Below, piece by piece: positions 1 through 64,000 of a stretch of DNA of 64,000 nt. How positions within the stretch are numbered: position 1 is the stretch's first letter; each line of letters begins with the position of its first letter. The notes beneath the pieces were generated by a model, which worked only from the letters and a program-made list of their open reading frames with translations, was not told the DNA's origin and searched no databases. The DNA is taken from contig CDROCS010000506.1 in NCBI GenBank assembly GCA_977020255.1, positions 372,001-436,000 of the forward strand, read 5' to 3'. This DNA is from Obrimoposthia wandeli. Its lineage: Eukaryota. Both the position numbers and the translations under genes were made by a program.

Positions 1-1464
1 ACTGATACTGACGGCGTAGAGCATCAAGTTAAAATTGGTTACATCGGTTTTGTACCACCGCAAATTTTAATCTGGGATAAGAAAAACCTAGAAGGTAAAG
101 TTGAAGCGTTAGACATCAAACAAACTGCTGAAAAATTTGTACCACAAATGAAAGCTGAAGGCGCAGATATTATTCTAGCGATCCCACATTCAGGCGTATC
201 AGCAGACCCGTATAAAGTAATGGCTGAAAACTCAGTTTATTATCTAACACAAGTACCAGGTATTGATGCAATTGCGTTTGGTCATTCGCATGCTGTATTC
301 CCAAGCGAGAGCTTCTCTAAGTTACCAGGCGCTGATATCGAAAAAGGTACAATCAACGGTATTCCAGCTGTCATGCCTGGTCGCTGGGGTGATCATGTCG
401 GTATCATGGATCTAGTATTAGACAAACAAGGTGATACTTGGAAAGTAACGCACGCACAAACTGAAGCACGTCCTATTTTCGACAAATTTACTAAAAAACC
501 ATTAGTGAAAGCTGACGAGAAAATGGTTGCTGCAGTACAAGAAGACCACAAAGCAACACGTAACTTCGTTAACCAACCTATCGGTAAAGCAAGTGATGTG
601 ATGTACAGCTTCCTTGCGCTAGTACAAGACGACCCAACAATTCAAATTGTTAACTTGGCGCAAAAAGATTACGTTGAACGCTTTATCCAAGGTGATCCTG
701 ATTTAGACGGTATTCCAGTACTTTCAGCTGCAGCACCGTTTAAAGCTGGCGGCCGTGGTAACGATCCAACTAACTTTACTGAAGTTGAATCAGGTCAATT
801 AACCTTCCGTAATGCAGCCGATCTGTACCTTTACCCTAATACCCTAGTAGCAATGAAAGTAACAGGTAAAGAAGTAAAAGAATGGCTTGAGTGTTCTGCT
901 GGTCAGTTTAACCAAATCGACTTAAACAGCACTGCACCACAAGGTTTAATCAACTGGGATGAATTCCGTACTTACAATTACGATGTAATGGACGGTGTTA
1001 AATACGGTATCGATTTATCACAGCCAGCACGTTATAACGGCGATTGTAAACTGATTAATCCGGACTCAAGCCGTATTACAGACTTAACATTTGAAGGCAA
1101 ACCGGTAGATCCAGCGCAGCCGTTCCTCGTAGCAACAAATAACTACCGTGCTTACAGTGCGAAGTTTGCTGGTACAGGCGAAGCGTTTGTTGCATTTGCA
1201 TCACCAGATGAAAACCGTACTGTACTTGCAGATTACATCAGCCGCGTAAGTAAAGAAAAAGGCCAAGTAACGCCAAGTGCAGATAACAACTGGTACTTCA
1301 CACAGCTACAAAGCGATAAGAAACTAAATATCACTTTTGAAACAGCACCTGGTGAAAAAGCCGCACAGTTCATCAAGGACAAAGGCCAATACCCAATGCA
1401 GTTTATTAAAGAAGATAAACTTGGCTTTGCTATCTATAACTTAGATTTACAAAGCAAAAAATAA
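1..1464 (+). CDS. cpdB: 2',3'-cyclic-nucleotide 2'-phosphodiesterase/3'-nucleotidase (5'-truncated by window edge)
   Basis: Frame 1 is open from base 1 ([33 protein letters not shown]...) into the listed ORF. Motifs [38 protein letters not shown] and VATNNYR are typical of CpdB. Confidence 0.93.
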
Positions 1465-1507
1465 GCAAAACAATACGGTTTACGAACCTGTTATTGATAT
1501 AAAGAGC

Positions 1508-1537
1508 AATACCGCAGCCTGTCTGCGGTATTTTTTT
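1508..1537 (+). terminator. Rho-independent terminator after cpdB
   Basis: Hairpin aataccgcag-cctgt-ctgcggtatt followed by a T run. Confidence 0.85.
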
Positions 1538-1607
1538 AACTTAAATTTGTTACACTTATTGCTAGAGATGCTTCTCATCAATCACCTTAATTCAGGCAGG
1601 ACGCCAC

Positions 1608-2474
1608 ATGGATAACAGCACTAACACTGACGATAAAAACCTAAAGAACAACATAAACAGCACTCACGAGAATACACCAGCACCTTGCTACTATGAACAA
1701 CATGGCAGTGACAATAACAGCCCTATTGTGTTTATTCACGGCTCTTACGCGAGTACATCAACGTGGAAGAAGATCGTTCAACAGTTTGCACTCACACATC
1801 ACTGCATTTCGATTAAGTTACCCGGCCATTGTGGCATGCCAGATCCCGATGATTTCAATGCCCCAAACATCAATACCGAACTTGCTATCATCGAATCTGT
1901 TATTGCGGAATTAACAGGAAAAGCGACTCAAAAAAATCAGCCCATCCACCTTATCGGTCATTCTTTTGGTGGTGTAGTGGCACTGGCATTAGCGCTGAAA
2001 CGAACGGTCAATATAAGTCAGTTAACGCTGTTTGAGCCGGTATCAACCTGGGTGTTCGAATCCGTTGGTGATCACGACATGATGGCGCAAGTAAATGCCT
2101 TCATTCAAGGCTACCGTGAGAGCATCAGTAATAATGAAGCTTACGTCTGTGGGCAAGTCATCGACTTCTGGGGTGGTAAAGGGTCATTTGAGCCCCTACC
2201 CGATTTCATTAAAGATGGTATGGTGCCGCTGACAAAAAATAACAATCGTCATTGGACTTTGTGTGGAAACACCCATCACCACAGGTCAGCACTAAACGCC
2301 TTGGCCATTCCCACAAAACTGGTATGCGGTTCGGCATCAAACCTCATTGCACAAGCTATTGTTCAGCACCTAAGCCATGAATTACCTAACGCCAAGCAAT
2401 ATATCATACCGGGCGCTAGCCATTTTTTAGTGACCAGCCACGTGAATGAATGTGTCGATATTATCAAATCCTAA
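1608..2474 (+). CDS. Alpha/beta fold hydrolase
   Basis: VFIHGS oxyanion motif, GHSFGG nucleophile elbow, C-terminal GASHF catalytic His. Confidence 0.88.
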   Translation: MDNSTNTDDKNLKNNINSTHENTPAPCYYEQHGSDNNSPIVFIHGSYASTSTWKKIVQQFALTHHCISIKLPGHCGMPDPDDFNAPNINTELAIIESVIAELTGKATQKNQPIHLIGHSFGGVVALALALKRTVNISQLTLFEPVSTWVFESVGDHDMMAQVNAFIQGYRESISNNEAYVCGQVIDFWGGKGSFEPLPDFIKDGMVPLTKNNNRHWTLCGNTHHHRSALNALAIPTKLVCGSASNLIAQAIVQHLSHELPNAKQYIIPGASHFLVTSHVNECVDIIKS

Positions 2475-2652
2475 TCCCAACTCTAACCCTAATCATTAAG
2501 TAGTAACTCTAATTAGGGGCTAGATCGCATTGTCACACTAAAAATAAGCCATTTTGACAATTCCCACTATAATAGTCAGCATTCACAATCTGTATCTTTT
2601 CACCGAATTTATCTTTCATTGATGTTTAAAAGCATCACCTTGGAGTACATGG

Positions 2653-3645
2653 ATGCCTGCTCTTCCGACAAAAAAAGTACAAGATATTGTATTTGATGCT
2701 TTATCAGTAACCAATGATGGTTTAGCAATTTTTGATATCAATGATCACGTTATATATTGTAATGACAGTATGGCGACACTCTTTGATAACTCAGCAGAGC
2801 AGGCATTAGGCAAAACCTTTGATCAACTGATCAAACAGTGTTTTCACCACTCCGTAGGCATTAATATTGAATCCGACAATATCGATAAATGGTTAACCGC
2901 AGCCAATAATAAAAGGCGCAGCGTACCGTTTCGTAGTTTCGAAACAGATACCCGAGATGGTCGCTGGCATTTGGTAACAGAACAAATAGTCGGTGATGGC
3001 GTATTATATGTTAGCAGTACCGATATCACTGAAAAAAAACAAGCTGAAATACAATTAGCGATTTTATCCAAAGAATTACACAAGCGCGCATCAACAGACG
3101 AGCTCACCACGATCAGTAATCGTCATAATTTCTATGAAATGGCGGAAATAGAGTTTCACAAAGCGCAATTAAAGCAGCAACCACTAGGGTTAATACTCAT
3201 TGACATAGATAATTTCAAATCAATTAACGACAATTATGGTCATGCGGCAGGGGATACAGCACTCAAGGAGTTCGCGCATCACATCAAGAAAAAGCTGCGA
3301 GCTAGCGATTTATTTGCGCGTATAGGCGGCGATGAATTTTCAATTATACTGCCGAATACCGACAGCAGAGAAAGTTTAATCATTGCAGAACGACTACGCA
3401 ATAGCATCGCAACTATGCCCATCCAACATCAAGAACAGCCTATTCAACTCACCGCGTCGCTTGGTATTGTCCAAGCGTCATTAGCGATGGAATCCATCCA
3501 TGATGTCATCAATGCGGCAGACAAAGCCCTCTACCAAGCTAAATCAGAGGGGCGTAACAAGGTTTGTACTGACTTAAGTTGTTGTAATGGATCAATCAAT
3601 CAATATGAATTAACGACAACCAATAAACAACTTACCTATGGCTAA
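2653..3645 (+). CDS. PAS-domain diguanylate cyclase
   Basis: N-terminal PAS-like region; DELTTISNR, DIDNFKSINDNYGHAAGD, I-site RASD, ARIGGDEF, ADKALYQAKSEGRN. Confidence 0.92.
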   Translation: MPALPTKKVQDIVFDALSVTNDGLAIFDINDHVIYCNDSMATLFDNSAEQALGKTFDQLIKQCFHHSVGINIESDNIDKWLTAANNKRRSVPFRSFETDTRDGRWHLVTEQIVGDGVLYVSSTDITEKKQAEIQLAILSKELHKRASTDELTTISNRHNFYEMAEIEFHKAQLKQQPLGLILIDIDNFKSINDNYGHAAGDTALKEFAHHIKKKLRASDLFARIGGDEFSIILPNTDSRESLIIAERLRNSIATMPIQHQEQPIQLTASLGIVQASLAMESIHDVINAADKALYQAKSEGRNKVCTDLSCCNGSINQYELTTTNKQLTYG

Positions 3646-3706
3646 GCTTTTAATAACTGTCTTTAATGACCGTTTTTAATAACCGCCTTTAATGATGAGC
3701 TTAATT
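3645..3706. repeat. Degenerate ~13-nt tandem repeat between convergent stops
   Basis: (t)ttaat(a/g)acyg units; TAAT starts at 3651, 3664, 3677, 3690 and 3702. Confidence 0.7.
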
Positions 3707-3711
3707 TTTTA

Positions 3712-6018
3712 TCAGCTGTATTTAGTGATTTTATCTCTAAATATCTCTTTCTTAAAAGGCTTAGGTAAGTAATCATCCATGCCTGAATCGAAACAACGCT
3801 GAATATCGTCTTCTAAAATACTCGCCGTTAACGCAATGATAGGAATGCGAGACAAAGAATAACTCACTTCATATTCACGAATACCAATAGTTGCATCAAA
3901 ACCATCCATTACCGGCATCATGCAATCCATCAATACTAAGTTAATATGTTGATGGTTTTCGGCATACAGATCAATTGCCTCTTGGCCATTCTTAGCCAGA
4001 ATAACATCAAGCCCTAATTGGTTAATATTAATGGATGCGACCTTCTGATTAATCAAATTATCTTCCACTAATAAAATAGCGCGATTAGCCTGTGTGCTTG
4101 CCGTATCGCTGTCAGTCTCAGTCTCCACCTGTAAATTAAGATCATTAATCATATTGATTAATCGCAGTCCAAATAATGGCTTAGTGATATAACCATCAAC
4201 TAAATGCGCATAGTTAAACTGTTCACTGTGATTACTGCGCGCCACTAATATTGGCGTTTCGCCTACTTTTTGACGCAAGGTTTGCAACTCTATTTTAGCC
4301 AGTTCAGTCTCTTGCTGGTTATAGATAATAATCGAGTTCACTTTCACACAGGCCGCCACACTATTAATGTCAGCACACTCGGTGGACTCAATACCTAATT
4401 TAGCCAGTTCGAATCGTAAAAATTGTGTATCGTCAGGATTAACGACAATGGCTTGATAAACTGATTCAGCTGGCTTAGGTTGGATTTTTTCAATACCAAC
4501 AACGATAGTAAAATGAAAATCACTGCCCTCGCCTTTAATCGATGTGATGGCAATATTGCCGCCCATTAAGCTGATGATTTTAGCACTAATCGACAAGCCT
4601 AAGCCGGTACCACCAAAATTGCGTGTGGTATCATTATCTTCTTGCTGAAATGCTTCAAATATTTTGCCATGCTTGCCCGACTCAATACCGATACCCGTAT
4701 CTTTAACCGAAAACGACAAAGCAATATTATCAGCATCTACAATCTTAGACTGTAATGCTAACGTGATCTTACCTTCAGCAGTAAACTTCACCGCATTAGA
4801 CGCCAAGTTCATCAACACTTGTCGTAACTTATGTTCATCTAATTTAACGAGCGCAGGCAGTTCCGGATCAATTTGAATATCAATCTCAATTTTTTTCGCT
4901 TGTGCCTTCGCTGCAATTAATGACGCCGTATCAAATAACACTTCTTTGACATTGGATGTATGTGGCGACATAACCAAGTTACCCGATTCTATTTTAGATA
5001 AATCCAACACATCATTAATCAGCATCAACAAGGTTTGTGAAGATGAATCAATTGTCATCAGGTAATCTTTTTGGATTGGTGATAACTGCGAATCTTTTAA
5101 GATCTCAGCCATACCGATAATGCCATTAAGTGGTGTGCGTATTTCATGTGACATATTCGCCAAAAATGTACTTTTGGCTTTATTGGCTTTATTGGCGTTA
5201 TCTTTTTCTTGGGTGATGGTGGCAATATTTTGTTTTAGCTGGACTTGTAAAGCAGCAAGGTGAGCAAACGAGTCACTCATTTCATCGGAGTGATTGTTCT
5301 TAGTACTGCTGTTATTAACACTGTTGCTCTTTATAAAAGCTTCATGATCGCCTGCCGCAATATAACTAATATGACGATTTAAATCATTGAGGCGGGTAAT
5401 AATACTGCGTTTAATCAGCGCATAAATACACACGATTGATACCAGTAAAATAGAAAAGACGATAAGTAACCACGTAAACTCTTTAAATAAGTGCAAATGG
5501 AAATCGTTAACGGATTGTTCTGATATTGCATTTATCTGATCGTACTCTTGATTTAAGCGCTCTCTTAAAACTTGAAATTCTTGCCTTACAGCCCATGCAA
5601 TGATCTTTTTATTTTCAGCGTCGGTCTCTTGCATATAATCTTGTGTTAATTGTCGCCATTGGGACATTAACGACAAAATATTATAGTGATCTTGCTTAGC
5701 ACTCAAGGCAACATAACTGTCATAACGTGTTTTAACTTGCGCTAAATTATCATTAATGACAGTAAATAATGTTTCGTCACCCTCGATGATATACTGTTGA
5801 AAAGCCGAATAAGCCTGATATGCATCGCGGTCAGCATTAAGGATCAACGTGCTAGCATGACGATAGATGTTTGATTGCTGGTCAACCGCTGTTTTACCGT
5901 AATCAATCAGGCGAGAACCTTCATAAATAGAAAACAATAAGCAGAATATGAAAATGGCCATCAGTAAATTTAATTTGGCACGTATCGAGGTAAACATAAA
6001 AATCCTTTTCATTGTCAT
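3712..6018 (-). CDS. Hybrid sensor histidine kinase/response regulator (2 TM, HAMP, HisKA, HATPase, degenerate REC, REC)
   Basis: H-box [16 protein letters not shown]-box [26 protein letters not shown]; receiver LLVEDN...[11 protein letters not shown]...KP. Confidence 0.93.
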
Positions 6019-6214
6019 TTAACCGCCCTGTTAAAATCAAATATGATGATGGTAAAAACTAATACTAAAGTATGAGATTTAGTTTATCACCGTCATTTAA
6101 ATTAGTATCTATAAATCATATTTAGGACCCGCATTTGTGAGCGGTAACCTATATACACGGAATATGACAATCAGCCAGCTATATTCCGATCAATGTCGAT
6201 CATCACAACACTTA

Positions 6215-9200
6215 CTAAACCACTTTTTCAGGCTCTGTCTTTATTGATGCTAGGTTCAACTTATCTACAGCGACTGGTCTAGCAAACCAAAAACCTTGAC
6301 CGTATTCACAACCAAGTTGCTCTAAAAATTCACACTCACTTTGCTCTTCAATACCTTCAGCGACCACTTTCAATTCAAGTTCTTTCGTCATCGCGACAAT
6401 CGACTTAATCACCTTACGGGCATTATCATTATCACCAATGCGAGCAATAAAACTGCGATCAATTTTTAAATAATCGACAGGGAAGTTGATCAAGTATTTC
6501 AGCGATGAATAACCAGTACCAAAATCATCAAGGTGGATCCGCACGCCCAAATCACGTAATTTTTGTAACGTTTCAGCGACTAATTCAGTGTTTTCCATAA
6601 ACACACGTTCGGTGATCTCGATATGCAAATATTCACCGGCCATATTATATTTTTGTAGTTCACTGGCAACCAATGCAACTAAACTTTCTGCATGACCGGG
6701 GGCAAACTGCTTGGACGATATATTAATCGCGGCATGAATATATATGCCCTCTGCTTGCCAAGCTTGTAACTGCATCACCGTTTGCGTGATCATCAAATTA
6801 CCAAAATCAATGACTACCCCGACTTCTTCAGCCAAGTCAATAAAGTCACCTGGATACACCAAACCTTTCTCGGGGTGATTCCAACGGATTAACGCTTCAA
6901 CACCAATCACTTTTTTACTGTCAATTTCAAAAATGGGTTGGTAATAAGAGATAAATTCATCTCGCATTAAACCACGATAAAGCTCTTGCTCTAGCACCAA
7001 ACGCGCTGTGACCTTGGTGTTTAATTCTGGAGTATAAAACTGACTATTATTACGACCTAGTTCTTTGGCGTGATACATCGCCGTATCAGCATTTTTAACT
7101 AACGTTTCCACATCAGAGCCATCATCAGGTGTTAAGGTAATACCGATACTCGCAGAAATAATGCCATCATGTTTATCTTGCAGTAGGTAAGGTTTTGATA
7201 TTTCTGCAATCAATTTATCCGCTAATACTTTCGCTTCATTAACATACTTAATTTCAGACAGGATCACCACAAACTCATCACCACCTAAACGACAAACAAT
7301 ATCAGTCGCTCGCACATTTTGTCGTAAGCGATCACTTACATGGCAAAGCAATTCGTCACCAGCACTGTGGCCGAGACTATCATTAATCAACTTAAAATTA
7401 TCGAGGTCGATAAACATCACTGCCGCCATAATTCGGTAGCGTTTAGCGTGTTCAATAACTTGCTTCAATTTCTCTAAGCCCATCTCACGGTTAGGTAAGT
7501 TGGTAAGGGAATCAAAGTTAGCTTTCACCCATATTTCATCTTCATAACGTTTCCATTTATCTAAATTTTTCAATAAATAAATGTAATGACTAATATTCCC
7601 GTCCTTATCTTTCACCATCGCGGCGGAAATAAATACCGACGTTACCTCATCATTTTTATCGGTTATTTTAACTTCGCTTTCCCAACAGCCTTTTGATATG
7701 AGGGTTTGCATGATGGCCTTATGTACTATTTTTTGATCATACTTATCAACCAATAAATACAAGATACTTTTACTCAATACATCTTGTTTAGTAAACCCTG
7801 TCATGCGGGTAAATGCTGGATTTATCATTTCAATATTATTGTGTTTATCGCTCACCACCATGCCTTCGCCAGCACTATTAAAGAATGCACTCGATAACAA
7901 ATGTTCATGCTGTGTCACGTCAATAGAAGTAACAATATCGTTAAAGGTATCAACGACATCCGTAATTAAATGTGAGTTGGTGTGAATATCGAGTTTTTTA
8001 TGACTGTCTGACGAATTAATGCTTTTCATCTTTTCAGTAAACATACGCAATTCTTGAATCACTTGATTGACCGTGCGATAAGCTAAACCGACACCCACTA
8101 AAAAAACGGCTAGGATCAGTGTTATCTCAAGCCACAACTGTTGTTGTTTTTCATTTTCAAGACCCTGTAACGTACTGATATATTGTTTACTCGTTGAATC
8201 AATGATCCCTTCAATGATCTCAATCCGTTGTGTTGACCCTTCCCACCAGTCTGCAAAGCGAATATGTAAAATATCGTCACGTACAAAGTCCATATTTTCG
8301 ATAGCGCGATTTTCTAGTACAAGAAATCTTGCATCTATGCCTCTGATTTCCTCTTTATCAATAACTACTTTATCTAAACCTTCGACAACCTGCCTGTAAT
8401 GTTCAAGAATATCGAATAATACCGCGATCTGAGGATTGGCATAATCCATCTGCTTATACGCAGACAACATGCTAAAAGCATCTTGATAAACCGTCATAAA
8501 TTGCTGGTAATAAACTTGGTCTCGACGTAATAAATAGCCTTTGAAATAGTGGTTAATCAAACCAAAATACGAGCGACCTTCGTGTAATAGATCTTGTTTT
8601 TTACTTTCAAATTTGGCTTGATTCATGATCTTGTTTAATTTGCTATCACGTCCGTAAGCCGCAATTTTACTCAGATCACCTTCAAGTGCACCGGGTATTA
8701 AGCGCTGTAATTGTAAAAAGATCAGTTCTTGCTTGTCACGTAATCCAAACAATTGTGCAAGTGCAACTTGATTGAAATCTTGGGCGTTATAAATCCCATG
8801 AAATGAACCGCGTTCTAAACTGGCAAATTCTTTAAACCAGATCAAAGGAATGTAAAATTCCAAATCCAACAATAACGCACTATCAGATACTTGTTCTTGT
8901 ATTGCGCTGATAAAATTAAGGTTACTGGCGACTACTTGGGTGTAATTGCTAAACTGGTCGCGATTGTCTGCATCTATAGCACTACGTATTGATGTGATAC
9001 GACGCTGCAGGTTAATGACATTATGTTGCTGTGCTAATCGCTTTACCGTTTGATTGTCAGCAATTAATTTGTTGAATAAGATGAATTGCTGATCGGTTTG
9101 TTGACGCTGTGTATCAAGCTGTTGTTTTAAGCTTTCATCATTGGTCGTTATCAGCGATGCGCTAAGGCCTCGCTCTGCTTGTATCTCATGCACTAAGGCA

Positions 9201-9358
9201 TTAATCGACATTGATTGTTGCACCACTAAAATAGCGGCATCTGCATCCCTTGCAGACTTAATGTGTTGGCCAATATAAATAGCAATAACAACACAAACAA
9301 ACAGTGTAGGTATAGTAAGAGATATTATTAATTTTGCTTTAACTGAGAGGCTTCTCAT
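6215..9358 (-). CDS. NIT-domain membrane sensor with PAS-GGDEF-EAL (c-di-GMP cyclase/phosphodiesterase)
   Basis: NIT-like LVHEIQAERGLSA, KEFASLERG and WWEGSTQRIEII; PAS (NPAFTRMTGF); RLGGDEF; EALIRW, DDFGTGYSSL, LKIDRSF, VVAEGIE. Confidence 0.9.
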   Translation of the reverse strand: MRSLSVKAKLIISLTIPTLFVCVVIAIYIGQHIKSARDADAAILVVQQSMSINALVHEIQAERGLSASLITTNDESLKQQLDTQRQQTDQQFILFNKLIADNQTVKRLAQQHNVINLQRRITSIRSAIDADNRDQFSNYTQVVASNLNFISAIQEQVSDSALLLDLEFYIPLIWFKEFASLERGSFHGIYNAQDFNQVALAQLFGLRDKQELIFLQLQRLIPGALEGDLSKIAAYGRDSKLNKIMNQAKFESKKQDLLHEGRSYFGLINHYFKGYLLRRDQVYYQQFMTVYQDAFSMLSAYKQMDYANPQIAVLFDILEHYRQVVEGLDKVVIDKEEIRGIDARFLVLENRAIENMDFVRDDILHIRFADWWEGSTQRIEIIEGIIDSTSKQYISTLQGLENEKQQQLWLEITLILAVFLVGVGLAYRTVNQVIQELRMFTEKMKSINSSDSHKKLDIHTNSHLITDVVDTFNDIVTSIDVTQHEHLLSSAFFNSAGEGMVVSDKHNNIEMINPAFTRMTGFTKQDVLSKSILYLLVDKYDQKIVHKAIMQTLISKGCWESEVKITDKNDEVTSVFISAAMVKDKDGNISHYIYLLKNLDKWKRYEDEIWVKANFDSLTNLPNREMGLEKLKQVIEHAKRYRIMAAVMFIDLDNFKLINDSLGHSAGDELLCHVSDRLRQNVRATDIVCRLGGDEFVVILSEIKYVNEAKVLADKLIAEISKPYLLQDKHDGIISASIGITLTPDDGSDVETLVKNADTAMYHAKELGRNNSQFYTPELNTKVTARLVLEQELYRGLMRDEFISYYQPIFEIDSKKVIGVEALIRWNHPEKGLVYPGDFIDLAEEVGVVIDFGNLMITQTVMQLQAWQAEGIYIHAAINISSKQFAPGHAESLVALVASELQKYNMAGEYLHIEITERVFMENTELVAETLQKLRDLGVRIHLDDFGTGYSSLKYLINFPVDYLKIDRSFIARIGDNDNARKVIKSIVAMTKELELKVVAEGIEEQSECEFLEQLGCEYGQGFWFARPVAVDKLNLASIKTEPEKVV

Positions 9359-9724
9359 AATGTAACTTATAACTCTTTATAATGATTTATAAAAAAGTGT
9401 ATTAACACCTAATCCATTGATATTAATGCGTAATAAACATTCAAGATTAACGCCATAGTAATACAGTCAACGCTGACAATGCAAAGCATAAAACCACTCT
9501 TACAGCATCTAATAATCATCATTTTTTATAACAAAATTATCTTATAATACTTAGTGATTCAGAGAAGGTCAGCAAGATACTAAAGTGTGCAATATCACTC
9601 ATTTTAGTACCTTGCCGACTCATTTTAGCCCCTTGTTTACGCACTGTTATTTCCTTTATTTGGTAATTAAGGGATACTTATCCTCTTGACCACAACACCT
9701 CCCCCATCTTTAAGGCCAATAGCG

Positions 9725-10597
9725 ATGTCAAATATCCTCTTACTTGCAAACCTAAACTGTGACCGGGTGTTACAGCTAGACAGACCATTAGCAACCGGTG
9801 GGCGTCATTATTATGCTGATAATGGCCGGCGTTTAGGGGGTGGCGGTGCCAATACCGGATTAGGTTTAATTTATGCGGGTCATAAAGTGGCGTTAGTCAG
9901 TCAAGTCGGGAATGATAAGACCGCCGATTGGTTATTGGCAGAAGCCAGTATTCAAGGGTTAGACTGTAGTTTATTGCAACGTAATGATCTGGACACACCG
10001 GAATTATTATTAATCATGACACCCGATGGTGAGCGCACGATTATACGTCCGCAACGCCCTGTTTTTACCCTCGGACCAGCGCCCGACTTTAGCCAATGGC
10101 AGGCGTTATATATTAATTCATCCGCCGTTGGTTGCGAGCAATGGGCAAAAAGCGCACTTGAATCGACCTTAGTCATCGCGCAATTAGCCAAAGACAACCG
10201 CCTCCGTCCTTGCCATGTCTTGATTTCGTCAAAATCGGATATGTGCAATCACAATATTAATAGTAACGATAATACTCTCGACCATGAATCAATCTGGCAA
10301 TATGGCCTGCAGATTTGTGGGGATCAGTTACGTTATTTTATTATTACCGATGGTGATAATGGTGCGGTGGCTTATAGTCAAAGCCAGCCTATTGCAGTGC
10401 CAGCAGTGGTTGCCAGTGTGGTTGATACCACGGGGGCTGGTGATGCGTTTGCATCAGGATTAATACATGGATTATTGGCGCAACAAGATATTGCTAACGC
10501 CATGACAACAGGTTCAGAATGGGCCGCAATCGCAGTAACGACAGCCAGTTCTATACCTGGGGTAGAGTTACAGCAATATTTAACTAAACCTGTTTAA
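9725..10597 (+). CDS. PfkB-family carbohydrate kinase
   Basis: GGGGANTGLGL N-terminal signature and VDTTGAGDAFASG C-terminal signature. ATG at 9725 is preferred over TTG at 9686. Confidence 0.9.
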   Translation: MSNILLLANLNCDRVLQLDRPLATGGRHYYADNGRRLGGGGANTGLGLIYAGHKVALVSQVGNDKTADWLLAEASIQGLDCSLLQRNDLDTPELLLIMTPDGERTIIRPQRPVFTLGPAPDFSQWQALYINSSAVGCEQWAKSALESTLVIAQLAKDNRLRPCHVLISSKSDMCNHNINSNDNTLDHESIWQYGLQICGDQLRYFIITDGDNGAVAYSQSQPIAVPAVVASVVDTTGAGDAFASGLIHGLLAQQDIANAMTTGSEWAAIAVTTASSIPGVELQQYLTKPV

Positions 10598-10743
10598 CTA
10601 AATAATAGTATCTCAACGCACCATCGATTAAAAATTAATACCTCCCAATAAATATAAATGATAACCATTATCATTTATATTTGCATTTAATTTTATAGTT
10701 ATTTATTATCCTCCCCCCTATATTTATAATAAGACTATAAAAA

Positions 10744-12402
10744 ATGAAAAAAACAACATTATCTATAGCTTGCATCTGCTTTTTACTCACCGCATGCGAT
10801 GATTCGAATTCAAATCTGGTGCAAACGACAACGACACCTACACCTACAACTACAACTACACCACCAACAACTACACCAACAACTACAACAGCGGTCAAAA
10901 TTAAAGCCAGTGATATCACGCCAATATCTATTACACAGATAAAGTTTAGCGCTCCGGATGTTACCGCTACCAATACTACTGAGGTCAAAAATATCAAAAC
11001 CAATTTTGGTGAAGCAAGTATAAATCTGCTCACGGGTGAGATAACTTTTAGTCCTTACGCTGCAGATAGTAGTAACATCTTAAGTGCCGAAAGCATTGCA
11101 GCTCAACACAACTACAATTTTAAAATAAGCTATCAAATAGATAACACGATTTATCAACTTAATGGCTCTGTATTACCGCTATATAACGACAAATCAAATA
11201 AGCCAGCAGCACGCTTTAGTAAAATAAGCCTGAATGGAACACCGTTATCAGCTGAAGATCAAGCGCGACCAGCCAATGCTAGTGACTGGCACTGTGTCAC
11301 CGACAATAGCAGCGAATTGATGTGGCAAGTACCGCAGGCAAATGGTGAATATGCATTTGATGCGACTTACTATTGGGGTGATCGCACGGTCAACCATCGT
11401 GATTACAGTGAAGCCAGTTGTATACTTGGCGGTGACTGCAATACCGATAATCTGGTTGCAACAGTAAATACACAAAAACTGTGTGGGCGTTCCGACTGGC
11501 GTTTAGCAACGCGGGCAGAATGGCAAACACTATTAGATAAAAAATTGTTTGATGAAGATTCAAAACAATCACCCATTAACAACTTCTATTTTCCGTATGT
11601 CGATTCCAATTATGATGAAGCATATTGGACTAACTCATTCACTATTTATGCCAATGGTCACGATGAAAAACATGTGGCAGGTGATTGGCAAGGCTCAAAC
11701 GCCCTTGTTGGTGATGCCCATGTGATGTGGATGACTGAAGATTTTGACTTTGCCAATATGCCGCCACGTTCAACCAATGAACCGCACTTCACTATGTTAG
11801 TAAACGGCACTGTTATTCCAGATAAAAAAGATAATGAAGTCCCGGAGATAACAGCACTATTAGCACAGCAAGATATCGCCGAAGGCGTTGATGAAAATAT
11901 TGATTGGCAATCACGCTTTGTTAAACACGGTGAATTAGGACAAGCGTTAGCAGACCAAGACGCGCTAGAGTGGAATTGCACTTCAGATCTAGCATACAAA
12001 TCAGCATTACCAAACACGCAAATTTTATGGCAACGCATCAGTAAAACTGAACCACTGAAAAATCACGCGCAAGCCATAGAATACGTTAAGCAAATCAATC
12101 AAGCGAATGAATGCGGACAAACCAACTGGCGCTTACCAACCGAGAATGAATTACAGAGTCTCTTGGTGAATACCTCAATATCAGGTTACCCAAGTTCACG
12201 TGCAAGCTATGTGACCAGTGTGTTTGATGATACAAACGTAGATTATGATAGCTATTACTGGACTTCAACTATCGAATCATATTTTCCTAAAACAAAACAC
12301 GGCGCAGTCCCATTTCAAGATGGATTTTCTGTAAGTAGCCAAATCGCTAATACCGAAATGATACGTGTGCGCCTGATCTCAACAACGAGATTACAACCAT
12401 AA
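10744..12402 (+). CDS. Lipoprotein with Thr/Pro linker and two DUF1566 (Lcl C-terminal-like) domains
   Basis: Lipobox LLTA-C. DUF1566 motifs: CVTDNSSELMWQ, LCGRSDWRLATRAEWQTL, ECGQTNWRLPTENELQSL, YYWTST. Confidence 0.8.
   Translation: MKKTTLSIACICFLLTACDDSNSNLVQTTTTPTPTTTTTPPTTTPTTTTAVKIKASDITPISITQIKFSAPDVTATNTTEVKNIKTNFGEASINLLTGEITFSPYAADSSNILSAESIAAQHNYNFKISYQIDNTIYQLNGSVLPLYNDKSNKPAARFSKISLNGTPLSAEDQARPANASDWHCVTDNSSELMWQVPQANGEYAFDATYYWGDRTVNHRDYSEASCILGGDCNTDNLVATVNTQKLCGRSDWRLATRAEWQTLLDKKLFDEDSKQSPINNFYFPYVDSNYDEAYWTNSFTIYANGHDEKHVAGDWQGSNALVGDAHVMWMTEDFDFANMPPRSTNEPHFTMLVNGTVIPDKKDNEVPEITALLAQQDIAEGVDENIDWQSRFVKHGELGQALADQDALEWNCTSDLAYKSALPNTQILWQRISKTEPLKNHAQAIEYVKQINQANECGQTNWRLPTENELQSLLVNTSISGYPSSRASYVTSVFDDTNVDYDSYYWTSTIESYFPKTKHGAVPFQDGFSVSSQIANTEMIRVRLISTTRLQP
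10825..10890 (+). repeat. Low-complexity Thr/Pro-coding tract
   Basis: ac(a/t/g)/cca codon runs encoding TTTTPTPTTTTTPPTTTPTTTT. Confidence 0.9.
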
Positions 12403-15011
12403 TGACAACACACACATTGAAAAACATACAACGTCAGCTCATGCTCATCACCTGCTGCGCGCTCTTAGCTGCATGCGGTAGTGATAGCTCAGATGATACA
12501 GTGGCCAACTCTGGTGCTGGAGCAAATACTGGTACAGATTCAGGTAATAAGCCGACTTTACAGTTAAGCCCCCGGATCCAGCTAACCCAAGGGCAGACAA
12601 CAACAAAGCAGTACGCCTTAACCGCAACGCAAGAGTTACGCCTGATCCAACCGGGATTAAAGGGTAATGCGAGTGTACAAGGCAGTACATTTACCTATCA
12701 AGCGGATGACAATGCCCAAGGCGCAGACCATGTTAAAATAGCTATTATTTCAAACGATAAAATTGAAACGATAAACTGGCTTATCAGAGTCAATAAGCCA
12801 ACCCCCCGCTTCACAACCTTAGCGCTCGAGGACCCGACTAAAAATAAAGCCTGGCAATGTATTGCCGATGCTCAAACACATCAGGGTCTGGTTTGGGCAA
12901 CACCGCTACAACCGACATCACAAACATATGCGTGGGGAGATTGGCCACCGACCCTGCCCGCCTTTCAAGCGCAGTGTCAGTTCACCGATAGTGACGGTAA
13001 CAGCCAAGCATGTACCACTGATAGACTGGTTGAATACGCTAACCAGCAAAACTGGTGTGGCCGCAATGACTGGCGCTTACCGTCAAGTTATGAAATGAAG
13101 GAACTGGTTAGTGAGCAAGATTATGCACTCGATAATAATCAAGCGGCAATTGACCCTTACTTCTTTGGTGAAACAAGCTTTGAAAGCTACTGGCTAGCGG
13201 ATGATAATGGACAGCCACACAGTGACAATATCGCCCCAACATTCGACTTTGCCACCGGGCGTTACACACCCGTAATGCAAAACAAACGCAAACCTAAATC
13301 AACAATGCTTGTTAGTGGGGTAAAACGTGATCCGACATTACCCTCGGAACAAAAAAAACCACAAGCAGAGAAAGACAGTTTTATCCGCTTAGACAATAAC
13401 GGTCAACCTTTAGCTAAATCACAGCAAAGTGACGACTACAGCGATACACCTTGGCGTTGTCTAGATGATATGCGTGGTTTAGTACGTGATAATTTCTATT
13501 TACGTGATAAGCAGTTTTCCAATGTCTATTGGTTAACTCCAGATCCAGAAGATATCACCAACACCACTCAGACATTATCAAGACAGGTTGGGGTTTCCGA
13601 GCTCATCAATAAGGTTAACCAGGGGCAATTTTGTGGCCGTCAAGACTGGCGATTACCTACAGCCGATGAACTGGCGATGTTGCTCTATAAAGGCGAGCAA
13701 GAAAGTAATTACAACTTGTTATATACAGCATCGTTAAATCAACCTGAATCAGGTGATTATTGGATTAAAACAGCCGCTGATTATGGCTTGTATAGCTTAC
13801 CAGCAATGGCTAGTTTACAACCAAAATCGACGACCGACGCTGACATTGGCCGTGTACTACTGATTGCCACAGAATTTGAACAACGTGCAACGGAAGATCC
13901 ACGTTCGGTAAACAATCACAGTCGACCTAATTTCAACAATCTAAGACAAGTTTATGCCAGTAATAGCGATAACTGGCCACAAGCGTTTGTCGATGATGCA
14001 TTGAATTATCAAGAGTTAGGTGTGATGCCTAAACCCAACTTCCCCAATGACAATCCCTATAGTGAGCGCAAGGTTAGCTTAGGCGAAAAGTTATTCTTTG
14101 ATCCGTTCTTATCGCAAGCGGGTGATGTTAGTTGTTCGAGTTGTCACGATCCAAAACTCGGCTGGGGAGATGGAAAAGAAGTGTCTATCGGTCATGACCG
14201 TCAGCGTGGAAAGCGTAATGCACCCACCATAGTCAACAGCGCTTTTCTACCGACATTATTCTGGGACAGTCGCGCCGCAACGTTAGAGCAGCAAGCATTA
14301 ATGCCCATTCAAGACCCAGTAGAAATGGCTGAAAACTTGCCTCGTTTACTTTCTCGACTTAATGCGCACCCACAATATCCAGCGCTGTTTCAACAAGCCT
14401 TTCCGGAAAATGGCATAAATGCAGATATCACAGAACAGCAATTAGGCATGGCACTGGCGACTTTCCAGCGCACTATTATTAGCAATACGAGTCGCTTCGA
14501 TACGTTTGTCACTCAGGCTGATAATAATGGCGATACCAGTGCACTTTCTGATACAGAATTGTGGGGATTAGATGTGTTTCGTCGTAATGGCCGCTGTGTG
14601 AATTGTCATATGGGTGCAGAATTCACAGACCATAAAATGCAAAACGTCGGATTAACTTATTATCAAGGATTCTATGAGGATCTCGGATTATACAATGTTG
14701 ACGCTCAGCCAAGTAGCGTAGGTAAATTTAAAACACCGTCATTACGTGATGTGATGAACAACCATCCGTGGTTCCACAATGGATTACTCGATACCATGGA
14801 AGGTGTGATATCTATGTATTCAGCGGGTATGGCTGACAATGCGCCATTTGGTTGGAATAAGTATGATCCGATGTATCCGGTATTATCCAAACAGATAAGA
14901 CCGCTCAATCTAACGCTTGCAGAATCGCAGGCATTACAAGCCTTTCTCGAGACAATCACGGCACCGACTCGTCAAGTACCAGCGAGCAAAACGGAGTTAG
15001 CATTAAATTAG
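12402..15011 (+). CDS. Lipoprotein: two DUF1566 domains fused to a C-terminal di-haem cytochrome c peroxidase/MauG-family domain
   Basis: Lipobox LLAA-C; WCGRNDWRLPS and FCGRQDWRLPT; LGEKLFFDP, CSSCH (14133-14147), RNAPT, LFWDSRA, CVNCH (14595-14609), FKTPSLR, PWFHNG. Start overlaps the upstream stop (TAATG). Confidence 0.88.
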   Translation: MTTHTLKNIQRQLMLITCCALLAACGSDSSDDTVANSGAGANTGTDSGNKPTLQLSPRIQLTQGQTTTKQYALTATQELRLIQPGLKGNASVQGSTFTYQADDNAQGADHVKIAIISNDKIETINWLIRVNKPTPRFTTLALEDPTKNKAWQCIADAQTHQGLVWATPLQPTSQTYAWGDWPPTLPAFQAQCQFTDSDGNSQACTTDRLVEYANQQNWCGRNDWRLPSSYEMKELVSEQDYALDNNQAAIDPYFFGETSFESYWLADDNGQPHSDNIAPTFDFATGRYTPVMQNKRKPKSTMLVSGVKRDPTLPSEQKKPQAEKDSFIRLDNNGQPLAKSQQSDDYSDTPWRCLDDMRGLVRDNFYLRDKQFSNVYWLTPDPEDITNTTQTLSRQVGVSELINKVNQGQFCGRQDWRLPTADELAMLLYKGEQESNYNLLYTASLNQPESGDYWIKTAADYGLYSLPAMASLQPKSTTDADIGRVLLIATEFEQRATEDPRSVNNHSRPNFNNLRQVYASNSDNWPQAFVDDALNYQELGVMPKPNFPNDNPYSERKVSLGEKLFFDPFLSQAGDVSCSSCHDPKLGWGDGKEVSIGHDRQRGKRNAPTIVNSAFLPTLFWDSRAATLEQQALMPIQDPVEMAENLPRLLSRLNAHPQYPALFQQAFPENGINADITEQQLGMALATFQRTIISNTSRFDTFVTQADNNGDTSALSDTELWGLDVFRRNGRCVNCHMGAEFTDHKMQNVGLTYYQGFYEDLGLYNVDAQPSSVGKFKTPSLRDVMNNHPWFHNGLLDTMEGVISMYSAGMADNAPFGWNKYDPMYPVLSKQIRPLNLTLAESQALQAFLETITAPTRQVPASKTELALN

Positions 15012-15061
15012 AGAGTAATTAGCTATGCGTAAGGTATGCGCGAGGTATAAATAAGATAAGT

Positions 15062-15097
15062 AATGGGCGGTATCAGCAATGCATACCTGCCCATTTG
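15062..15097. terminator. Probable terminator between convergent genes
   Basis: aatgggcggtat...atacctgcccatt inverted repeat followed by T-rich sequence. Confidence 0.6.
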
Positions 15098-15128
15098 TTA
15101 TTTTTAGCGGCTTATCTATTGCAACAAC

Positions 15129-15887
15129 TTAACGTTCACCCACCAAGTATAAATAAGTGTGTTTCGCGCTGTACTTAGGCGACATATGTACGCCGTAATA
15201 ACAAGGTACCTCGTGCTCACAAACTTGATTAATCACACTAAAGCCCGCATTGATTTTACGTATTGAAATAGGTTCTTTGGTGACAATAATCATCGCTGCA
15301 GAATCACCCATACTGTCGTTGGCAGCGATAGACAATGATTCATCTTCACACGACGCTTCAAAAAAGCGTAACGATTTAGAATTTGAAACTAATGAAGAGA
15401 TATCACTGATGTTGAATTTAAGCAGGTTATTCTGATTCAACACAGTCGCCATGTGATTAACAAAGCGTAATGCAGCAACCGAATGATAGGTACTCATGTC
15501 ATCAATATTTAACCATATCGTGGCGATATAATTATCATCGATGATCTTACGCCTAGAAATATAACCCACAGTGTCTACGTGCGCTTGTTGATAAACAACC
15601 ACGACTATGTCTGATTGTAATAATAAGTCTGATTGTAATAACAAGTCCGATTGTAATGACAAGTCTGACTGTAACAAATGGCTATCACACGTGGCGTCAT
15701 GTTCCGCAGTAATAGTATGCAGGCTAATATCATCATTATTTTCGATATCAACTAACAGAGGATGCTCCATAAATGATAATACTGTAATACGGCTCAGTTC
15801 ATCATTTTTGAGCACTGTTTGGTCCATAGCTCGTTGCATATTCCTTTGCATGTTTTGCTGCATATTTCGCGGCATAGTCTGGTTCAT
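15129..15887 (-). CDS. Hypothetical protein with degenerate FtsZ/tubulin-like region and internal tandem repeats
   Basis: The C-terminal half aligns by eye to the FtsZ H7-T7-C-terminal domain; there is no GGGTG(T/S)G motif. Confidence 0.55.
   Translation of the reverse strand: MNQTMPRNMQQNMQRNMQRAMDQTVLKNDELSRITVLSFMEHPLLVDIENNDDISLHTITAEHDATCDSHLLQSDLSLQSDLLLQSDLLLQSDIVVVVYQQAHVDTVGYISRRKIIDDNYIATIWLNIDDMSTYHSVAALRFVNHMATVLNQNNLLKFNISDISSLVSNSKSLRFFEASCEDESLSIAANDSMGDSAAMIIVTKEPISIRKINAGFSVINQVCEHEVPCYYGVHMSPKYSAKHTYLYLVGER
15610..15676. repeat. 18-nt coding tandem repeat (about 3.7 copies; LLQSDL units in the minus-strand ORF)
   Basis: tctgattgtaataataag / tctgattgtaataacaag / tccgattgtaatgacaag / tctgactgtaaca. 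Confidence 0.9.
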
Positions 15888-16025
15888 GAGCTCTCCCTTT
15901 CATATCATCAACTATTGTTAATATTATGGAATAAAATAAGGAAAACCGTTCAGAAAAATGATGTTTTATGCTATTTATCGGACATTAATCTCTTTATAGA
16001 TACGAATACCGGAAAAATCATAAAG

Positions 16026-16050
16026 AAAAAGCCTGCACAAGGCAGGCTTT
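16026..16050 (-). terminator. Rho-independent terminator of the 16104-17579 gene
   Basis: aaaaagcctgc-acaag-gcaggcttt hairpin; U run on the minus strand. Confidence 0.8.
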
Positions 16051-16103
16051 ATATATAACGATGCTAAAGTTAAGCTAGTTTGATTTAGCCTAGTTAACTC
16101 AAC

Positions 16104-17579
16104 CTACGCTTCATCATTGACATAAACACGGGCTTTTTGCTCACGTTTTTTAGCCAAGCTATTCAAGTGTAAGCCAGACAAGGTCAAGGCAATACCAGTA
16201 ATTGAACCAATTAACGCTAATGAACCAAACCACACTAAACCAACAAGCGTTAAGGTTTCTCTCTTCACTTCTTTATAGTGATCAACATTATCAATATAAG
16301 ACGCCATACGATAAACCTGATTAGATAAAGCCATCGTATTTGCTTCAATCTCAATCACACGAATATCATAACGTAACTTCATATTCGTTTGCTTGATCTC
16401 TTTAATGTAGTCCTTCTCATTTAAGAACTGAACATCAGCCTGATCACGCTTAATTTCTAAGTTACGTAACGCAGTCGTTTTATTCTGAGCTAGTTTTACT
16501 TGTTTCACCGCTAGATTACTATTACTCGCACTCACCGCATTTCTATAACTACGATTAAGCTGTTTTACTTCGTCGTTTTTCTGCTCGATCATATCGTCTT
16601 TCAAGCCGAGTAAATCATTATAATAATCATCAAGGAATTGAACTGACTCTAAATCAGGGCTGTTGTTTTTAACAACAATAGTGTTGTTATTAATGTTGTT
16701 AAGCTGAGTTTCAACATGGCGAATTTTTTCATCGTAATCTTTTTTCACTGCCGGTGAAGTAAAGAAATTCGAGTCATCTAACGCAACAATCTTGTCAGCA
16801 TTTAGCTTATCAAGCTGTACTAACAAACGTGTACGTTCAGCTTGTACTAGATCAGCATTACCTTGAGTACGTTCCATCGAAGATTTAAAGCGTTGCTCTT
16901 TCTTCAATGATAGCTCTTGTAATAGCTCTGATTTTTCAATTTTAAGCTGAATTAATTCTTCTTTTTTCGCTGCTAAGGCTCGGCTTAACTGCGGAATATT
17001 TTTTGATAAACGCTTATTACGTCTTACTTCATTAGCGTATTGCGATTTATAGTTTGCATTGACTACCGAAGTATCATTGTCAATTTGCTGCGTTTTCATA
17101 TTATAGTCTTGCAGTGCAATTTCTATATTTTCTTCATTAATTTTGATCTGATTTTCAATTTTACTGATCTCAATTTCACTGATGTTAATTTGACTATTAA
17201 TCGATGAAAATGCACGTTCAAAACCATTCAGTAAAGTTTCAAAGGTGATAAGACACAAGAAACTAATGATCAACAGATACATCGGGAATGATTTACGTGA
17301 ATGCCAAAGACCAATTACAAAAGGAATTTTGGTTAACTCCACCAGCGAAATCATCACAAAAGGCGCTGCCAATGTGAATGCGCTAGTCAAATTATTGTCA
17401 CTTGTCATTAATGATACCGAAATACAAAGACCGATAAATACCACGATGATCTCAACTAACCAGGCGATTTTACGTAAAAATCGACTATGTTTGTTCAGTT
17501 CAGTAACATCCTTATCGTCTACATTACTGGCAATTTGGCCAGTTCCCATAATATCGCTCATTTGTTTAACATACCTCAA
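16104..17579 (-). CDS. Membrane-anchored long coiled-coil protein (N-terminal TM helices, about 300 aa coiled coil, C-terminal TM)
   Basis: Hydrophobic segments near aa 38-115 and aa 440-470 flank a K/E/Q/N-rich heptad region. Confidence 0.75.
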   Translation of the reverse strand: MRYVKQMSDIMGTGQIASNVDDKDVTELNKHSRFLRKIAWLVEIIVVFIGLCISVSLMTSDNNLTSAFTLAAPFVMISLVELTKIPFVIGLWHSRKSFPMYLLIISFLCLITFETLLNGFERAFSSINSQINISEIEISKIENQIKINEENIEIALQDYNMKTQQIDNDTSVVNANYKSQYANEVRRNKRLSKNIPQLSRALAAKKEELIQLKIEKSELLQELSLKKEQRFKSSMERTQGNADLVQAERTRLLVQLDKLNADKIVALDDSNFFTSPAVKKDYDEKIRHVETQLNNINNNTIVVKNNSPDLESVQFLDDYYNDLLGLKDDMIEQKNDEVKQLNRSYRNAVSASNSNLAVKQVKLAQNKTTALRNLEIKRDQADVQFLNEKDYIKEIKQTNMKLRYDIRVIEIEANTMALSNQVYRMASYIDNVDHYKEVKRETLTLVGLVWFGSLALIGSITGIALTLSGLHLNSLAKKREQKARVYVNDEA

Positions 17580-18167
17580 TAATAAAATGACACTTTCACT
17601 GCGCTACTTCGAGTAACTAAGCAGTAAAGAATACAACCACTGAATTTTCATTCAAAACGCATTAACATCACACATGACAGGTCTCAATCATAATAATTTA
17701 TTATTAATAATAATAATTAAACACTGACATATATGGACTCTAAGCGCGCATATTAACGCTTACACAATAACAACACTATGTCGTTTACGACAAAAATAGA
17801 AAATATAACATATTGCTAAAATACCTATTCACAGCGTCAATAAACCACATTTGCTTATAAAACAAAGCAATAAATATGCCATAACAATACAAGTTATTGA
17901 TATTAATTATGAGTATTGATGAAAATTTATTATATTTTATAAGCTCGATTGGAACTACACAACCGATAGATTGAAGGTAGATTGAAAAGTTAGCTATCAC
18001 CCACGCTCACCACCACATAATCATAAATAGTACATTTATATGTTTTAATTGTGACCTATCACGACTCTAAGCCGTTCGTTAACTATCAATATAATATTAC
18101 TGTTTTAACATTACAAATCAGCTACACTCGAATATTCAACACGTAATTATATTAAAAACCACAGGAT

Positions 18168-19436
18168 GTGATGATGAGCACGACGCTGACAGCGACGCCA
18201 AGTACGTGGCAACAACGAATGAAATCTTTAGGCCCAGGGATCATGATGGCAACAGCAGCCGTTGGTGGATCACATTTAGTGGCATCAACCAAAGCCGGGG
18301 CAACGTATGGTTGGCAACTAATTGGATTGATTTTACTGGTAAACCTGTTCAAATATCCCTTCTTCCGTGCAGGAGTGCAGTACACCTTAGGCACAGGTAA
18401 AAGCTTGATCCAAGGTTATGCTGAAATGGGTAAAGGCTATTTGTGGCTGTATACCGGTTTAAACGTCATATCTGGCATTGTAAATACTGCCGCATTGTTA
18501 CTCTTTAGTGCCAGCTTACTTGGCTACTTTCTGCCTTGGGCTATCCCGTTAACAACATTAGCAGCGATTGTATTAGCTATTTGCTTAGTCATCTTACTTG
18601 CTGGTCATTTTAAAGCGCTGGATAAATTGTCTAAAGCGATTATGGCCGTCTTGGTTGTCACCACAGTAGCAGCAGTCGTTATTGCACTTAACCAAGGACC
18701 GGTAGCGCCAACAGATTACGTTAGCCCTTCGCCTTGGCAAGTATCTGCGATTGGCTTTATTGTGATCATGATGGGTTGGATGCCAGCCCCGATTGAGATC
18801 TCAAGTATTACCTCGCTGTGGTTGAAGAACCAACAAAAGGAACAACAGGTCACTGCCGACTCAGCGTTATTTGATTTTAATGTTGGCTACATAGGCACCG
18901 CATTGCTCGCTGTGGCTTTTGTTATTCTTGGCGCATTGGTATTACACGGTAATGGCGCCGAGCTTAAAAGTTCCGGTATTGGTTTCTCACATCAGTTAGT
19001 GGGCATGTATGCGCAAACAATTGGCGAATGGTCAGGTAACTTAATTGCGATCGTGGCTTTCTTTTGTATTTTCGGCAGTACCATTACCGTGATAGATGGT
19101 TATTCACGTGCATTGGCTGAATCGCAACTGTTAATCACTAACAAAGCATTAGGACAACGTAAGTATCATCAAGTGTGGATGATTGCAGTGAGTGCATGTG
19201 CCTTAGCTATCTTGTTATTCTTTACCTCATCACTCATGGATATGCTTAACTTTGCGATGGTATTAGCGTTTATGACAACGCCTATCTTTGCACTGATTAA
19301 TTACCTGTTAGTGACTCGTACAGAACTGCCAACAGAATTAAAACTCTCCACCGGCATGAAAGTGTTGTCGTGGGCAGGCTTGATTTATCTGTTTAGTTTC
19401 TTGGCCGTGTTCATCTGGTGGAAGTGGTTGATGTAA
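18168..19436 (+). CDS. NRAMP-like divalent metal cation transporter
   Basis: LGPGIMMATAAVGGSHL, GATYGWQL, GWMPAP; about 11 TM helices. Confidence 0.82.
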   Translation: MMMSTTLTATPSTWQQRMKSLGPGIMMATAAVGGSHLVASTKAGATYGWQLIGLILLVNLFKYPFFRAGVQYTLGTGKSLIQGYAEMGKGYLWLYTGLNVISGIVNTAALLLFSASLLGYFLPWAIPLTTLAAIVLAICLVILLAGHFKALDKLSKAIMAVLVVTTVAAVVIALNQGPVAPTDYVSPSPWQVSAIGFIVIMMGWMPAPIEISSITSLWLKNQQKEQQVTADSALFDFNVGYIGTALLAVAFVILGALVLHGNGAELKSSGIGFSHQLVGMYAQTIGEWSGNLIAIVAFFCIFGSTITVIDGYSRALAESQLLITNKALGQRKYHQVWMIAVSACALAILLFFTSSLMDMLNFAMVLAFMTTPIFALINYLLVTRTELPTELKLSTGMKVLSWAGLIYLFSFLAVFIWWKWLM

Positions 19437-19520
19437 CGTCAAGCTAACGCAAGAAGATAACGCGATAAAATAGCGCAAGGTGTTATGATGGCCATAGCAC
19501 CTTGCGATTTCACTATTAAC

Positions 19521-19565
19521 ATTCACGACCGGACCATTCACAACTGGACTATTCACAACAGGCCC
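19521..19565. repeat. 15-nt degenerate tandem repeat (3 copies)
   Basis: attcacgaccggacc / attcacaactggact / attcacaacaggccc. Confidence 0.75.
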
Positions 19566-19580
19566 CCTACTACTGGAACT

Positions 19581-20117
19581 ATGACCATGTTTAACAAAGC
19601 CTACATTATTGCCTTCTGCTTACTATTTTCACTCAATGCCGCCGCCAAAGAAATGAGTCGAATGACCCTTGAAGACGGCACCGAGATTATACTGAATGAC
19701 GATTTCACTTGGCAATACGTACTATTGACAGGATCTGAGCCTCTAACAGCGCAATTAACCCCTGCTGTCATGGCTAACTCAGCATTGATGACCAGCGCAG
19801 TATCGCAAGGCGTGCGGGTGACATTCAAATCTGCGCAATGGGATGATGAAGAGCTAGGGCTGGATTTCAGTATTGATAATACCTCGGCATTAACTGTGCT
19901 TAAGGTGACGGTTGCCGCAACATTATTTGACGATGGTGGCAATAAGATAACAACTACCGAATTTAATGTATGGCAGGCGCAAAATAGATTACCAGAAACC
20001 TATTTACGTAAAACTCAGCAGCGTGATAGCCGCATTTTCAAACTTGATGGTATTGACCCCGCACAATGGCAAAAACAGTTCATTAGTCTTAATATCATTG
20101 CTGTAGAAACGCGATAA
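19581..20117 (+). CDS. DUF3157-like exported protein
   Basis: Signal peptide followed by LEDGTEIILNDDFTWQYV. Start moved from the 19485 ORF start to the ATG at 19581/19587. Confidence 0.7.
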   Translation: MTMFNKAYIIAFCLLFSLNAAAKEMSRMTLEDGTEIILNDDFTWQYVLLTGSEPLTAQLTPAVMANSALMTSAVSQGVRVTFKSAQWDDEELGLDFSIDNTSALTVLKVTVAATLFDDGGNKITTTEFNVWQAQNRLPETYLRKTQQRDSRIFKLDGIDPAQWQKQFISLNIIAVETR

Positions 20118-20242
20118 CACACTACGTTTCACAATTTAAAACAAAGGCTTAACTATAATCAGCCACATTTTATGTTTTACACTATACTCAAATACATTGT
20201 TAACGGAGTACACAATTTTCAATGTATGAGGAAGAAACTAGC

Positions 20243-20779
20243 ATGAATAAACATTCTCGATTTATAGCCAGCATCATTTCAGTCTTAGCGATAACAGCAC
20301 CAGCACAAGCTTATGCCGACGGTTTTTATATTGGTGCAGGTGCTTATCAAGCCAACGCCGAACAAGATAGTTTCGATGACGATGATGTGGTACCGGCACT
20401 ATTTGTCGGTTATAACCTTATCGATTCAAATATTTTTATGGTTTCTGCTGAATTAGGTTATTACGACCTAGGTGGTTATAGCGGTTCTTCACTGGGCAGC
20501 AATTATGATATCGATGCCTCTGCATTTACACTCGCGGCTGTTGGCTACCTACCAATCGGGCCCTTCTTTGAAGTGTATGCCAAAGCGGGCGTGGCGATGA
20601 CTTCGATTGACATTGAAAAAAATGGAACAAAAAACGATGCTGATGGCGAAGAGTTCTTCGGCGGTATCGGCGCTAGCATCGATGTATTAGATACTATTGA
20701 TATTTATGCTGAATACTTGATGTTTGATACTGACATTGACACTTCAATTGCCGGTGTTGGTGTCCGATTTGCTTTCTAG
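20243..20779 (+). CDS. Outer-membrane beta-barrel (OmpA-like transmembrane/porin family) protein
   Basis: Signal peptide AYA-D, GFYIGAG, alternating beta pattern, C-terminal GVRFAF. RBS gaggaag precedes the ATG at 20243. Confidence 0.88.
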   Translation: MNKHSRFIASIISVLAITAPAQAYADGFYIGAGAYQANAEQDSFDDDDVVPALFVGYNLIDSNIFMVSAELGYYDLGGYSGSSLGSNYDIDASAFTLAAVGYLPIGPFFEVYAKAGVAMTSIDIEKNGTKNDADGEEFFGGIGASIDVLDTIDIYAEYLMFDTDIDTSIAGVGVRFAF

Positions 20780-20792
20780 TACTGATTAAACC

Positions 20793-20855
20793 AAAAGTGA
20801 TATCGTAACTATATAAAAACGGTATAGAAACGGTATAGAAACGATATCACCTTTT
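20793..20855. terminator. Inverted repeat between convergent genes, with tandem repeats in the loop
   Basis: aaaagtgatatcgt...acgatatcacctttt; the loop contains aaacggtatag twice. Confidence 0.6.
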
Positions 20856-20868
20856 AGCTACCCTCATT

Positions 20869-21774
20869 TTAAATCGCTTGGCGGCTGCTAGCCGTTACAA
20901 CTGGAGTCTCTAGCCATTGTTGCAGTGCTCCCCAACTTGCTTGTGCTTCAGTCACGCCTTCTTCATAACGTAATTTGACCTTATCTTTGTCTTTTTCTAG
21001 TCGCGAAATATCTGACGGTGCTTGCGGGCGAATAACAAACACTTTACCTTGTCGTTGCCATTCTGCGATCTTATCTAAGGCGTTATTATAATGCTCATGG
21101 CGTGCATGCAGGGCTTGATATAACTTCGGGTATTTATAACAAGCAATACGACAAGCCAAGTCCATTTTCATGGCTGATTTTCGGTAACTTTCATGCTGAC
21201 TTAAAATAATAACTAAGCGGTCACAGCCCGACTCAAAAGCATGTTCTGCGGGAATGGGGTCCATAATGCCACCATCAAGATAAGGCATGTTATTAATCAT
21301 CATAGGTTTGGAAATAAACGGCAAACTTGAGGTCGCGATAAGGCTGTCTAATACCTGATCTTGGGTGGTTAATTGCTGAGAAGAAAAATAATCTGTCTTG
21401 CCGGTTTTACAATTAAACGCGCCTATTTCAAATACTTCCTTCATATTGAATAACATATCAAAGTCATACGGCACCAATTGTTTGGCCATCGCATGAAAAG
21501 TAAAAGGGGTATTAACATAACTACCGGTTTTAAGCAGGTGCTTCATGCCCATATAACGTGGGTCGTCATGGTATTTAAGCTGAATATTCAGGTTACGTTT
21601 ATGCTGTTTTGATACGTAGGATGCGGAATAAAGCGCGCCAGCAGAAACCCCTGACACATACGGGAAATGCACTGCACAGGTAAGGAAATGATCTAATACC
21701 CCTGCGCCAAACATGGCTCTTAGCCCGCCGCCTTCGACGATTAACCCTACTTTATCTAGACTCACGTCACTCAT
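20869..21774 (-). CDS. Patatin-like phospholipase
   Basis: EGGGLRA, GVSAG nucleophile, YLDGG. Likely start MSDVSLDK at 21774. Confidence 0.92.
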   Translation of the reverse strand: MSDVSLDKVGLIVEGGGLRAMFGAGVLDHFLTCAVHFPYVSGVSAGALYSASYVSKQHKRNLNIQLKYHDDPRYMGMKHLLKTGSYVNTPFTFHAMAKQLVPYDFDMLFNMKEVFEIGAFNCKTGKTDYFSSQQLTTQDQVLDSLIATSSLPFISKPMMINNMPYLDGGIMDPIPAEHAFESGCDRLVIILSQHESYRKSAMKMDLACRIACYKYPKLYQALHARHEHYNNALDKIAEWQRQGKVFVIRPQAPSDISRLEKDKDKVKLRYEEGVTEAQASWGALQQWLETPVVTASSRQAI

Positions 21775-21880
21775 TACCGACTCCATTGATGACAACCTGT
21801 TGCGAACATATCTATTATGGACATGTCTATGCAACACATTATCCCTCCCCCTCAACAAAGTCTAATGGTTTCAGCTAATA

Positions 21881-22801
21881 CTATCTACCCACAGTATCCG
21901 CCAAGGTTTTGCCTACACGTTCATTTTTAAAGTGCATGTGCCCAGATGAAAACGCGGATACATCCAGATTAATGACTTGCTTGGTATTATGGCTTTCAAT
22001 TTTGGTCAGTCCGGCTGGTGTATGAGGGAAGATACCTTCTGCCCCATTGGCACCTTTCAATACATCATCATTATCGCTATAACAATTAATCAATTTAAGC
22101 TCGGTGTGCTTTGCCAATATAGGAGCCCACTGCTCAGCGTCTGCAGATACAGCACCCGCCAACAAATAACAGCTAGAAATGGTATTGGCATCAAGGTTTT
22201 TTAACGCCTCACAAGCCACCTTGGCACCCAATGAATAGCCCATTAATATTGCGCCATGTAATTGCTTATCAGCTTGTACTGCGTTAGCTAAATCAAGGCC
22301 AGCATGTAATGTTTCATTAAACGATTTATGCCAATGTCCGACCAATTTATCTGCGACTAAGCCACCAATCAAAGCGGCAATACCCGCAGGGCTCATATCC
22401 CGTGCAACCTTGGCCGCTGCTAACCATTTATCAGCGCTGTTATCCTCGTTTACGGTAACCATACTTTCAGTAGCACTGCCAATAACAGCACTGCCATTAC
22501 GCGCTATATCAATAATATCACCCGCATTCCAGCGTACATGGATAACCTTGTTTTCAGGATACAGTTCATCAACAACACTTAGCCAATCAGATACCACTTC
22601 ACCCTCTTTAGAAAGGTAACCATTAATAATCAGAATGCAGGGTAAACGCCCTTCCCTCACAGTAACGAGCTTTATAGATGTGGCGTCCCTAGCAACAAAT
22701 TCTGCGCTACCTTGCGGTGTTAACAAGCCTTTTAATTGTTCACGTACTAGGTTTGATTCTGCATCTTCAGCTGCGTTAAATGTATCGAATAAACTCTTCA
22801 C
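21881..22801 (-). CDS. DUF726-like alpha/beta hydrolase
   Basis: ILIINGYLS, LMGYSLGAKV, LLAGAV, NCYSDNDDVL, GHMHF. Confidence 0.75.
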   Translation of the reverse strand: MKSLFDTFNAAEDAESNLVREQLKGLLTPQGSAEFVARDATSIKLVTVREGRLPCILIINGYLSKEGEVVSDWLSVVDELYPENKVIHVRWNAGDIIDIARNGSAVIGSATESMVTVNEDNSADKWLAAAKVARDMSPAGIAALIGGLVADKLVGHWHKSFNETLHAGLDLANAVQADKQLHGAILMGYSLGAKVACEALKNLDANTISSCYLLAGAVSADAEQWAPILAKHTELKLINCYSDNDDVLKGANGAEGIFPHTPAGLTKIESHNTKQVINLDVSAFSSGHMHFKNERVGKTLADTVGR

Positions 22802-22923
22802 TAAAATATCCTAAGGTAATGACATCCATGTTAAATCTCGGCGGTCATTATAGAGATTATTATTAGACTGATAAGCCTATTCATACCAAAGACTGAGGAT
22901 TATGTGATGGGTGAACGGATAAA

Positions 22924-23052
22924 TCAGTCGTTGCTAAGATCGTAACCACAACCTAAGCAGTTCGCCATTAAGTTAGGTGGCATACAAATGATTAAGCCAC
23001 ACTTTGGGCAGAGATCGCCTTGATTCAGACTAGTGATTGATTTGATGTTCAT
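22924..23052 (-). CDS. 42-aa zinc-ribbon-like small protein (not in ORF track)
   Basis: MNIKSITSLNQGDLCPKCGLIICMPPNLMANCLGCGYDLSND*: two CxxC pairs; SD-like aagga upstream of the ATG. Confidence 0.65.
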   Translation of the reverse strand: MNIKSITSLNQGDLCPKCGLIICMPPNLMANCLGCGYDLSND

Positions 23053-23175
23053 GTGTTTCCTTTACTCTGGTAGTTAAAGTATTGATGTGAGATTAACGCT
23101 AGTATGACTGTATTCTCATCTGTGTATATTTCGTTTATGAAATAAGTCATTGAAAAGATATAATGAGCTATCAAA

Positions 23176-24101
23176 CTAAGAGGTAATCGCGACATTAAAA
23201 GCAGAGGGACTCTCGCTGTCTTTTTTGACTCTGACCTCAGTTACCTCTGCAACATTAAAAGTGACCGTAATGCCTTCTCTAATATCACGCTCACTACTTT
23301 GTAGTTCCCGAGCATTAAAATAATAATCACCATCCTTAGTCTTAATGAAACCAAATCTTTTCTTCGGTTCCCATTTACGCACTTTACCGTGAAGTGTATG
23401 TAAATCACCTTTCGCAGCTTTAGATTTTAAGGTAATAAAACAGCGGTCATTGGTTTCTTGGACAATATCAAAAAGTGCACTCCTACTTTTAATCAATTTC
23501 TTTAAGCTTTGAAAACCTTCACTTCGAGGATCAAAAGAGGAGTCAATTTGTTTAATCATACTCTTATGTCATCGAGATAAACAGGCTCATTTCTGCCCAA
23601 TAATAAGTGGTCATAAGTTATATTCAATAGTAAGCGGTATCTAAGTCACTTATTGTTTATTTGAGTAACGTCGAATAAATTATCGGTAAATACAAAGTTG
23701 TGGCATGCTTTCCTAAAGCGTTCGGGGGTATTTTTCTTACCTATAGCCATTACATGTATACCATATTCTCTAATTCGCTGTGCAACACTATAAAAACCAC
23801 CATCACTCGACACAATACAAACCGCATTAATACGTTGGTTATTATTAATGACTTCAATCGCATCCATGACTAAAGCATGATCTGCAGCATCTTTACCATA
23901 GTGAAACTGCTGTTTAGGGCTTGATGCTGTTTCGTGCAAGATATCTTTCCATGCTTTTTGGTGCGGGTCAGTCCAATCGGCATATACCCACTTAATAGCT
24001 ACAACACCGTGATTTTCAACTTCCTTTAACATCGCCATATATTCGTTGTATGAGGCATTTTCAGCATCCACAAGTACTGCAAAGGTTAATTCTTTTTTCA
24101 T
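23176..24101 (-). pseudogene. Disrupted NYN-domain + LOTUS/OST-HTH + cold-shock-domain protein
   Basis: NYN (AVLVDAEN, GKDAAD, VSSDGGF) ends at TGA 23646-48. The same frame continues ...NEPVYLDDIRV*, then a one-base frame change leads to MIKQIDSSFDPRSEGFQSLKKLI (LOTUS) and GKVRKWEPKKRFGFI...DYYF (CSD). Confidence 0.75.
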
Positions 24102-24129
24102 CAATACTCTCCTTGTATAATCTCTTAAA

Positions 24130-24483
24130 TTAGCAAAAATTCTTTGTAAGATGCCATCCAGCACTAGATTTGCATTGGTACACTTTCAATCGAATCCCCT
24201 GCTCAGCATAAATAATATCAGCTCTTAAATTAGCTTCGCGCTTAGAACGGTAAGAGTCCTTGTGCATTCCATCCCCCCCAGTGCAATGATTACACTTATG
24301 GCTAGGCGTTTGTCGTGATTTTGGTGATAAATGCCAGAGCCCACATTTATTGCAATGGTAAGGGCTTAAATCATTGTCATAATAATCTTTAGCATACTCA
24401 GCACCGCTTAGTGCTTCTTCCTCATCAAAATATTGAGTTAAAGGCTGACCAGATACTTTTCCAAAACATGTTTCACTTTTCAT
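24130..24483 (-). CDS. Hypothetical protein with two tandem Y-x-C-x(2,3)-...-WHL modules
   Basis: PYHCNKCGLWHL and VYQCKSSAGWHL; RBS agga before the ATG at 24483. Confidence 0.7.
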   Translation of the reverse strand: MKSETCFGKVSGQPLTQYFDEEEALSGAEYAKDYYDNDLSPYHCNKCGLWHLSPKSRQTPSHKCNHCTGGDGMHKDSYRSKREANLRADIIYAEQGIRLKVYQCKSSAGWHLTKNFC

Positions 24484-24622
24484 TTCAATTCCTGTCAATA
24501 TTATTAGCTAGAATGAGGAACAGTCATATAACAACATAATGTTATGAATTATGACCATTCCCGTTTCCTTACATCAGGGCTGTTAATCTTTAGCCATGAG
24601 ATAAATTACTTAGTCTCAAAGA

Positions 24623-25105
24623 CTATTTACATGCACCAGGTGTACGGCATGCACATGTAGATGGCGCGTGACAGGCATGACCACTACAACGTGTAGCGTT
24701 AGCTAGCTGACTAGGATATTGACCAAAATGACGTTCATAATTGGCTTTAGTATTGGTAAATGCAGCCTCTAGATTCTCATTGTCATCTTTACCGTATATG
24801 CCAAAATACGGAAAGTGATCGAGATAGAAACCAAACACGCTATCGCAATCATCACGATATGAACGTGTATCAAGAATATGCGCATGCCAAAATTTATCGA
24901 CAAGCTTATTCGGTACTAATATATCTTTTGGGTGAAGTAATTTTAACGTTAAATAGCGGCGATATTCTTGCTCGGCAAGTGCACATTCTTCTTTGGTCAT
25001 TTCAGCTTCACTCGACTCACAAAGCTTCCATTTCAGCTTGTCAAAATTGAGTGTATTAACATATAAATGAATACCGTTTGCACTTGTATTTATCGATGAT
25101 TCCAT
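24623..25105 (-). CDS. Glycine-rich-domain-containing (GRDP/DUF1399-like) protein with Cys/His-rich tail
   Basis: EYRRYL, PNKLVDKFWHAHILDTRSYRDDC..VFG.YLDHFP; tail CSGHACHAPSTCACRTPGACK. Confidence 0.72.
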   Translation of the reverse strand: MESSINTSANGIHLYVNTLNFDKLKWKLCESSEAEMTKEECALAEQEYRRYLTLKLLHPKDILVPNKLVDKFWHAHILDTRSYRDDCDSVFGFYLDHFPYFGIYGKDDNENLEAAFTNTKANYERHFGQYPSQLANATRCSGHACHAPSTCACRTPGACK

Positions 25106-25305
25106 TGATTTGTCCTTAATAAATAAATGAGTTTTATAGTTTTATTAACTAATAGATTTCGAATATTTAATAAGACGATTGTTGAGCACTAGTTCATTAA
25201 ACGATGTTAATGAGGCTGTATATGTCTTCATTAAATAACTCCTATTTGGTTAACAGGAGTTATAATGAATTTGTTCCGGGCATAAAAAAGGGTTATTTAA
25301 TTATT

Positions 25306-26053
25306 TTACTTATAATTTAATAATGACTGTAAATAGCTCGCGGCTTCCTCGGCATCAACTTGTTTTGCAATGATGGTTTCTTTCAACGAAGTGACTCTCG
25401 GCAAAGGTAGTAATGCTTCTTGTTCTAATGCCTCAAGTTGTAATATAGCCCCCTGTACGTCTTTCGCTGCATAGCTTGATTCAGCGACCTGATAACGCTG
25501 GGCATAACTCTGCCAAGGAATAGGCTCTTCAAAATAGGCAAGCATAGGCTCGAGGTTATATTTATCATTCTTGCAACTGCCAAAAGGCGATGGCAGTCGT
25601 TCGGTGAACAAATCGAAACTATTCGACTCTAAGCTACTAGCAATTTCAGTCATATTGTTTATATCTATGCCAAGACAAAAGAAGATCAATGCTTGCTCCT
25701 GGGTTTGCTGTAGCAAACTAGAAATATTGACTTTTTTAGCTTGGTACTGAAATATTTTTTTAGTTGGCCCAACACCAACTACGGCAATTAGACATAAGGC
25801 ATTATAAATCGCATTACTTTTTCCGACTAAAAACCCTCGAAGATTGTTATGAGATCGGTGGCTTTATATAACACTTCGTTGCTCGAAAGCATACTGATCG
25901 GAGCATTAAGATGCCCGATTTTTATCATTCGCGTCTTCGTAACACCGTTTAATGCTGTGTACTAGTCGGTAAAGCTCTTATCTTCAAGTTCTTAAAAAAG
26001 ACTTAGCTCGCAACTACAACGTATATTGAACCTGCTTCAGTTTTTTTAGACAT
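25306..26053 (-). pseudogene. Probable degraded gene (third gene of the 27254-25306 operon)
   Basis: An ATG at 26053 overlaps the upstream TGA but hits a stop after 16 codons. An ATG-less frame is open from about 25866 to 25306 and contains the listed 136-aa ORF. Confidence 0.5.
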
Positions 26054-26556
26054 CAATACGTTTCCAATTCAGCTTCGCATAACACATCTCTGATCTTACT
26101 GCGCGAGCTTAAAGAATGTGTCGTTGATATTAATCTTTTCACCGCGGTCATATCTGTAGCACACTGGTAAACATAATTCTTATACTTTGAATAATAACTG
26201 TCATAACGTGAGGGACGATACTTCTCATTATTGTAGCGGTCATATACATAATTAATCACGCCCATACACTGGCCTATTTGTAGCGCTTCTTTTTTACTTA
26301 AGCTTAATGCGCCTAATACGTTAGTTTTATTTTCGACCACTTCACCACAAGCTTTAGATAGCTCTTGATCAACGCCTCTTTTGACCAATTCGACGCCGAC
26401 ACACTCGCCTGCTTTAATCACTTCTGTTGAATTAAAAAATATAAGGTTCGTTTTATTAATTAGGGTAACGCTCTCGTCACAACGGGCTGGGACTCTCATA
26501 TCTGCGAGGCTATTACATGAAATAACGAGGGTTAGTAACAACAATAATTGTCTCAT
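26053..26556 (-). CDS. Secreted Cys-rich hypothetical protein
   Basis: Signal peptide MRQLLLLLTLVISCNSLA; ATGA overlap with the upstream gene; several Cys in the mature part. Confidence 0.75.
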   Translation of the reverse strand: MRQLLLLLTLVISCNSLADMRVPARCDESVTLINKTNLIFFNSTEVIKAGECVGVELVKRGVDQELSKACGEVVENKTNVLGALSLSKKEALQIGQCMGVINYVYDRYNNEKYRPSRYDSYYSKYKNYVYQCATDMTAVKRLISTTHSLSSRSKIRDVLCEAELETY

Positions 26557-27254
26557 TCTGTCAGCTCCTTGCCACAAAATCTAAACGCCCTAAAACAAAT
26601 AAAAACAATAAATAACGTATATACAGCACCCAGTAAATCAGCTGTAGCACCTTCTTCGAACCTTTCAAAATTAATCGATTGCAGCGCAGGATCCACGGTC
26701 ATCACGACTATGATTAGTGGTACAAAAACGATTAACATTAAACGTAGATTGTTAAATAGCATCCGATTAAAAGCATTAGCTATCATTGCTATACGATAGC
26801 GCTTTTGCGGATGTTGCTTGGTTTGTTTACCCAGTTTTTTTATCGCTATAAAAATAATGCCGACAGTCATTACAACTTCGAATACATTAACCCAAGTAAG
26901 GCTAGATACTTCACCTACTCCAACTATAATTTCTTTACTACTCTGATAACCCCAATAATATATACCCACCATACAAGCCAAAGAAATTAACATAGTCACT
27001 ACCTGCAGTAAGGACTGAAACCATGTTTGTTGTATATGCCTAAACTCATACACTCCTTTAGGATCGAATAACCGAATCTTTTGACGATGTCGGTTAAGAA
27101 AATCAATCTCCCTAGGGATAAATTCAGGTTTGATGGTGCTTTGTGGCTGTGATATTACTTCCGGCTCTACTTGGTCTTTACTTTCAAAGGTTGTAGTTTG
27201 TGTTTCTGAACTATATCCATCATCTCTGACAAGTTGCGAGGCTTCCATTTCCAT
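26553..27254 (-). CDS. Hypothetical multi-pass membrane protein
   Basis: Acidic/polar N-terminus followed by about 4 hydrophobic helices. Confidence 0.7.
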   Translation of the reverse strand: MEMEASQLVRDDGYSSETQTTTFESKDQVEPEVISQPQSTIKPEFIPREIDFLNRHRQKIRLFDPKGVYEFRHIQQTWFQSLLQVVTMLISLACMVGIYYWGYQSSKEIIVGVGEVSSLTWVNVFEVVMTVGIIFIAIKKLGKQTKQHPQKRYRIAMIANAFNRMLFNNLRLMLIVFVPLIIVVMTVDPALQSINFERFEEGATADLLGAVYTLFIVFICFRAFRFCGKELTE

Positions 27255-27381
27255 TCCAGTATAAAGTTTAAGTTCATGAATAATATCACATTAAAATAGA
27301 ACCATATAACTAGGTGCTGTTTTTATAAACATTTTTATACCCACTAAGACTTATCGCACACTTTAGTCTAGATTCGAGCAG

Positions 27382-29106
27382 CTAACCCCACTCTCTTAAC
27401 TGCTGCATTTCTTTCAGTCGCCCGCGCTGTAATTCCAACGCTTCGAACAGGTCATCGATTGAGGTATTGTTAGTTGTGAGCCCCGGCAAGGCAATATTAG
27501 CTTCAGCAAAGAAACGTATTGAGTCAGTTTGATCATCATTCCAAGCTTGCTGCCACCAGTCGGTGATTCGAGATCTAGCATCTTTAAGCTTGCTTGCTGT
27601 TGGTAGACTATCACTTTTCTGACCGTTAACTTTGTTGTCACTTGGTAGCAGATTCCACAGATCGTTATTCGGCCAGCGTGCAAACGGCATGCAGTGGTCA
27701 ATAGCAAATTCTTGCTTCAAAACCTTACCAGACCAGACACATTGCTGACTTTGTATTTGTCGTAATACGTCAAAACGCTTTCGACTTTCTTCTGTAGAGC
27801 GTTTGGCCTCTAACCAATCTAATGAGTTCACTATTGCAAGTTGCTGCTTAGGGCTCTTATTACCTTGGTAAGCTTGCATGGTTTTCATCCATTCACTGAC
27901 AAGCACTGGTTCAACCCAACACGCATAACGTGCAAAGGCATTCCATACAGTTTCTGGTAGTGAGAACTCGCCCCATTGCGACAAGGATTCCATATCTAAA
28001 AACAAGCTGTCTTTGGCACGTACTGTTTTGCTTTCAACTTCAAATACACTGACATCACTATTAGGCAAAGTTATATATTTGCAGGGCATGTTTTTGATGT
28101 TGCTCACTGCAGCCGTTAACGTACGGTGTAATGCTTTAGCATCATCGCCGACAAACAGATGACCAATACGATAATCAGTTGCAGAGCGATGCGTTAGCTT
28201 ATGCCAACCATCATCTTTCATGAAACCCATATTCGGGCTTTTACTTGGGGTTTGGTATAAACCAAGCTGGTCGATAAGTACTTTGTATTGATGACACCAA
28301 TATAACGCCACCAGCCCGACAGGTAATATTACTCGACTTCCTTGCAAAGTATGCTCGCGACGAATAACTGCGCCAGGGTGTCCATCAGCAATCCGTAACA
28401 ACACCCGCATTAATGCCAGTTTATGTGTAGCTGACTTACCATCATTTAATGCCACATGACGAATGAAAGGGAACGCCCCCGAACCATCATCAGGTAGCTG
28501 TAATACTACGGTTTGCCAATGCACGGTATCACGACCAAGTTTATCGCTATCGTGTTCTGTTTTAAGCACAACAGACAAACCTACAGTCTTAGCCAATAAC
28601 TCTAACTCTTCGGTACTGACATCATGCATTTTACGTTCATCACCACTGGGGCCATGACGCAGAGAAATAACTAATTTTGCACCGGGTTTAAGGAGGTTGG
28701 CTAATTTGCGGATTGCACGAGGACGGTCACTTTTAGGAATATGCATCCACACGGCACTGAGCAAGATTAAATCGAAGCTCACTTCTTGGCGACTAACAAC
28801 ATCTAGCGCAGGTAATGAATCTTCCACCCACTTTACATTCAAGCCTTGAGTTTGTTGCTGGCCGATTTCGGCTAATAGCTTGGCAGGTTCAACAGCGACA
28901 ATACTGATATCATTGGCTTCGCCTTGTTCTGCGAGGTATTTACTATCACGCCCTGCCCCAGCACCTAAATCAAGAATTCGGGCGTTAGGTTTGTTCAAAA
29001 TTACAGGTAAGAATTCAGCCCATGCGGCATGCACTTCTTCGAAGGATTTAGATAAGTATTGATCAGCTAGCTGTTGAGCATTAGCGTCATAAAAGTTGGC
29101 GTGCAT
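27382..29106 (-). CDS. Class I SAM-dependent methyltransferase fused to an HNH endonuclease
   Basis: Motif I ILDLGAGAGRD, LSAVWMHI; linker KSATHKLAL; HNH IDHCMPFARWPNNDLWNLLPSDNKVNGQKSD. Confidence 0.88.
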   Translation of the reverse strand: MHANFYDANAQQLADQYLSKSFEEVHAAWAEFLPVILNKPNARILDLGAGAGRDSKYLAEQGEANDISIVAVEPAKLLAEIGQQQTQGLNVKWVEDSLPALDVVSRQEVSFDLILLSAVWMHIPKSDRPRAIRKLANLLKPGAKLVISLRHGPSGDERKMHDVSTEELELLAKTVGLSVVLKTEHDSDKLGRDTVHWQTVVLQLPDDGSGAFPFIRHVALNDGKSATHKLALMRVLLRIADGHPGAVIRREHTLQGSRVILPVGLVALYWCHQYKVLIDQLGLYQTPSKSPNMGFMKDDGWHKLTHRSATDYRIGHLFVGDDAKALHRTLTAAVSNIKNMPCKYITLPNSDVSVFEVESKTVRAKDSLFLDMESLSQWGEFSLPETVWNAFARYACWVEPVLVSEWMKTMQAYQGNKSPKQQLAIVNSLDWLEAKRSTEESRKRFDVLRQIQSQQCVWSGKVLKQEFAIDHCMPFARWPNNDLWNLLPSDNKVNGQKSDSLPTASKLKDARSRITDWWQQAWNDDQTDSIRFFAEANIALPGLTTNNTSIDDLFEALELQRGRLKEMQQLREWG

Positions 29107-29281
29107 AGCTAATCTTAACCTCAGATTTGGATGCGTGGAGACTGAGGTAGATTAGCATAATAGGTATTCTAAATATATATAGGTAGTTAATAATACAATC
29201 TCATGAACCGGATACTTTACCTTATTAGTATCTGATATCATGGTGAATATATGGAATATTATTTTTATACCTAGGCTTATC

Positions 29282-32200
29282 ATGAATCAAACTGGAATCT
29301 ACGAACAACTCATCACACAACTAGTTGAGCAAAAGATAAATCGAGACTCATATTACGTTGGTGAGCGTCGATTAGAGGATGGTGAAGCAACTAGCTGGCT
29401 ATCTCGATTCCTCACTCGATTGATAGAAGTTGCTATGGATTCAGTACCCCAGAGTAATTTACGTATTACTAAGCAGATTGAGTTAGCTAATACGATTATT
29501 CATTGGTTAAGTGAACACATTCAAGATCCTGAATTAATCACAGATAACCTACTCGATAGCCAAGGTCGTATTTTAACTGCGATATTTGATAAAACAAATC
29601 CGATTGCTGCTGATTTACCTAAATATGTTGAATCTATAATGCCCCTAACTGGCCTTAGCCAAAGTGAACTCTTTAGTGGCAGTAATGCAGAGCCGTCTAT
29701 TGATAATGAATTACAGCGCGAAATAAAATCTTCTGACAAAATTTATTGGCTAGTTTCTTTTATCAAGTGGAGCGGCATACGTATATTTAAAAGAGAACTT
29801 GAAGAATTTGCTCGTAGTGGAAAGCAACTAAAGATTATTACAACGTCTTATATGGGTGCGACAGATGCGAAAGCAATTGAGTTTTTAGCCGCACTACCAA
29901 ATACCGAAGTTAAGCTCAGCTACAATACCAACCGTGAACGATTACACGCTAAGTCTTATTTATTCCTGCGCGACACAGGATTCCATACCGGTTATATCGG
30001 TTCCTCCAACTTATCGCACTCAGCGTTAACCAGTGGTTTAGAATGGAACCTCAAAATAACGTCTCAAGAAATACCCCATATTATAGATAAATCAGTGAGC
30101 ACCTTTGAAACCTATTGGGAATCGCCTGATTTTGAATCATTTGACGGTAAAACTGAAAGTCGAGAGAAACTAACCCAAGCATTACGAGAAGCAAAAGGTA
30201 ACTTTGACTCGAGTACTACACAATACTATTTTGACATTAAACCCTATTCCCACCAGCAAGCTATTTTAGCTAAATTACAAGTTGAACGAGAATTACACCA
30301 ACGCTATCGAAATCTTGTTGTTGCTGCGACCGGGACAGGTAAAACTATTATTTCTGCTTTTGATTTTTCGCGTTTTTATCAAGCGAATCCCAGCGCCAAG
30401 TTTATGTTTATTGCGCACCGAGAAGAGATCTTAAAGCAAGCACAAGGCGCATATCGTGGCGTGCTTAAAAACAGTACTTTTGGTGAACTCTGGGTTGGTA
30501 ATAACAAACCAAGTAAATACCAACACTTGTTTGTCTCGATTCAAAGTCTAAATAACCAAATAAATACATTACAGCTTAGCCAAGATTACTTCGATTATAT
30601 TGTTATTGATGAAGTTCATCATATTGCTGCCAATAGTTACAGAAGTGTATTAACGCATTTCCAGCCGAAAATTTTACTTGGTCTAACAGCAACACCTGAG
30701 CGCCATGATGGTGAAGATATTTTAACTGATTTTTGCAATGTCATCGCGGCAGAAATCCGCTTACCTGAAGCGATAAATCAACGTCACCTATGTCCATTTC
30801 AATACTTCGCGATCGATGATAATACCGACTTAACTCGTATTCCTTGGTCACGAGGTCGTTATGACGTAGCGGAGCTAACTCGTTTATATACCTATAATGA
30901 CCATAGAGTTATGCAGATCCTACAAAGCCTTGACGAGATTGTTACCGATATAAGTCAAATGCGAGCGCTCGCATTCTGTGTCAGTAAAGAACATGCCGTA
31001 TTTATGGCACAGAAGTTTACTCTAAAAGGCATTGCTTGTGGCGTGCTAACTAGTGATAACAGTCGTGAGCGAGAGTTACAACAACAACGCCTAAAATCAA
31101 AACAAATCAATGTTTTATTCGTTGTAGATATGTTCAATGAAGGCGTTGATATTCCTGAGTTAGATACTTTATTATTTTTAAGACCAACAGAAAGCTTAAC
31201 TATTTTCCTACAACAACTTGGACGAGGTTTACGACTTACTGAGGGCAAGGAGTGCTGCACCATACTCGACTTTGTTGGCAATTCACGTCCTGAATATGAC
31301 TTTACACAGAAGTTTAGAGCGCTAGTCGGTAAAACGAATCAACCTATTAATAAAGAAATTAAGCAAGGCTTTCCCAATTTACCCATAGGTTGCCGTATTG
31401 AGTTGCAAGAAAAGACTCAAGCGATGATTTTGAAAAACATCAGCGATGCAACACTCAACAAAAGTAGACTAATAAATTTAATTAATAATTATCCTCATGT
31501 AACGAGTTTGCCATTAACACTGACTAATTTTTTACACATTAATCCTAATTTTACTGTTGAAGATATCTATAAAATAAAACTCGGTAAGTTTGGTGGTTGG
31601 TCACGATTAGTAACGCAATGTCACTCCATCATCGAACCAAATTTAACAGACGAATTAGCCAGTGCCTATTATCGCGCAATCAACAATCGATTACTGATAT
31701 GCACCTCGGTATCTTATCTTCGATTTTTATTAAAGTTATGTAATAACAACTTTACCTTTAGCGAAAAAGATAACAGTGACAAGCAATTCCAATTATTTGC
31801 TCTTATGTGCCATTATGACTTTTGGGATAAATCAGGTCCCACATTAGGCTTTGATTCTTTATCTCAAAGTTTACAAGCATTAAGGCATCCACTTTTACAG
31901 GATGAGTTAAGTGAGGTTCTTTCACTATTAATTGATCGATTAGATATCAACGAGTTTGATATGCCTAATATGCAGAACTCAAGAATGCCATCATCGCCAA
32001 TAAAAATGCACGTTCGTCATCCAAAAGAACACATTCTAGTGGCGTTTGGTGATAGTCGTTTTGATAAAAAGTCATCAAGTCGTGAAGGTGTATTAAAAAT
32101 TGCAGATATGAATGCTGAGTTGCTGTTCGTAACATTGAACAAATGTGAGACGCAATTTTCTCCAACAACCATGTACCATGACTATGCAATCAGCCCAAGT

Positions 32201-32470
32201 CTATTCCATTGGCAAACACAAAACAGTGCTAAACCAACATCAGGTAAAGGCCTTGGTTATATTCAACAACAGCAGACTAATAAGACCATTTTGCTGTTTG
32301 TTAGAGAGCAAGCCAAAGATGAAAACGGTCGCACGATGGGATTTGTTAGTTTCGGTCCTGTTTCATTTGTTAAATCAGAAGGCAGTCAACCTATGAATAT
32401 TACGTGGAAGTTAGCTCATGAGATGCCAGCTTACTTATGGCATGACACAGCCAAGTTAGCAGTTGGTTAG
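29282..32470 (+). CDS. PLD-nuclease + SF2 (DEAD/DEAH-like) helicase + DUF3427 protein
   Basis: PLD LHAKSY...GSSNLS; Walker A ATGTGKT, DEVHH, GLTATPER, FNEGVDIP, QQLGRGLR; C-terminal YHDYAISPSLFHWQTQN. Likely start MNQTGIYEQL at 29282. Confidence 0.88.
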   Translation: MNQTGIYEQLITQLVEQKINRDSYYVGERRLEDGEATSWLSRFLTRLIEVAMDSVPQSNLRITKQIELANTIIHWLSEHIQDPELITDNLLDSQGRILTAIFDKTNPIAADLPKYVESIMPLTGLSQSELFSGSNAEPSIDNELQREIKSSDKIYWLVSFIKWSGIRIFKRELEEFARSGKQLKIITTSYMGATDAKAIEFLAALPNTEVKLSYNTNRERLHAKSYLFLRDTGFHTGYIGSSNLSHSALTSGLEWNLKITSQEIPHIIDKSVSTFETYWESPDFESFDGKTESREKLTQALREAKGNFDSSTTQYYFDIKPYSHQQAILAKLQVERELHQRYRNLVVAATGTGKTIISAFDFSRFYQANPSAKFMFIAHREEILKQAQGAYRGVLKNSTFGELWVGNNKPSKYQHLFVSIQSLNNQINTLQLSQDYFDYIVIDEVHHIAANSYRSVLTHFQPKILLGLTATPERHDGEDILTDFCNVIAAEIRLPEAINQRHLCPFQYFAIDDNTDLTRIPWSRGRYDVAELTRLYTYNDHRVMQILQSLDEIVTDISQMRALAFCVSKEHAVFMAQKFTLKGIACGVLTSDNSRERELQQQRLKSKQINVLFVVDMFNEGVDIPELDTLLFLRPTESLTIFLQQLGRGLRLTEGKECCTILDFVGNSRPEYDFTQKFRALVGKTNQPINKEIKQGFPNLPIGCRIELQEKTQAMILKNISDATLNKSRLINLINNYPHVTSLPLTLTNFLHINPNFTVEDIYKIKLGKFGGWSRLVTQCHSIIEPNLTDELASAYYRAINNRLLICTSVSYLRFLLKLCNNNFTFSEKDNSDKQFQLFALMCHYDFWDKSGPTLGFDSLSQSLQALRHPLLQDELSEVLSLLIDRLDINEFDMPNMQNSRMPSSPIKMHVRHPKEHILVAFGDSRFDKKSSSREGVLKIADMNAELLFVTLNKCETQFSPTTMYHDYAISPSLFHWQTQNSAKPTSGKGLGYIQQQQTNKTILLFVREQAKDENGRTMGFVSFGPVSFVKSEGSQPMNITWKLAHEMPAYLWHDTAKLAVG

Positions 32471-32529
32471 ATAGATACTGAAGCAAATACCCAACTTATA
32501 GGGCTCTCAATCCAGAGCCCTGAATAAAA

Positions 32530-32724
32530 CTAATCCTTAATAACCTTAACTCTGCCCACATCACCACTTTCTAAACGTACTTTAATACCGTGCGGATGAT
32601 TCGCTGACTTCGTTAAAATGTCTTTCACAATTCCGTCAGTCAAGTTGCCACTGCGTTGGTCTTGTTTCAGTACAATCGATACCGATGAACCTTTTTGGAT
32701 ATCTGATCTGTTTGTTCCGCTCAT
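32530..32724 (-). CDS. YwbE family (DUF2196) protein
   Basis: MSGTNRSDI..G..VSIVLKQDQRSGNLTDGIVKDILTKSANHPHGIKVRLESGDVGRV. Confidence 0.9.
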   Translation of the reverse strand: MSGTNRSDIQKGSSVSIVLKQDQRSGNLTDGIVKDILTKSANHPHGIKVRLESGDVGRVKVIKD

Positions 32725-32993
32725 GTTTGTTTCCTTATTAAAATCAGTGTGGTGTTACATTATATTGGTTGTGAGTTTGCCCTATGGTGAGTATCCGGTC
32801 AATGCCATCGCCAGAATATCTTTAAGGTATAAATGTACTCGTACAATTAGTTATATCTAACACATATATAAACTATAACTAAAAAATCATGCACTACCGA
32901 AAGAGGTATGGATTCCACATTTTAAACTAATAATCATACATAATAAAAATTGGCTTTATATTATTGAATTGCATATTCAATGAGTACATAACG

Positions 32994-34418
32994 ATGAAAT
33001 TAAACTTAAAATTTACATCAAGCCCAATAATGAAATTATTATTAGGCGCGATGTTTATATCCGGCACGATAACCAATGCTAGCGCAGATACCATTCTTCA
33101 TGCTTTTAACTGGAAGTACACTGACGTCACTTTACAAGCTAAGCATATAGCGCAAGCGGGTTATAAAAAAGTACTTGTATCACCACCGCTAAAATCGTCT
33201 GGTAATGAATGGTGGGCGCGTTATCAACCGCAAGATATTCGTTTAATTGATTCGCCTATAGGCAACAAAGAAGATTTACAGGCATTGATTCTCGCGCTTA
33301 AAAAAGAAGGTGTGGATGTATACGCCGACATCGTATTAAACCACATGGCGAATGAAAGCTGGAAAAGAGACGATCTAAATTATCCAGGTAGTGAGTTGTT
33401 AAACCAATACAGTGCCAATAGTGAATATATAAAAAGACAAACTCTGTTTGGCGACCTAAGTAAGGGCTTATTTTCTAGCGCCGATTTTCATCCACCAGGC
33501 TGTATCACTAATTATGAAGAACCCGGTGACGTACAATACTGGAGACTGTGTGGCGGTGATAACGATAAAGGTTTACCCGACCTTGATCCTAGCGATTATG
33601 TGGTTCAGCAGCAACGCACATACCTGCAAGCTTTAAAAAATATGGGCGTAAAAGGCTTTCGGATTGATGCCGTAAAACACATGAGTGATTATCAAGTGAG
33701 CCAAGTATTCACCCCAGAGATCACCGCCGGTATGCACGTGTTTGGTGAAGTAATTACCAGCGGTGGTAAAGGCCAATCAAATTACCATAAGTTTCTTGAA
33801 CCTTATTTGAATAACACCAATCATGGCGCTTATGACTTTCCGCTATTTGCGTCGATAAGATCGGCATTCTCTTATGCTGGCAGTATGTCTTTACTGCATG
33901 ATCCAGAAGCTTATGGTCAAGCATTACCGAATAACCGCGCTATCACGTTTACTATTACCCATGATATTCCGACTAATGATGGGTTTCGTTATCAGATAAT
34001 GGATCCAATTAATGAAAATTTAGCCTATGCCTATATTTTAGGTCGAGACGGAGGCACGCCGTTAATTTATAGCGATGCACTGCCAGATAATGAAGATAAG
34101 GATAATGGTCGATGGGAAAATGTTTGGAATCGCGATTATATGGTTAAGATGATCAGCTTTCACAATGAAATGAAAGGCAAACAGATGACAACCTTATATA
34201 GTGATAAGTGTATGCTGATTTTTCAACGTGAAAAAAATGGTCTTGTTGGCATCAATAAATGTGCTGAAGAGCGTTCTTATACCATAGACACATACAAGAC
34301 TGAGTTTAATTGGAATGTGGCCTATAAAGATAAGCTGAGTGATCATAGCGAAACCATTAAATCTCGTTATCATAAACTGTCTATCCCAGGCAAGACCGCG
34401 AGAATGTTTGCGCTTTAA
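32994..34418 (+). CDS. Secreted alpha-amylase (GH13)
   Basis: Signal peptide, ILHAFNW, WWARYQP, DIVLNHM, GFRIDAVKH (nucleophile Asp), GEVI, THD. Confidence 0.92.
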   Translation: MKLNLKFTSSPIMKLLLGAMFISGTITNASADTILHAFNWKYTDVTLQAKHIAQAGYKKVLVSPPLKSSGNEWWARYQPQDIRLIDSPIGNKEDLQALILALKKEGVDVYADIVLNHMANESWKRDDLNYPGSELLNQYSANSEYIKRQTLFGDLSKGLFSSADFHPPGCITNYEEPGDVQYWRLCGGDNDKGLPDLDPSDYVVQQQRTYLQALKNMGVKGFRIDAVKHMSDYQVSQVFTPEITAGMHVFGEVITSGGKGQSNYHKFLEPYLNNTNHGAYDFPLFASIRSAFSYAGSMSLLHDPEAYGQALPNNRAITFTITHDIPTNDGFRYQIMDPINENLAYAYILGRDGGTPLIYSDALPDNEDKDNGRWENVWNRDYMVKMISFHNEMKGKQMTTLYSDKCMLIFQREKNGLVGINKCAEERSYTIDTYKTEFNWNVAYKDKLSDHSETIKSRYHKLSIPGKTARMFAL

Positions 34419-34610
34419 CATCGTCAACTTTATGACCAACGCGCTTATAAAAACTAACCTAGCGCGTTGGGTTACAACAGTGGAACAAAATAAATATCTA
34501 ACTAAAACGAGAGATTTATTTACGTTGATGGCGAAGGACACATTGACCTTTATATCGGTTTTACGATAGGTTGAATACTTAGCCCGCTAAAAAATGGATA
34601 GATAGCCGCC

Positions 34611-35516
34611 ATGAGTAACGACATTCCCAATTTTAATTTATTGGCCGTGTTCGCCGCAGTCATAGAACAAGGCAGCCTGAGTAAAGCGGCAGAGCACTTA
34701 AACACCAACCAATCTACCATCAGTACCGCATTGGCCAGATTGAAGAAGGACATAGGCCAAGACCTGTTTATCCGCAGTGGCCGTGGTGTAGTGCCAAGCG
34801 CATACGCAACAAGTTTATACGCACAAATCAAAGATCCCATTCAGCAACTGAATACTGTATTTAAAGCGTTAGGCGAGTTTGATCCCGCTGAATCCACGCG
34901 TCAGTTTATGATGGCAGCACCAGAGCATTTACAATTAGCCATGCTCAACCAATTCACAGAACAACCAAACAGCAACCTAACCTTAGAAGTATTCGAACAA
35001 CCCTACGACGATGAAGACGTATACGAAGGGCTGTTAACACAAAAGTTCGATGTCATGATTGATATCTTTCCACCCCATCACCCGAATATTGCCTCGGTGA
35101 AACTGTTTGATGGCGAGTTTGTGGTGCTGTGTCGCCAAGGCCACCCCAGAATTAAACATGCACTAACCGAAACGCAATACATGGCAGAAACCCACGCGGT
35201 ATTAGATCGAACCCGAAACAAAATGCTTAGCCTGAGCCACTACACCACCCTCGACGTCAGCAAGCGTAAAGTCGCCTATCACGGCGTATCCATGTTCAGT
35301 AATATGTTGTTGTGCAGCCAATCAGATTATCTCACTGCAGTGCCGCTCTCGATGGCATTACAATTTAAAGACCAGTTAAAAATGCAAATGTTCAAGCCAC
35401 CATTCGAATATAAAAATATATCCAATTACCTTATTTGGTTGAAAAAGTTTAATCACGAACCCAGCCACAAATGGTTAAGGGAAGAGTTAATCAAAGCAGC
35501 AAACAGTTTGTCGTAA
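34611..35516 (+). CDS. LysR-family transcriptional regulator
   Basis: N-terminal HTH SLSKAAEHLNTNQSTISTALARLK..LFIRSGRG; substrate-binding domain follows. Confidence 0.93.
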   Translation: MSNDIPNFNLLAVFAAVIEQGSLSKAAEHLNTNQSTISTALARLKKDIGQDLFIRSGRGVVPSAYATSLYAQIKDPIQQLNTVFKALGEFDPAESTRQFMMAAPEHLQLAMLNQFTEQPNSNLTLEVFEQPYDDEDVYEGLLTQKFDVMIDIFPPHHPNIASVKLFDGEFVVLCRQGHPRIKHALTETQYMAETHAVLDRTRNKMLSLSHYTTLDVSKRKVAYHGVSMFSNMLLCSQSDYLTAVPLSMALQFKDQLKMQMFKPPFEYKNISNYLIWLKKFNHEPSHKWLREELIKAANSLS

Positions 35517-35665
35517 ACCATCTACCTTAAAACTATCTATCTTAAAATGACCTATCGTAAAACCGATAGATCGAATTCGTATTAGCCTGTGTTTTCACAT
35601 GAGTCAGGTCGCTATTATAGCCTCATAAACTATTCAATTGTGAAACACACTATAAGGTCACCATC

Positions 35666-37636
35666 ATGGCTAATACATTCAAAAAAATGGCACTCCCTCT
35701 TGCGATCACTGCAGCATTATTTGCATCCGGTTTTGCGACAGCTACATCAGTTACCGCTGCTACATCAAAAGTAGGTCAAGCATTACAAACTAGCTCAGCG
35801 GCGCAGTACCAAAACATCGACATAAATGCGCGCTATAAAAGCGAAGTATTATTTGAACACGAATCAAATATGTTTTGGGGTAAAGGCGAACGCATTAAAG
35901 TATTATCTAAGACGGGTGATTCTTTAGCCTACACAGCAGAATCTGAACACGTACACCCATCACTTACAAAACACAGCCGTAAAATGGATCAAGCCGTGAT
36001 CCAAGTAGACGACAATGTTTACCTTGGTTACGGTTTTGGTCTTGATACACCCGTGATGATTGAAGGTGATGACGGTATTATCATTATTGATCCAGGCGAA
36101 TCGGTACAAATGGCCGAGTCTGTTAGAGCCCAGTTCCGTGCAATCACTGACAAACCAGTGAAAGCCATTATCTATTCACACAACCATATCGATCACATCT
36201 CTGGTGTGCGAGCATGGGCCACAGACGAGCAAGTTGCATCTGGTGAAATCAAGATCATTGCCCAAGAAGGATTAACCGCAGCCGTTGCTAACTGGTCTTC
36301 AAACCTAGGCACGCTATTTGGTCAACGTACATCTTACACAGGCGCTAAAAACGTTGAAGAAGGCGAACACGGCACAGTAAACGACGGTCTTGGCCCTCGA
36401 TTCATGCAAGGTGACATCTCCTTTATCGAACCAAACGTGCTAATTAAAGACCGACTCGATATCACTATCGCTGGCGTTAAATTAGAAATCGTTAACGTAC
36501 CATCAGAAACCAAAGATGAGATCGTCGTATACCTACCAGAACAAAAGATCTTGCACGCTGCAGAAGTATTACAAGGTGAGAACTTCCCTAACTTACACAC
36601 CATCCGTGGTACTAAGTTCCGTGATCCATCAATGTGGTTTAAAGGCATCGATGTGATGCGCCAGTTCGATACTGATATCATGATCAACTCGCACGGTCGC
36701 CCTGTTGAAGGTAAAGAAGCGGTTGCTAACATCCTGACATCTTACCGTGATGCGATTCAATACACCCACGACCAAACGATTCGCTACATGAACAAAGGCA
36801 TGACGCCAGATGAACTAGTGGAAGTGGTTAAACTACCAAAACACCTTGCCGAACACCCTTGGTTAGGCGAGCACTACGGTACCGTTGCCCATGCAGTGCG
36901 TCAGATTTATGTTGGCTATAACGGTTTCTTCGAAGCTGATCCATGGCAGTTAGAGCCAATGGCTTACGACCAACGTGCAGAAGCATTTGTTGAAATCATG
37001 GGTGGGCGCGAGCACATTATCGCCACAGCCAAAGCCGCTATCGACGCCGAAAACTATACCTTTGCTGCAGAGATCTTGTCTTACCCTATCACAGTGAATA
37101 AAGATGATAGCCAAGCACGTGAACTAAAAGCAGCCGCGTATAAAGCCTGGGCAGCCGATCAAGTGAACATTAACTGGCGCAATTGGGGCCTTAACGCCGC
37201 AGCGGAACTCGAAGGTACTCGCGACTTTTCTAACATGATCAGTTTCGCATCGGTTGACGTATTAACGGCATTACCAAGCAAACAGATCTTCGACATGATG
37301 ACGTCAACGATTATTGCCGAAGACACGTTAGACGTACAAATGGCACTCACTTACAACTTTGCTGATACCAACGAATCATTCACCATTGAAATTCGTAACG
37401 GTATTGCCCAGTTACACGAGTCAGCGCAAGCAGGTGCCGATGTACAAATCAATACCAGCCGCGCCGTGCTAAACAAGATCTTAATGGCAGGTCCAAATGG
37501 TCAACAAGTGATTGGTCAGAATATGCAATCAGGTGATTTTGCATTTGCTCAAGGTAGTATCCAAGACTTTGGTCAATTCATGAGTTACTTCGATAAACCA
37601 ATGTCACCAGAAGAGATCATGCTTATCGTTCGCTAA
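35666..37636 (+). CDS. Alkyl/aryl sulfatase (SdsA1/BDS1-type metallo-beta-lactamase fold)
   Basis: Signal peptide, YSHNHIDHISG, PSETKDE, NLHTIRGTKFRD, dimerisation domain and SCP2-like C-terminal domain. Confidence 0.88.
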   Translation: MANTFKKMALPLAITAALFASGFATATSVTAATSKVGQALQTSSAAQYQNIDINARYKSEVLFEHESNMFWGKGERIKVLSKTGDSLAYTAESEHVHPSLTKHSRKMDQAVIQVDDNVYLGYGFGLDTPVMIEGDDGIIIIDPGESVQMAESVRAQFRAITDKPVKAIIYSHNHIDHISGVRAWATDEQVASGEIKIIAQEGLTAAVANWSSNLGTLFGQRTSYTGAKNVEEGEHGTVNDGLGPRFMQGDISFIEPNVLIKDRLDITIAGVKLEIVNVPSETKDEIVVYLPEQKILHAAEVLQGENFPNLHTIRGTKFRDPSMWFKGIDVMRQFDTDIMINSHGRPVEGKEAVANILTSYRDAIQYTHDQTIRYMNKGMTPDELVEVVKLPKHLAEHPWLGEHYGTVAHAVRQIYVGYNGFFEADPWQLEPMAYDQRAEAFVEIMGGREHIIATAKAAIDAENYTFAAEILSYPITVNKDDSQARELKAAAYKAWAADQVNINWRNWGLNAAAELEGTRDFSNMISFASVDVLTALPSKQIFDMMTSTIIAEDTLDVQMALTYNFADTNESFTIEIRNGIAQLHESAQAGADVQINTSRAVLNKILMAGPNGQQVIGQNMQSGDFAFAQGSIQDFGQFMSYFDKPMSPEEIMLIVR

Positions 37637-37656
37637 TTCACTTCTCGCATTAGTCT

Positions 37657-37691
37657 AAACACAAAGGAACTATCATGGTTCCTTTGTGTTT
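37657..37691 (+). terminator. Rho-independent terminator
   Basis: aaacacaaaggaac-tatcatg-gttcctttgtgttt. Confidence 0.8.
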
Positions 37692-37883
37692 CTTGTATCC
37701 CTCTATATTTCTTTATATCTCTTTCTACCTCTTTGCATCTCTTTTCAGTAAAAATACCCACCAAAAAATGACTCAAAAATAACCATGATATGGAAGTGGA
37801 CAAATAATAGCTGCAACCACCACATAATAGGTAACAATCAGATGACTCTAATTAAGTTCAATGTTATTTTGTTTTATTAATCG

Positions 37884-39422
37884 ATGATTTACACATTAAT
37901 AGGTAACTTGATGGCTAACAACTCTGCGCAATTCATTTCATTAATAAACAGCAAAGGTGAATATACTTATGCGAACACTCAATACTGTGAGGCATTAGGG
38001 TATGCACAAGATGGATTATTAGGAAAAAACAGCCGAGAGTTAGACTCGTCAACCATGCCAGCCGCTGTTATTGATGAAGTGAGAAAGACCTTAGCACAAG
38101 GTTTCTCATGGCAAGGTATTATCTGTCAAACGACCCAAAGCGGTAAAGATATATGGTTAGATACCTTTATCACTCCGCAGTTTGAAGACGGTAAAATAGT
38201 CGGTCATCAAGAAGTAAGCACCCCCGCGACACCACAAATGATTAACCGAGCAAGCACTGTCTACAAAAAGCTGCAAGGCAAAGGCCTGTTGTTTGAGTTT
38301 ACCCGTAGCCAACGCTTTATCTTGTTAACCTTAGTCAGTGTTCTCGCGCAAATATTTATCTATATCAATTTTGGTTTCGCGACGTCATTAATTGCCTTAG
38401 CTTCCGCGGTTACGCCGATGCTAATCTTCTGGCAAGACATTATCCCAATGGCACAAAAAGCCCAACGCATGCAGTCCACTTTTGACAGTGTTAGTCGTCA
38501 GGTGTATTTCGGTAAAGGCACCGCCAGCGTATTCGATTTCAATATGGGCATGCTGAAAACTAAAATTAAAGCCATTTTAGAACGTACATTAGATTCGACC
38601 AAACCAGTACAAAACGTCATTGATACAGTTTCTGTTGGTACTAATCAGATCCGTACTAACCTGGTTAATCAGCAACAAGAATTAACTGAAGTCAGCACGG
38701 CCATGTCGCAAATGCTCACTTCAACAGACGAAATTGTCCGTAACAGTGTCGAAACAACGGATGAAATCAACGCTACCTTTAATTTGTGTGCCAAAGCGCA
38801 AAGCGGTATCAATACCACCACAGTCGAAATCAAACAACTCGCAAAAGAAGTAGAACAGGCATCTACAGCTGCTGACAAGCTAAATACCGAAGCTCAGAAT
38901 GTCGGTAGCTTGATGACTGATATTCAAGCCATTGCCGATCAAACGAATCTACTGGCATTAAACGCAGCGATTGAAGCAGCACGTGCTGGCGAACAAGGCC
39001 GTGGGTTTGCCGTAGTGGCAGATGAAGTACGTACGTTATCATCACGTACCCAAGATACGGCCAAACACATTCATACCAGCTTATCGACTATGTTAGAAAC
39101 CATTAATGATTGGTTAGTGATGATGAAGAAAAACAAAAATAATGCTGACCTGTGCGTAGAGCAAGCCGAACAATCAGATCAAGCTATCGCGATTATTCAC
39201 GAAAAAATGCAGCAACTCTCGCAGCTATCAATGCAAATTGCCACCGCCGCTGAAGAGCAAAGCGTAGTATCAAACGAGATCAACAATCACGTAATGGACA
39301 TTAAACAAGGTTCAGAGCTTAATTGGCAACACACCGATACCGTTGTGACTCAAATGGCAGAATTGAAAATTGATATCAATGCCATTAGTAATCTGGCAAA
39401 AACCTTCATGCCAGCAAGATAA
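37884..39422 (+). CDS. aer: PAS-domain methyl-accepting chemotaxis protein (aerotaxis receptor Aer-like)
   Basis: N-terminal PAS ([17 protein letters not shown]), central hydrophobic hairpin, [34 protein letters not shown]. Confidence 0.8.
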
Positions 39423-39433
39423 GCAGGCATTAA

Positions 39434-39469
39434 TTGAATGTGGTTATAGTCATTTATAACCGCATTCAA
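39434..39469 (+). terminator. Hairpin terminator after aer-like gene
   Basis: ttgaatgtggttata-gtcatt-tataaccgcattcaa. Confidence 0.7.
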
Positions 39470-39707
39470 CTCAAATTATCTTTCCTCTATCGTACCTATC
39501 TATCGCATCTATCGCATCTATCTCTATAACCTAGCTCTGTCGCACCTATAACCATCGAACCAACAACAATATTACCCACCACATTTCATTACTATATTCC
39601 CCTAGACAAGATCACTCACTAAGTATAAAAAAAGTAAATTTAGCGGCCGGTTAGCACTCGCCAAGCATAAACCTCACCACCACAACGTCAGCCTGCGTCA
39701 ATATAGT

Positions 39708-39742
39708 GTAAACCTGTGTAAAAAAGCGTAATCATTTGTAAT
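39708..39742 (+). promoter_or_regulatory. Four GTAA(A) direct repeats at 10-bp spacing (CpxR/OmpR-family-type site)
   Basis: GTAA at 39708, 39718, 39728 and 39738; the first pair reads GTAAA-cctgt-GTAAA. Confidence 0.5.
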
Positions 39743-39796
39743 TGAACAATTAATTAGATGTAAATATTACAAATTAAAATCAAATAATACTTTCCA

Positions 39797-39814
39797 CTGA
39801 CATAAAACTGTCAC
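39797..39814 (+). promoter_or_regulatory. Pho box upstream of pstS
   Basis: ctgacataaaactgtcac versus the consensus CTGTCATA(A/T)A(A/T)CTGTCA(C/T); one mismatch. Confidence 0.85.
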
Positions 39815-39881
39815 ATTTCTCAGGTTTAATGGGTGAACTTCCAAAATAGATAACATAAACATATTACAGAGGATAGCTAGA

Positions 39882-40691
39882 ATGAAAAAATTAGTTGGGT
39901 TAGTAGCAGCGATTGGCATGATGACGACCACTGCAGTACAAGCAGGTGATTCCGTTTCTATTTCAGGCTCTACTTCCGTCGCCCACGTAATGGAAGTACT
40001 CGCTGAGAACTATAGCAACGGCAACAACAAAACCGTTGAAGTACAAAGCACCGGATCATCTGCAGGTATTCGAGCAGCGACAGACGGGACCAGTATGATA
40101 GGTATGTCATCGCGCGATATAGCAGACAGTGAAAGCAAAGCACAAATTGAAGAAATCGTTATCGCTCGAGACGGTATTGCTATCGCACTAAACAATGACA
40201 ACAAAGTAGATAATTTAACCCAAAAACAAATTGCCAAGATCTATCGTGGCGAAATCACTAACTGGCAAGAAGTGGGTGGCGAAAACTCACCTATCGTTGT
40301 AGTGACACGTGAAAATGCATCAGGAACACGCGGCGCGTTTGAAGACATAATGTCACTAAAACGTGAAGTAAATGGCATGAAAGTATCTGCTATTTCACCA
40401 CGTGCACAAGTTGCAAACGGTAACGGCATGATCAAAACAATTGTAGCCAACAACCCATTTGCAATTGGCTTTGTTTCATTAGGTTCAATTGACGAGTCTT
40501 TACGCGCAGTTAAAGTAAATGGCATTGAAGCGAGCCATGAGAATATCGCAGCGGGTAAATATACTATCGCCCGACCTTTCATCGTTCTCATGAAAAATGA
40601 TGTGGCTAGCAATGCACGTGACTTTGTTAACTACATTTTATCTGATGATGGCCAAGCTATCATCGCCAATGAAGGTTACATCTCAATTTAA
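39882..40691 (+). CDS. pstS: Phosphate ABC transporter substrate-binding protein
   Basis: SGSTSV, TGSSAG, MSSR, ARDGIA, RENASGTRGAF, YTIARPF. Confidence 0.92.
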   Translation: MKKLVGLVAAIGMMTTTAVQAGDSVSISGSTSVAHVMEVLAENYSNGNNKTVEVQSTGSSAGIRAATDGTSMIGMSSRDIADSESKAQIEEIVIARDGIAIALNNDNKVDNLTQKQIAKIYRGEITNWQEVGGENSPIVVVTRENASGTRGAFEDIMSLKREVNGMKVSAISPRAQVANGNGMIKTIVANNPFAIGFVSLGSIDESLRAVKVNGIEASHENIAAGKYTIARPFIVLMKNDVASNARDFVNYILSDDGQAIIANEGYISI

Positions 40692-40772
40692 TCACCCCCT
40701 TTATTAACGCACAGTAAATATGAGAGGGGTTTATCCTCTCTCTGTTAACTTTCTTCGCAAGAAGGTAAATAA

Positions 40773-41678
40773 ATGAACACCCTAAGTACAGTTCAAAATC
40801 GTCAATCTAAATCGAATAGCAGCGCTAAAATCGATTGGCTTGGTCATACTTTCCAAGGACTATTCTTCACCAGTGCGATGGTCGGCATATTATCCGTCGC
40901 AACGATTGGCTGGTTTTTATTCCAAGAAGGTTTACCCGCGTTTATTCACGCTGGCATAAGTGAATTGGTGTTCGGCAATGAGTGGTTACCGCCCGCATTG
41001 TTCGGCATATTCCCTATGATTGTAGCAACATTAATTTCTACCCTAGGAGCGCTTCTTATCGGTGTTCCTATCGCATTATTAACGGCTATATTTCTTGCCG
41101 AGCTAGCGCCGAAATGGCTAGCGTATATCATCCGCCCAGCTGTTGAACTACTAGCAGGCATCCCCTCTGTCGTTTATGGTTTTTTTGGCTTAGTGGTTAT
41201 TGTACCTGCCATCGAAACGGCCTTTAATATTCCAGCGGGTAATACCTTATTAGCCGGCATCATTGTTTTAGCAATAATGATCTTACCAACGATCGTGACA
41301 ATTTCAGAAACATCATTACGCGCTTTGCCTGCGACTTATAAAGAAGGCGCATTGGCATTAGGTGCATCTCACGTTTATACCATTATCAAGGTACTTGTTC
41401 CCGCCGCTAAAAGCGGTATTTTAACGGGTATCGTACTCGGCATCGCACGTGCACTCGGCGAAACAATGGCCATCATAATGGTCATGGGTAACGCCCCTGC
41501 TATGCCGGGTTCATTGTTAGAACCAGCAAGAACATTAACCGCGAATATCGCTATGGAGATGTCATATGCAACTGGCATTCACGCCAGTTCATTATATGCA
41601 ACGGGTATCGTCTTACTGATTTTTATCGTCATCTTAAACAGTGGTCTGTTATATATTAATAATAAGCGAGCGCATTAA
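40773..41678 (+). CDS. pstC: Phosphate ABC transporter permease PstC
   Basis: ELLAGIPSVVYG, ARALGETMA; position in operon. Confidence 0.92.
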   Translation: MNTLSTVQNRQSKSNSSAKIDWLGHTFQGLFFTSAMVGILSVATIGWFLFQEGLPAFIHAGISELVFGNEWLPPALFGIFPMIVATLISTLGALLIGVPIALLTAIFLAELAPKWLAYIIRPAVELLAGIPSVVYGFFGLVVIVPAIETAFNIPAGNTLLAGIIVLAIMILPTIVTISETSLRALPATYKEGALALGASHVYTIIKVLVPAAKSGILTGIVLGIARALGETMAIIMVMGNAPAMPGSLLEPARTLTANIAMEMSYATGIHASSLYATGIVLLIFIVILNSGLLYINNKRAH

Positions 41679-42520
41679 TGCAACGTGACACTCAAGACAA
41701 ACTCATCCTCGCAGCTATTTGGTTTGCTGCTGGTATCACTATAACGTTCCTACTATGGATCGTATGGCATATTTTAAGTAATGGACTTTCCCATGTTAGT
41801 TGGGAGTTTATTACTGGTGCATACACGCGTATTGGTCAAGCCTCTGGCATTTGGGCAATGATCGTATCAACGATTTACATGGTTGGATTAACATTACTGA
41901 TTGCCGCGCCAATTGGCATCATGACGGCAATATATTTAATTGAATACGCCAAAGTTGGCAGCCGCATCGTTAAGGTGATCCGTTTTTGTACCGAATCATT
42001 AGCGGGTATCCCGTCAATTGTTTACGGCCTGTTTGGTATGACCTTTTTTGTCACCACGTTAGGACTCGGTTTTTCTATTTTAGCGGGCTCGCTTACATTA
42101 GCGATGTTGATCTTACCGGTGATAATTCGTACCACCGAAGAAGCATTAATGGCAGTACCAATGAGCTACCGTGAAGGTGGTTATGCATTGGGTGCGTCAA
42201 AACTTTATACCGTATGGCGACTTATCCTTCCCAGTGCCATGCCAGGGATTGTTACAGCGCTGATTTTAAGTATCGGCCGTGTTATTGGCGAGTCTGCACC
42301 GGTATTTTTAACGGCTGGTATGGTGACCCAAATTCCACAATCCGTTTTAGATTCAGGACGAACCCTAACCGTACACTTATATAAACTGACGCAAGAACTA
42401 TTTACCCAGCATGAATGGGATCAAGCTTACGCCACAGCTACCGTACTTATTGTATTGGTATTATTGCTCAATTTGGCGACCAAATTAATTGCCTCTCGTT
42501 TTAACAAAGCTACTTATTAA
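41678..42520 (+). CDS. pstA: Phosphate ABC transporter permease PstA
   Basis: [27 protein letters not shown]; overlaps pstC stop. Confidence 0.92.
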
Positions 42521-42531
42521 GGCCAAAAATT

Positions 42532-43281
42532 ATGAATAAACTAGACATCAACAACTTAAATCTTTTTTATGGTCAAAATCAAGCATTGAAAAATGTTTCG
42601 CTGCCGATCCCTAAAAATCAAGTAACAGCCCTTATTGGCCCTTCTGGTTGTGGTAAATCAACCCTGTTACGTTCATTAAATAGAATGAATGACTTGATCG
42701 AGAATGTCTCGATCACCGGTGATGTGCATTTTGAAGGTCAGGATATTTATCATGACTTCGACGTCAGACAGTTACGCATGCGTGTTGGTATGGTATTTCA
42801 AAAAGCCAACCCCTTCCCTATGAGTATTTATGAAAACGTTGCGTTTGGATTACGTGCTCAAGGAATCAAAAATAAAAGCACATTAGATGAAATTGTCGAA
42901 GCGTCATTACGCAGTGCGGCATTATGGGATGAAGTTTCTGACAGACTAGATTCTCAAGCTTTTGGTCTATCTGGCGGTCAACAGCAACGGTTATGTATCG
43001 CGCGCACCATTGCAATGAAACCAGAAGTCATTTTAATGGATGAACCAACGAGTGCTCTCGACCCCATTGCTACCCATAAGATTGAAGAGTTGATGGACGA
43101 GTTAAGAAAAAAATTCACTATTGTCATTGTTACCCATTCAATGCAGCAAGCACGCCGTATTTCAGATAAAACCGCGTTCTTTTGGATGGGCGAGTTAGTC
43201 GAACACGGTGAAACAAAGCAAGTATTTGAGCAACCTAAAGATAGCAGAACACAAGGTTATGTGAACGGCGACTTTGGCTAA
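42532..43281 (+). CDS. pstB: Phosphate ABC transporter ATP-binding protein
   Basis: [39 protein letters not shown]. Confidence 0.95.
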
Positions 43282-43520
43282 CGATCGGCTAACAATCGCT
43301 TAATAACAGATTGGTAACAGGCTAATAATAGGCCAAAAATAGACACACTTCCTTGCCCGATTCATCGCTTATTGGTGGTTCGGCAAGGATTAAAAATACG
43401 GATAACATAGAATGCAATTAAGTAAAGTACAATTAATCCGATCCAGATAACAAAAAAAGTTGTACATTTCAATTAGACTTTAGTTATCCATGATCCTACC
43501 GTTTAAGTTGTAAAGCCGTT

Positions 43521-44012
43521 ATGTATTACGATAAATTCACCATCTCTTATACTTCTCCTACTGGTGAGCAAGCGTGTCACATCATTTTAGTTGGTGACGA
43601 TGCCGGTATCACCCAGCTCATGATCGATAATGGCACAAAACCCATCCAAATTTCAGCTAACTGGTTACACTCAAGTACCTATTTCAATGAGGCTAAGCAG
43701 CAGTTGCGTGAATATTTCACCAATAAAAGAAAAGTGTTTGAACTGAAATTAAATCCGCTAGGTACCGTATTTCAACGTCACGCTTGGCAACAACTAATCA
43801 AAATACCGAATGGGGAAACACGTCGTTATAAAGACATCGCAGCAGGTCTGGGCAACCCTAATGCTTCACGTGCAGTTGGTATGGCGAATAACAAAAACCC
43901 GATCCCAATCATCATCCCCTGCCACCGTGTTATCGGCGCGAATAATAAATTAGTGGGTTATGCGTATGGTTTGGAATTAAAGCAGCAATTATTGGCACTT
44001 GAAATCGCTTAA
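43521..44012 (+). CDS. ogt: Methylated-DNA--protein-cysteine methyltransferase
   Basis: IPNGETRRY, ASRAVG, IIPCHRVIG active-site motif. Confidence 0.92.
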   Translation: MYYDKFTISYTSPTGEQACHIILVGDDAGITQLMIDNGTKPIQISANWLHSSTYFNEAKQQLREYFTNKRKVFELKLNPLGTVFQRHAWQQLIKIPNGETRRYKDIAAGLGNPNASRAVGMANNKNPIPIIIPCHRVIGANNKLVGYAYGLELKQQLLALEIA

Positions 44013-44035
44013 ACCGAATGACAATAGCCGTATTA

Positions 44036-44073
44036 ACCGCTTGCCCTGATAATGTTCACCATTCGCAAGCGGT
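44036..44073. terminator. Hairpin between convergent ogt and sigma gene
   Basis: accgcttgc...gcaagcggt. Confidence 0.55.
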
Positions 44074-44100
44074 AGCCTATCGATCTACACCATATAACAG

Positions 44101-44955
44101 TTAAGAGATGTAATCATGCTGTTGCACACTGTTGACTAATAATTTAGGTTTTAGTCGTCTCAGATTCGTGCGGATGATCGTACGGGCTTTTTCACGAGAG
44201 ATTAATAAGCGTTCGCCAATGCGTAATAGGCTCAGCGGCTCCTCACCTGTTAATCCAAATCGTAATTCAATAACATTACGCTCTAATGTAGGCAAATTAT
44301 CTAATAGTGCCAGCAAATAATCACGAGTATTACCGGTTTCTAGTTTCGCACAAGGCGTACTTGTTGTTTCATCTTCAATAATATCGCCAAGCGTCGTCAT
44401 TGAATCATTATCAGTCATCATGCCTTTATCTAAACTTAATTCATTAAAGTAATAAGACAATACATCCATCACTTCTCCCACATCGGTCTCTAATACTTTG
44501 GCAATAACGACCAAGTCATTATCACTACCAACATCAAGGCCGAGTTCCCTGGCTACTTTAGCGATACTTTTATGCATTTTACCGACATGGATAGGGATAC
44601 GAATAGTGCGGGCGTTATTCATAATACTGCGCTCAATATTATTCTTGATCCACCAAATAGCATACGTTGAAAAACGATAACCTTTACTAGCATCAAATTT
44701 CTCTACGGCGCGGATTAACCCAGTATTACCTTCCTGAATGATATCAACCAAAGGAATCGAACTATATTGATAACGCTTAGCGACACTGATAACCAAACGT
44801 AAATTAGCTTCAATCATCTTGTTCTTCGCACGCAAGTCTCCCTCTCCAACGGCGACAGCAAGATCGTGTTCTTCTTCTTTCGTCAATAATTTACGACCTT
44901 TATTGACCTGTTGCATATAAACGTCTAATGCATTTGAATCGTGAGATATGTCCAT
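44101..44955 (-). CDS. RpoS-like group-2 sigma-70 factor paralogue
   Basis: Region 1.2 LDVYMQQV, 2.1 MIEANLRLVISVAKRY, 2.2 DIIQEGNTGLIRAVEKFD, 2.3 GYRFSTYAIWWIK, 2.4 RTIRIPIH; region 4 IELRFGL. Confidence 0.88.
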   Translation of the reverse strand: MDISHDSNALDVYMQQVNKGRKLLTKEEEHDLAVAVGEGDLRAKNKMIEANLRLVISVAKRYQYSSIPLVDIIQEGNTGLIRAVEKFDASKGYRFSTYAIWWIKNNIERSIMNNARTIRIPIHVGKMHKSIAKVARELGLDVGSDNDLVVIAKVLETDVGEVMDVLSYYFNELSLDKGMMTDNDSMTTLGDIIEDETTSTPCAKLETGNTRDYLLALLDNLPTLERNVIELRFGLTGEEPLSLLRIGERLLISREKARTIIRTNLRRLKPKLLVNSVQQHDYIS

Positions 44956-45346
44956 TTATCTTCCCTATCAATAATAATCACTTAATCTTAAAAAACCATC
45001 CAGTTTAATACCTAACTTTAAGTACTAGGAAAGTATTAGAGCACTCATTATTACCAATAACTAGGTATTGATGGCCATATGAATAAAAAATGTGACAGAG
45101 CTTCACGTTTATGTGCGCGAGATCAAATAATTGAAATGAAAAATGTCTGGTCGGAGCTATGCCTGTTTCTAAAAATGGACGCTTAATAAACGTAAGTTAT
45201 TGATTTAAATAATCATTGGTTATTTTATGAAGTTACCGCTAACTTATTTTATAATCCTAATATTTATAGTAAATAAGGAGCGTGGTATCTCAATATAAAA
45301 TCAGTATACTAACCACCGTTTAAAGCTAAGGAATACACTTACCACT

Positions 45347-46795
45347 ATGTTAACGCTAACAAAACATCACGCAGCACGTCACTATTTCCTCGCTGCCGTC
45401 ATATTCAGTATTTACGGTGGTCGTGTGTGCCCCTTTATTGAATCAATCTCAATTTGGCAGAATAGTGCTTATTCCTTTATCGTATTCGCCGTAATGTTTG
45501 TGGTGAGAACGAAATTAATCCAAGATCGCGTTGGGTTTAAGCATGTATTCCTCGAGTTAAGTATTTTCATTGCTGGTGCACTCGCCCTTTCTGTTTGGTA
45601 TAGCGGCTATTACGACTTCCCAATAGAAAGTAACTTGAAGGTGCTATTTGGCATCGGTTCCTTAGGCACGCTCATTAGTCTCGATTTGGCACTGCAAGCA
45701 CAAGTCAAACATTACCCACACACCGAATACCAACAGTTGCCAGAAAAGATGACCCACATGCGTCACTCTGTCGCGAGCCAACTTGCTGCTTTAGTGGTGT
45801 TTATCGTGATGATGTTAACTACTATTTTAGCCATGATCATGGTGAAAGATGTGCGGTGGTTAACCGACAATATTGGCAAAATAGAGGAACAGGCTGCATT
45901 AGTTAGCATTATCAAAGAATTTGTCTTTGTCGCTGTGGTATTGCTCATTTACACCTGCACTATTATGTACCACTGGTTACAATTATTACGCCTGTTATTA
46001 GATAACCAACAACGGGTATTGATCGCGGCGGCGAACGGCGATCTCAATGTTCGCGTTCCCGTATCAGACCAAGGTGAGTTAGGCATTATTGCTTATTACA
46101 CCAATGATATGTTGAATAAACTTGCACGCAGCAAGGACGAAGTAATACAAACCCGAGATGTCGCCATTGTCGGCTTGTCCGCATTAGCAGAAGCCCGCGA
46201 TAATGAAACTGGCGGGCATATTTTACGTACCCAAGAATATGTACGCGCATTAGCCATTCAACTACAAAACCACATTAAATACCGTGATTACTTGACCAAT
46301 GAAACGGTTGATTTACTCTACAAATCAGCACCACTACATGACATAGGTAAAGTCGGCATTCCCGATGCTATCTTGTTGAAACCTGGTAAGCTGACTGATG
46401 ACGAATTTACCATCATGAAAACCCATGCCATGATTGGAGCTGAATCCATTGCCGTGGCAGAAAAACAAATGGGCTCGAATAGTTTTCTAGCGATCGCTAG
46501 AGAGATAGCGCTTAGCCATCATGAGAAATGGGATGGCAGCGGTTACCCTTATCAATTAAGCGGTGATGATATTCCGCTATCGGGACGTTTAATGGCACTG
46601 GCGGATGTCTATGACGCACTTATCTCTAAACGGGTTTACAAACCTGCATTTAGCCACGATAAGGCCAAAGAAATTATCTTAGCGGGTAATGGCAGCCACT
46701 TTGATCCAGCAGTGGTTGAAGCATTCATTAATTGTGAACAAATGTTTGTGAGTATTGCCCTAACTTATAACGATGAAAAAGAACAAGCAGCATAA
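45347..46795 (+). CDS. Membrane HD-GYP cyclic-dinucleotide phosphodiesterase (TM + HAMP)
   Basis: ETGGHILR, LHDIGK, HHEKWDGSGYP, ALADVYDAL...R.YK. Confidence 0.9.
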   Translation: MLTLTKHHAARHYFLAAVIFSIYGGRVCPFIESISIWQNSAYSFIVFAVMFVVRTKLIQDRVGFKHVFLELSIFIAGALALSVWYSGYYDFPIESNLKVLFGIGSLGTLISLDLALQAQVKHYPHTEYQQLPEKMTHMRHSVASQLAALVVFIVMMLTTILAMIMVKDVRWLTDNIGKIEEQAALVSIIKEFVFVAVVLLIYTCTIMYHWLQLLRLLLDNQQRVLIAAANGDLNVRVPVSDQGELGIIAYYTNDMLNKLARSKDEVIQTRDVAIVGLSALAEARDNETGGHILRTQEYVRALAIQLQNHIKYRDYLTNETVDLLYKSAPLHDIGKVGIPDAILLKPGKLTDDEFTIMKTHAMIGAESIAVAEKQMGSNSFLAIAREIALSHHEKWDGSGYPYQLSGDDIPLSGRLMALADVYDALISKRVYKPAFSHDKAKEIILAGNGSHFDPAVVEAFINCEQMFVSIALTYNDEKEQAA

Positions 46796-46797
46796 GG

Positions 46798-47856
46798 ATG
46801 ACAATGCAATTTTCAATACTTGGTAGTAGTGGTTTATCTGTATCTCGAGTCTGCTTAGGCAGTATGACGTGGGGTTTTCAAAATAACCAACAAGACGCCA
46901 ATCAACAAATCGATTATGCCCTAGCGCAAGGCGTTAACTTCATCGATACAGCAGAGATGTATGCGGTGCCACCGTCAGCCGATACTTATGGCAAAACCGA
47001 AACCATTATCGGTAATTGGTTAGCAGCAAATCCACAACGTCGCAAAGACATTATCTTAGCGACTAAGATTGCCGGCCCTGGTTTACCTTGGGTTCGTAAT
47101 GGCGCGCCGATCACCGGAGATGCAGTCGTTCAAGCTGTTGATGCGTCATTAAAGCGTCTGCAAACTGACTATATCGACTTATTCCAACTGCACTGGCCCA
47201 ACCGCCCTAACCCGCATTTTAGCCGACACAAACCAAACGATACCCGTTTCAGTGATATCAATGCCGCAGATCATACCGCGCAAATGCTGGATATCTTAAA
47301 AGGACTGCAACGCTGTGTAGATGCAGGTAAGATCCGCTTTTGTGGTTTATCTGATGATACGACTTGGGGCATAAATACCTACCTTAAACTCAGCGAGCAA
47401 CATAAGTTACCGCGCATGGTCTCTATTCAAAACGAGTTTAGCTTACTGCATGCCAAAGACTGGCCGTATTTAATCGAAAACTGCGTGCATGAAGATATCG
47501 CTTATTTACCCTGGTCACCACTAGCGACAGGTATGCTATCTGGCAAGTACTTAAACAATGCCCGACCGGAAGGCAGCCGCTGGACATTTTCGCCAGCGCA
47601 TAAACTGTATAGAAACACTGACGCGGCCCAACTAGCGACAGCTGAGTATGCCGAAATTGCCCACCAGCATGGCATTACCCCTGCACAATTAGCGTTAGCT
47701 TGGTGTGATCAGGTTGATGGTGTGACCTCGACTATTATCGGGGCGACGACAATGCCGCAACTACAAGAAAACATTAATGCTTTCTCAACACCGTTGACAC
47801 CACAAGCATTAGACGATATCAGCGCCGTGTTTAAACGCTATCCAGCACCATTTTAA
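46798..47856 (+). CDS. tas: Aldo/keto reductase (Tas-like)
   Basis: LGSMTWG, FIDTAEMY, ATKIAG, LKRLQTDYIDLFQLHWP, PWSPLATG. Confidence 0.8.
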   Translation: MTMQFSILGSSGLSVSRVCLGSMTWGFQNNQQDANQQIDYALAQGVNFIDTAEMYAVPPSADTYGKTETIIGNWLAANPQRRKDIILATKIAGPGLPWVRNGAPITGDAVVQAVDASLKRLQTDYIDLFQLHWPNRPNPHFSRHKPNDTRFSDINAADHTAQMLDILKGLQRCVDAGKIRFCGLSDDTTWGINTYLKLSEQHKLPRMVSIQNEFSLLHAKDWPYLIENCVHEDIAYLPWSPLATGMLSGKYLNNARPEGSRWTFSPAHKLYRNTDAAQLATAEYAEIAHQHGITPAQLALAWCDQVDGVTSTIIGATTMPQLQENINAFSTPLTPQALDDISAVFKRYPAPF

Positions 47857-47882
47857 GCGTGTAGCTAAGTCTTAATGCCACT

Positions 47883-47971
47883 GTTCTATTAAGAGTTCTA
47901 TTAATAGTTCTATTAAGAGTTTTATTAACAGTTCTATTAAGAGTTTTATAAAGGATTGTATTAAGGATTGT
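47883..47971. repeat. 12-nt tandem repeat, about 7 copies, intergenic
   Basis: gttctattaaga, gttctattaata, gttctattaaga, gttttattaaca, gttctattaaga, gttttataaagg, attgtattaagg. Confidence 0.92.
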
Positions 47972-48193
47972 GGCGAGCATGCGGAAATAGCCATGCTCTT
48001 GCTGCAACCCACTACAGCTGCTACAGTAAAGAACGAAGTGAACTTAAATAAGTCAGATTAAGAGAGTCATATATTCAATATCACTGACAATAATTTACTA
48101 TTAAGTTTGTAAAAGTGCGATCTGATCAACTAAAAAAGCACACTTAATAGGTATAATCGAATTAACTCCAAATAAGGATATAAGGAATTAAAT

Positions 48194-48649
48194 ATGCCAT
48201 TTATTAATATCAAACAATCATTTACGGAATGGCAAGAGCGCCTTAATACGCTTGCAGGTCATTCAGGTTTACACTCGATCCTGATCATGGAGTCAAAGCC
48301 CGACACAATGGAAGTTGTCGTAGCCAACGAACAGCCTATTTACAATGTCGGTGATTGTGGACCAAAAAGCAGACAACCCGGCTGTCACGAACTGTATTGT
48401 GAACGCGTAGTTGATACAGCCCAACCGGTATTTATTCCCGACGCAAGCATTGATGAAGAATGGAAAGGCAACGAAGATTACGTGAAATTCAACTTAGGTG
48501 TATACCTTGGATTTCCGTTGGTTAATGAAGGTGTGGTTGTCGGCACTATCTGTGCGCTAAATGATAAAACATTTGATTTCAATGAAGGTTCACCGTCTAT
48601 GTGCAGTGAATTAGTACAATTAAAAAATGATATCGAATTAGCATTCTAA
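48194..48649 (+). CDS. Stand-alone GAF-domain protein
   Basis: LYCERVV....PVFIPDA, YLGFPL...GVVVGTICAL. Confidence 0.8.
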   Translation: MPFINIKQSFTEWQERLNTLAGHSGLHSILIMESKPDTMEVVVANEQPIYNVGDCGPKSRQPGCHELYCERVVDTAQPVFIPDASIDEEWKGNEDYVKFNLGVYLGFPLVNEGVVVGTICALNDKTFDFNEGSPSMCSELVQLKNDIELAF

Positions 48650-48661
48650 TAATTGAACATG

Positions 48662-48691
48662 TCAGCAGCATATCTATATGCTGCTGATTTT
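48662..48691 (+). terminator. Rho-independent terminator
   Basis: tcagcagcatat-ct-atatgctgctga-tttt. Confidence 0.85.
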
Positions 48692-48704
48692 ACGTCGCTA
48701 TTTA

Positions 48705-48797
48705 TTTTACCTGACTACTGGTTTTTACCTGATTACTCATTTTTTACCTGACTACTCGTTTTTACTTAACGACTAGTTTTTACGTGACCGTTTACTC
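48705..48797. repeat. ~18-19-nt degenerate tandem repeat continuous with the 3' end of the GGDEF gene
   Basis: ttttacctgactactggt / ttttacctgattactcatt / ttttacctgactactcgt / ttttacttaacgactagtt / ttttacgtgaccg. Confidence 0.8.
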
Positions 48798-49573
48798 ACA
48801 TATAACAATTTATCTGCCGACGCTAACGCCCCAGACAACGTAATATCATGACTCATAGCATGCAATCCAAAGCTAAATGAAATACCTAAAAAGTCTTTAT
48901 CCTGCTCTATATTATGACGCATAAGTGTTAAACGCTCATCAATTTTAACGTTACTCACATCTTCAAATACAACCACAAATTCATCGCCGCCGACACGATA
49001 GATCGTATCTTTATCGCGTAGCTGGCTGTTAATGTGCAAAGCAAACTTTCTCAATATTTCATCACCTTTCAAGTGACCAAAGGTATCGTTAATATGTTTG
49101 AAATTATCTAAATCTAAATACACAACGGTATTATTGTTATTAAACGTACGTTGCATTAACGCCGTTTTGTTGGCGATACCCGTTAAGTCATCATGCTGTA
49201 AACGCGCATTAAGCTTATCTGCTATTTTCACTTTGTCAGTGATATCCCACGACAACAACGCCATAAATTCATCACCGCCATCGGTCATGATATAGCGTAC
49301 CGATTCAAAACTGGTATCAAGGAAGGTTTCAATACTGGTTCTCATCTTGCCCGGTTCACCTAACGCTGCAGCATCATTAGCTTTGCACTGTAGTAGTAGG
49401 TCTATCACATCTTTATCTTCAATTTTCTCTATAATGTCGTCAAGCGTTAGTCCATGTACATCAAATGGAAAAAAACCTTTATAGCTTTCATTTACAACGA
49501 TATGCTCGCCAGTTAATTTTTTTACCGCCACCAATCCTGGGAAATTTTGAATAACTTGATTTATTAATGACAT
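48773..49573 (-). CDS. Diguanylate cyclase with PAS-like N-terminus
   Basis: DDLTGIANK, DLDNFKHINDTFGHLKGD, I-site RDKD, YRVGGDEF, ADKLLY..K. Confidence 0.9.
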   Translation of the reverse strand: MSLINQVIQNFPGLVAVKKLTGEHIVVNESYKGFFPFDVHGLTLDDIIEKIEDKDVIDLLLQCKANDAAALGEPGKMRTSIETFLDTSFESVRYIMTDGGDEFMALLSWDITDKVKIADKLNARLQHDDLTGIANKTALMQRTFNNNNTVVYLDLDNFKHINDTFGHLKGDEILRKFALHINSQLRDKDTIYRVGGDEFVVVFEDVSNVKIDERLTLMRHNIEQDKDFLGISFSFGLHAMSHDITLSGALASADKLLYVSKRSRKN

Positions 49574-49898
49574 GCTAACTCCATTTACGCTGGCAAAAAA
49601 TGATTATAGCTTAATCCCCCTAACAAAGACTATGGATATATGCCTTAAGCCCTTAACATTACTCCTTTATTAGTATTAAATTAAAACCAAAATCGCAGTC
49701 GATTTAAGCGAACTGCTATTATTCATTCAAATAACGCTTTAATACACCTAAACTATTATATTTAATAGGTTTTTTATTAAATCTTGTGTATCCTGATTCA
49801 TTCATAAATAGACAGCACATTTAGCCAATCACTTTATACATATAACGTATAAAAATAGCATTACTGTTTGTTATATATATATAAACTGAGATGTAATT

Positions 49899-51590
49899 AT
49901 GGAATTAATCCCCTCTCTATTACAACAAATGTGTGTTTACCTCGTCTTTGCTTATTTGCTTAGCAAAACCCCGATCTTTATGCCGTTGTTAAACATATCG
50001 TCACGCTGGGAACATAAGTTTAGCTGTTACTTAATATTCTCAATGTTTTGTATCATGGGCAGTTATTTTGGCCTGCAATATGAAGATGCAATCGCCAATA
50101 CCCGTGCTATCGGCGCTGTAATGGGTGGTTTGTTTGGTGGACCAATAGTCGGCTTAGCCGTTGGTATGACAGGTGGAATACATCGTTATTTCATGGGTGG
50201 TTTTACCGATGTAGCGTGTGCTATTTCAACGTCTGTCGAAGGCCTAATTGGTGGTTTACTGCATGTTTATCTATTGCGAAAAAACAAGATAAACTACTTA
50301 TTCAAACCACAAGTTATCTTTCTTATTACCTTGTTTGCAGAACTGACCCAAATGGCGATAATACTGCTTGTCGCAGAACCTTATCAACAAGCGTATGACT
50401 TAGTCAGTTCTGTCGCAATACCCATGATCTTAGCCAATACTATCGGTGCGGTGTTATTCATGAGTATTATTGAAGATAGAAAGTCTATTTATGAAAAATA
50501 CTCTACTGCTTTTTCACAACGCGCTCTTAGAATAGCTGATCGCAGTGTCGGTATTCTCACTCAAGGACTCAATACTGAAAGTGCGCAAACAATTGCTCGC
50601 ATCATTCATGAAGAGACCAATGTGGGTGCTATCGCCATCACGGATACCAAAAATATCTTAGCGTTTATCGGCATCGGCGAACAACACCATCATGCTAATG
50701 TGCCTATATCTAGCTGCATTCAGCAAGCTATCGATGAAAACCGTATTATAGATTTAAATACCAATGCCGATACCTACCAATGCAAAATTAATCGACGCTG
50801 CCGTCTAGGCACTGCAATCATCCTGCCGTTACGCAATGGTGATAATAAAGTGGTCGGCACCATCAAGCTCTATGAAGCTCGCCGAAAACTACTGTCTAAC
50901 ATCAACATATCAATGGCTGAAGGTATCGCGCAATTACTGTCTAGTCAGATATTACTGGGTCACTATCAACAGCAACAAACCTTGTTAACACAAGCAGAGC
51001 TGAAATTATTACATGCCCAAGTTAATCCGCACTTCTTGTTCAATGCATTAACAACAATCAGTGCTGTAACACGTCGTGAACCCGAAAAAGCGAGAATGTT
51101 AATACAGCACCTGTCGCAATTTTTTCGTAAAAATCTAAAACAAAATATCGAGTCGGTCAGCTTGCGCGAGGAGTTGTCGCATGTAAATGCCTACCTCACG
51201 ATAGAACAAGCAAGACTGACTAATCGATTACGTGTAAGCGTTGATATCGACCCTGCATTAATGGATATAAAACTACCCACGTTCACGTTGCAACCCTTGA
51301 TTGAAAATGCCATTAAACACGGTATTTCAACTATGTTGAGCGCGGGTAAGTTAGAGATATACAGCCATAAAACAGCTGAAGGAACACGTATTTTTGTGAC
51401 TGACAATGCGGGTACATTTGTCACCAACCAAGAAGAATCAACGGGGTTAGGACTTAAAATCGTAGACAAGCGACTCGTTAATCATTTTAATGAGCGCTCA
51501 AGTCTACAAATAGCAACAACCAAGAATAAGCTGACTCAAGTATCATTTTTGCTGCCTACAAGCACGCTAACAACAAATAAGGAAAACTAA
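49899..51590 (+). CDS. btsS: LytS-family sensor histidine kinase BtsS/YehU
   Basis: 5TM-LytS region (ANTRAIGAVMGGLFGGP..G), GAF, LHAQVNPHFLFNAL, LQPLIENAIKHG. Confidence 0.88.
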   Translation: MELIPSLLQQMCVYLVFAYLLSKTPIFMPLLNISSRWEHKFSCYLIFSMFCIMGSYFGLQYEDAIANTRAIGAVMGGLFGGPIVGLAVGMTGGIHRYFMGGFTDVACAISTSVEGLIGGLLHVYLLRKNKINYLFKPQVIFLITLFAELTQMAIILLVAEPYQQAYDLVSSVAIPMILANTIGAVLFMSIIEDRKSIYEKYSTAFSQRALRIADRSVGILTQGLNTESAQTIARIIHEETNVGAIAITDTKNILAFIGIGEQHHHANVPISSCIQQAIDENRIIDLNTNADTYQCKINRRCRLGTAIILPLRNGDNKVVGTIKLYEARRKLLSNINISMAEGIAQLLSSQILLGHYQQQQTLLTQAELKLLHAQVNPHFLFNALTTISAVTRREPEKARMLIQHLSQFFRKNLKQNIESVSLREELSHVNAYLTIEQARLTNRLRVSVDIDPALMDIKLPTFTLQPLIENAIKHGISTMLSAGKLEIYSHKTAEGTRIFVTDNAGTFVTNQEESTGLGLKIVDKRLVNHFNERSSLQIATTKNKLTQVSFLLPTSTLTTNKEN

Positions 51591-51593
51591 CTC

Positions 51594-52307
51594 ATGCTTA
51601 GCGCTATTGTCATTGACGACGAACAGTATGCTCGTGAAGAGTTAATCGAATTATTACATGAAACCAAAAAAGTTCAGGTAATTCAACAAGCAGAAAATGC
51701 AATTGAAGGGTTACAATTAATTAATAAATACAAACCTGATATTATATTTTTAGACATTCAGATGCCACAAATAACCGGTATCGAGATGCTGTCGATGTTA
51801 AATACTGACACTATGCCGAAAGTTATTTTTTCAACAGCATACGACCAATATGCTGTACAGGCGTTTGAAGAAAATGCCTTTGATTATTTACTCAAACCGG
51901 TTGATCCAGCCCGTCTCCAAAAAACTGTCGAGCGCTTGGTAAAATCAACCCAACAGCCAAGTTATGATGCCATCACATTGACACACTTAGAGCACGTACC
52001 TTGTATTGGTCACAATCGTATTTTGATTATCGCGACAGACGATATTGAGTTTGCTCACAGTGGACTATCAGGCGTATACATTAATACTGGCCAGCAAGAA
52101 GCGACAAGTCAGTTAACGTTAAAGATATTGGAAGAAAAAACCCCGATGATCCGCTGTCATCGACAATATCTAGTTAATTTAAAGGCTATTAAAGAAATTC
52201 AATTATTAGATAATGGTTTGGCTGAAATAATGACAAACAGTGGTAAAACGCTCCCCGTTAGCCGCCGTTATTTGAAACGGTTAAAACAAAAATTAGGCAT
52301 TCTTTAA
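51594..52307 (+). CDS. btsR: LytTR-family response regulator BtsR/YehT
   Basis: IDDEQYAR, FLDIQMP, FDYLLKP, RCHRQYLVNL, LPVSRRY. Confidence 0.9.
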   Translation: MLSAIVIDDEQYAREELIELLHETKKVQVIQQAENAIEGLQLINKYKPDIIFLDIQMPQITGIEMLSMLNTDTMPKVIFSTAYDQYAVQAFEENAFDYLLKPVDPARLQKTVERLVKSTQQPSYDAITLTHLEHVPCIGHNRILIIATDDIEFAHSGLSGVYINTGQQEATSQLTLKILEEKTPMIRCHRQYLVNLKAIKEIQLLDNGLAEIMTNSGKTLPVSRRYLKRLKQKLGIL

Positions 52308-52320
52308 GCATTATGTGACT

Positions 52321-52364
52321 AAAAAAATAGCCTTACCACGTTAGTCGTGAGTAAGGCTATTTTT
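52321..52364. terminator. Bidirectional Rho-independent terminator after btsR
   Basis: aaaaaaatagccttac...gtaaggctattttt; A run and T run on either side. Confidence 0.85.
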
Positions 52365-52484
52365 ATGCAAAAGACTGAATATAAAGAAACACTACTTAAA
52401 TGTATAATCACTTTTTTCACCCCTGCCAGGCTGACTTACATTCAATCTTTTATGCATCCCTGTCAGCAATTGTGCTGTACGAGT

Positions 52485-52529
52485 TTAGTTGATAGACGCA
52501 AGCCACCAAAAAAAATACAACAAACTCAT
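52485..52529 (-). CDS. Putative 14-aa hydrophobic peptide MSLLYFFWWLASIN (not in ORF track)
   Basis: Strong SD AAGGAG then atctat-ATG; SD lies in the loop of the hairpin 52525-52552; TAAAAT -10 candidate at 52557-52562. Confidence 0.5.
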   Translation of the reverse strand: MSLLYFFWWLASIN

Positions 52530-52596
52530 ATAGATCTCCTTATTTATATGAGCGTAATTTTAGTAACATAGGCATATATTAATAGTATTGATTCAG

Positions 52597-52624
52597 TCAG
52601 TGGCAATATGGCAAATTAAGTGGT
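52597..52624 (-). promoter_or_regulatory. Candidate BtsR (LytTR) direct-repeat site
   Basis: Minus strand ACCACTTA-N12-GCCACTGA. The recalled E. coli consensus is ACC[G/A]CT[C/T]A with a 13-bp spacer. A further GCCACTTA lies at 52679-52686. Confidence 0.45.
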
Positions 52625-52692
52625 TTATGTTACCGGTAAAACAAGCCAATACTCACACTATATGGTCGCTAGGAAGATTAAGTGGCAGCAAT

Positions 52693-52725
52693 AAAAAAAG
52701 CCCTTAATCAAATAATTAAGGGCTT
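52693..52725 (-). terminator. Rho-independent terminator of the SEC-C gene
   Basis: aaaaaaagcccttaat-caaata-attaagggctt. Confidence 0.85.
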
Positions 52726-52771
52726 AATAATATATAGTTTAAATACTAAAATAAATTATGCAAAAATCAAA

Positions 52772-53104
52772 TTATCCACAACATTTTTTGTATTTTTTGC
52801 CACTGCCACACAAGCAAGGTTCATTACGATTCGGCGTTTTTTCGAATACAGTTGTTTTTGGCTTATTCAACATACCGTCTAAATCACGGATGTTTTCTTC
52901 TTTATCTGCATTTACTTCAATGTTCGCAACTAATTTGGTTTCCGCTAAAATTGCTTCAATTTCAGTTTGACGTTCTACAGTTTGAACGTTCAAGTTTAAA
53001 GGCGATTCTTCCGACCCCAATTTAATATCACGCTTAGTGTTATAGCCACCTTTAACATGATTTAATCTTGCGTCAATACGACCTTTGAAAAACATTTTAG
53101 ACAT
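52772..53104 (-). CDS. SWIM/SEC-C metal-binding motif protein (PBPRA1643-like family)
   Basis: C-terminal [17 protein letters not shown]; N-terminal [18 protein letters not shown]. Confidence 0.88.
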
Positions 53105-53350
53105 TTTCAGTTTCCTAATTTGGGGATATTCTTAATTCAACCCGCCCTTATACTATAAAAATGCCTATTTATAAACACTCGAATGCTTAATTAATTAAAA
53201 GTAGGGTGAAAATTGATATATATAACTAAAGGTTTCACAAACTTAGCCGTTAACCTGTGTATTAACGTATCATGTTAAAATTAAATTATAATTATTACAT
53301 TAATTTTAATGGTTAACCTTTTATTATTTCTAGGCTAGGACAGCAACCCC

Positions 53351-55267
53351 ATGAATTTCAGTCAATTTAGCATTAAACAAAAACTGATCATAACCATGAT
53401 CAGTGCCGTGATAACCGCGACCTTACTCGTTGGTTTTGTAAGTCAGAACCTAGCCAAAGACGTTATTGAAACACGTTTAACGACATCTGAACTACCTGCT
53501 AAATTAATGCAGATCCGTAATGAGGTTGATAAAGAAATTTCGACCATACAACAAGCGGCAGAACAACTAGCCAGCAACCGCTTTATGCTAGAACGCCTTG
53601 ATAAAACCACAGCGCCTCAGCAAGAACAACAATTAGTCCAAACATTGAATGATGTTAAAAATCAGTACCAACTCATTGATGCTTCCATTGCCAACCGCAC
53701 AAATGGTAACTACTGGAATCAAGATGGGTTTTTACGTCAACTAAATCACCAACAAGATAGCTGGTTCTATGACTTCACCAGCAGTAATAAACCACAGTCG
53801 GTTAGTATTTTTAAAGAATCAAACGGTGAGACTAAACTTTTCATTAATTACCAACAGCTCAATGGCCTAGGTATGGCTGGTTTTTCTAAGTCACTTGATG
53901 ACATGGTTGATTTTATTAACCAGTTCAAACTAGAACAAACTGGTTTTGTGTACTTAGTCGATGCAAAAGGTATCGTGCGCTTACACAAAGATAATAACAA
54001 AATCGGTAAAGCAGACATAAGCAGCTTATATAGCCGAGATGTGGCATCAACGCTATTACAAAAAAGTGCATTTAACATGAGCGAAGCGGTTGTTGCAGGT
54101 CGTGATACGCATATAGCTAGTAGTTATATTCCATCAATGGATTGGTATGTGATCGCCGAATTACCAACCGAAGAAGCCTTTGCAACATTGTCACAAGCAA
54201 ATAATAAGATCATGTTATGGACGTTAGGCATTGCCCTCGCCTTTACCTTCATTGCTATCTGGTTAGGCAATACCATCACGCGTCCTATTCAACGTATCGC
54301 AGCTGTGTTTGCAGAACTTGGTAATGGTGACGGCGACTTACGTCAACGTATCGATATTCAAGGTAATGATGAAATCGCGCAACTGTCATTAGGCTTTAAT
54401 AGCTTTATCACCAAGATCCACGATTCGATGCAAGAAGTATCACGCACCGGTGAAGCATTACAAAGCGCGGCGACTGAAGTGGCTAAGCAAGCGCAAATTA
54501 CCTTAGATAATAGCCATGAACAGCGCGATCGTACTTTCCTTGTTGTTACCGCTATTAATGAAATGGGCGCAACGGTTAATGAAATTGCTGGTAATGCATC
54601 AAGTGCAGCAGGTGAAGCCCAAAGCGCTGAAACAGATACACGTAATGGCCAGCTTGTTGTTTCTCAAGCCAGTAACGTTATCCACCAGCTAGCGGGTGAT
54701 GTTGATGAAGTGAGCCAAGTTATCGACTCATTAGCCAATAACACTCAAGCGATTGGTAGTATTTTAGAAGTGATTAGCAGTATCTCGGCACAAACTAACT
54801 TGCTGGCTTTAAATGCCGCAATTGAAGCTGCACGAGCAGGTGAACAAGGTCGTGGTTTTGCCGTTGTTGCTGATGAAGTGCGTAACTTAGCCAGTCGCAC
54901 AGCGCAATCAACCAACGAAATTCAAACCATGATTGATAACTTACAAAATGAAGCGAAAAGTGCTGTTGCAGCGATGCTGAAAAGCCGTGAGTTAACCACA
55001 CAAGGCACCATAGCAACAACTGATACCTCCGCTGCCCTCGTATCTATTGGTGAGCGTATTTGCTTGATTTCGGACATGAATACCCAAGTCGCAACGGCAA
55101 CAGAAGAACAATCGACAGTGGTGAATGAGATTAACCAGAATATCGTCGAGATTAATGACATCACTCAGAGTACGGCAGATACTGCAGAAGGCTTAGCAAA
55201 ATCAAGTCATGAACTGCGTGATCTGTCGATACGTCTTGGTGATATGGTTGGTGTGTTTAAACTGTAG
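53351..55267 (+). CDS. Methyl-accepting chemotaxis protein with dCache sensor
   Basis: 2 TM, periplasmic Cache region (SWFY, LFINY, GFVYLVD), [35 protein letters not shown]. Confidence 0.93.
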
Positions 55268-55303
55268 TGTAGTGCTGTAATGCTTTACTAATGAACTAAA
55301 CGC

Positions 55304-55331
55304 ACTAGGCCCTGTATATACAGGGCCTAGT
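55304..55331. terminator. Hairpin between convergent genes
   Basis: actaggccctgta-ta-tacagggcctagt perfect inverted repeat. Confidence 0.75.
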
Positions 55332-55386
55332 CGTTACTAATATCGGTTGGTTACTAGCTACTTACTTATTACTTATTAAAGCCAGC

Positions 55387-55614
55387 TTAAAATAAGCTGA
55401 CTCTCTTTGATTCGATTTTAGATGGTTTGGCTAAGCAAGCATTGCGAGTCTTAATATCACAATCATCACATTTGTCCTTAATGTCGCCCATGCCTAAATG
55501 CATCAACAGCTGTGAAATATTTTCGATCTTGTCACCTTTACAATTAACTTGACGAACATTACTTTCGCTCTGTTCAGTACAATGTCGGCTCGGTGTAGAC
55601 TCTTGAATTGTCAA
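55387..55614 (-). CDS. Small Cys-containing hypothetical protein
   Basis: 75-aa ORF with an aagga-like SD upstream; HC...C...CDDC...C pattern. Confidence 0.55.
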   Translation of the reverse strand: MTIQESTPSRHCTEQSESNVRQVNCKGDKIENISQLLMHLGMGDIKDKCDDCDIKTRNACLAKPSKIESKRVSLF

Positions 55615-55708
55615 AATAAAATATCCTTACTTTAGAAATCAGATTCCAGGCACAATAGGTTTGGTTAAACCGATGACCTAAAGTACCTCTATAGGGATAA
55701 TAACAAAA

Positions 55709-55724
55709 CATGACATAGATCACA
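55709..55724. promoter_or_regulatory. Possible CRP site
   Basis: CATGA-cataga-TCACA versus TGTGA-N6-TCACA. Confidence 0.35.
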
Positions 55725-55737
55725 ATATTATTAATGA

Positions 55738-56316
55738 TTAAATAACGTTAAGCGTCGCTATTAAGGTTTTGTTCTGCACTTCAATTGACTCTAATACCGC
55801 TTTAACCATGGTTTGGGTTACATCATCTTTGAGTTTATAAATTGGCATTTTATCCAATACTGGATTAACCACCTGCTCCGCCATTTGCTTCACTTGTGGG
55901 GTAAAGAACTCTGGCATACCTTCAACTTTCACCTCATGCACTTGCATATTAGTGACATAGAACGCCGCATTTTCAGCTTTATAGCTCAATGAACCAGTAA
56001 GCCGTGCATAACCCTTGTTCGCTAGATCACCTATTAACAGCTTAACGTTTAACTGCAGTTCAATTTCATTTTTGTCTTTCGCTAACGTCAATATAGGATT
56101 AGTTAACTCTACCGTCATAAAAGCCGTTTTCTTAATTAACGGCATTGCGTTAGAGACTTTTTGTTGTAATTCGGCTTCACTAAACTTCACTGTCAGCGCT
56201 TGTGCTGGAAATGCTGATACGCACAGTAATAACAGGCTAACCATTAATTTATTCATTACTTTACCTTTCATGGTTTTAAATCGATTGTTCATCACTTTCA
56301 CTCTACTTTTTATCAT
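55738..56316 (-). CDS. DUF1439 (YceB-like) family protein
   Basis: Signal peptide, FSEAELQQKV, L.Y.AE..AFY, PIYKL. True start is probably at a downstream Met (MKGKV/MNKL). Confidence 0.75.
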   Translation of the reverse strand: MIKSRVKVMNNRFKTMKGKVMNKLMVSLLLLCVSAFPAQALTVKFSEAELQQKVSNAMPLIKKTAFMTVELTNPILTLAKDKNEIELQLNVKLLIGDLANKGYARLTGSLSYKAENAAFYVTNMQVHEVKVEGMPEFFTPQVKQMAEQVVNPVLDKMPIYKLKDDVTQTMVKAVLESIEVQNKTLIATLNVI

Positions 56317-56324
56317 CGACGCAC

Positions 56325-57035
56325 TTACTCGCCACCGTCAGTGCTAGCACTAAAACCAACACGGTTATCGCCGACTGAATAAGCGATAATTTGGCTTAGC
56401 TCTTGTAGGCTATAGCCTGACTGTTTTTGCCACTGATTAAACGCGTTTTGAATAGTGGTCAAGCTACGTTTCGTCATCAAACCACCGTCGATAAGTTGAT
56501 GGCCACGGAAATAAGCTTCTACATCAGAGCTCAAAATAAAGGTATCTTTACCTAGTCTACGCAATGCATAAGGACCGGTATTCCCCCCTAAACGACTGCC
56601 GTGTTTTTTCATGTATTGCCACAAACCAACCACATCATCTGCTGGCCACTGCGCTAACCACTTTGAGACTGAACCATATTCGTCACAGATCTCTTTCAGC
56701 CACATCGCATTATCACGTACTGTTTTTACTTTAGTGTAGTTACGAATGATTTTAGTATCAGCCGCTTTACGTTCTAACATGTCATCAGGCATTAAGATCA
56801 GTTTATCAATGTCGAAACCCCAGAACACCTCTTCAAAGCCAGCCCACTTAATTTCAATAATTCGCCATACAAACCCTGATTTAAAGATCGCGCGCGTAAA
56901 CTCAGCCAGTACATCGCTGTCCGTCACTCTAACAAGCTCATCGTTTGTCAGTGGTTGCGATATCAAATATGCTAATGCTTGCTCCCCACCTTTACGTTCT
57001 GCAGCTCGATGGTATATTTTGTCGAATGATTCCAT
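56325..57035 (-). CDS. DNA-3-methyladenine glycosylase I family protein
   Basis: IFKSGFVWRIIEIKWAGFEEVFWGFD, IIRNYTKV, GSRLGGNTG.YALRRLGKD. Confidence 0.85.
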   Translation of the reverse strand: MESFDKIYHRAAERKGGEQALAYLISQPLTNDELVRVTDSDVLAEFTRAIFKSGFVWRIIEIKWAGFEEVFWGFDIDKLILMPDDMLERKAADTKIIRNYTKVKTVRDNAMWLKEICDEYGSVSKWLAQWPADDVVGLWQYMKKHGSRLGGNTGPYALRRLGKDTFILSSDVEAYFRGHQLIDGGLMTKRSLTTIQNAFNQWQKQSGYSLQELSQIIAYSVGDNRVGFSASTDGGE

Positions 57036-57239
57036 TACGTATCTCTAACCCGTGTAAATATGTGTGATAAGTCTACAGTAAATTAGATTTGTCCAAAAAC
57101 ATTTTTACTTATGCTTATCGATTTTTATTTTTACTTATAAATATAGTTTTACTTATAAATACAGTGATCACCACGACAAAAATTCGACATTTAAGTAGCT
57201 ATAATAATAACAACATCCAAGGATAGGCATATAATTATA

Positions 57240-58478
57240 ATGAAAAAACGACTCTTACCATTACTCTTGTCATCAATGTGTTTTCCAATTGTAGTGCCAA
57301 TCATATCGTTAACGGCTCAAGCAGAAACGACAGAAACTAATATCGCTAGCCACTCTAGTTTTAAGAATAACTTAGACGAGATCCAGCAAGATTTTTATCG
57401 CGGTTTACGCTTTGAAGATTGGACCAAAACAGGCTTGGCTGAAATAGAAATCAAAAAAGTGTTAGAAAGCATCCACAGTGATAGCAAATTAAGAGATGCA
57501 GAAAACCTCAATCAACCTACATTTTGGACCTATGAATTCTCGCAAGCGGCAGATTTATTACAGCAGCAAGCGCAGCAATTAAAAAATCCTAAAGCGTCAG
57601 CAAAAGCCTACATGAAAGCATCAACCATGTACCTTATTGCTAGCTACCCGAATTTGAAACGCCCGAATGAGATTTTAGCGTTAGATAACGCGGTAAATAG
57701 CTACGTTAAATCACTGCAACTCGCCGGTGATAATGTCGAACTTGTACGTTTACCACTAGCCGATGGGACTAGCGTGCCTGGCATCTTACATTTACCAGCA
57801 CAAGGTTCTCATCTGCCTGCAGTGATCTGGTCTGGCGGTGTTGATAAAACCCTGATCGAACACCATGCATCGGTGGTAAAATTAAATGCTGAAGGTTACG
57901 CGGTATTAACCTTTGATATGCCTGGCGGCGGATTAGATTACAAACATGCATTAACGGTTGGCGAGCTAGATAGTTCTCATAACGCGGCCTTTAAATATTT
58001 ACAACAGAATGACAATATCAACGCTGACCGTATTGGTGTATTAGGATCTTCTGGTAGCGGCCCTGCCCTGCTTGAATTTGCCCTTAACGAACCCAAACTC
58101 AAAGCCGTGGTTGCACGTTGTTCTTTGGTTGATGGACCGTTAACAAACCACAAATTACTCGACTTCATTCCGGCCATGTCTGCAGATGCGTTGATTGCAC
58201 GTTTAGGTGGCGACCCGAGTGATATGAACTATTACATAAATAACGCAGCTAAATACTCGCTGGCAACCCGTGGTTACTTTGATGGTAAAGCGCGAATTGA
58301 TACACCATTGTTAGCTATCAATACCAACAAAGACCCTGTAGCTATGCCTGAAGACGTGAAGAAGACTGCAGCATTATCATCACAAGGTGAAACAGCATTT
58401 TTTGGCAAGGTTGGCCACTGCCCTGATAGTGAAGCAGCCAGTGATTATGTGATTAGTTTTTTAACTGAACATATTTAG
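57240..58478 (+). CDS. Exported FrsA-like alpha/beta hydrolase (esterase)
   Basis: Signal peptide AQA-E, SGGVD, FDMPGGG, GSSGSG nucleophile, NKDP Asp, VGHC His. Confidence 0.75.
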   Translation: MKKRLLPLLLSSMCFPIVVPIISLTAQAETTETNIASHSSFKNNLDEIQQDFYRGLRFEDWTKTGLAEIEIKKVLESIHSDSKLRDAENLNQPTFWTYEFSQAADLLQQQAQQLKNPKASAKAYMKASTMYLIASYPNLKRPNEILALDNAVNSYVKSLQLAGDNVELVRLPLADGTSVPGILHLPAQGSHLPAVIWSGGVDKTLIEHHASVVKLNAEGYAVLTFDMPGGGLDYKHALTVGELDSSHNAAFKYLQQNDNINADRIGVLGSSGSGPALLEFALNEPKLKAVVARCSLVDGPLTNHKLLDFIPAMSADALIARLGGDPSDMNYYINNAAKYSLATRGYFDGKARIDTPLLAINTNKDPVAMPEDVKKTAALSSQGETAFFGKVGHCPDSEAASDYVISFLTEHI

Positions 58479-58498
58479 TACGGCCAAAGTTAAAGCAT

Positions 58499-58537
58499 AA
58501 AAAAACGCGCTACTTAATGAAAAGTAAGCGCGTTTTT
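58499..58537. terminator. Bidirectional terminator
   Basis: aaaaaaacgcgctactt...aagtaagcgcgttttt. Confidence 0.8.
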
Positions 58538-58609
58538 ATTCAGCTTTGATAGATAGTCTTCAAGGCCAGTCTGCTATTAATAGTAGGCTAACTGCAGACT
58601 AGCTTCGAA

Positions 58610-59836
58610 CTACCCCTGCCAACGTTTAAATAGCAATGAGGTATTGATACCACCAAAGGCAAAGTTGTTACTCATCACCACATCAGTGTGGATCTCACGA
58701 CCTTCGCCACGAATATAATCCAAATCACCACATTCTTCTGCGATGTTATCTAAATTGATGGTCGGTGCGAACCAGTTGTCTTGCATCATGTTGATTGATG
58801 CCCACGCTTCAATGGCACCACAGGCACCGAGAGTATGGCCTAAATAGCTCTTTAATGAACTAATTGGTTTTCTACCTAGCGCATTGGCTGTGGCATTGGT
58901 TTCAGCAATATCACCACGATCTGTTGCTGTGCCATGCGCGCACACATAACCAATTTCAGCAATATCGATATTGGCATCTGCAACCGCTTGCTCGATGGCA
59001 ATTTGCATTGTCTCGGCAGTTGGTTGGGTTACGTGTTTACCATCTGAATTACAACCAAAACCAATGATTTCAGCATAAATCGTCGCACCACGTGCAAGTG
59101 CATGCTCTAGCTCTTCTAAAATAAGCGTACAAGCACCTTCGCCAATAACCAGACCATCACGGTCTTTATCAAATGGACGTGGCGTCAGCGTTGGTGTGTC
59201 GTTTTTAACACTGGTTGCATACAAGGTATCAAATACTGCCGCTTCGGTAATACACAGCTCTTCTGCGCCACCAGCAACCATCAAATTTTGACGGCCAAAT
59301 TTAATTGCTTCATACGCATAACCAATACCTTGTGAACCCGAGGTACAGGCAGAACTCGTTGTAATAACGCGGCCAGTCAAACCAAAGAATACACCAACAT
59401 TCACCGGCGCTGTGTGTGACATTGTTTGGATATAGCTTGTCGCTGTCACGCCAGACATATTGCCCGTATCCATCATGCGGCTAAAATTAATTAACGGCTC
59501 GGTAGAACCCACAGATGAACCGTAGGAAATACCGGTACTGCCATCGGTTAATGCCGGGTGATCTAATAATTGCGCTTGTTCTAGCGCCAATTCAGTGGCC
59601 CGTGTCGACATTAACGACACACGCCCCATCGAACGCACTTGCTTGCGCTTATAGTGTTTCGGTTTTTCAAAATGTAATACTGGCGCAGCTAAACGGGTAT
59701 TCAGACCGTCAAGGTAATCCCATTCAGGCATCACTTTAACGGCATTTTCGCCCTTCTCTAATCCTGCTTTAAACGTTGCCCAATCATCGCCAAGCGCAGT
59801 GATTGCAGACATACCCGTTACAACAACTCTTCTCAT
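58610..59836 (-). CDS. Beta-ketoacyl-ACP synthase (FabF/ApeR-like)
   Basis: MRRVVVTG start coupled to the upstream stop; SSACTSG catalytic Cys, CAHGTAT..GD, YLGHTLGACG, SNNFAFGG. Confidence 0.9.
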   Translation of the reverse strand: MRRVVVTGMSAITALGDDWATFKAGLEKGENAVKVMPEWDYLDGLNTRLAAPVLHFEKPKHYKRKQVRSMGRVSLMSTRATELALEQAQLLDHPALTDGSTGISYGSSVGSTEPLINFSRMMDTGNMSGVTATSYIQTMSHTAPVNVGVFFGLTGRVITTSSACTSGSQGIGYAYEAIKFGRQNLMVAGGAEELCITEAAVFDTLYATSVKNDTPTLTPRPFDKDRDGLVIGEGACTLILEELEHALARGATIYAEIIGFGCNSDGKHVTQPTAETMQIAIEQAVADANIDIAEIGYVCAHGTATDRGDIAETNATANALGRKPISSLKSYLGHTLGACGAIEAWASINMMQDNWFAPTINLDNIAEECGDLDYIRGEGREIHTDVVMSNNFAFGGINTSLLFKRWQG

Positions 59837-60561
59837 TAGATCAATCCACCGTTCACAGAGATAACTTGACGCGTGATATAGGCAGCGCAATCTGATACCA
59901 GGAATGATACTGTGCCAGCCACTTCTTCAGGTTTGCCCATACGTTTTAATGGGATCATCTTTTTGATTTCATCCAGCGGTAAATCATTCGTCATGTCTGA
60001 CTCGATTAAACCCGGCGCAACGCAGTTCACCGTGATCTTACGTTTTGCCAGTTCTAGCGATAACGCTTTCGATGCCGCAATAATACCGCCTTTTGCAGCA
60101 CTGTAATTCACTTGCCCACGGTTACCCATGATGCCAGAAACAGAGGCCATAGTAACAATACGGCCACCTTGCTTAGCACGTACCATTGGCATAACCGTTG
60201 GGTGAATAACATTGTAGAAACCGTCTAAGCCAGTGCGGATCACATCATCCCAATCGCTGCCTTCCATTGATGGGAACGCCATGTCACGGGTAATACCAGC
60301 ATTACAGACTACGCCATAATAAGCACCGTGTTCAGCAATGTCAGCTTCAATACTGGCTTTTGCTGCCGCTCTATCGCACACATCAAACTGTAATAAGCTA
60401 GTCGCTTGACCGAGTTCTGCTATTTGTGCACACGTATCCTGCGCAGCTTCAACACCTGAACGGCAATGCACACTAATATCAAAACCGTCTTTGGCTAATT
60501 GCAGTGCGATCGCTTTACCCAGTCCACGACTTGAGCCTGTTACTAAAATACGTTTACTCAT
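59836..60561 (-). CDS. fabG: 3-oxoacyl-ACP reductase (FabG/ApeQ-like)
   Basis: TGSSRGLG, CNAG, NYSAAK, NCVAPG. Confidence 0.9.
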   Translation of the reverse strand: MSKRILVTGSSRGLGKAIALQLAKDGFDISVHCRSGVEAAQDTCAQIAELGQATSLLQFDVCDRAAAKASIEADIAEHGAYYGVVCNAGITRDMAFPSMEGSDWDDVIRTGLDGFYNVIHPTVMPMVRAKQGGRIVTMASVSGIMGNRGQVNYSAAKGGIIAASKALSLELAKRKITVNCVAPGLIESDMTNDLPLDEIKKMIPLKRMGKPEEVAGTVSFLVSDCAAYITRQVISVNGGLI

Positions 60562-61030
60562 GATTATCCTTTAAAAATTGTGCTGGATCCTGCGGTTGAA
60601 ATACATTGATTTTAGCTTGTGCTAATACCGCATTATCTTCATCTTTTATAACGCAATCAAAAACACACAGTCCTGATTCGTCTTGAATTAGTTTTTGGGC
60701 TTCGATTAACAAGGTTTGCGCGAGTTTAAATACCCCCACTTCGGCGTGGTATTTACGCGAGCCTAATAGAAAACCGATTTTCACTTCACCTGCATCATCC
60801 AGTGCATGCGCGCCGCCATAAGCAGCAATCGTTTGCGCCATGTATTCACAGCCGACATAACTGGGTACGCCTTGCTTGGCATTATCAAAGAAAGGTAAAT
60901 CCGGTGTGATCGTCACGCGACAACTGACGTTTTCGTCGTCATAACCCACCAATTCATCCAATAAGATCATTGGCGCGCTATGCGGTAATACGTCCGCGAT
61001 TGGGTATTTACCTACTAGAGAACGATTCAT
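60554..61030 (-). CDS. Hotdog-fold 3-hydroxyacyl-ACP dehydratase (ApeP-like)
   Basis: LPHSAPMILLD, EYMAQTIAA, GFLLGSR. Confidence 0.88.
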   Translation of the reverse strand: MNRSLVGKYPIADVLPHSAPMILLDELVGYDDENVSCRVTITPDLPFFDNAKQGVPSYVGCEYMAQTIAAYGGAHALDDAGEVKIGFLLGSRKYHAEVGVFKLAQTLLIEAQKLIQDESGLCVFDCVIKDEDNAVLAQAKINVFQPQDPAQFLKDNHE

Positions 61031-61055
61031 TGCTTCTTACCTATGACTACAGTGC

Positions 61056-62240
61056 TCACGGCTGTTTCCCTATGACTAGACTGATATTATTACCGCCAAA
61101 AGCAAATGAATTACTCATGCACGTTTGTAATGTAGTAGCAGTAGTGCTGCTTGCATCCGCTAAGTTGATTTTCGCAAGGCTGCTATCAAGCTCACCGTCG
61201 CTAACATTAGCAGGTACGTTATTTAATGGGTTGTATTCATCATGTAATAACAACCAACAGATGCCTGCTTCTAATGCGCCAGCAGCACCTAATGTATGTC
61301 CAGTCATGCCCTTAGTCGACCCGCACAATACCTTGCTACCACAAGCGTTAAGCATGGCTTTTGCTTCCATGTCATCATTCTTGGGTGTGCCTGTACCATG
61401 CAAGTTAACATAATCGATTTGCTCACCTTGCAAATTTGCTTCAGCCAACGCCATACGCATCGCCCGTAATGCACCTTCACCTTCAGGATGCGGCGCCGAT
61501 AAATGGTGCGCATCCGAGGTTTCCGCCGCGCCTAACAATTGAATACCGCCTTGCGCTTTAGTAACAATAAACAAGGCTGCCGCTTCACCAATATTAATGC
61601 CATCGCGGTCTGCTGAAAATGGATTATTCTTCGCTGTCGCTGTTGATGCTAATGCCTTAAAACCATTCACAGTCAATTTAGCTAAACTATCAACACCACC
61701 AGCAATGACTACATCTGCCAAGTCAGCATCAAGCAATGCCTGCGCGCTGACTAAGGCTTTACCACTCGATGAACAGGCAGTCGATATACTATAAACCGGG
61801 CCTTTAGCTTGGCATAAATCAGCAATAAACTGCGCGGTTGTGCCCATTTCCTGCATGCGGTAATGGTAACCTTCTGGGTATTCACCCGTGGCGATCTTAT
61901 GCTTTAATGCTTGCTCGCCATATTCAATACCCGAGGTACTGGTGCCGATAACTACGGCGATACGTTGTTGACCAAATTCACTAATCAATGGCGCAAGGGT
62001 ATCGGCTATCTGTAAATAAGCTAATTGACCAAGCTTGTCATTACGGGTCAGTTTTTTATCAAAATGTGCTTTATCAAAAGTCGAGTCTGCTACACGGCCG
62101 ACATATTGTGGTTCAGCATTGGGCAAATCACTATCGAGTACCAGGCCGTCACGGCTTCCCTTTAATAGTCCAGCGGCAACCGCGGCTTTTGAATCACCGA
62201 GTGCGCATACCACACCAAAATCTTTTAGACAGATACTCAC
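61056..62240 (-). CDS. Beta-ketoacyl synthase (ApeO-like)
   Basis: GTSTSG, STACSSSG, DAHHLSAP, HGTGT..ND, GHTLGAAG, SNSFAFGG. Confidence 0.88.
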   Translation of the reverse strand: MSICLKDFGVVCALGDSKAAVAAGLLKGSRDGLVLDSDLPNAEPQYVGRVADSTFDKAHFDKKLTRNDKLGQLAYLQIADTLAPLISEFGQQRIAVVIGTSTSGIEYGEQALKHKIATGEYPEGYHYRMQEMGTTAQFIADLCQAKGPVYSISTACSSSGKALVSAQALLDADLADVVIAGGVDSLAKLTVNGFKALASTATAKNNPFSADRDGINIGEAAALFIVTKAQGGIQLLGAAETSDAHHLSAPHPEGEGALRAMRMALAEANLQGEQIDYVNLHGTGTPKNDDMEAKAMLNACGSKVLCGSTKGMTGHTLGAAGALEAGICWLLLHDEYNPLNNVPANVSDGELDSSLAKINLADASSTTATTLQTCMSNSFAFGGNNISLVIGKQP

Positions 62241-62827
62241 AATGACACCTTGGTTAATTCTGTTATTGTTATTTGATAATCGCGCAATAAATGCGTAAGG
62301 ATATAGCGATTATCGAACTGCTCGACAGTCAAAATGACTTTTCCGTCTTGGCTTAACGTACGCGTCCAATCCGTTGGGGTTTGACCGACGTTATTCTTGA
62401 ACTCTTGAGTAAATGAACCATTTGTCGCCAACTGTAATTGTGCAAACGGCCAATTAACCCACTGCAGATCGGCAATCACATAACTGATATCTAATCCCGG
62501 TACTGGCACATATTGATTGATAACTGCGTCATCTTCAACGCTCCACAATACATCAAACAAGGGAATGCCAGAAGGCGTCATCGCCACCAGTTTAATCTGC
62601 GTTTCGGTAAATTCCACCTGAGCTAATAAACTCTGCCTGTCACCGTTAAACTCAGCTTCAATTAACTGGGTTTTCGCCTGCATTTGTAATGCTTTTGGCG
62701 GCGCGGTGAGCTGTAACGTCACATTCGGCGCCATGGTAACTAAATGACTTTGCGGCATGCTGATACAGCCTGTTAGTACTAACATTACCAATGCTAACAT
62801 CGAGGTTCGTACGGCGCTTAATGTCAT
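62237..62827 (-). CDS. DUF3261-family lipoprotein
   Basis: Lipobox LTG-C; QLIEAEF..SLLAQVE, LVAMTP.G, IADLQ...WP; typical position in aryl-polyene-type clusters. Confidence 0.75.
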   Translation of the reverse strand: MTLSAVRTSMLALVMLVLTGCISMPQSHLVTMAPNVTLQLTAPPKALQMQAKTQLIEAEFNGDRQSLLAQVEFTETQIKLVAMTPSGIPLFDVLWSVEDDAVINQYVPVPGLDISYVIADLQWVNWPFAQLQLATNGSFTQEFKNNVGQTPTDWTRTLSQDGKVILTVEQFDNRYILTHLLRDYQITITELTKVSL

Positions 62828-64000
62828 GTTTCAACCTCCATTTTTTTCGCACTCAGGGGAGCCAATAAAAACACCAATAAAATACCAAACATAACAGTTA
62901 AACCAAAACTTTCTACCGCAGGTGTCACACTTAGCGCAAGTACGCCAAATACCAAGGCCGATGAGATAGCCGATAACGTAATCGCTAAAACGGTATTACG
63001 CTGTAAACCATGTTCTTGATAGAAGATCACATAGTCTATCGCCAAGGCAAGGATCAGCAGCACTGCTAACAAGTTAAAGATATTAAGATGGCCTAAGCTC
63101 AGCTGCGTTAATAACAACGCGCCACCAGCACTCAGTACAATGCTGAGCAAGCCCAATAACCCTTGCGTTAAACCAAAGCGTAAACACAAGACAATCGTCA
63201 CCACCAATATAGCGCCCGCAAACAGCAAGAATAACGCTTGGCGATAATGGCTTAATGCTGCCGTCACTTCCGCAGGTTTGTTATCGATGCTCATGTCTGC
63301 TTGTTCAACGATCCACTGCTGTAACTCGCTATTAAGCGCAACACCCGAGGTTTCGACCCAGAGTGCGTATTTATGCTCTTTTACATTGCTAGTGCCATCA
63401 TCCGTTTGATATTGATAAATGTATATTGATGAGAGCGCTTGTAGTGGTCCGGCATTAAATTCAGCCAATGTCAGCGGAACAAAGTCATCTACCGCATCAA
63501 CCAAGCCTAACGTGCCGAGTCCCAAAGCAAAGTCCTGTTGCTGTTCAGCTTGTTTCAATAAGGCATTATTACGCTGCTGCTTAGCAACTGATGGCAATAA
63601 ACTAGCCATGCTTTTCACTGTTAAATCTGGCTGTGTTGCTAACTGAGTTAATAAGCTTTCTTGGCGTTGCAACAAGGTTTCACTGTCATCAGCGCTAATA
63701 ACAATACGCTGGCTGTGTTGATACCCCATCAGCTTCGCCATGTTGATTTCGTTATCAATCAAAAATGCTGGGCTAGAATTAAGTAAGCGAATATCGTCAT
63801 TAAAATTAATATCATCGATAACCACTGCGCTGACTAAACCAACACTCAACACCGCAAATATAACGCGGCGTTGCTGATGTAAACGGCTTAACCACACATT
63901 CAGCTTGTCCGTTAAGATCCAAACACTTGGGGTGACGCTAATTTTGCCATTAAGGTTTAAATACGGTAGTAATAGCAACACAGTTAACAGTGCGCCCAAT
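62824..64000 (-). CDS. MMPL/RND-like exporter (5'-truncated by window edge)
   Basis: FNDDIRLL, NIFNLLAVLLILALAIDYVIF, SAISSALVFGVLALS.TPAV..FG. Confidence 0.85.
   Translation of the reverse strand, partial: LGALLTVLLLLPYLNLNGKISVTPSVWILTDKLNVWLSRLHQQRRVIFAVLSVGLVSAVVIDDINFNDDIRLLNSSPAFLIDNEINMAKLMGYQHSQRIVISADDSETLLQRQESLLTQLATQPDLTVKSMASLLPSVAKQQRNNALLKQAEQQQDFALGLGTLGLVDAVDDFVPLTLAEFNAGPLQALSSIYIYQYQTDDGTSNVKEHKYALWVETSGVALNSELQQWIVEQADMSIDNKPAEVTAALSHYRQALFLLFAGAILVVTIVLCLRFGLTQGLLGLLSIVLSAGGALLLTQLSLGHLNIFNLLAVLLILALAIDYVIFYQEHGLQRNTVLAITLSAISSALVFGVLALSVTPAVESFGLTVMFGILLVFLLAPLSAKKMEVET

Follow-up and report, generated by a model that had tools for sequence, protein, structure and literature searches.

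Two overlapping lipoprotein genes of Moritella, located on the forward strand of the window (the whole stretch of 64,000 nucleotides that was analysed), pair C-type-lectin-like Lcl_C domains with a di-haem enzyme whose electron-transfer haem is predicted to take a tyrosine ligand. With a probability of roughly 0.5, the pair constitutes an envelope-anchored, H2O2-driven oxidase of the MauG type that is aimed by its lectin-like modules, with the first protein serving as co-receptor or substrate. The fusion of the two domain types is widespread and unstudied.

ORF A (10744..12402) encodes a 552-aa lipoprotein with an Ig-like β domain and two Lcl_C domains (ORF list, Pfam, and AF2). ORF B (12402..15011) encodes an 869-aa lipoprotein in which an Ig-like domain and two Lcl_C domains are followed by a C-terminal di-haem CCP_MauG domain. 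The frames share a TAATG stop/start overlap (12400..12404; TAA at 12400-12402, ATG at 12402-12404), and both proteins carry a lipobox, in agreement with the initial annotation. Translation of ORF B is probably coupled to that of ORF A through this overlap; a 4-nt start overlap between the pair is also found in loci L005 and L009. A sigma-70-like promoter match 5′ of ORF A (10680..10709, forward strand, 9/12 consensus positions) is a weak lead only, and such matches are no more numerous in the region than in shuffles. Short pieces of the pair are present in metatranscriptome contigs, which is weak evidence of expression, and none of these pieces bridges the ORF A/ORF B junction. A low-complexity repeat of ACN/CCN codons (10825..10893) encodes a Thr/Pro-rich tether in ORF A and draws spurious depth in metatranscriptome contigs.

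The di-haem domain takes on a CCP/MauG fold and spans residues 520-869 of ORF B (13959..15008; Pfam, PDB phmmer, and Foldseek), with the Pfam CCP_MauG match at residues 556-706 (187 bits). Every motif that had been listed for it is present. The peroxidatic haem 1 is bound by CSSCH (residues 578-582, 14133..14147), the His of which is invariant in 120/120 homologues, and the electron-transfer haem 2 by CVNCH (residues 732-736, 14595..14609). LFWDSR contains the inter-haem Trp621 (14262..14264), which is equivalent to Trp93 of MauG and Trp94 of the peroxidases and is retained in 109 of the 120 homologues and in 155 of 162 domain copies taken from the best 150 cluster representatives. FKTPSLR is found as well, and PWFHNG provides His792 (14775..14777), the equivalent of MauG His280. 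Gln631 and Glu641 are retained, and Asn606, which we take to be the Ca-site Asn, is invariant. His598 (14193..14195) lies 16 residues past the haem-1 His and aligns with the His of the peroxidase “GH” motif, presumably as the counterpart of the canonical distal-ligand His71. This column holds His in 101/120 homologues and in 34/162 domain copies, with Val or Ile in most Tyr-type relatives. The peroxidase-type distal His is a hybrid feature that the earlier description did not contain.

Canonical peroxidases and MbnH cannot be told apart by overall scores for sequence or fold. The domain scores 154 bits against a peroxidase (2c1u), 146 against MbnH, 84 against MauG, and 55 against BthA in PDB phmmer, and Foldseek yields E-values of 1e-18 to 1e-13 for all four groups with YhjA and peroxidases heading the list. 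The best NCBIfam models for ORF B are MbnH (217 bits, cut-off 363) and MauG (TIGR03791, 209 bits, cut-off 444). The proposed “MauG/BthA-type” label therefore needs adjustment: the nearest characterised relative is MbnH, approximately tied with canonical peroxidases, and BthA is the most distant solved structure that was matched. Orthology of ORF B to MauG, MbnH, BthA, or a canonical peroxidase was rejected, as the protein reaches neither of the two NCBIfam cut-offs and has retained His598.

The motif M805-Y806-S-A-G-M810 (14814..14831) contains Tyr806 (codon 14817-14819), the predicted sixth ligand of haem 2, 14 residues past His792, with Met805 at +13. This distance had been pointed out initially as matching the MauG spacing from His280 to Tyr294, and both halves of that statement hold, the latter according to the residue numbers in a PDB alignment. 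Tyr806 aligns without a gap to Tyr294 of MauG and to the Tyr of MbnH (6e1c), just as His792 aligns to His280. The FHNG-to-Tyr spacing is +13, +14, or +22 in relatives, so the spacing by itself is no proof. Within the C-terminal 96 residues, MbnH scores 31 bits, MauG 19 bits, and canonical peroxidases ~17 bits. Tyr806 is invariant (120/120 homologues) and Met805 is found in 112 of these; across the 162 domain copies the Tyr806 column holds Tyr in 146, whereas Met805 is kept in only 23 and is replaced by Phe, His, or Leu in most distant relatives. Met805 and Met810, which flank Tyr806, are conserved only inside a 141-leaf subclade. The Tyr806 column holds Met in three relatives and Cys in two, which indicates that ligand-capable residues interchange at that column. 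It is thus in the Tyr806 column, not in the Met805 column, that the canonical ligand type, Met, turns up. One HMMER alignment, with the Paracoccus pantotrophus peroxidase, introduces a one-residue gap that pairs Met805 with a peroxidase Met, presumably the haem ligand. Taken together, the alignment of Tyr806 to the MauG and MbnH tyrosines, its near-invariance, and the replacement of Met805 make a His/Tyr electron-transfer haem in ORF B a prediction that is well supported by homology. The domain accordingly groups with the Tyr-type (MauG-like) members of the superfamily, and the earlier view that it is not of the housekeeping His/Met type stands. MauG-type enzymes (MauG, MbnH, and BthA) share His/Tyr ligation, which sets them apart from the His/Met-ligated canonical enzymes; they form Fe(IV)Fe(IV)=O and perform poorly as peroxidases (PMC11892367). 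The near-IR species is abolished in MauG Y294H and BthA Y463H, and BthA Y463H retains peroxidase activity (PMC6405878), so a Tyr-type enzyme is still able to reduce peroxide.

MbnH from Methylosinus trichosporium OB3b (PDB 6E1C) is a di-haem MauG-like enzyme that turns a Trp of MbnP into kynurenine. ORF B shares with it the two CxxCH motifs, the inter-haem Trp, the haem-1 Gln/Pro/Glu set, the Tyr at the ligand position, and a gene that adjoins that of a partner protein. MbnH is also the top match for the C-terminal segment and among NCBIfam models (Foldseek E 2e-18, 32% identity). In contrast to ORF B, MbnH stands alone at ~390 aa, carries no Lcl_C modules, and has Ser at the position of His598; the partner of ORF B is an Lcl_C lipoprotein, and neither a TonB-dependent transporter nor mbn genes lie nearby. 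MauG from Paracoccus denitrificans (PDB 3L4M), which matures the tryptophan tryptophylquinone cofactor, resembles ORF B in its fold, the His/Tyr correspondence, the inter-haem Trp, and the FK(T/V)PSLRN and P(W/Y)(F/M)HNG motifs. Differences compared to MauG are the low phmmer score and the TIGR03791 score under its cut-off, both given above, the absence of a mau operon near ORF B, and the His598, lipid anchor, and recognition domains of ORF B. The canonical peroxidases (P. pantotrophus 2C1U, Geobacter sulfurreducens CcpA/MacA, and Neisseria gonorrhoeae) give the top whole-domain score at ~30% identity, and the His71 equivalent, Asn606, Trp, and Gln/Glu are kept in ORF B. The gonococcal enzyme is a lipoprotein, as is ORF B. 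Unlike ORF B and its relatives, the canonical enzymes place Met in the ligand column and have no N-terminal recognition modules. BthA from Burkholderia thailandensis (PDB 6NX0) is an orphan MauG-like enzyme with the Tyr/His six-coordinate haem that is predicted in ORF B (PMC6405878); it has neither an inter-haem Trp nor a Ca site (PMC11892367), whereas ORF B keeps both.

The N-terminal regions of both proteins are built alike. ORF A starts with a signal peptide and the lipobox LLTA-C18 (10744..10797); at positions +2/+3, most Moritella-type sequences have Asp-Asp and three have Asn, while other genera show N/H/F/D/K. An all-β Ig-like domain (residues ~47-161, 10882..11226; AF2 pLDDT ~90, β-strands only) is followed by Lcl_C domains 1 (residues 178-355, 11275..11808, CGRSDWRLA at 247) and 2 (residues 405-548, 11956..12387, CGQTNWRLP at 457). 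ORF B has the lipobox LLAA-C25 with Gly at +2 behind its signal peptide (12402..12476), an Ig-like β domain (residues 58-131, 12573..12794; AF2 pLDDT >90), and Lcl_C domains 1 (residues 148-310, 12843..13331, CGRNDWRLP at 219) and 2 (residues 345-505, 13434..13916, CGRQDWRLP at 411). Pfam recovers Lcl_C (PF07603, formerly DUF1566) twice per protein (101 and 76 bits, cut-off 34.9 bits), and the four CGxx[DN]WRL[PA] motifs (A247, A457, B219, and B411, with A247 ending in Ala instead of Pro) confirm the four DUF1566 domains first proposed. In ORF B, C353, C411, W416, P419, and W454 are invariant throughout the fused family. The founding structure of the Pfam family is the C-terminal domain of Legionella pneumophila Lcl (PDB 8Q4E), which is the top fold match of ORF A (TM 0.65, target-normalised, probability 1.00), alongside the C-terminal domain of Bdellovibrio Bd2740. 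In Lcl, sulphated glycosaminoglycans are bound by this domain, whose fold is C-type-lectin-like (PMC11162425). Lcl itself is secreted, forms a collagen-like trimer, and has no Cys pairs, whereas the present proteins are lipoproteins with conserved Cys pairs (e.g. C353/C411) and ORF B joins the domains to a redox enzyme.

ORF A and residues 1-520 of ORF B are paralogous, with 25% of positions identical across 508 aa (E 2e-22). ORF A had been described as a Trp-rich partner, which applies only moderately: its 13 Trp (2.4%) match the N-terminal half of ORF B (2.3%). Trp richness thus goes with Lcl_C domains and is no hallmark of ORF A. What sets it apart is a ~50-residue insertion at residues ~300-350 (11641..11793, NGHD..GDWQGSN..VMWM..PPRSTNEP), in which W315, W329, and M330 are invariant and H306 is near-invariant among 27 aligned orthologues. 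AF2 models it at a pLDDT <50 despite this strong conservation. The loop is present neither in ORF B nor in any other fusion, and an HMM of it finds nothing significant among the di-haem fusions (best E 0.67). This makes it a candidate for a loop with a functional role or one that serves as substrate.

Lcl_C-di-haem proteins fall into three clades, which together span Vibrionaceae, Aeromonas, and Chromobacterium, at the base of the 141-leaf clade (support 0.988), so the fusion is neither a one-off nor an artefact. Their architectures vary between N-terminal Lcl_C domains and, in Aeromonas, Big_2 plus Lcl_C placed C-terminal to the enzyme. Orthologues of ORF A and ORF B come from the same organisms, on contigs of matching length, and are adjacent in Moritella, Vibrio salilacus, Photobacterium, “Pseudomonas sp. 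HK3,” and one metagenome, with differing flanking genes (the Moritella upstream gene is not listed). Conservation of the pair, which the initial annotation proposed to survey, thus holds within the clade of ORF B and fails outside it: no ORF A partner lies beside the Lcl_C-di-haem genes of Aeromonas, Chromobacterium, or a second Vibrio lineage. ORF A is therefore no obligatory substrate of the wider family. The closest stand-alone relatives sit in operons with TonB-dependent receptors, a context that hints at the uptake of nutrients or metals. A literature search returned no paper connecting DUF1566 with MauG or di-haem enzymes, in keeping with the first impression of an uncharacterised architecture.

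Three other readings draw on the same evidence. ORF B could be a membrane-tethered peroxide-detoxifying or respiratory peroxidase fed by periplasmic donor electrons, like the lipoprotein enzyme of N. gonorrhoeae; the Lcl_C and Ig-like modules would then only position the enzyme, e.g. on the cell surface or the outer membrane, with ORF A as a structural paralogue. The whole-domain scores, the retained peroxidase residues, the gapped Met805 alignment, the database name of the family (“cytochrome c peroxidase”), and H2O2 turnover by BthA Y463H are consistent with it. We nevertheless consider it unlikely, given the invariant Tyr806 beside a replaceable Met805, the MbnH/MauG-like C-terminal segment, and the poor peroxidase activity of Tyr-type enzymes; it is also hard to see why an enzyme with a freely diffusing small substrate would be stably fused to two or three recognition domains and accompanied by a paralogous partner.

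An enzyme–substrate pair like MbnH/MbnP, in which ORF B would oxidise a Trp in its partner, with W315 and W329 of the ORF A loop as the most plausible sites, is likewise improbable. The product (hydroxy-Trp, kynurenine, or a cross-link) would give ORF A a metal-binding or adhesive function. Genes that overlap and stay together in at least five genera with unrelated flanks fit such a pair, as does the conserved loop that is confined to ORF A, and precedents exist in the kynurenine that MbnH puts into Trp-rich MbnP and the Trp of preMADH oxidised by MauG (PMC6405878, PMC11892367). However, ORF A is no MbnP homologue (Pfam and NCBIfam give Lcl_C only, and a WxW motif is absent), its Trp content is that of the ORF B module, related fusions do without it, and its modification is a prediction; the idea of the partner as substrate, raised at the outset, thus gained no direct support. 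A small-molecule or lipid/glycan oxygenase, comparable to the rubber oxygenase RoxA and the di-haem oleate-diol synthases PA2077/PA2078, with Lcl_C binding the polymer or carrier, is very unlikely. Fatty-acid substrates do occur in the CCP_MauG family (PMC4496055), rubber oxygenases are treated alongside MauG in the literature, and the polysaccharide binding of Lcl and the TonB-linked relatives would fit, but none of the loci examined has a lipid or glycan metabolism gene flanking the pair.

In the preferred reading, that of a targeted MauG-type oxidase, ORF B would be held in the envelope by its lipid anchor, a surface location being one possibility. The peroxidatic haem would react with H2O2, assisted by the conserved residues Gln631, Pro635, and Glu641, and would be linked through Trp621 to the second haem with His736 and Tyr806 as ligands. 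The Tyr ligand would, like that of MauG, MbnH, and BthA, lower the potential of haem 2 and permit a bis-Fe(IV)-like oxidant suited to long-range attack on a macromolecular target and not to mere peroxide detoxification. The Ig-like and Lcl_C domains would act as tethered recognition modules that carry the catalytic domain to this target, which may be a glycan-bearing or protein component of the envelope or surface. ORF A, a catalytically empty paralogue of the recognition module that is probably co-translated with ORF B, may act as a co-receptor or assembly partner through Lcl_C–Lcl_C contacts, or as a substrate through its family-specific Trp/Met loop.

ORF A (10744–12402, plus strand, 552 aa) and ORF B (12402–15011, plus strand, 869 aa) are overlapping genes in which the stop codon of the former (TAA, 12400–12402) and the start codon of the latter (ATG, 12402–12404) have one base in common. 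Both products are predicted lipoproteins, as their signal peptides end in a lipobox (LLTA-C18 in ORF A, LLAA-C25 in ORF B) that agrees with the pattern [LVI][ASTG][GA]C closing the signal peptide of bacterial lipoproteins. A lipobox match or a visible L-x-G-C is present in all 27 ORF A-family sequences and in most ORF B-family sequences. In Pfam, the Lcl_C domain (PF07603, formerly DUF1566, cut-off 34.9 bits) is matched by two stretches of each protein (101.3 bits in ORF A, 75.6 bits in ORF B), and ORF B additionally harbors the di-haem domain CCP_MauG (PF03150) at residues 556–706 (186.6 bits, cut-off 25.6). The bCcP/MauG superfamily is characterized by a PF03150 score above the gathering threshold and two CxxCH motifs about 150 residues apart, both of which are found in ORF B (CSSCH at 578, CVNCH at 732). 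The four CGxx[DN]WRL[PA] motifs as well as CSSCH, CVNCH, LFWDSR, FKTPSLR, and PWFHNG each lie at the codons first assigned to them. The initial annotation of this region as two DUF1566 lipoproteins with a di-haem enzyme was thus borne out in its ORFs, TAATG overlap, lipoboxes, domains, and motifs. In a promoter and terminator scan, the number of matches was not above that in shuffled sequence.

AlphaFold2 models built from family alignments (mean pLDDT of 80 for ORF B and 75 for ORF A) give both proteins the same layout, in which a disordered tether, Thr/Pro-rich in ORF A, leads into an all-beta Ig-like domain and then two Lcl_C domains. In ORF B, a helical di-haem domain is added after the Lcl_C domains. 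The whole length of ORF A aligns with residues 1–520 of ORF B (25% identity over 508 aa, E 2e-22), and ORF B therefore consists of an ORF A-like module and an enzyme. The best match of ORF A among solved structures is the C-terminal domain of Legionella Lcl (8Q4E), and the next best is that of Bdellovibrio Bd2740. The Pfam scores and the C-type-lectin-like fold match to 8Q4E identify both proteins as Lcl_C proteins. DUF1566 takes on a C-type-lectin-like fold, which in Lcl trimerises and binds sulphated glycosaminoglycans (PMC11162425). A search of the ESM Atlas with ORF A returned generic adhesin-like clusters of the Lcl_C, Ig, cadherin, and BACON types, all with scores below 0.9.

The sixth ligand of the electron-transfer haem in MauG-type enzymes is a tyrosine (Tyr294 in MauG, Tyr463 in BthA), whereas the high-potential haem of canonical cytochrome c peroxidases is His/Met-ligated, by a methionine at +14 from the histidine of FH(S/N)G. 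In ORF B both residues stand side by side, Met805 being 13 and Tyr806 14 positions after His792. An alignment of the C-terminal segment pairs His792 and Tyr806 with residues 280 and 294 of MauG without gaps, and the tyrosine of MbnH pairs with Tyr806, also ungapped. The methionine of Geobacter CcpA likewise falls on Tyr806 with no gap. In the Paracoccus pantotrophus enzyme, a methionine (+14 by our count), presumably its haem ligand, can be paired with Met805 only via a one-residue gap. The Tyr-His ligation and the effect of the Y294H substitution are described in the BthA paper (PMC6405878), and the His/Tyr ligation of MbnH has been described as well (PMC11892367). The variant is represented by PDB entry 3ORV ("Y294H-MauG").

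Tyr806 is present in 120 of 120 homologues and Met805 in 112. The difference widens among 162 domain copies, drawn from the 150 top-ranking cluster representatives in a library of 1.84 billion proteins: the Tyr806 column is tyrosine in 146 copies, and the Met805 column holds F in 77, M in 23, H in 19, and L in 15. Met805 is thus not conserved in distant relatives, and the signature M-Y-x-x-G-M is conserved in the ORF B subclade. Methionine occupies the Tyr806 column in three relatives and cysteine in two, which indicates that ligand-capable residues interchange in this column and not in that of Met805. Conservation resolves most of the ambiguity between tyrosine and methionine. The fixed +14 spacing, on which the tyrosine had originally been assigned, was rejected as stand-alone proof; this argument is weak because the distance from FHNG to the tyrosine is +13, +14, or +22 among relatives. 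The ligand was instead argued from column conservation and the ungapped MauG and MbnH alignments. A His/Met pair as in canonical peroxidases does not fit, with a tyrosine in the relevant column and Met805 one residue earlier. His/Tyr ligation is the most likely state of haem 2 in ORF B, with a probability of roughly 0.8, and the MauG-like, Tyr-type assignment stands at the level of sequence homology.

The surroundings of haem 1 resemble a different class. In resting canonical peroxidases the distal histidine is a ligand of the peroxidatic haem, whereas a five-coordinate peroxidatic haem without this ligand is a trait of MauG-type enzymes. The latter are further characterized by formation of a bis-Fe(IV) state on reaction with H2O2 and by low peroxidase activity in dye-linked assays. 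His598 of ORF B (SIGH) aligns to the conserved "GH" histidine of canonical peroxidases, which is taken to be the distal His71 in the activation loop of the Pseudomonas aeruginosa enzyme; MbnH has a serine there. The column is histidine in 101 of 120 close relatives and valine or isoleucine in most Tyr-type relatives. The retained His598 together with the M-Y-x-x-G-M signature marks ORF B as a predicted hybrid that is peroxidase-like round haem 1 and MauG-like at haem 2. The inter-haem tryptophan W621 is found in 109 of 120 homologues and 155 of 162 domain copies, and N606, presumably the Ca-site asparagine of the Pseudomonas enzyme, is invariant. ORF B thus carries the inter-haem tryptophan and, if this assumption is right, the Ca-site asparagine of MauG-type enzymes. 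It is conceivable, though improbable, that a redox-linked ligand switch between Tyr806 and Met805 (or Met810) joins peroxidase-style activation through His598 with MauG-style high-valent chemistry.

Comparison with the known classes does not place ORF B inside any one of them. Against solved structures, the whole di-haem domain scores 154 bits with canonical peroxidases, 146 with MbnH, 84 with MauG, and only 55 with BthA (6NX0). When only the C-terminal segment with the ligand is compared, MbnH is the best match, ahead of MauG and, after it, the canonical peroxidases. Foldseek against the PDB with the full AlphaFold2 model was uninformative for telling peroxidase, MauG, and MbnH apart, all matches lying between E 1e-18 and 1e-13. 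ORF B reaches 209 bits with the model for MauG proper (TIGR03791, cut-off 444), and the mau operon context is absent, the neighboring genes encoding a PfkB kinase, a GGDEF-EAL protein, and proteins of unknown function. The MbnH family model (TIGR04039) gives 217.5 bits against a cut-off of 362.85, and ORF A is no MbnP-type partner, as it matches Lcl_C only and has no WxW motif. None of ten relatives sampled near ORF B reached the cut-off of the MauG or MbnH model. The BthA class is defined by a missing inter-haem tryptophan, a missing Ca site, and a C-terminal disulfide, the first two of which are documented (PMC11892367). ORF B keeps W621 and N606, and with its low score to 6NX0 the label "BthA-type" was dropped. 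The proposal that ORF B is not a housekeeping peroxidase, by comparison, holds up.

All orthologues of ORF B at 86–97% identity come from Moritella species, which places the window in a Moritella genome. Proteins that combine Lcl_C and CCP_MauG occur in Moritella, Vibrio, Photobacterium, Veronia, Aeromonas, Chromobacterium, Paludibacterium, and many metagenomes, and the di-haem domain alone has 16,817 matches in a 50%-identity library. One or two N-terminal Lcl_C domains are the commonest layout; in Aeromonas, where fusion clusters have hundreds of members, Big_2 and Lcl_C follow the enzyme and an Lcl_C-like region precedes it. An assembly artefact or one-off fusion, which had been named as a possible pitfall, can be dismissed, since over 60 cluster representatives as well as independent genomes share the architecture and a contig from a DNA run crosses the Lcl_C/di-haem junction. 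In a FastTree phylogeny of 258 di-haem domains (midpoint root, Lcl_C presence scored with HMMs built in this analysis), the fused proteins form three pure clades of 3, 35, and 23 leaves at the base of a 141-leaf clade (support 0.988). This larger clade also encloses one of 80 leaves that lacks Lcl_C. On this basal grade and nested clade, under a midpoint root only, the Lcl_C fusions were judged not to be strictly monophyletic. The tree, whose root is uncertain, fits either an ancient fusion with subsequent loss or repeated gains. The Vibrionaceae also have a second, partner-less Lcl_C-di-haem paralogue of 770–796 aa with isoleucine at the distal-His position (the clade of proteins P0080, P0118, and P0082; positions 5001–7358 of locus L011), and both types occur within the genome of Photobacterium sp. 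MCCC 1A19761. A large Verrucomicrobia-type group of about 500–530 aa (proteins P0049–P0110; positions 5001–6590 of locus L016) joins an LTXXQ (Spy/CpxP-like) N-terminal region to a di-haem domain with the same His598 and M-Y-x-x-G-M features. The published sequence-similarity network of the superfamily is described with peroxidase, MauG, and Burkholderia clusters only (PMC6405878). No paper in the searchable literature joins DUF1566/Lcl_C with MauG or di-haem enzymes, in agreement with the initial view of the architecture as uncharacterised.

The closest unfused relatives, P0154 (51% identity) and P0162, both end operons with TonB-dependent receptors and surface proteins. At locus L014 (1998–6167), a Cadherin/Big_9 protein, a Plug receptor, and a 78-aa ORF precede the di-haem gene; at locus L017 (1–6161), a TonB-dependent receptor, DUF4876, and DUF6850 do so. 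Each operon has the appearance of an outer-membrane uptake module, as yet uncharacterised, that includes a Tyr-type di-haem enzyme. Both resemble the MbnT-MbnP-MbnH gene arrangement, an analogy that points tentatively to a function of this branch of the family in the envelope or in acquisition. Around the pair itself lie a NIT-PAS-GGDEF-EAL signaling protein (6215–9358, minus strand), a PfkB-family sugar kinase (9686–10597, plus strand), and an Nramp-like transporter (18168–19436, plus strand), none of which is kept beside the pair in other genera. Downstream are two minus-strand ORFs with no Pfam match, one of 252 aa with tandem LLQSD repeats (15129–15887) and one of 491 aa that is Asn/Lys/Glu-rich with hydrophobic stretches near both ends (16104–17579). 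Short, near-identical pieces of ORF A and ORF B occur at low depth in marine and ice metatranscriptome contigs, possibly through DNA carry-over, and no contig from these public RNA runs, all short and of low depth, bridges the junction at 12402. A deep metatranscriptome signal at 10828–10890 is a low-complexity artefact of the ACN/CCN repeat that encodes the Thr/Pro-rich tether of ORF A. One DNA run has a 9-nt repeat-length variant at 10851.

ORF A had been put forward as a Trp-rich partner and candidate substrate of ORF B. Its 33 orthologous matches come from the same organisms as members of the 23-leaf clade of ORF B, on contigs of equal length, and in the loci inspected directly (Vibrio salilacus, Photobacterium proteolyticum, a JGI metagenome, and "Pseudomonas sp. 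HK3") the two genes are adjacent. They often overlap by 4 nt and their flanking genes are unrelated from locus to locus. Together the two genes behave like a self-contained module. The expected conservation of the pair is thus seen across the clade of ORF B but not in Aeromonas, Chromobacterium, or a second Vibrio lineage, in which no such neighbor exists. ORF A is therefore not a universal substrate of Lcl_C-di-haem enzymes, which speaks against the partner-as-substrate proposal. Its tryptophan content equals that of the N-terminal half of ORF B and it has no WxW motif; Trp richness was accordingly discarded as a substrate mark. In Chromobacterium, the solitary Lcl_C-di-haem gene is preceded at a distance of 62 nt by a same-strand 188-aa gene with no Pfam match (positions 6372–6938 of locus L008), possibly a different small partner.

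ORF A differs from the corresponding module of ORF B by an insertion of about 50 residues in its first Lcl_C domain (residues ~300–350, window positions 11641–11793). Its sequence (NGHD..GDWQGSN..VMWM..PPRSTNEP) shows very strong conservation, W315, W329, and M330 being invariant, and is modeled with a pLDDT below 50. An HMM search for this loop in cis in di-haem fusions, including partner-less ones, gave no significant match (best E 0.67). The insertion is the best candidate for a specific functional or substrate site; the loop might bind a metal or a partner or might itself be modified. That ORF A is a dedicated substrate, in which the tethered di-haem domain oxidises a loop tryptophan to a kynurenine or hydroxy-Trp metal site or to a cross-link, is improbable. 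The oxidised residue may in this case be W329 (V-M-W-M, flanked by Met328 and Met330 and near His306) or W315 (GDWQGSN). The pair would then have converged with MbnH/MbnP on a non-homologous C-type-lectin-like scaffold and represent a new class of protein-derived cofactor or adhesive modification.

The most likely reading is that ORF B acts as a lipid-anchored, H2O2-driven MauG/MbnH-like oxidase, whose tethered lectin-like modules would aim it at a macromolecular target of the envelope or surface, with ORF A as a probable co-receptor or, less likely, a substrate. The surface location initially proposed for the enzyme itself is not supported. MauG-type di-haem enzymes carry out long-range protein oxidation; to our knowledge, substrates are known only for MauG and MbnH, which leaves BthA and Tyr-type relatives in their thousands as orphans. 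A clade with its own recognition modules and, in one lineage, a presumably co-translated paralogue with a conserved Trp/Met loop narrows the search for substrates. The predicted combination of a peroxidase-type distal histidine with a MauG-type tyrosine would represent a natural intermediate in which to study what determines the choice between peroxide detoxification and bis-Fe(IV) chemistry. Fish pathogens and opportunistic pathogens (Moritella viscosa, Aeromonas, Vibrio, Chromobacterium) carry members of the fusion family, and it may be speculated that an adhesin-like envelope oxidase could matter in colonisation.

What the first reader, a model, noticed from the sequence alone, without database searches (positions are those of the whole stretch)
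27382..32470. Divergent MTase-HNH and PLD-helicase-DUF3427 pair: candidate anti-phage system
Seen: two large nucleic-acid enzymes share a ~175-bp divergent promoter region. One fuses a class I SAM methyltransferase to an intact HNH motif; the MTase lacks DNA-MTase motif IV (DPPY/NPPY/PC) and looks like a small-molecule or nucleotide type. The other has a PLD HxK nuclease, a full SF2 helicase motif set and a DUF3427-type C-terminus. Established: DUF3427 fusions are enriched in defence islands and have been reported to restrict phage with modified DNA. Inference: a two-component defence module that is not a classical RM system; what the MTase methylates, and how it gates the HNH, is open.
Basis: partly seen in the sequence, partly recalled or inferred. 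Interest (0 to 1): 0.7.

Follow-up and report, generated by a model that had tools for sequence, protein, structure and literature searches.

The report
Restriction enzyme beside unstudied methylase-nuclease fusion
In a Moritella contig, a well-understood kind of restriction enzyme that cuts modified foreign DNA sits back-to-back with a widespread but unstudied methyltransferase-nuclease fusion; the two often travel together in marine bacteria, but each also occurs alone.

Summary

Gene B (29282-32470, +) is not new in kind. [quoted passage not shown]

Gene A (27382-29106, -) belongs to a large uncharacterised family. Its three parts are a small-molecule-type class I SAM methyltransferase, a winged-helix domain and a Cas9/McrA-type HNH nuclease. 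The winged-helix domain's best fold matches are the sulfur-binding domains of phosphorothioate-dependent McrA enzymes.

The A-B linkage is real but facultative. Of 39 dereplicated A lineages with 8 kb or more of flank, 13 have B within about 10 kb. The pairs occur in all orientations, often bracket variable cargo, and show co-diverging identities (r = 0.89). Against an obligate pair, 7 of 11 Moritella loci carry A without B, close B orthologues occur in genomes without A, and A sits on alphaproteobacterial plasmids beside McrBC and Septu-like genes.

Related methyltransferases pair with other nucleases. They are fused or split with HNH, form a strict operon with a sister PLD-helicase clade, and sit inside two dnd clusters.

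Most likely these are two complementary restriction genes anchoring a variable defence island. What A's methyltransferase acts on remains open.

The parts
27382..29106 (-). Gene A: 574-aa methyltransferase / winged-helix / HNH fusion protein
   Evidence: ORF. Pfam methyltransferase and HNH_4 hits. More than 1700 homologues, and the 120 best listed are all near full length at 61-97% identity. AlphaFold2 model with pLDDT 92.
28495..29106 (-). A residues 1-204: class I SAM methyltransferase domain of small-molecule type
   Evidence: Pfam Methyltransf_25 1.5e-13, with weak TehB, TPMT and PCMT hits. Foldseek matches UbiG, FPP-MT and TPMT. PADLOC gives only a partial mad2 methyltransferase-domain hit, 2.8e-18. 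There is no DNA-methyltransferase motif IV.
27799..28494 (-). A residues 205-436: winged-helix domain with a conserved KSxT(Y/H)KLALLR motif; SBD-like fold
   Evidence: No Pfam, PDB-profile or Atlas match. VIA-align best hits are the SBDs of SprMcrA (7ccd, Z 6.9, 130 aa), Hga (8h0l, Z 6.5) and ScoMcrA (Z 5.9-6.5). ORC/Cdc6 winged helices score a similar Z. Conservation is shown.
27385..27798 (-). A residues 437-574: HNH nuclease domain (Cas9/McrA type)
   Evidence: HNH_4 9e-07. VIA-align Z 6.9 to a Cas9 HNH, and weaker to EcoKMcrA and TagI. D470, H471 and N485 are invariant.
29107..29281 (.). 175-bp divergent intergenic region; in the closest relative G102 a NERD nuclease gene of about 0.9 kb sits here
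   Evidence: Sequence. Alignment with G102 shows the insertion/deletion. The NERD Pfam hits are on the orthologous genes of the same cluster in L002 and L009. No consensus sigma-70 site was found here. Metatranscriptome contigs end at 29125 and restart at 29242.
29282..32470 (+). Gene B: SauUSI-family type IV restriction enzyme (1062 aa from 29282; the longest ORF starts at 29240)
   Evidence: PADLOC mREase_IV PDLC03659 3.9e-220, aa 132-1072. PDB 7clg SauUSI about 2e-85, spanning PLD to TRD. Pfam domains.
29717..30109 (+). B PLD (HxK) nuclease domain
   Evidence: PLDc_2 3.2e-09 and RE_NgoFVII 7.4e-06. The HAK motif aligns to SauUSI H119.
30236..31237 (+). B SF2 translocase (ResIII plus Helicase_C)
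   Evidence: ResIII 5.9e-42 and Helicase_C 3.3e-11. Motifs read directly.
31772..32446 (+). B DUF3427 (SRA-like) target-recognition domain
   Evidence: DUF3427 3.7e-24. The alignment to the SauUSI TRD keeps F841, D858 and W868, with I842 as Val. M829 and Y831 are not kept.

Best explanation
The stretch is the edge of a variable restriction island, comparable to an 'immigration control' region, in a Moritella chromosome. It holds two separate nucleases transcribed divergently.

B is a self-sufficient SauUSI-type enzyme. By homology, its SRA-like DUF3427 domain flips out a modified cytosine, which switches on the SF2 ATPase. The enzyme then translocates and the dimeric PLD nuclease cuts the foreign DNA.

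A is an independent single-chain enzyme. By inference, its winged-helix domain reads a feature of DNA, most likely its modification state as in McrA/SBD-HNH enzymes, and the HNH domain cuts. The N-terminal SAM methyltransferase domain either marks a non-canonical target or couples nuclease activity to SAM. This last step is the least supported.

The two genes are frequently co-inherited and, with NERD nucleases and WYL regulators, act as recurrent anchors around a slot where other defence genes come and go. They complement rather than require each other.
For: B identity.

A anatomy.

The slot next to A varies within Moritella:
- a Dcm plus MvaI/BcnI restriction-modification pair in M. dasanensis
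- an AspBHI-like Mrr enzyme in strain PE36
- NERD, YHYH, Lcl_C and two-component genes between A and B in strain JT01
- B split by a frameshift in the MAG DT_65
.

A occurs without B:
- 7 of 11 Moritella loci
- 26 of 39 well-flanked lineages
- alphaproteobacterial plasmids, beside McrBC, toxin-antitoxin pairs and Septu-like AAA+HNH genes.

B occurs without A: six genomes, including a B 92.5% identical to a linked one.

Neighbours of A are enriched in WYL (6), NERD (5) and ResIII/PLD/DUF3427 proteins among 117 neighbouring ORFs. Cargo between A and B is mostly unique to each locus.

Metatranscriptome contigs cover each gene but not positions 29126-29241, which fits two separate divergent transcripts.
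Against: - The linkage is much stronger than ordinary island co-residence. It is 13 of 39 lineages, against a rough own estimate well below 1% by chance: B orthologues are in about 7% of the genomes sampled, and the 20-kb flank is under 1% of a genome of 4-5 Mb.
- Linkage persists down to 42% A identity, and A and B identities co-diverge (r = 0.89). Direct adjacency is kept in tandem, convergent and divergent forms.
- A sister PLD-helicase clade always has a related 200-aa methyltransferase in an overlapping operon: 11 instances, of which L147 keeps only a 92-aa methyltransferase fragment. A functional methyltransferase-nuclease coupling therefore exists in the wider family.
- No biochemical data exist for A. 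The SBD similarity is a middling Z with no sequence support.
- The RNA evidence comes from contigs in an RNA library and cannot exclude DNA carry-over.
Confidence: 0.6

Rival explanations
1. Obligate two-component system. A and B work as one module: A's methyltransferase supplies self-protection or a licensing signal for B and/or its own HNH, as in a restriction-modification pair built on a non-canonical methyltransferase.
For: A and B are adjacent or near each other in many genera and orientations, with co-divergence r = 0.89. The sister clade B' (PLD-SF2-S24-like) has a related methyltransferase in a translationally coupled operon in 11 instances, one with only a methyltransferase fragment. 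L018 carries a methyltransferase, a PLD-helicase-DUF3427 protein and NERD in one operon.
Against: A lacks B in two thirds of well-flanked lineages and in 7 of 11 Moritella loci. B orthologues at 70-93% identity to linked copies stand in genomes with no A. One to seven unrelated genes can separate the two. B has every domain of the self-sufficient SauUSI. In G000 contig C253, B is intact beside a decayed A.
Confidence: 0.17
2. A is a phosphorothioate-related enzyme: a stand-alone relative of a methyltransferase plus winged-helix-HNH module found in dnd clusters. Its SBD-like domain reads backbone sulfur in foreign DNA, the HNH cuts, and the TPMT/TehB-like methyltransferase acts on the sulfur or another soft nucleophile.
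For: The best fold hits of residues 205-434 are four SBD entries. A published view holds that SBD is a winged helix-turn-helix, and that HKD-SF2, wHTH-HNH and NERD nucleases populate Dnd neighbourhoods (PMC10853773). The only DndC-positive Moritella genome (G157) lacks A. Directly upstream of its dndBCDE it carries a split methyltransferase, a wH-HNH protein with the same HNH subtype (hhalign 97%), and a 'PT-associated methyltransferase'. The same cluster is present in G176. None of the 29 genomes with A is DndC-positive. The methyltransferase gives weak TPMT, TehB and ArsM hits.
Against: Z of 6.5-6.9 is in the range of generic winged-helix similarity; ORC/Cdc6 score 6.3-6.4. A profile of the domain finds no SBD in the PDB. 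The HR/YP sulfur-pocket motif could not be placed. The 0 of 29 result is not significant, since about 1.6 would be expected. The dnd linkage rests on two loci and involves diverged split genes, not A itself.
Confidence: 0.13
3. A is a conserved non-defence gene, such as a small-molecule or RNA methyltransferase with a repair-type HNH, that merely flanks an integration hotspot. Its association with B is a by-product of that hotspot.
For: A is at the same locus in 10 of 13 Moritella genomes at 86-98% identity. Conservation across genera is unusually high, 61-70%. The methyltransferase is of small-molecule type. A has no PADLOC model.
Against: Distribution is patchy: 29 of 201 genomes in the order carry it. 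It occurs on plasmids next to McrBC, Septu-like genes, toxin-antitoxin pairs and IS elements. WYL and NERD neighbours recur. Split and alternative methyltransferase-plus-HNH operons exist. The HNH catalytic residues are invariant.
Confidence: 0.1

Closest known systems
SauUSI (Staphylococcus aureus type IV restriction enzyme; PDB 7clg; PADLOC mREase_IV)
   Same: B shares the whole architecture and order: PLD HxK nuclease, SF2 translocase, coupler and DUF3427/SRA-like TRD. It aligns over residues 143-1030 against 43-917 at about 2e-85. The catalytic His and the pocket residues F841, D858 and W868 are kept.
   Different: B has an extra N-terminal region of about 100-140 aa with no family match. 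The residues equivalent to SauUSI M829 and Y831 (the methyl contact) differ, so specificity may differ. It comes from a marine gammaproteobacterium and is often accompanied by NERD and by gene A.
SBD-HNH / McrA-type modification-dependent nucleases (SprMcrA, ScoMcrA, EcoWI, EcoKMcrA, TagI)
   Same: The C-terminal 370 aa of A has the same layout: an N-terminal winged-helix reader followed by an HNH. Its best fold hits are SBDs and McrA/Cas9-type HNH domains.
   Different: There is no detectable sequence similarity to SBDs, and A has no SRA domain. A carries an N-terminal class I methyltransferase domain that none of these enzymes has.
dnd-associated pair TIGR04095 (PLD/SF2 'dnd_restrict_1', PbeA-like) plus TIGR04096-type 'PT-associated putative methyltransferase'
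   Same: Both pair a class I (Methyltransf_23-like) methyltransferase with a PLD-SF2 nuclease in one defence locus. B hits TIGR04095 and PbeA weakly. A split relative of A sits with such a methyltransferase in two dnd clusters.
   Different: B scores 76 bits against the 600-bit cut-off of TIGR04095. No dndC was found in this assembly or in any sampled genome that carries A.
MADS mad2 (PADLOC PDLC04134)
   Same: The methyltransferase domains of A and of its stand-alone relatives give their best defence-library hit to mad2, at 1e-11 to 3e-18.
   Different: Only the Rossmann core matches (profile positions 267-447 of 492). PADLOC scans of the eight nearest ORFs on A's flank returned no MADS component. 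Per the preprint read, mad2 is a predicted N6 DNA methyltransferase.

Membership tests
SauUSI-family type IV restriction enzyme (for B) | N-terminal PLD nuclease with a catalytic HxK His | tested here: met
   PLDc_2 3.2e-09. The HAK motif aligns with SauUSI H119.
SauUSI-family type IV restriction enzyme (for B) | SF2 helicase-like ATPase with a complete motif set | tested here: met
   ResIII 5.9e-42 and Helicase_C 3.3e-11. Motifs I, II, III and VI were read.
SauUSI-family type IV restriction enzyme (for B) | C-terminal DUF3427/SRA-like TRD with a base-flipping pocket | tested here: inconclusive
   The domain is present (3.7e-24). F841, D858 and W868 are kept and I842 is Val, but the equivalents of M829 and Y831 are not kept, and the alignment is weak in this stretch.
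SauUSI-family type IV restriction enzyme (for B) | Full-length match to the family model | tested here: met
   PADLOC PDLC03659 3.9e-220, covering 14-941 of 945 profile positions.
SauUSI-family type IV restriction enzyme (for B) | ATP-dependent cleavage of 5mC/5hmC DNA only | not testable with these tools
   This needs biochemistry. One indirect hint: the M. dasanensis locus with a C5 methyltransferase in the slot has no B in its genome.
SBD-HNH / McrA-type PT-dependent nuclease (for A) | Sulfur-binding domain fold | tested here: inconclusive
   Top VIA-align hits are SBDs at Z 5.9-6.9, but generic winged helices score Z 6.3-6.4.
SBD-HNH / McrA-type PT-dependent nuclease (for A) | Sequence relationship to SBDs, including the HR/HK and YP sulfur-pocket residues (PMC7461809) | tested here: not met
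   A profile of the domain finds no SBD chain in the PDB even at E up to 10. There is no Pfam hit. The motifs could not be placed in the alignment.
SBD-HNH / McrA-type PT-dependent nuclease (for A) | C-terminal HNH with catalytic residues | tested here: met
   HNH_4. D470, H471 and N485 are invariant.
SBD-HNH / McrA-type PT-dependent nuclease (for A) | Host lacks a dnd system of matching specificity | tested here: met
   None of the 29 sampled genomes with A has DndC, and none was found in this assembly. The result is not statistically significant.
Classical restriction-modification system, type II/IIG (for A, or for A plus B) | DNA methyltransferase catalytic motif IV, (D/N/S)PP(Y/F/W) or PC, plus a target-recognition domain | tested here: not met
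   No such motif is present in residues 1-204. All family and fold hits are to small-molecule methyltransferases.
Obligate two-gene defence system (A plus B) | Conserved co-occurrence and operon-like adjacency across genomes | tested here: not met
   Linkage is seen in 13 of 39 lineages, orientation varies, cargo lies in between, and each gene occurs alone.
dnd-associated restriction enzyme TIGR04095 (for B) | Score above the family cut-off | tested here: not met
   76.3 bits against a cut-off of 600.

The most novel reading that the evidence does not exclude
The methyltransferase clade in gene A may be the modification or licensing arm of an undescribed restriction-modification-like class built on a non-DNA-type class I methyltransferase. 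In this reading it partners interchangeably with different nucleases:
- fused to a winged-helix-HNH (gene A)
- split from it (L042, and the dnd clusters of G157 and G176)
- in an operon with an HNH_2 protein
- in a translationally coupled operon with a PLD-SF2 nuclease (the MT'-B' pair)

The window's A-B pair would then be a loosened form of that coupling. The methyl acceptor could be a nucleophilic DNA modification such as backbone phosphorothioate.
Probability: 0.2. Interest if true: 0.8.

Novelty: new variant of a known kind. Interest (0 to 1): 0.55.

Why it matters
B by itself is routine. It is a SauUSI-type barrier to methylated DNA, which is useful to know for anyone doing genetics in Moritella.

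The value lies in A. It is a very widespread family: about 1,240 clusters at 50% identity match its C-terminal module. It is highly conserved, has no defence-database model, and no paper on it was found in the library searched.

In A, a small-molecule-type SAM methyltransferase is welded to a McrA-like reader-nuclease. Its relatives pair with at least three other nuclease types and sit inside dnd clusters.

If the methyltransferase marks DNA or senses SAM, that would be a new logic for telling self from non-self. It could also yield a new reagent for reading a DNA modification. The work also shows how two accessory restriction genes can serve as stable anchors of a defence hotspot.

Tried and rejected
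- PADLOC gives A only a partial mad2 methyltransferase-domain hit, so A is not a member of any listed system.
- NCBIfam gives A nothing above any family cut-off.
- The middle domain of A has no Pfam hit, no PDB hit with a profile and nothing useful from the ESM Atlas.
- Foldseek on the C-module returned only weak Cas9 HNH rows.
- Full-text searches for methyltransferase-HNH fusions found no paper. A search for PLD-helicase plus methyltransferase returned two papers, which were not opened.
- No A homologue was found in 50,697 phage records.
- A first look at 12 genome loci suggested no linkage at all. Wider sampling overturned that.
- The look-up of encoding contigs gave one uninformative locus.
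- The sigma-70 consensus scan found no site in the intergenic region.
- The raw-read RNA run X24 laid no reads.
- The MADS link was dropped. mad2 is a predicted N6 DNA methyltransferase and only the Rossmann core matches.
Full report
**What is there**

The window is a Moritella contig (C506) inside a 1.35-Gb multi-organism assembly.

Two long ORFs face away from each other: A at 27382-29106 (-) and B at 29240-32470 (+). Orthologues of B align only from residue 7-15, and the closest relative (G102) starts at the codon equivalent to 29282.

**Gene B**

B matches PADLOC's type IV model PDLC03659 end to end at 3.9e-220. It also matches the crystal-structure sequence of SauUSI (7clg) from the PLD domain to the target-recognition domain at about 2e-85.

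The catalytic PLD His and the helicase motifs are kept. Four of the six residues proposed to hold the flipped 5-methylcytosine in SauUSI are also kept: F841, D858, W868, and I842 as Val. The equivalents of M829 and Y831 are not kept.

B is therefore a new member of a characterised family. Its modification specificity may differ from SauUSI. An N-terminal extension of about 100-140 aa is unexplained.

**Gene A**

The AlphaFold2 models are confident (pLDDT 92 and 94.7). A has three parts:

1. Residues 1-204 form a class I SAM methyltransferase.
2. Residues 205-436 form a winged-helix domain.
   - It has no Pfam hit, no hit when a profile of it is searched against PDB sequences, and no Atlas match.
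   - Its best structural neighbours are the sulfur-binding domains of SprMcrA, Hga and ScoMcrA (Z 5.9-6.9).
   - Generic ORC/Cdc6 winged helices score about the same.
3. Residues 437-574 form a Cas9/McrA-type HNH with invariant D470, H471 and N485.

The family is large. About 1,240 clusters at 50% identity match the C-terminal 370 aa. Most are 560-590 aa with the methyltransferase attached, and some are stand-alone proteins of 367-420 aa. The top 120 word-search hits are 61-97% identical over nearly their whole length.

PADLOC has no model for the family. I found no paper on it.

**Is the pair a system?**

Within Moritella, A is present in 10 of 13 genus genomes at one locus. The slot upstream of it varies:

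| Genome | Content of the slot next to A |
|---|---|
| This window | B directly adjacent |
| G102 | B, with a NERD gene in between |
| MAG DT_65 (G004) | B 3.1 kb away and split by a frameshift |
| JT01 (G003) | B 7.1 kb away, behind NERD, YHYH, Lcl_C and two-component genes |
| M. dasanensis (G001) | A Dcm plus MvaI/BcnI pair instead of B |
| PE36 (G002) | An AspBHI-like Mrr instead of B |

No B was found anywhere in M. dasanensis or PE36.

Wider sampling changed my first impression that there is no linkage. Three results support real linkage:

- In 201 genomes of the order, A and B are adjacent in other genera in convergent, tandem and divergent arrangements.
- In 79 metagenomic A loci, 20 show B within the available flank.
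- After dereplication at 90% identity, 13 of 39 lineages with 8 kb or more on both sides have B within about 10 kb. Distances range from 0 to 7.3 kb.

In the 60-70% identity group, the typical picture is A and B convergent around one to seven genes that are mostly unique to each locus. Pairwise identities of A and B in 14 linked pairs correlate at r = 0.89.

Four results argue against an obligate pair:

- Two thirds of A lineages lack B.
- Six close B orthologues sit in genomes without A. One of these is 92.5% identical to a linked copy.
- A second bacterium in this same assembly keeps an intact B beside a decayed A.
- A homologues on alphaproteobacterial plasmids sit beside McrBC, toxin-antitoxin pairs, Septu-like AAA+HNH genes and IS elements, without B.

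Recurrent neighbours of A are WYL regulators, NERD nucleases and ResIII/PLD proteins.

I read this as two accessory restriction genes that are co-inherited and anchor a defence hotspot, not as an operon.

**The methyltransferase as a roaming partner of nucleases**

Homologues of A's methyltransferase domain occur in five settings:

- split from the winged-helix-HNH as adjacent genes (L042)
- in an operon with a different HNH protein of the HNH_2 family, 380 aa, in five loci
- always immediately upstream of a sister PLD-SF2 clade, often overlapping it
- in a methyltransferase / PLD-helicase-DUF3427 / NERD operon (L018)
- heading dndBCDE clusters in two genomes

The sister clade is 960-985 aa long and has a Peptidase_S24-like C-terminus instead of DUF3427. 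I found 11 instances: L144-L152, L019 and G000 contig C5732. In L147 only a 92-aa methyltransferase fragment remains.

The two dnd-linked genomes are G157 and G176. G157 is the only DndC-positive Moritella and lacks A. In both, the methyltransferase sits with a diverged winged-helix-HNH of the same HNH subtype (hhalign 97%) and a 'phosphorothioation-associated putative methyltransferase'.

Published comparative work describes the same cast in Dnd neighbourhoods: HKD-SF2, winged-helix(SBD)-HNH and NERD nucleases (PMC10853773).

None of the 29 sampled genomes with A is DndC-positive. About 1.6 would be expected, so this is not significant.

This pattern keeps two bolder readings alive: a methyltransferase-based licensing logic, and a link to phosphorothioate. 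It does not prove either.

**Expression**

In two marine metatranscriptome runs of one study, contigs about 99% identical to the window cover A (27260-29125) and B (from 29242). The 116 bp in between are not covered. This fits two divergent transcripts with short leaders. However, contigs from an RNA library cannot prove transcription, strand or transcript ends.

A DNA run of a named relative (organism C) shows the NERD-containing version of the junction, at the loose end at 29189.

**Verdict**

B is known in kind. A is an uncharacterised variant of McrA-like reader-nucleases carrying a non-canonical methyltransferase. The A-B association is genuine but facultative.

Noticed in passing
L144-L152, L019, and G000:C5732:17101-19472: A two-gene operon is strictly conserved. 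A class I methyltransferase of about 200 aa overlaps or abuts a PLD-SF2 helicase of 960-985 aa with a Peptidase_S24-like C-terminus and no DUF3427. PADLOC models cover only the PLD and helicase part. This looks like an undescribed two-gene restriction system.
   Followed up: partly
L157:7792-16942 (Moritella G157) and L043:1141-10518 (G176): These dndBCDE clusters are preceded by a small class I methyltransferase, a diverged winged-helix-HNH protein (a split relative of gene A) and a 627-688-aa 'DNA phosphorothioation-associated putative methyltransferase'.
   Followed up: partly
window 24623-27254 (-): Four small genes lie directly downstream of A (233, 174, 136 and 160 aa). They have no Pfam or PADLOC hit. 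The set is conserved in several Moritella loci and in a metagenome-assembled gammaproteobacterium (L013); only the 233-aa gene was seen in Psychrobium (L016).
   Followed up: partly
window 29107-29281 versus L017:9402-10232: The closest relative (G102; A 98% and B 96% identical) carries a NERD-plus-zinc-ribbon nuclease gene of about 0.9 kb between A and B. The window lacks it. The flanks on both sides are conserved, so this is a clean insertion or deletion.
   Followed up: yes
G000:C253:4078736-4084752: A second bacterium in the same assembly has an intact B orthologue (78% identity). About 2.5 kb away lie only N- and C-terminal remnants of an A gene, with stop codons.
   Followed up: no
L020:3386-3784 and L070:10597-11061: A NUDIX hydrolase gene sits between the NERD gene and the PLD-helicase gene. 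The L020 copy matches the PADLOC candidate family PDC-S07 at 4e-46; the L070 copy falls in the same BLAST cluster and was not scanned.
   Followed up: no
window 20869-24164 (-): This stretch holds a patatin-like phospholipase with DUF6363, a DUF726 protein, a NYN nuclease, and a small protein combining OST-HTH and cold-shock domains. They may be further island cargo.
   Followed up: no
window 29282-29700 (B residues 1 to about 140): The N-terminal extension of B is absent from SauUSI and has no family match. It is conserved at 48-84% identity in B orthologues.
   Followed up: no
whole assembly G000: The 'genome' holding this window is 1.35 Gb in 6,912 contigs and contains several different bacteria. 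The Moritella contig is therefore probably an associate or contaminant of a eukaryotic host assembly.
   Followed up: no
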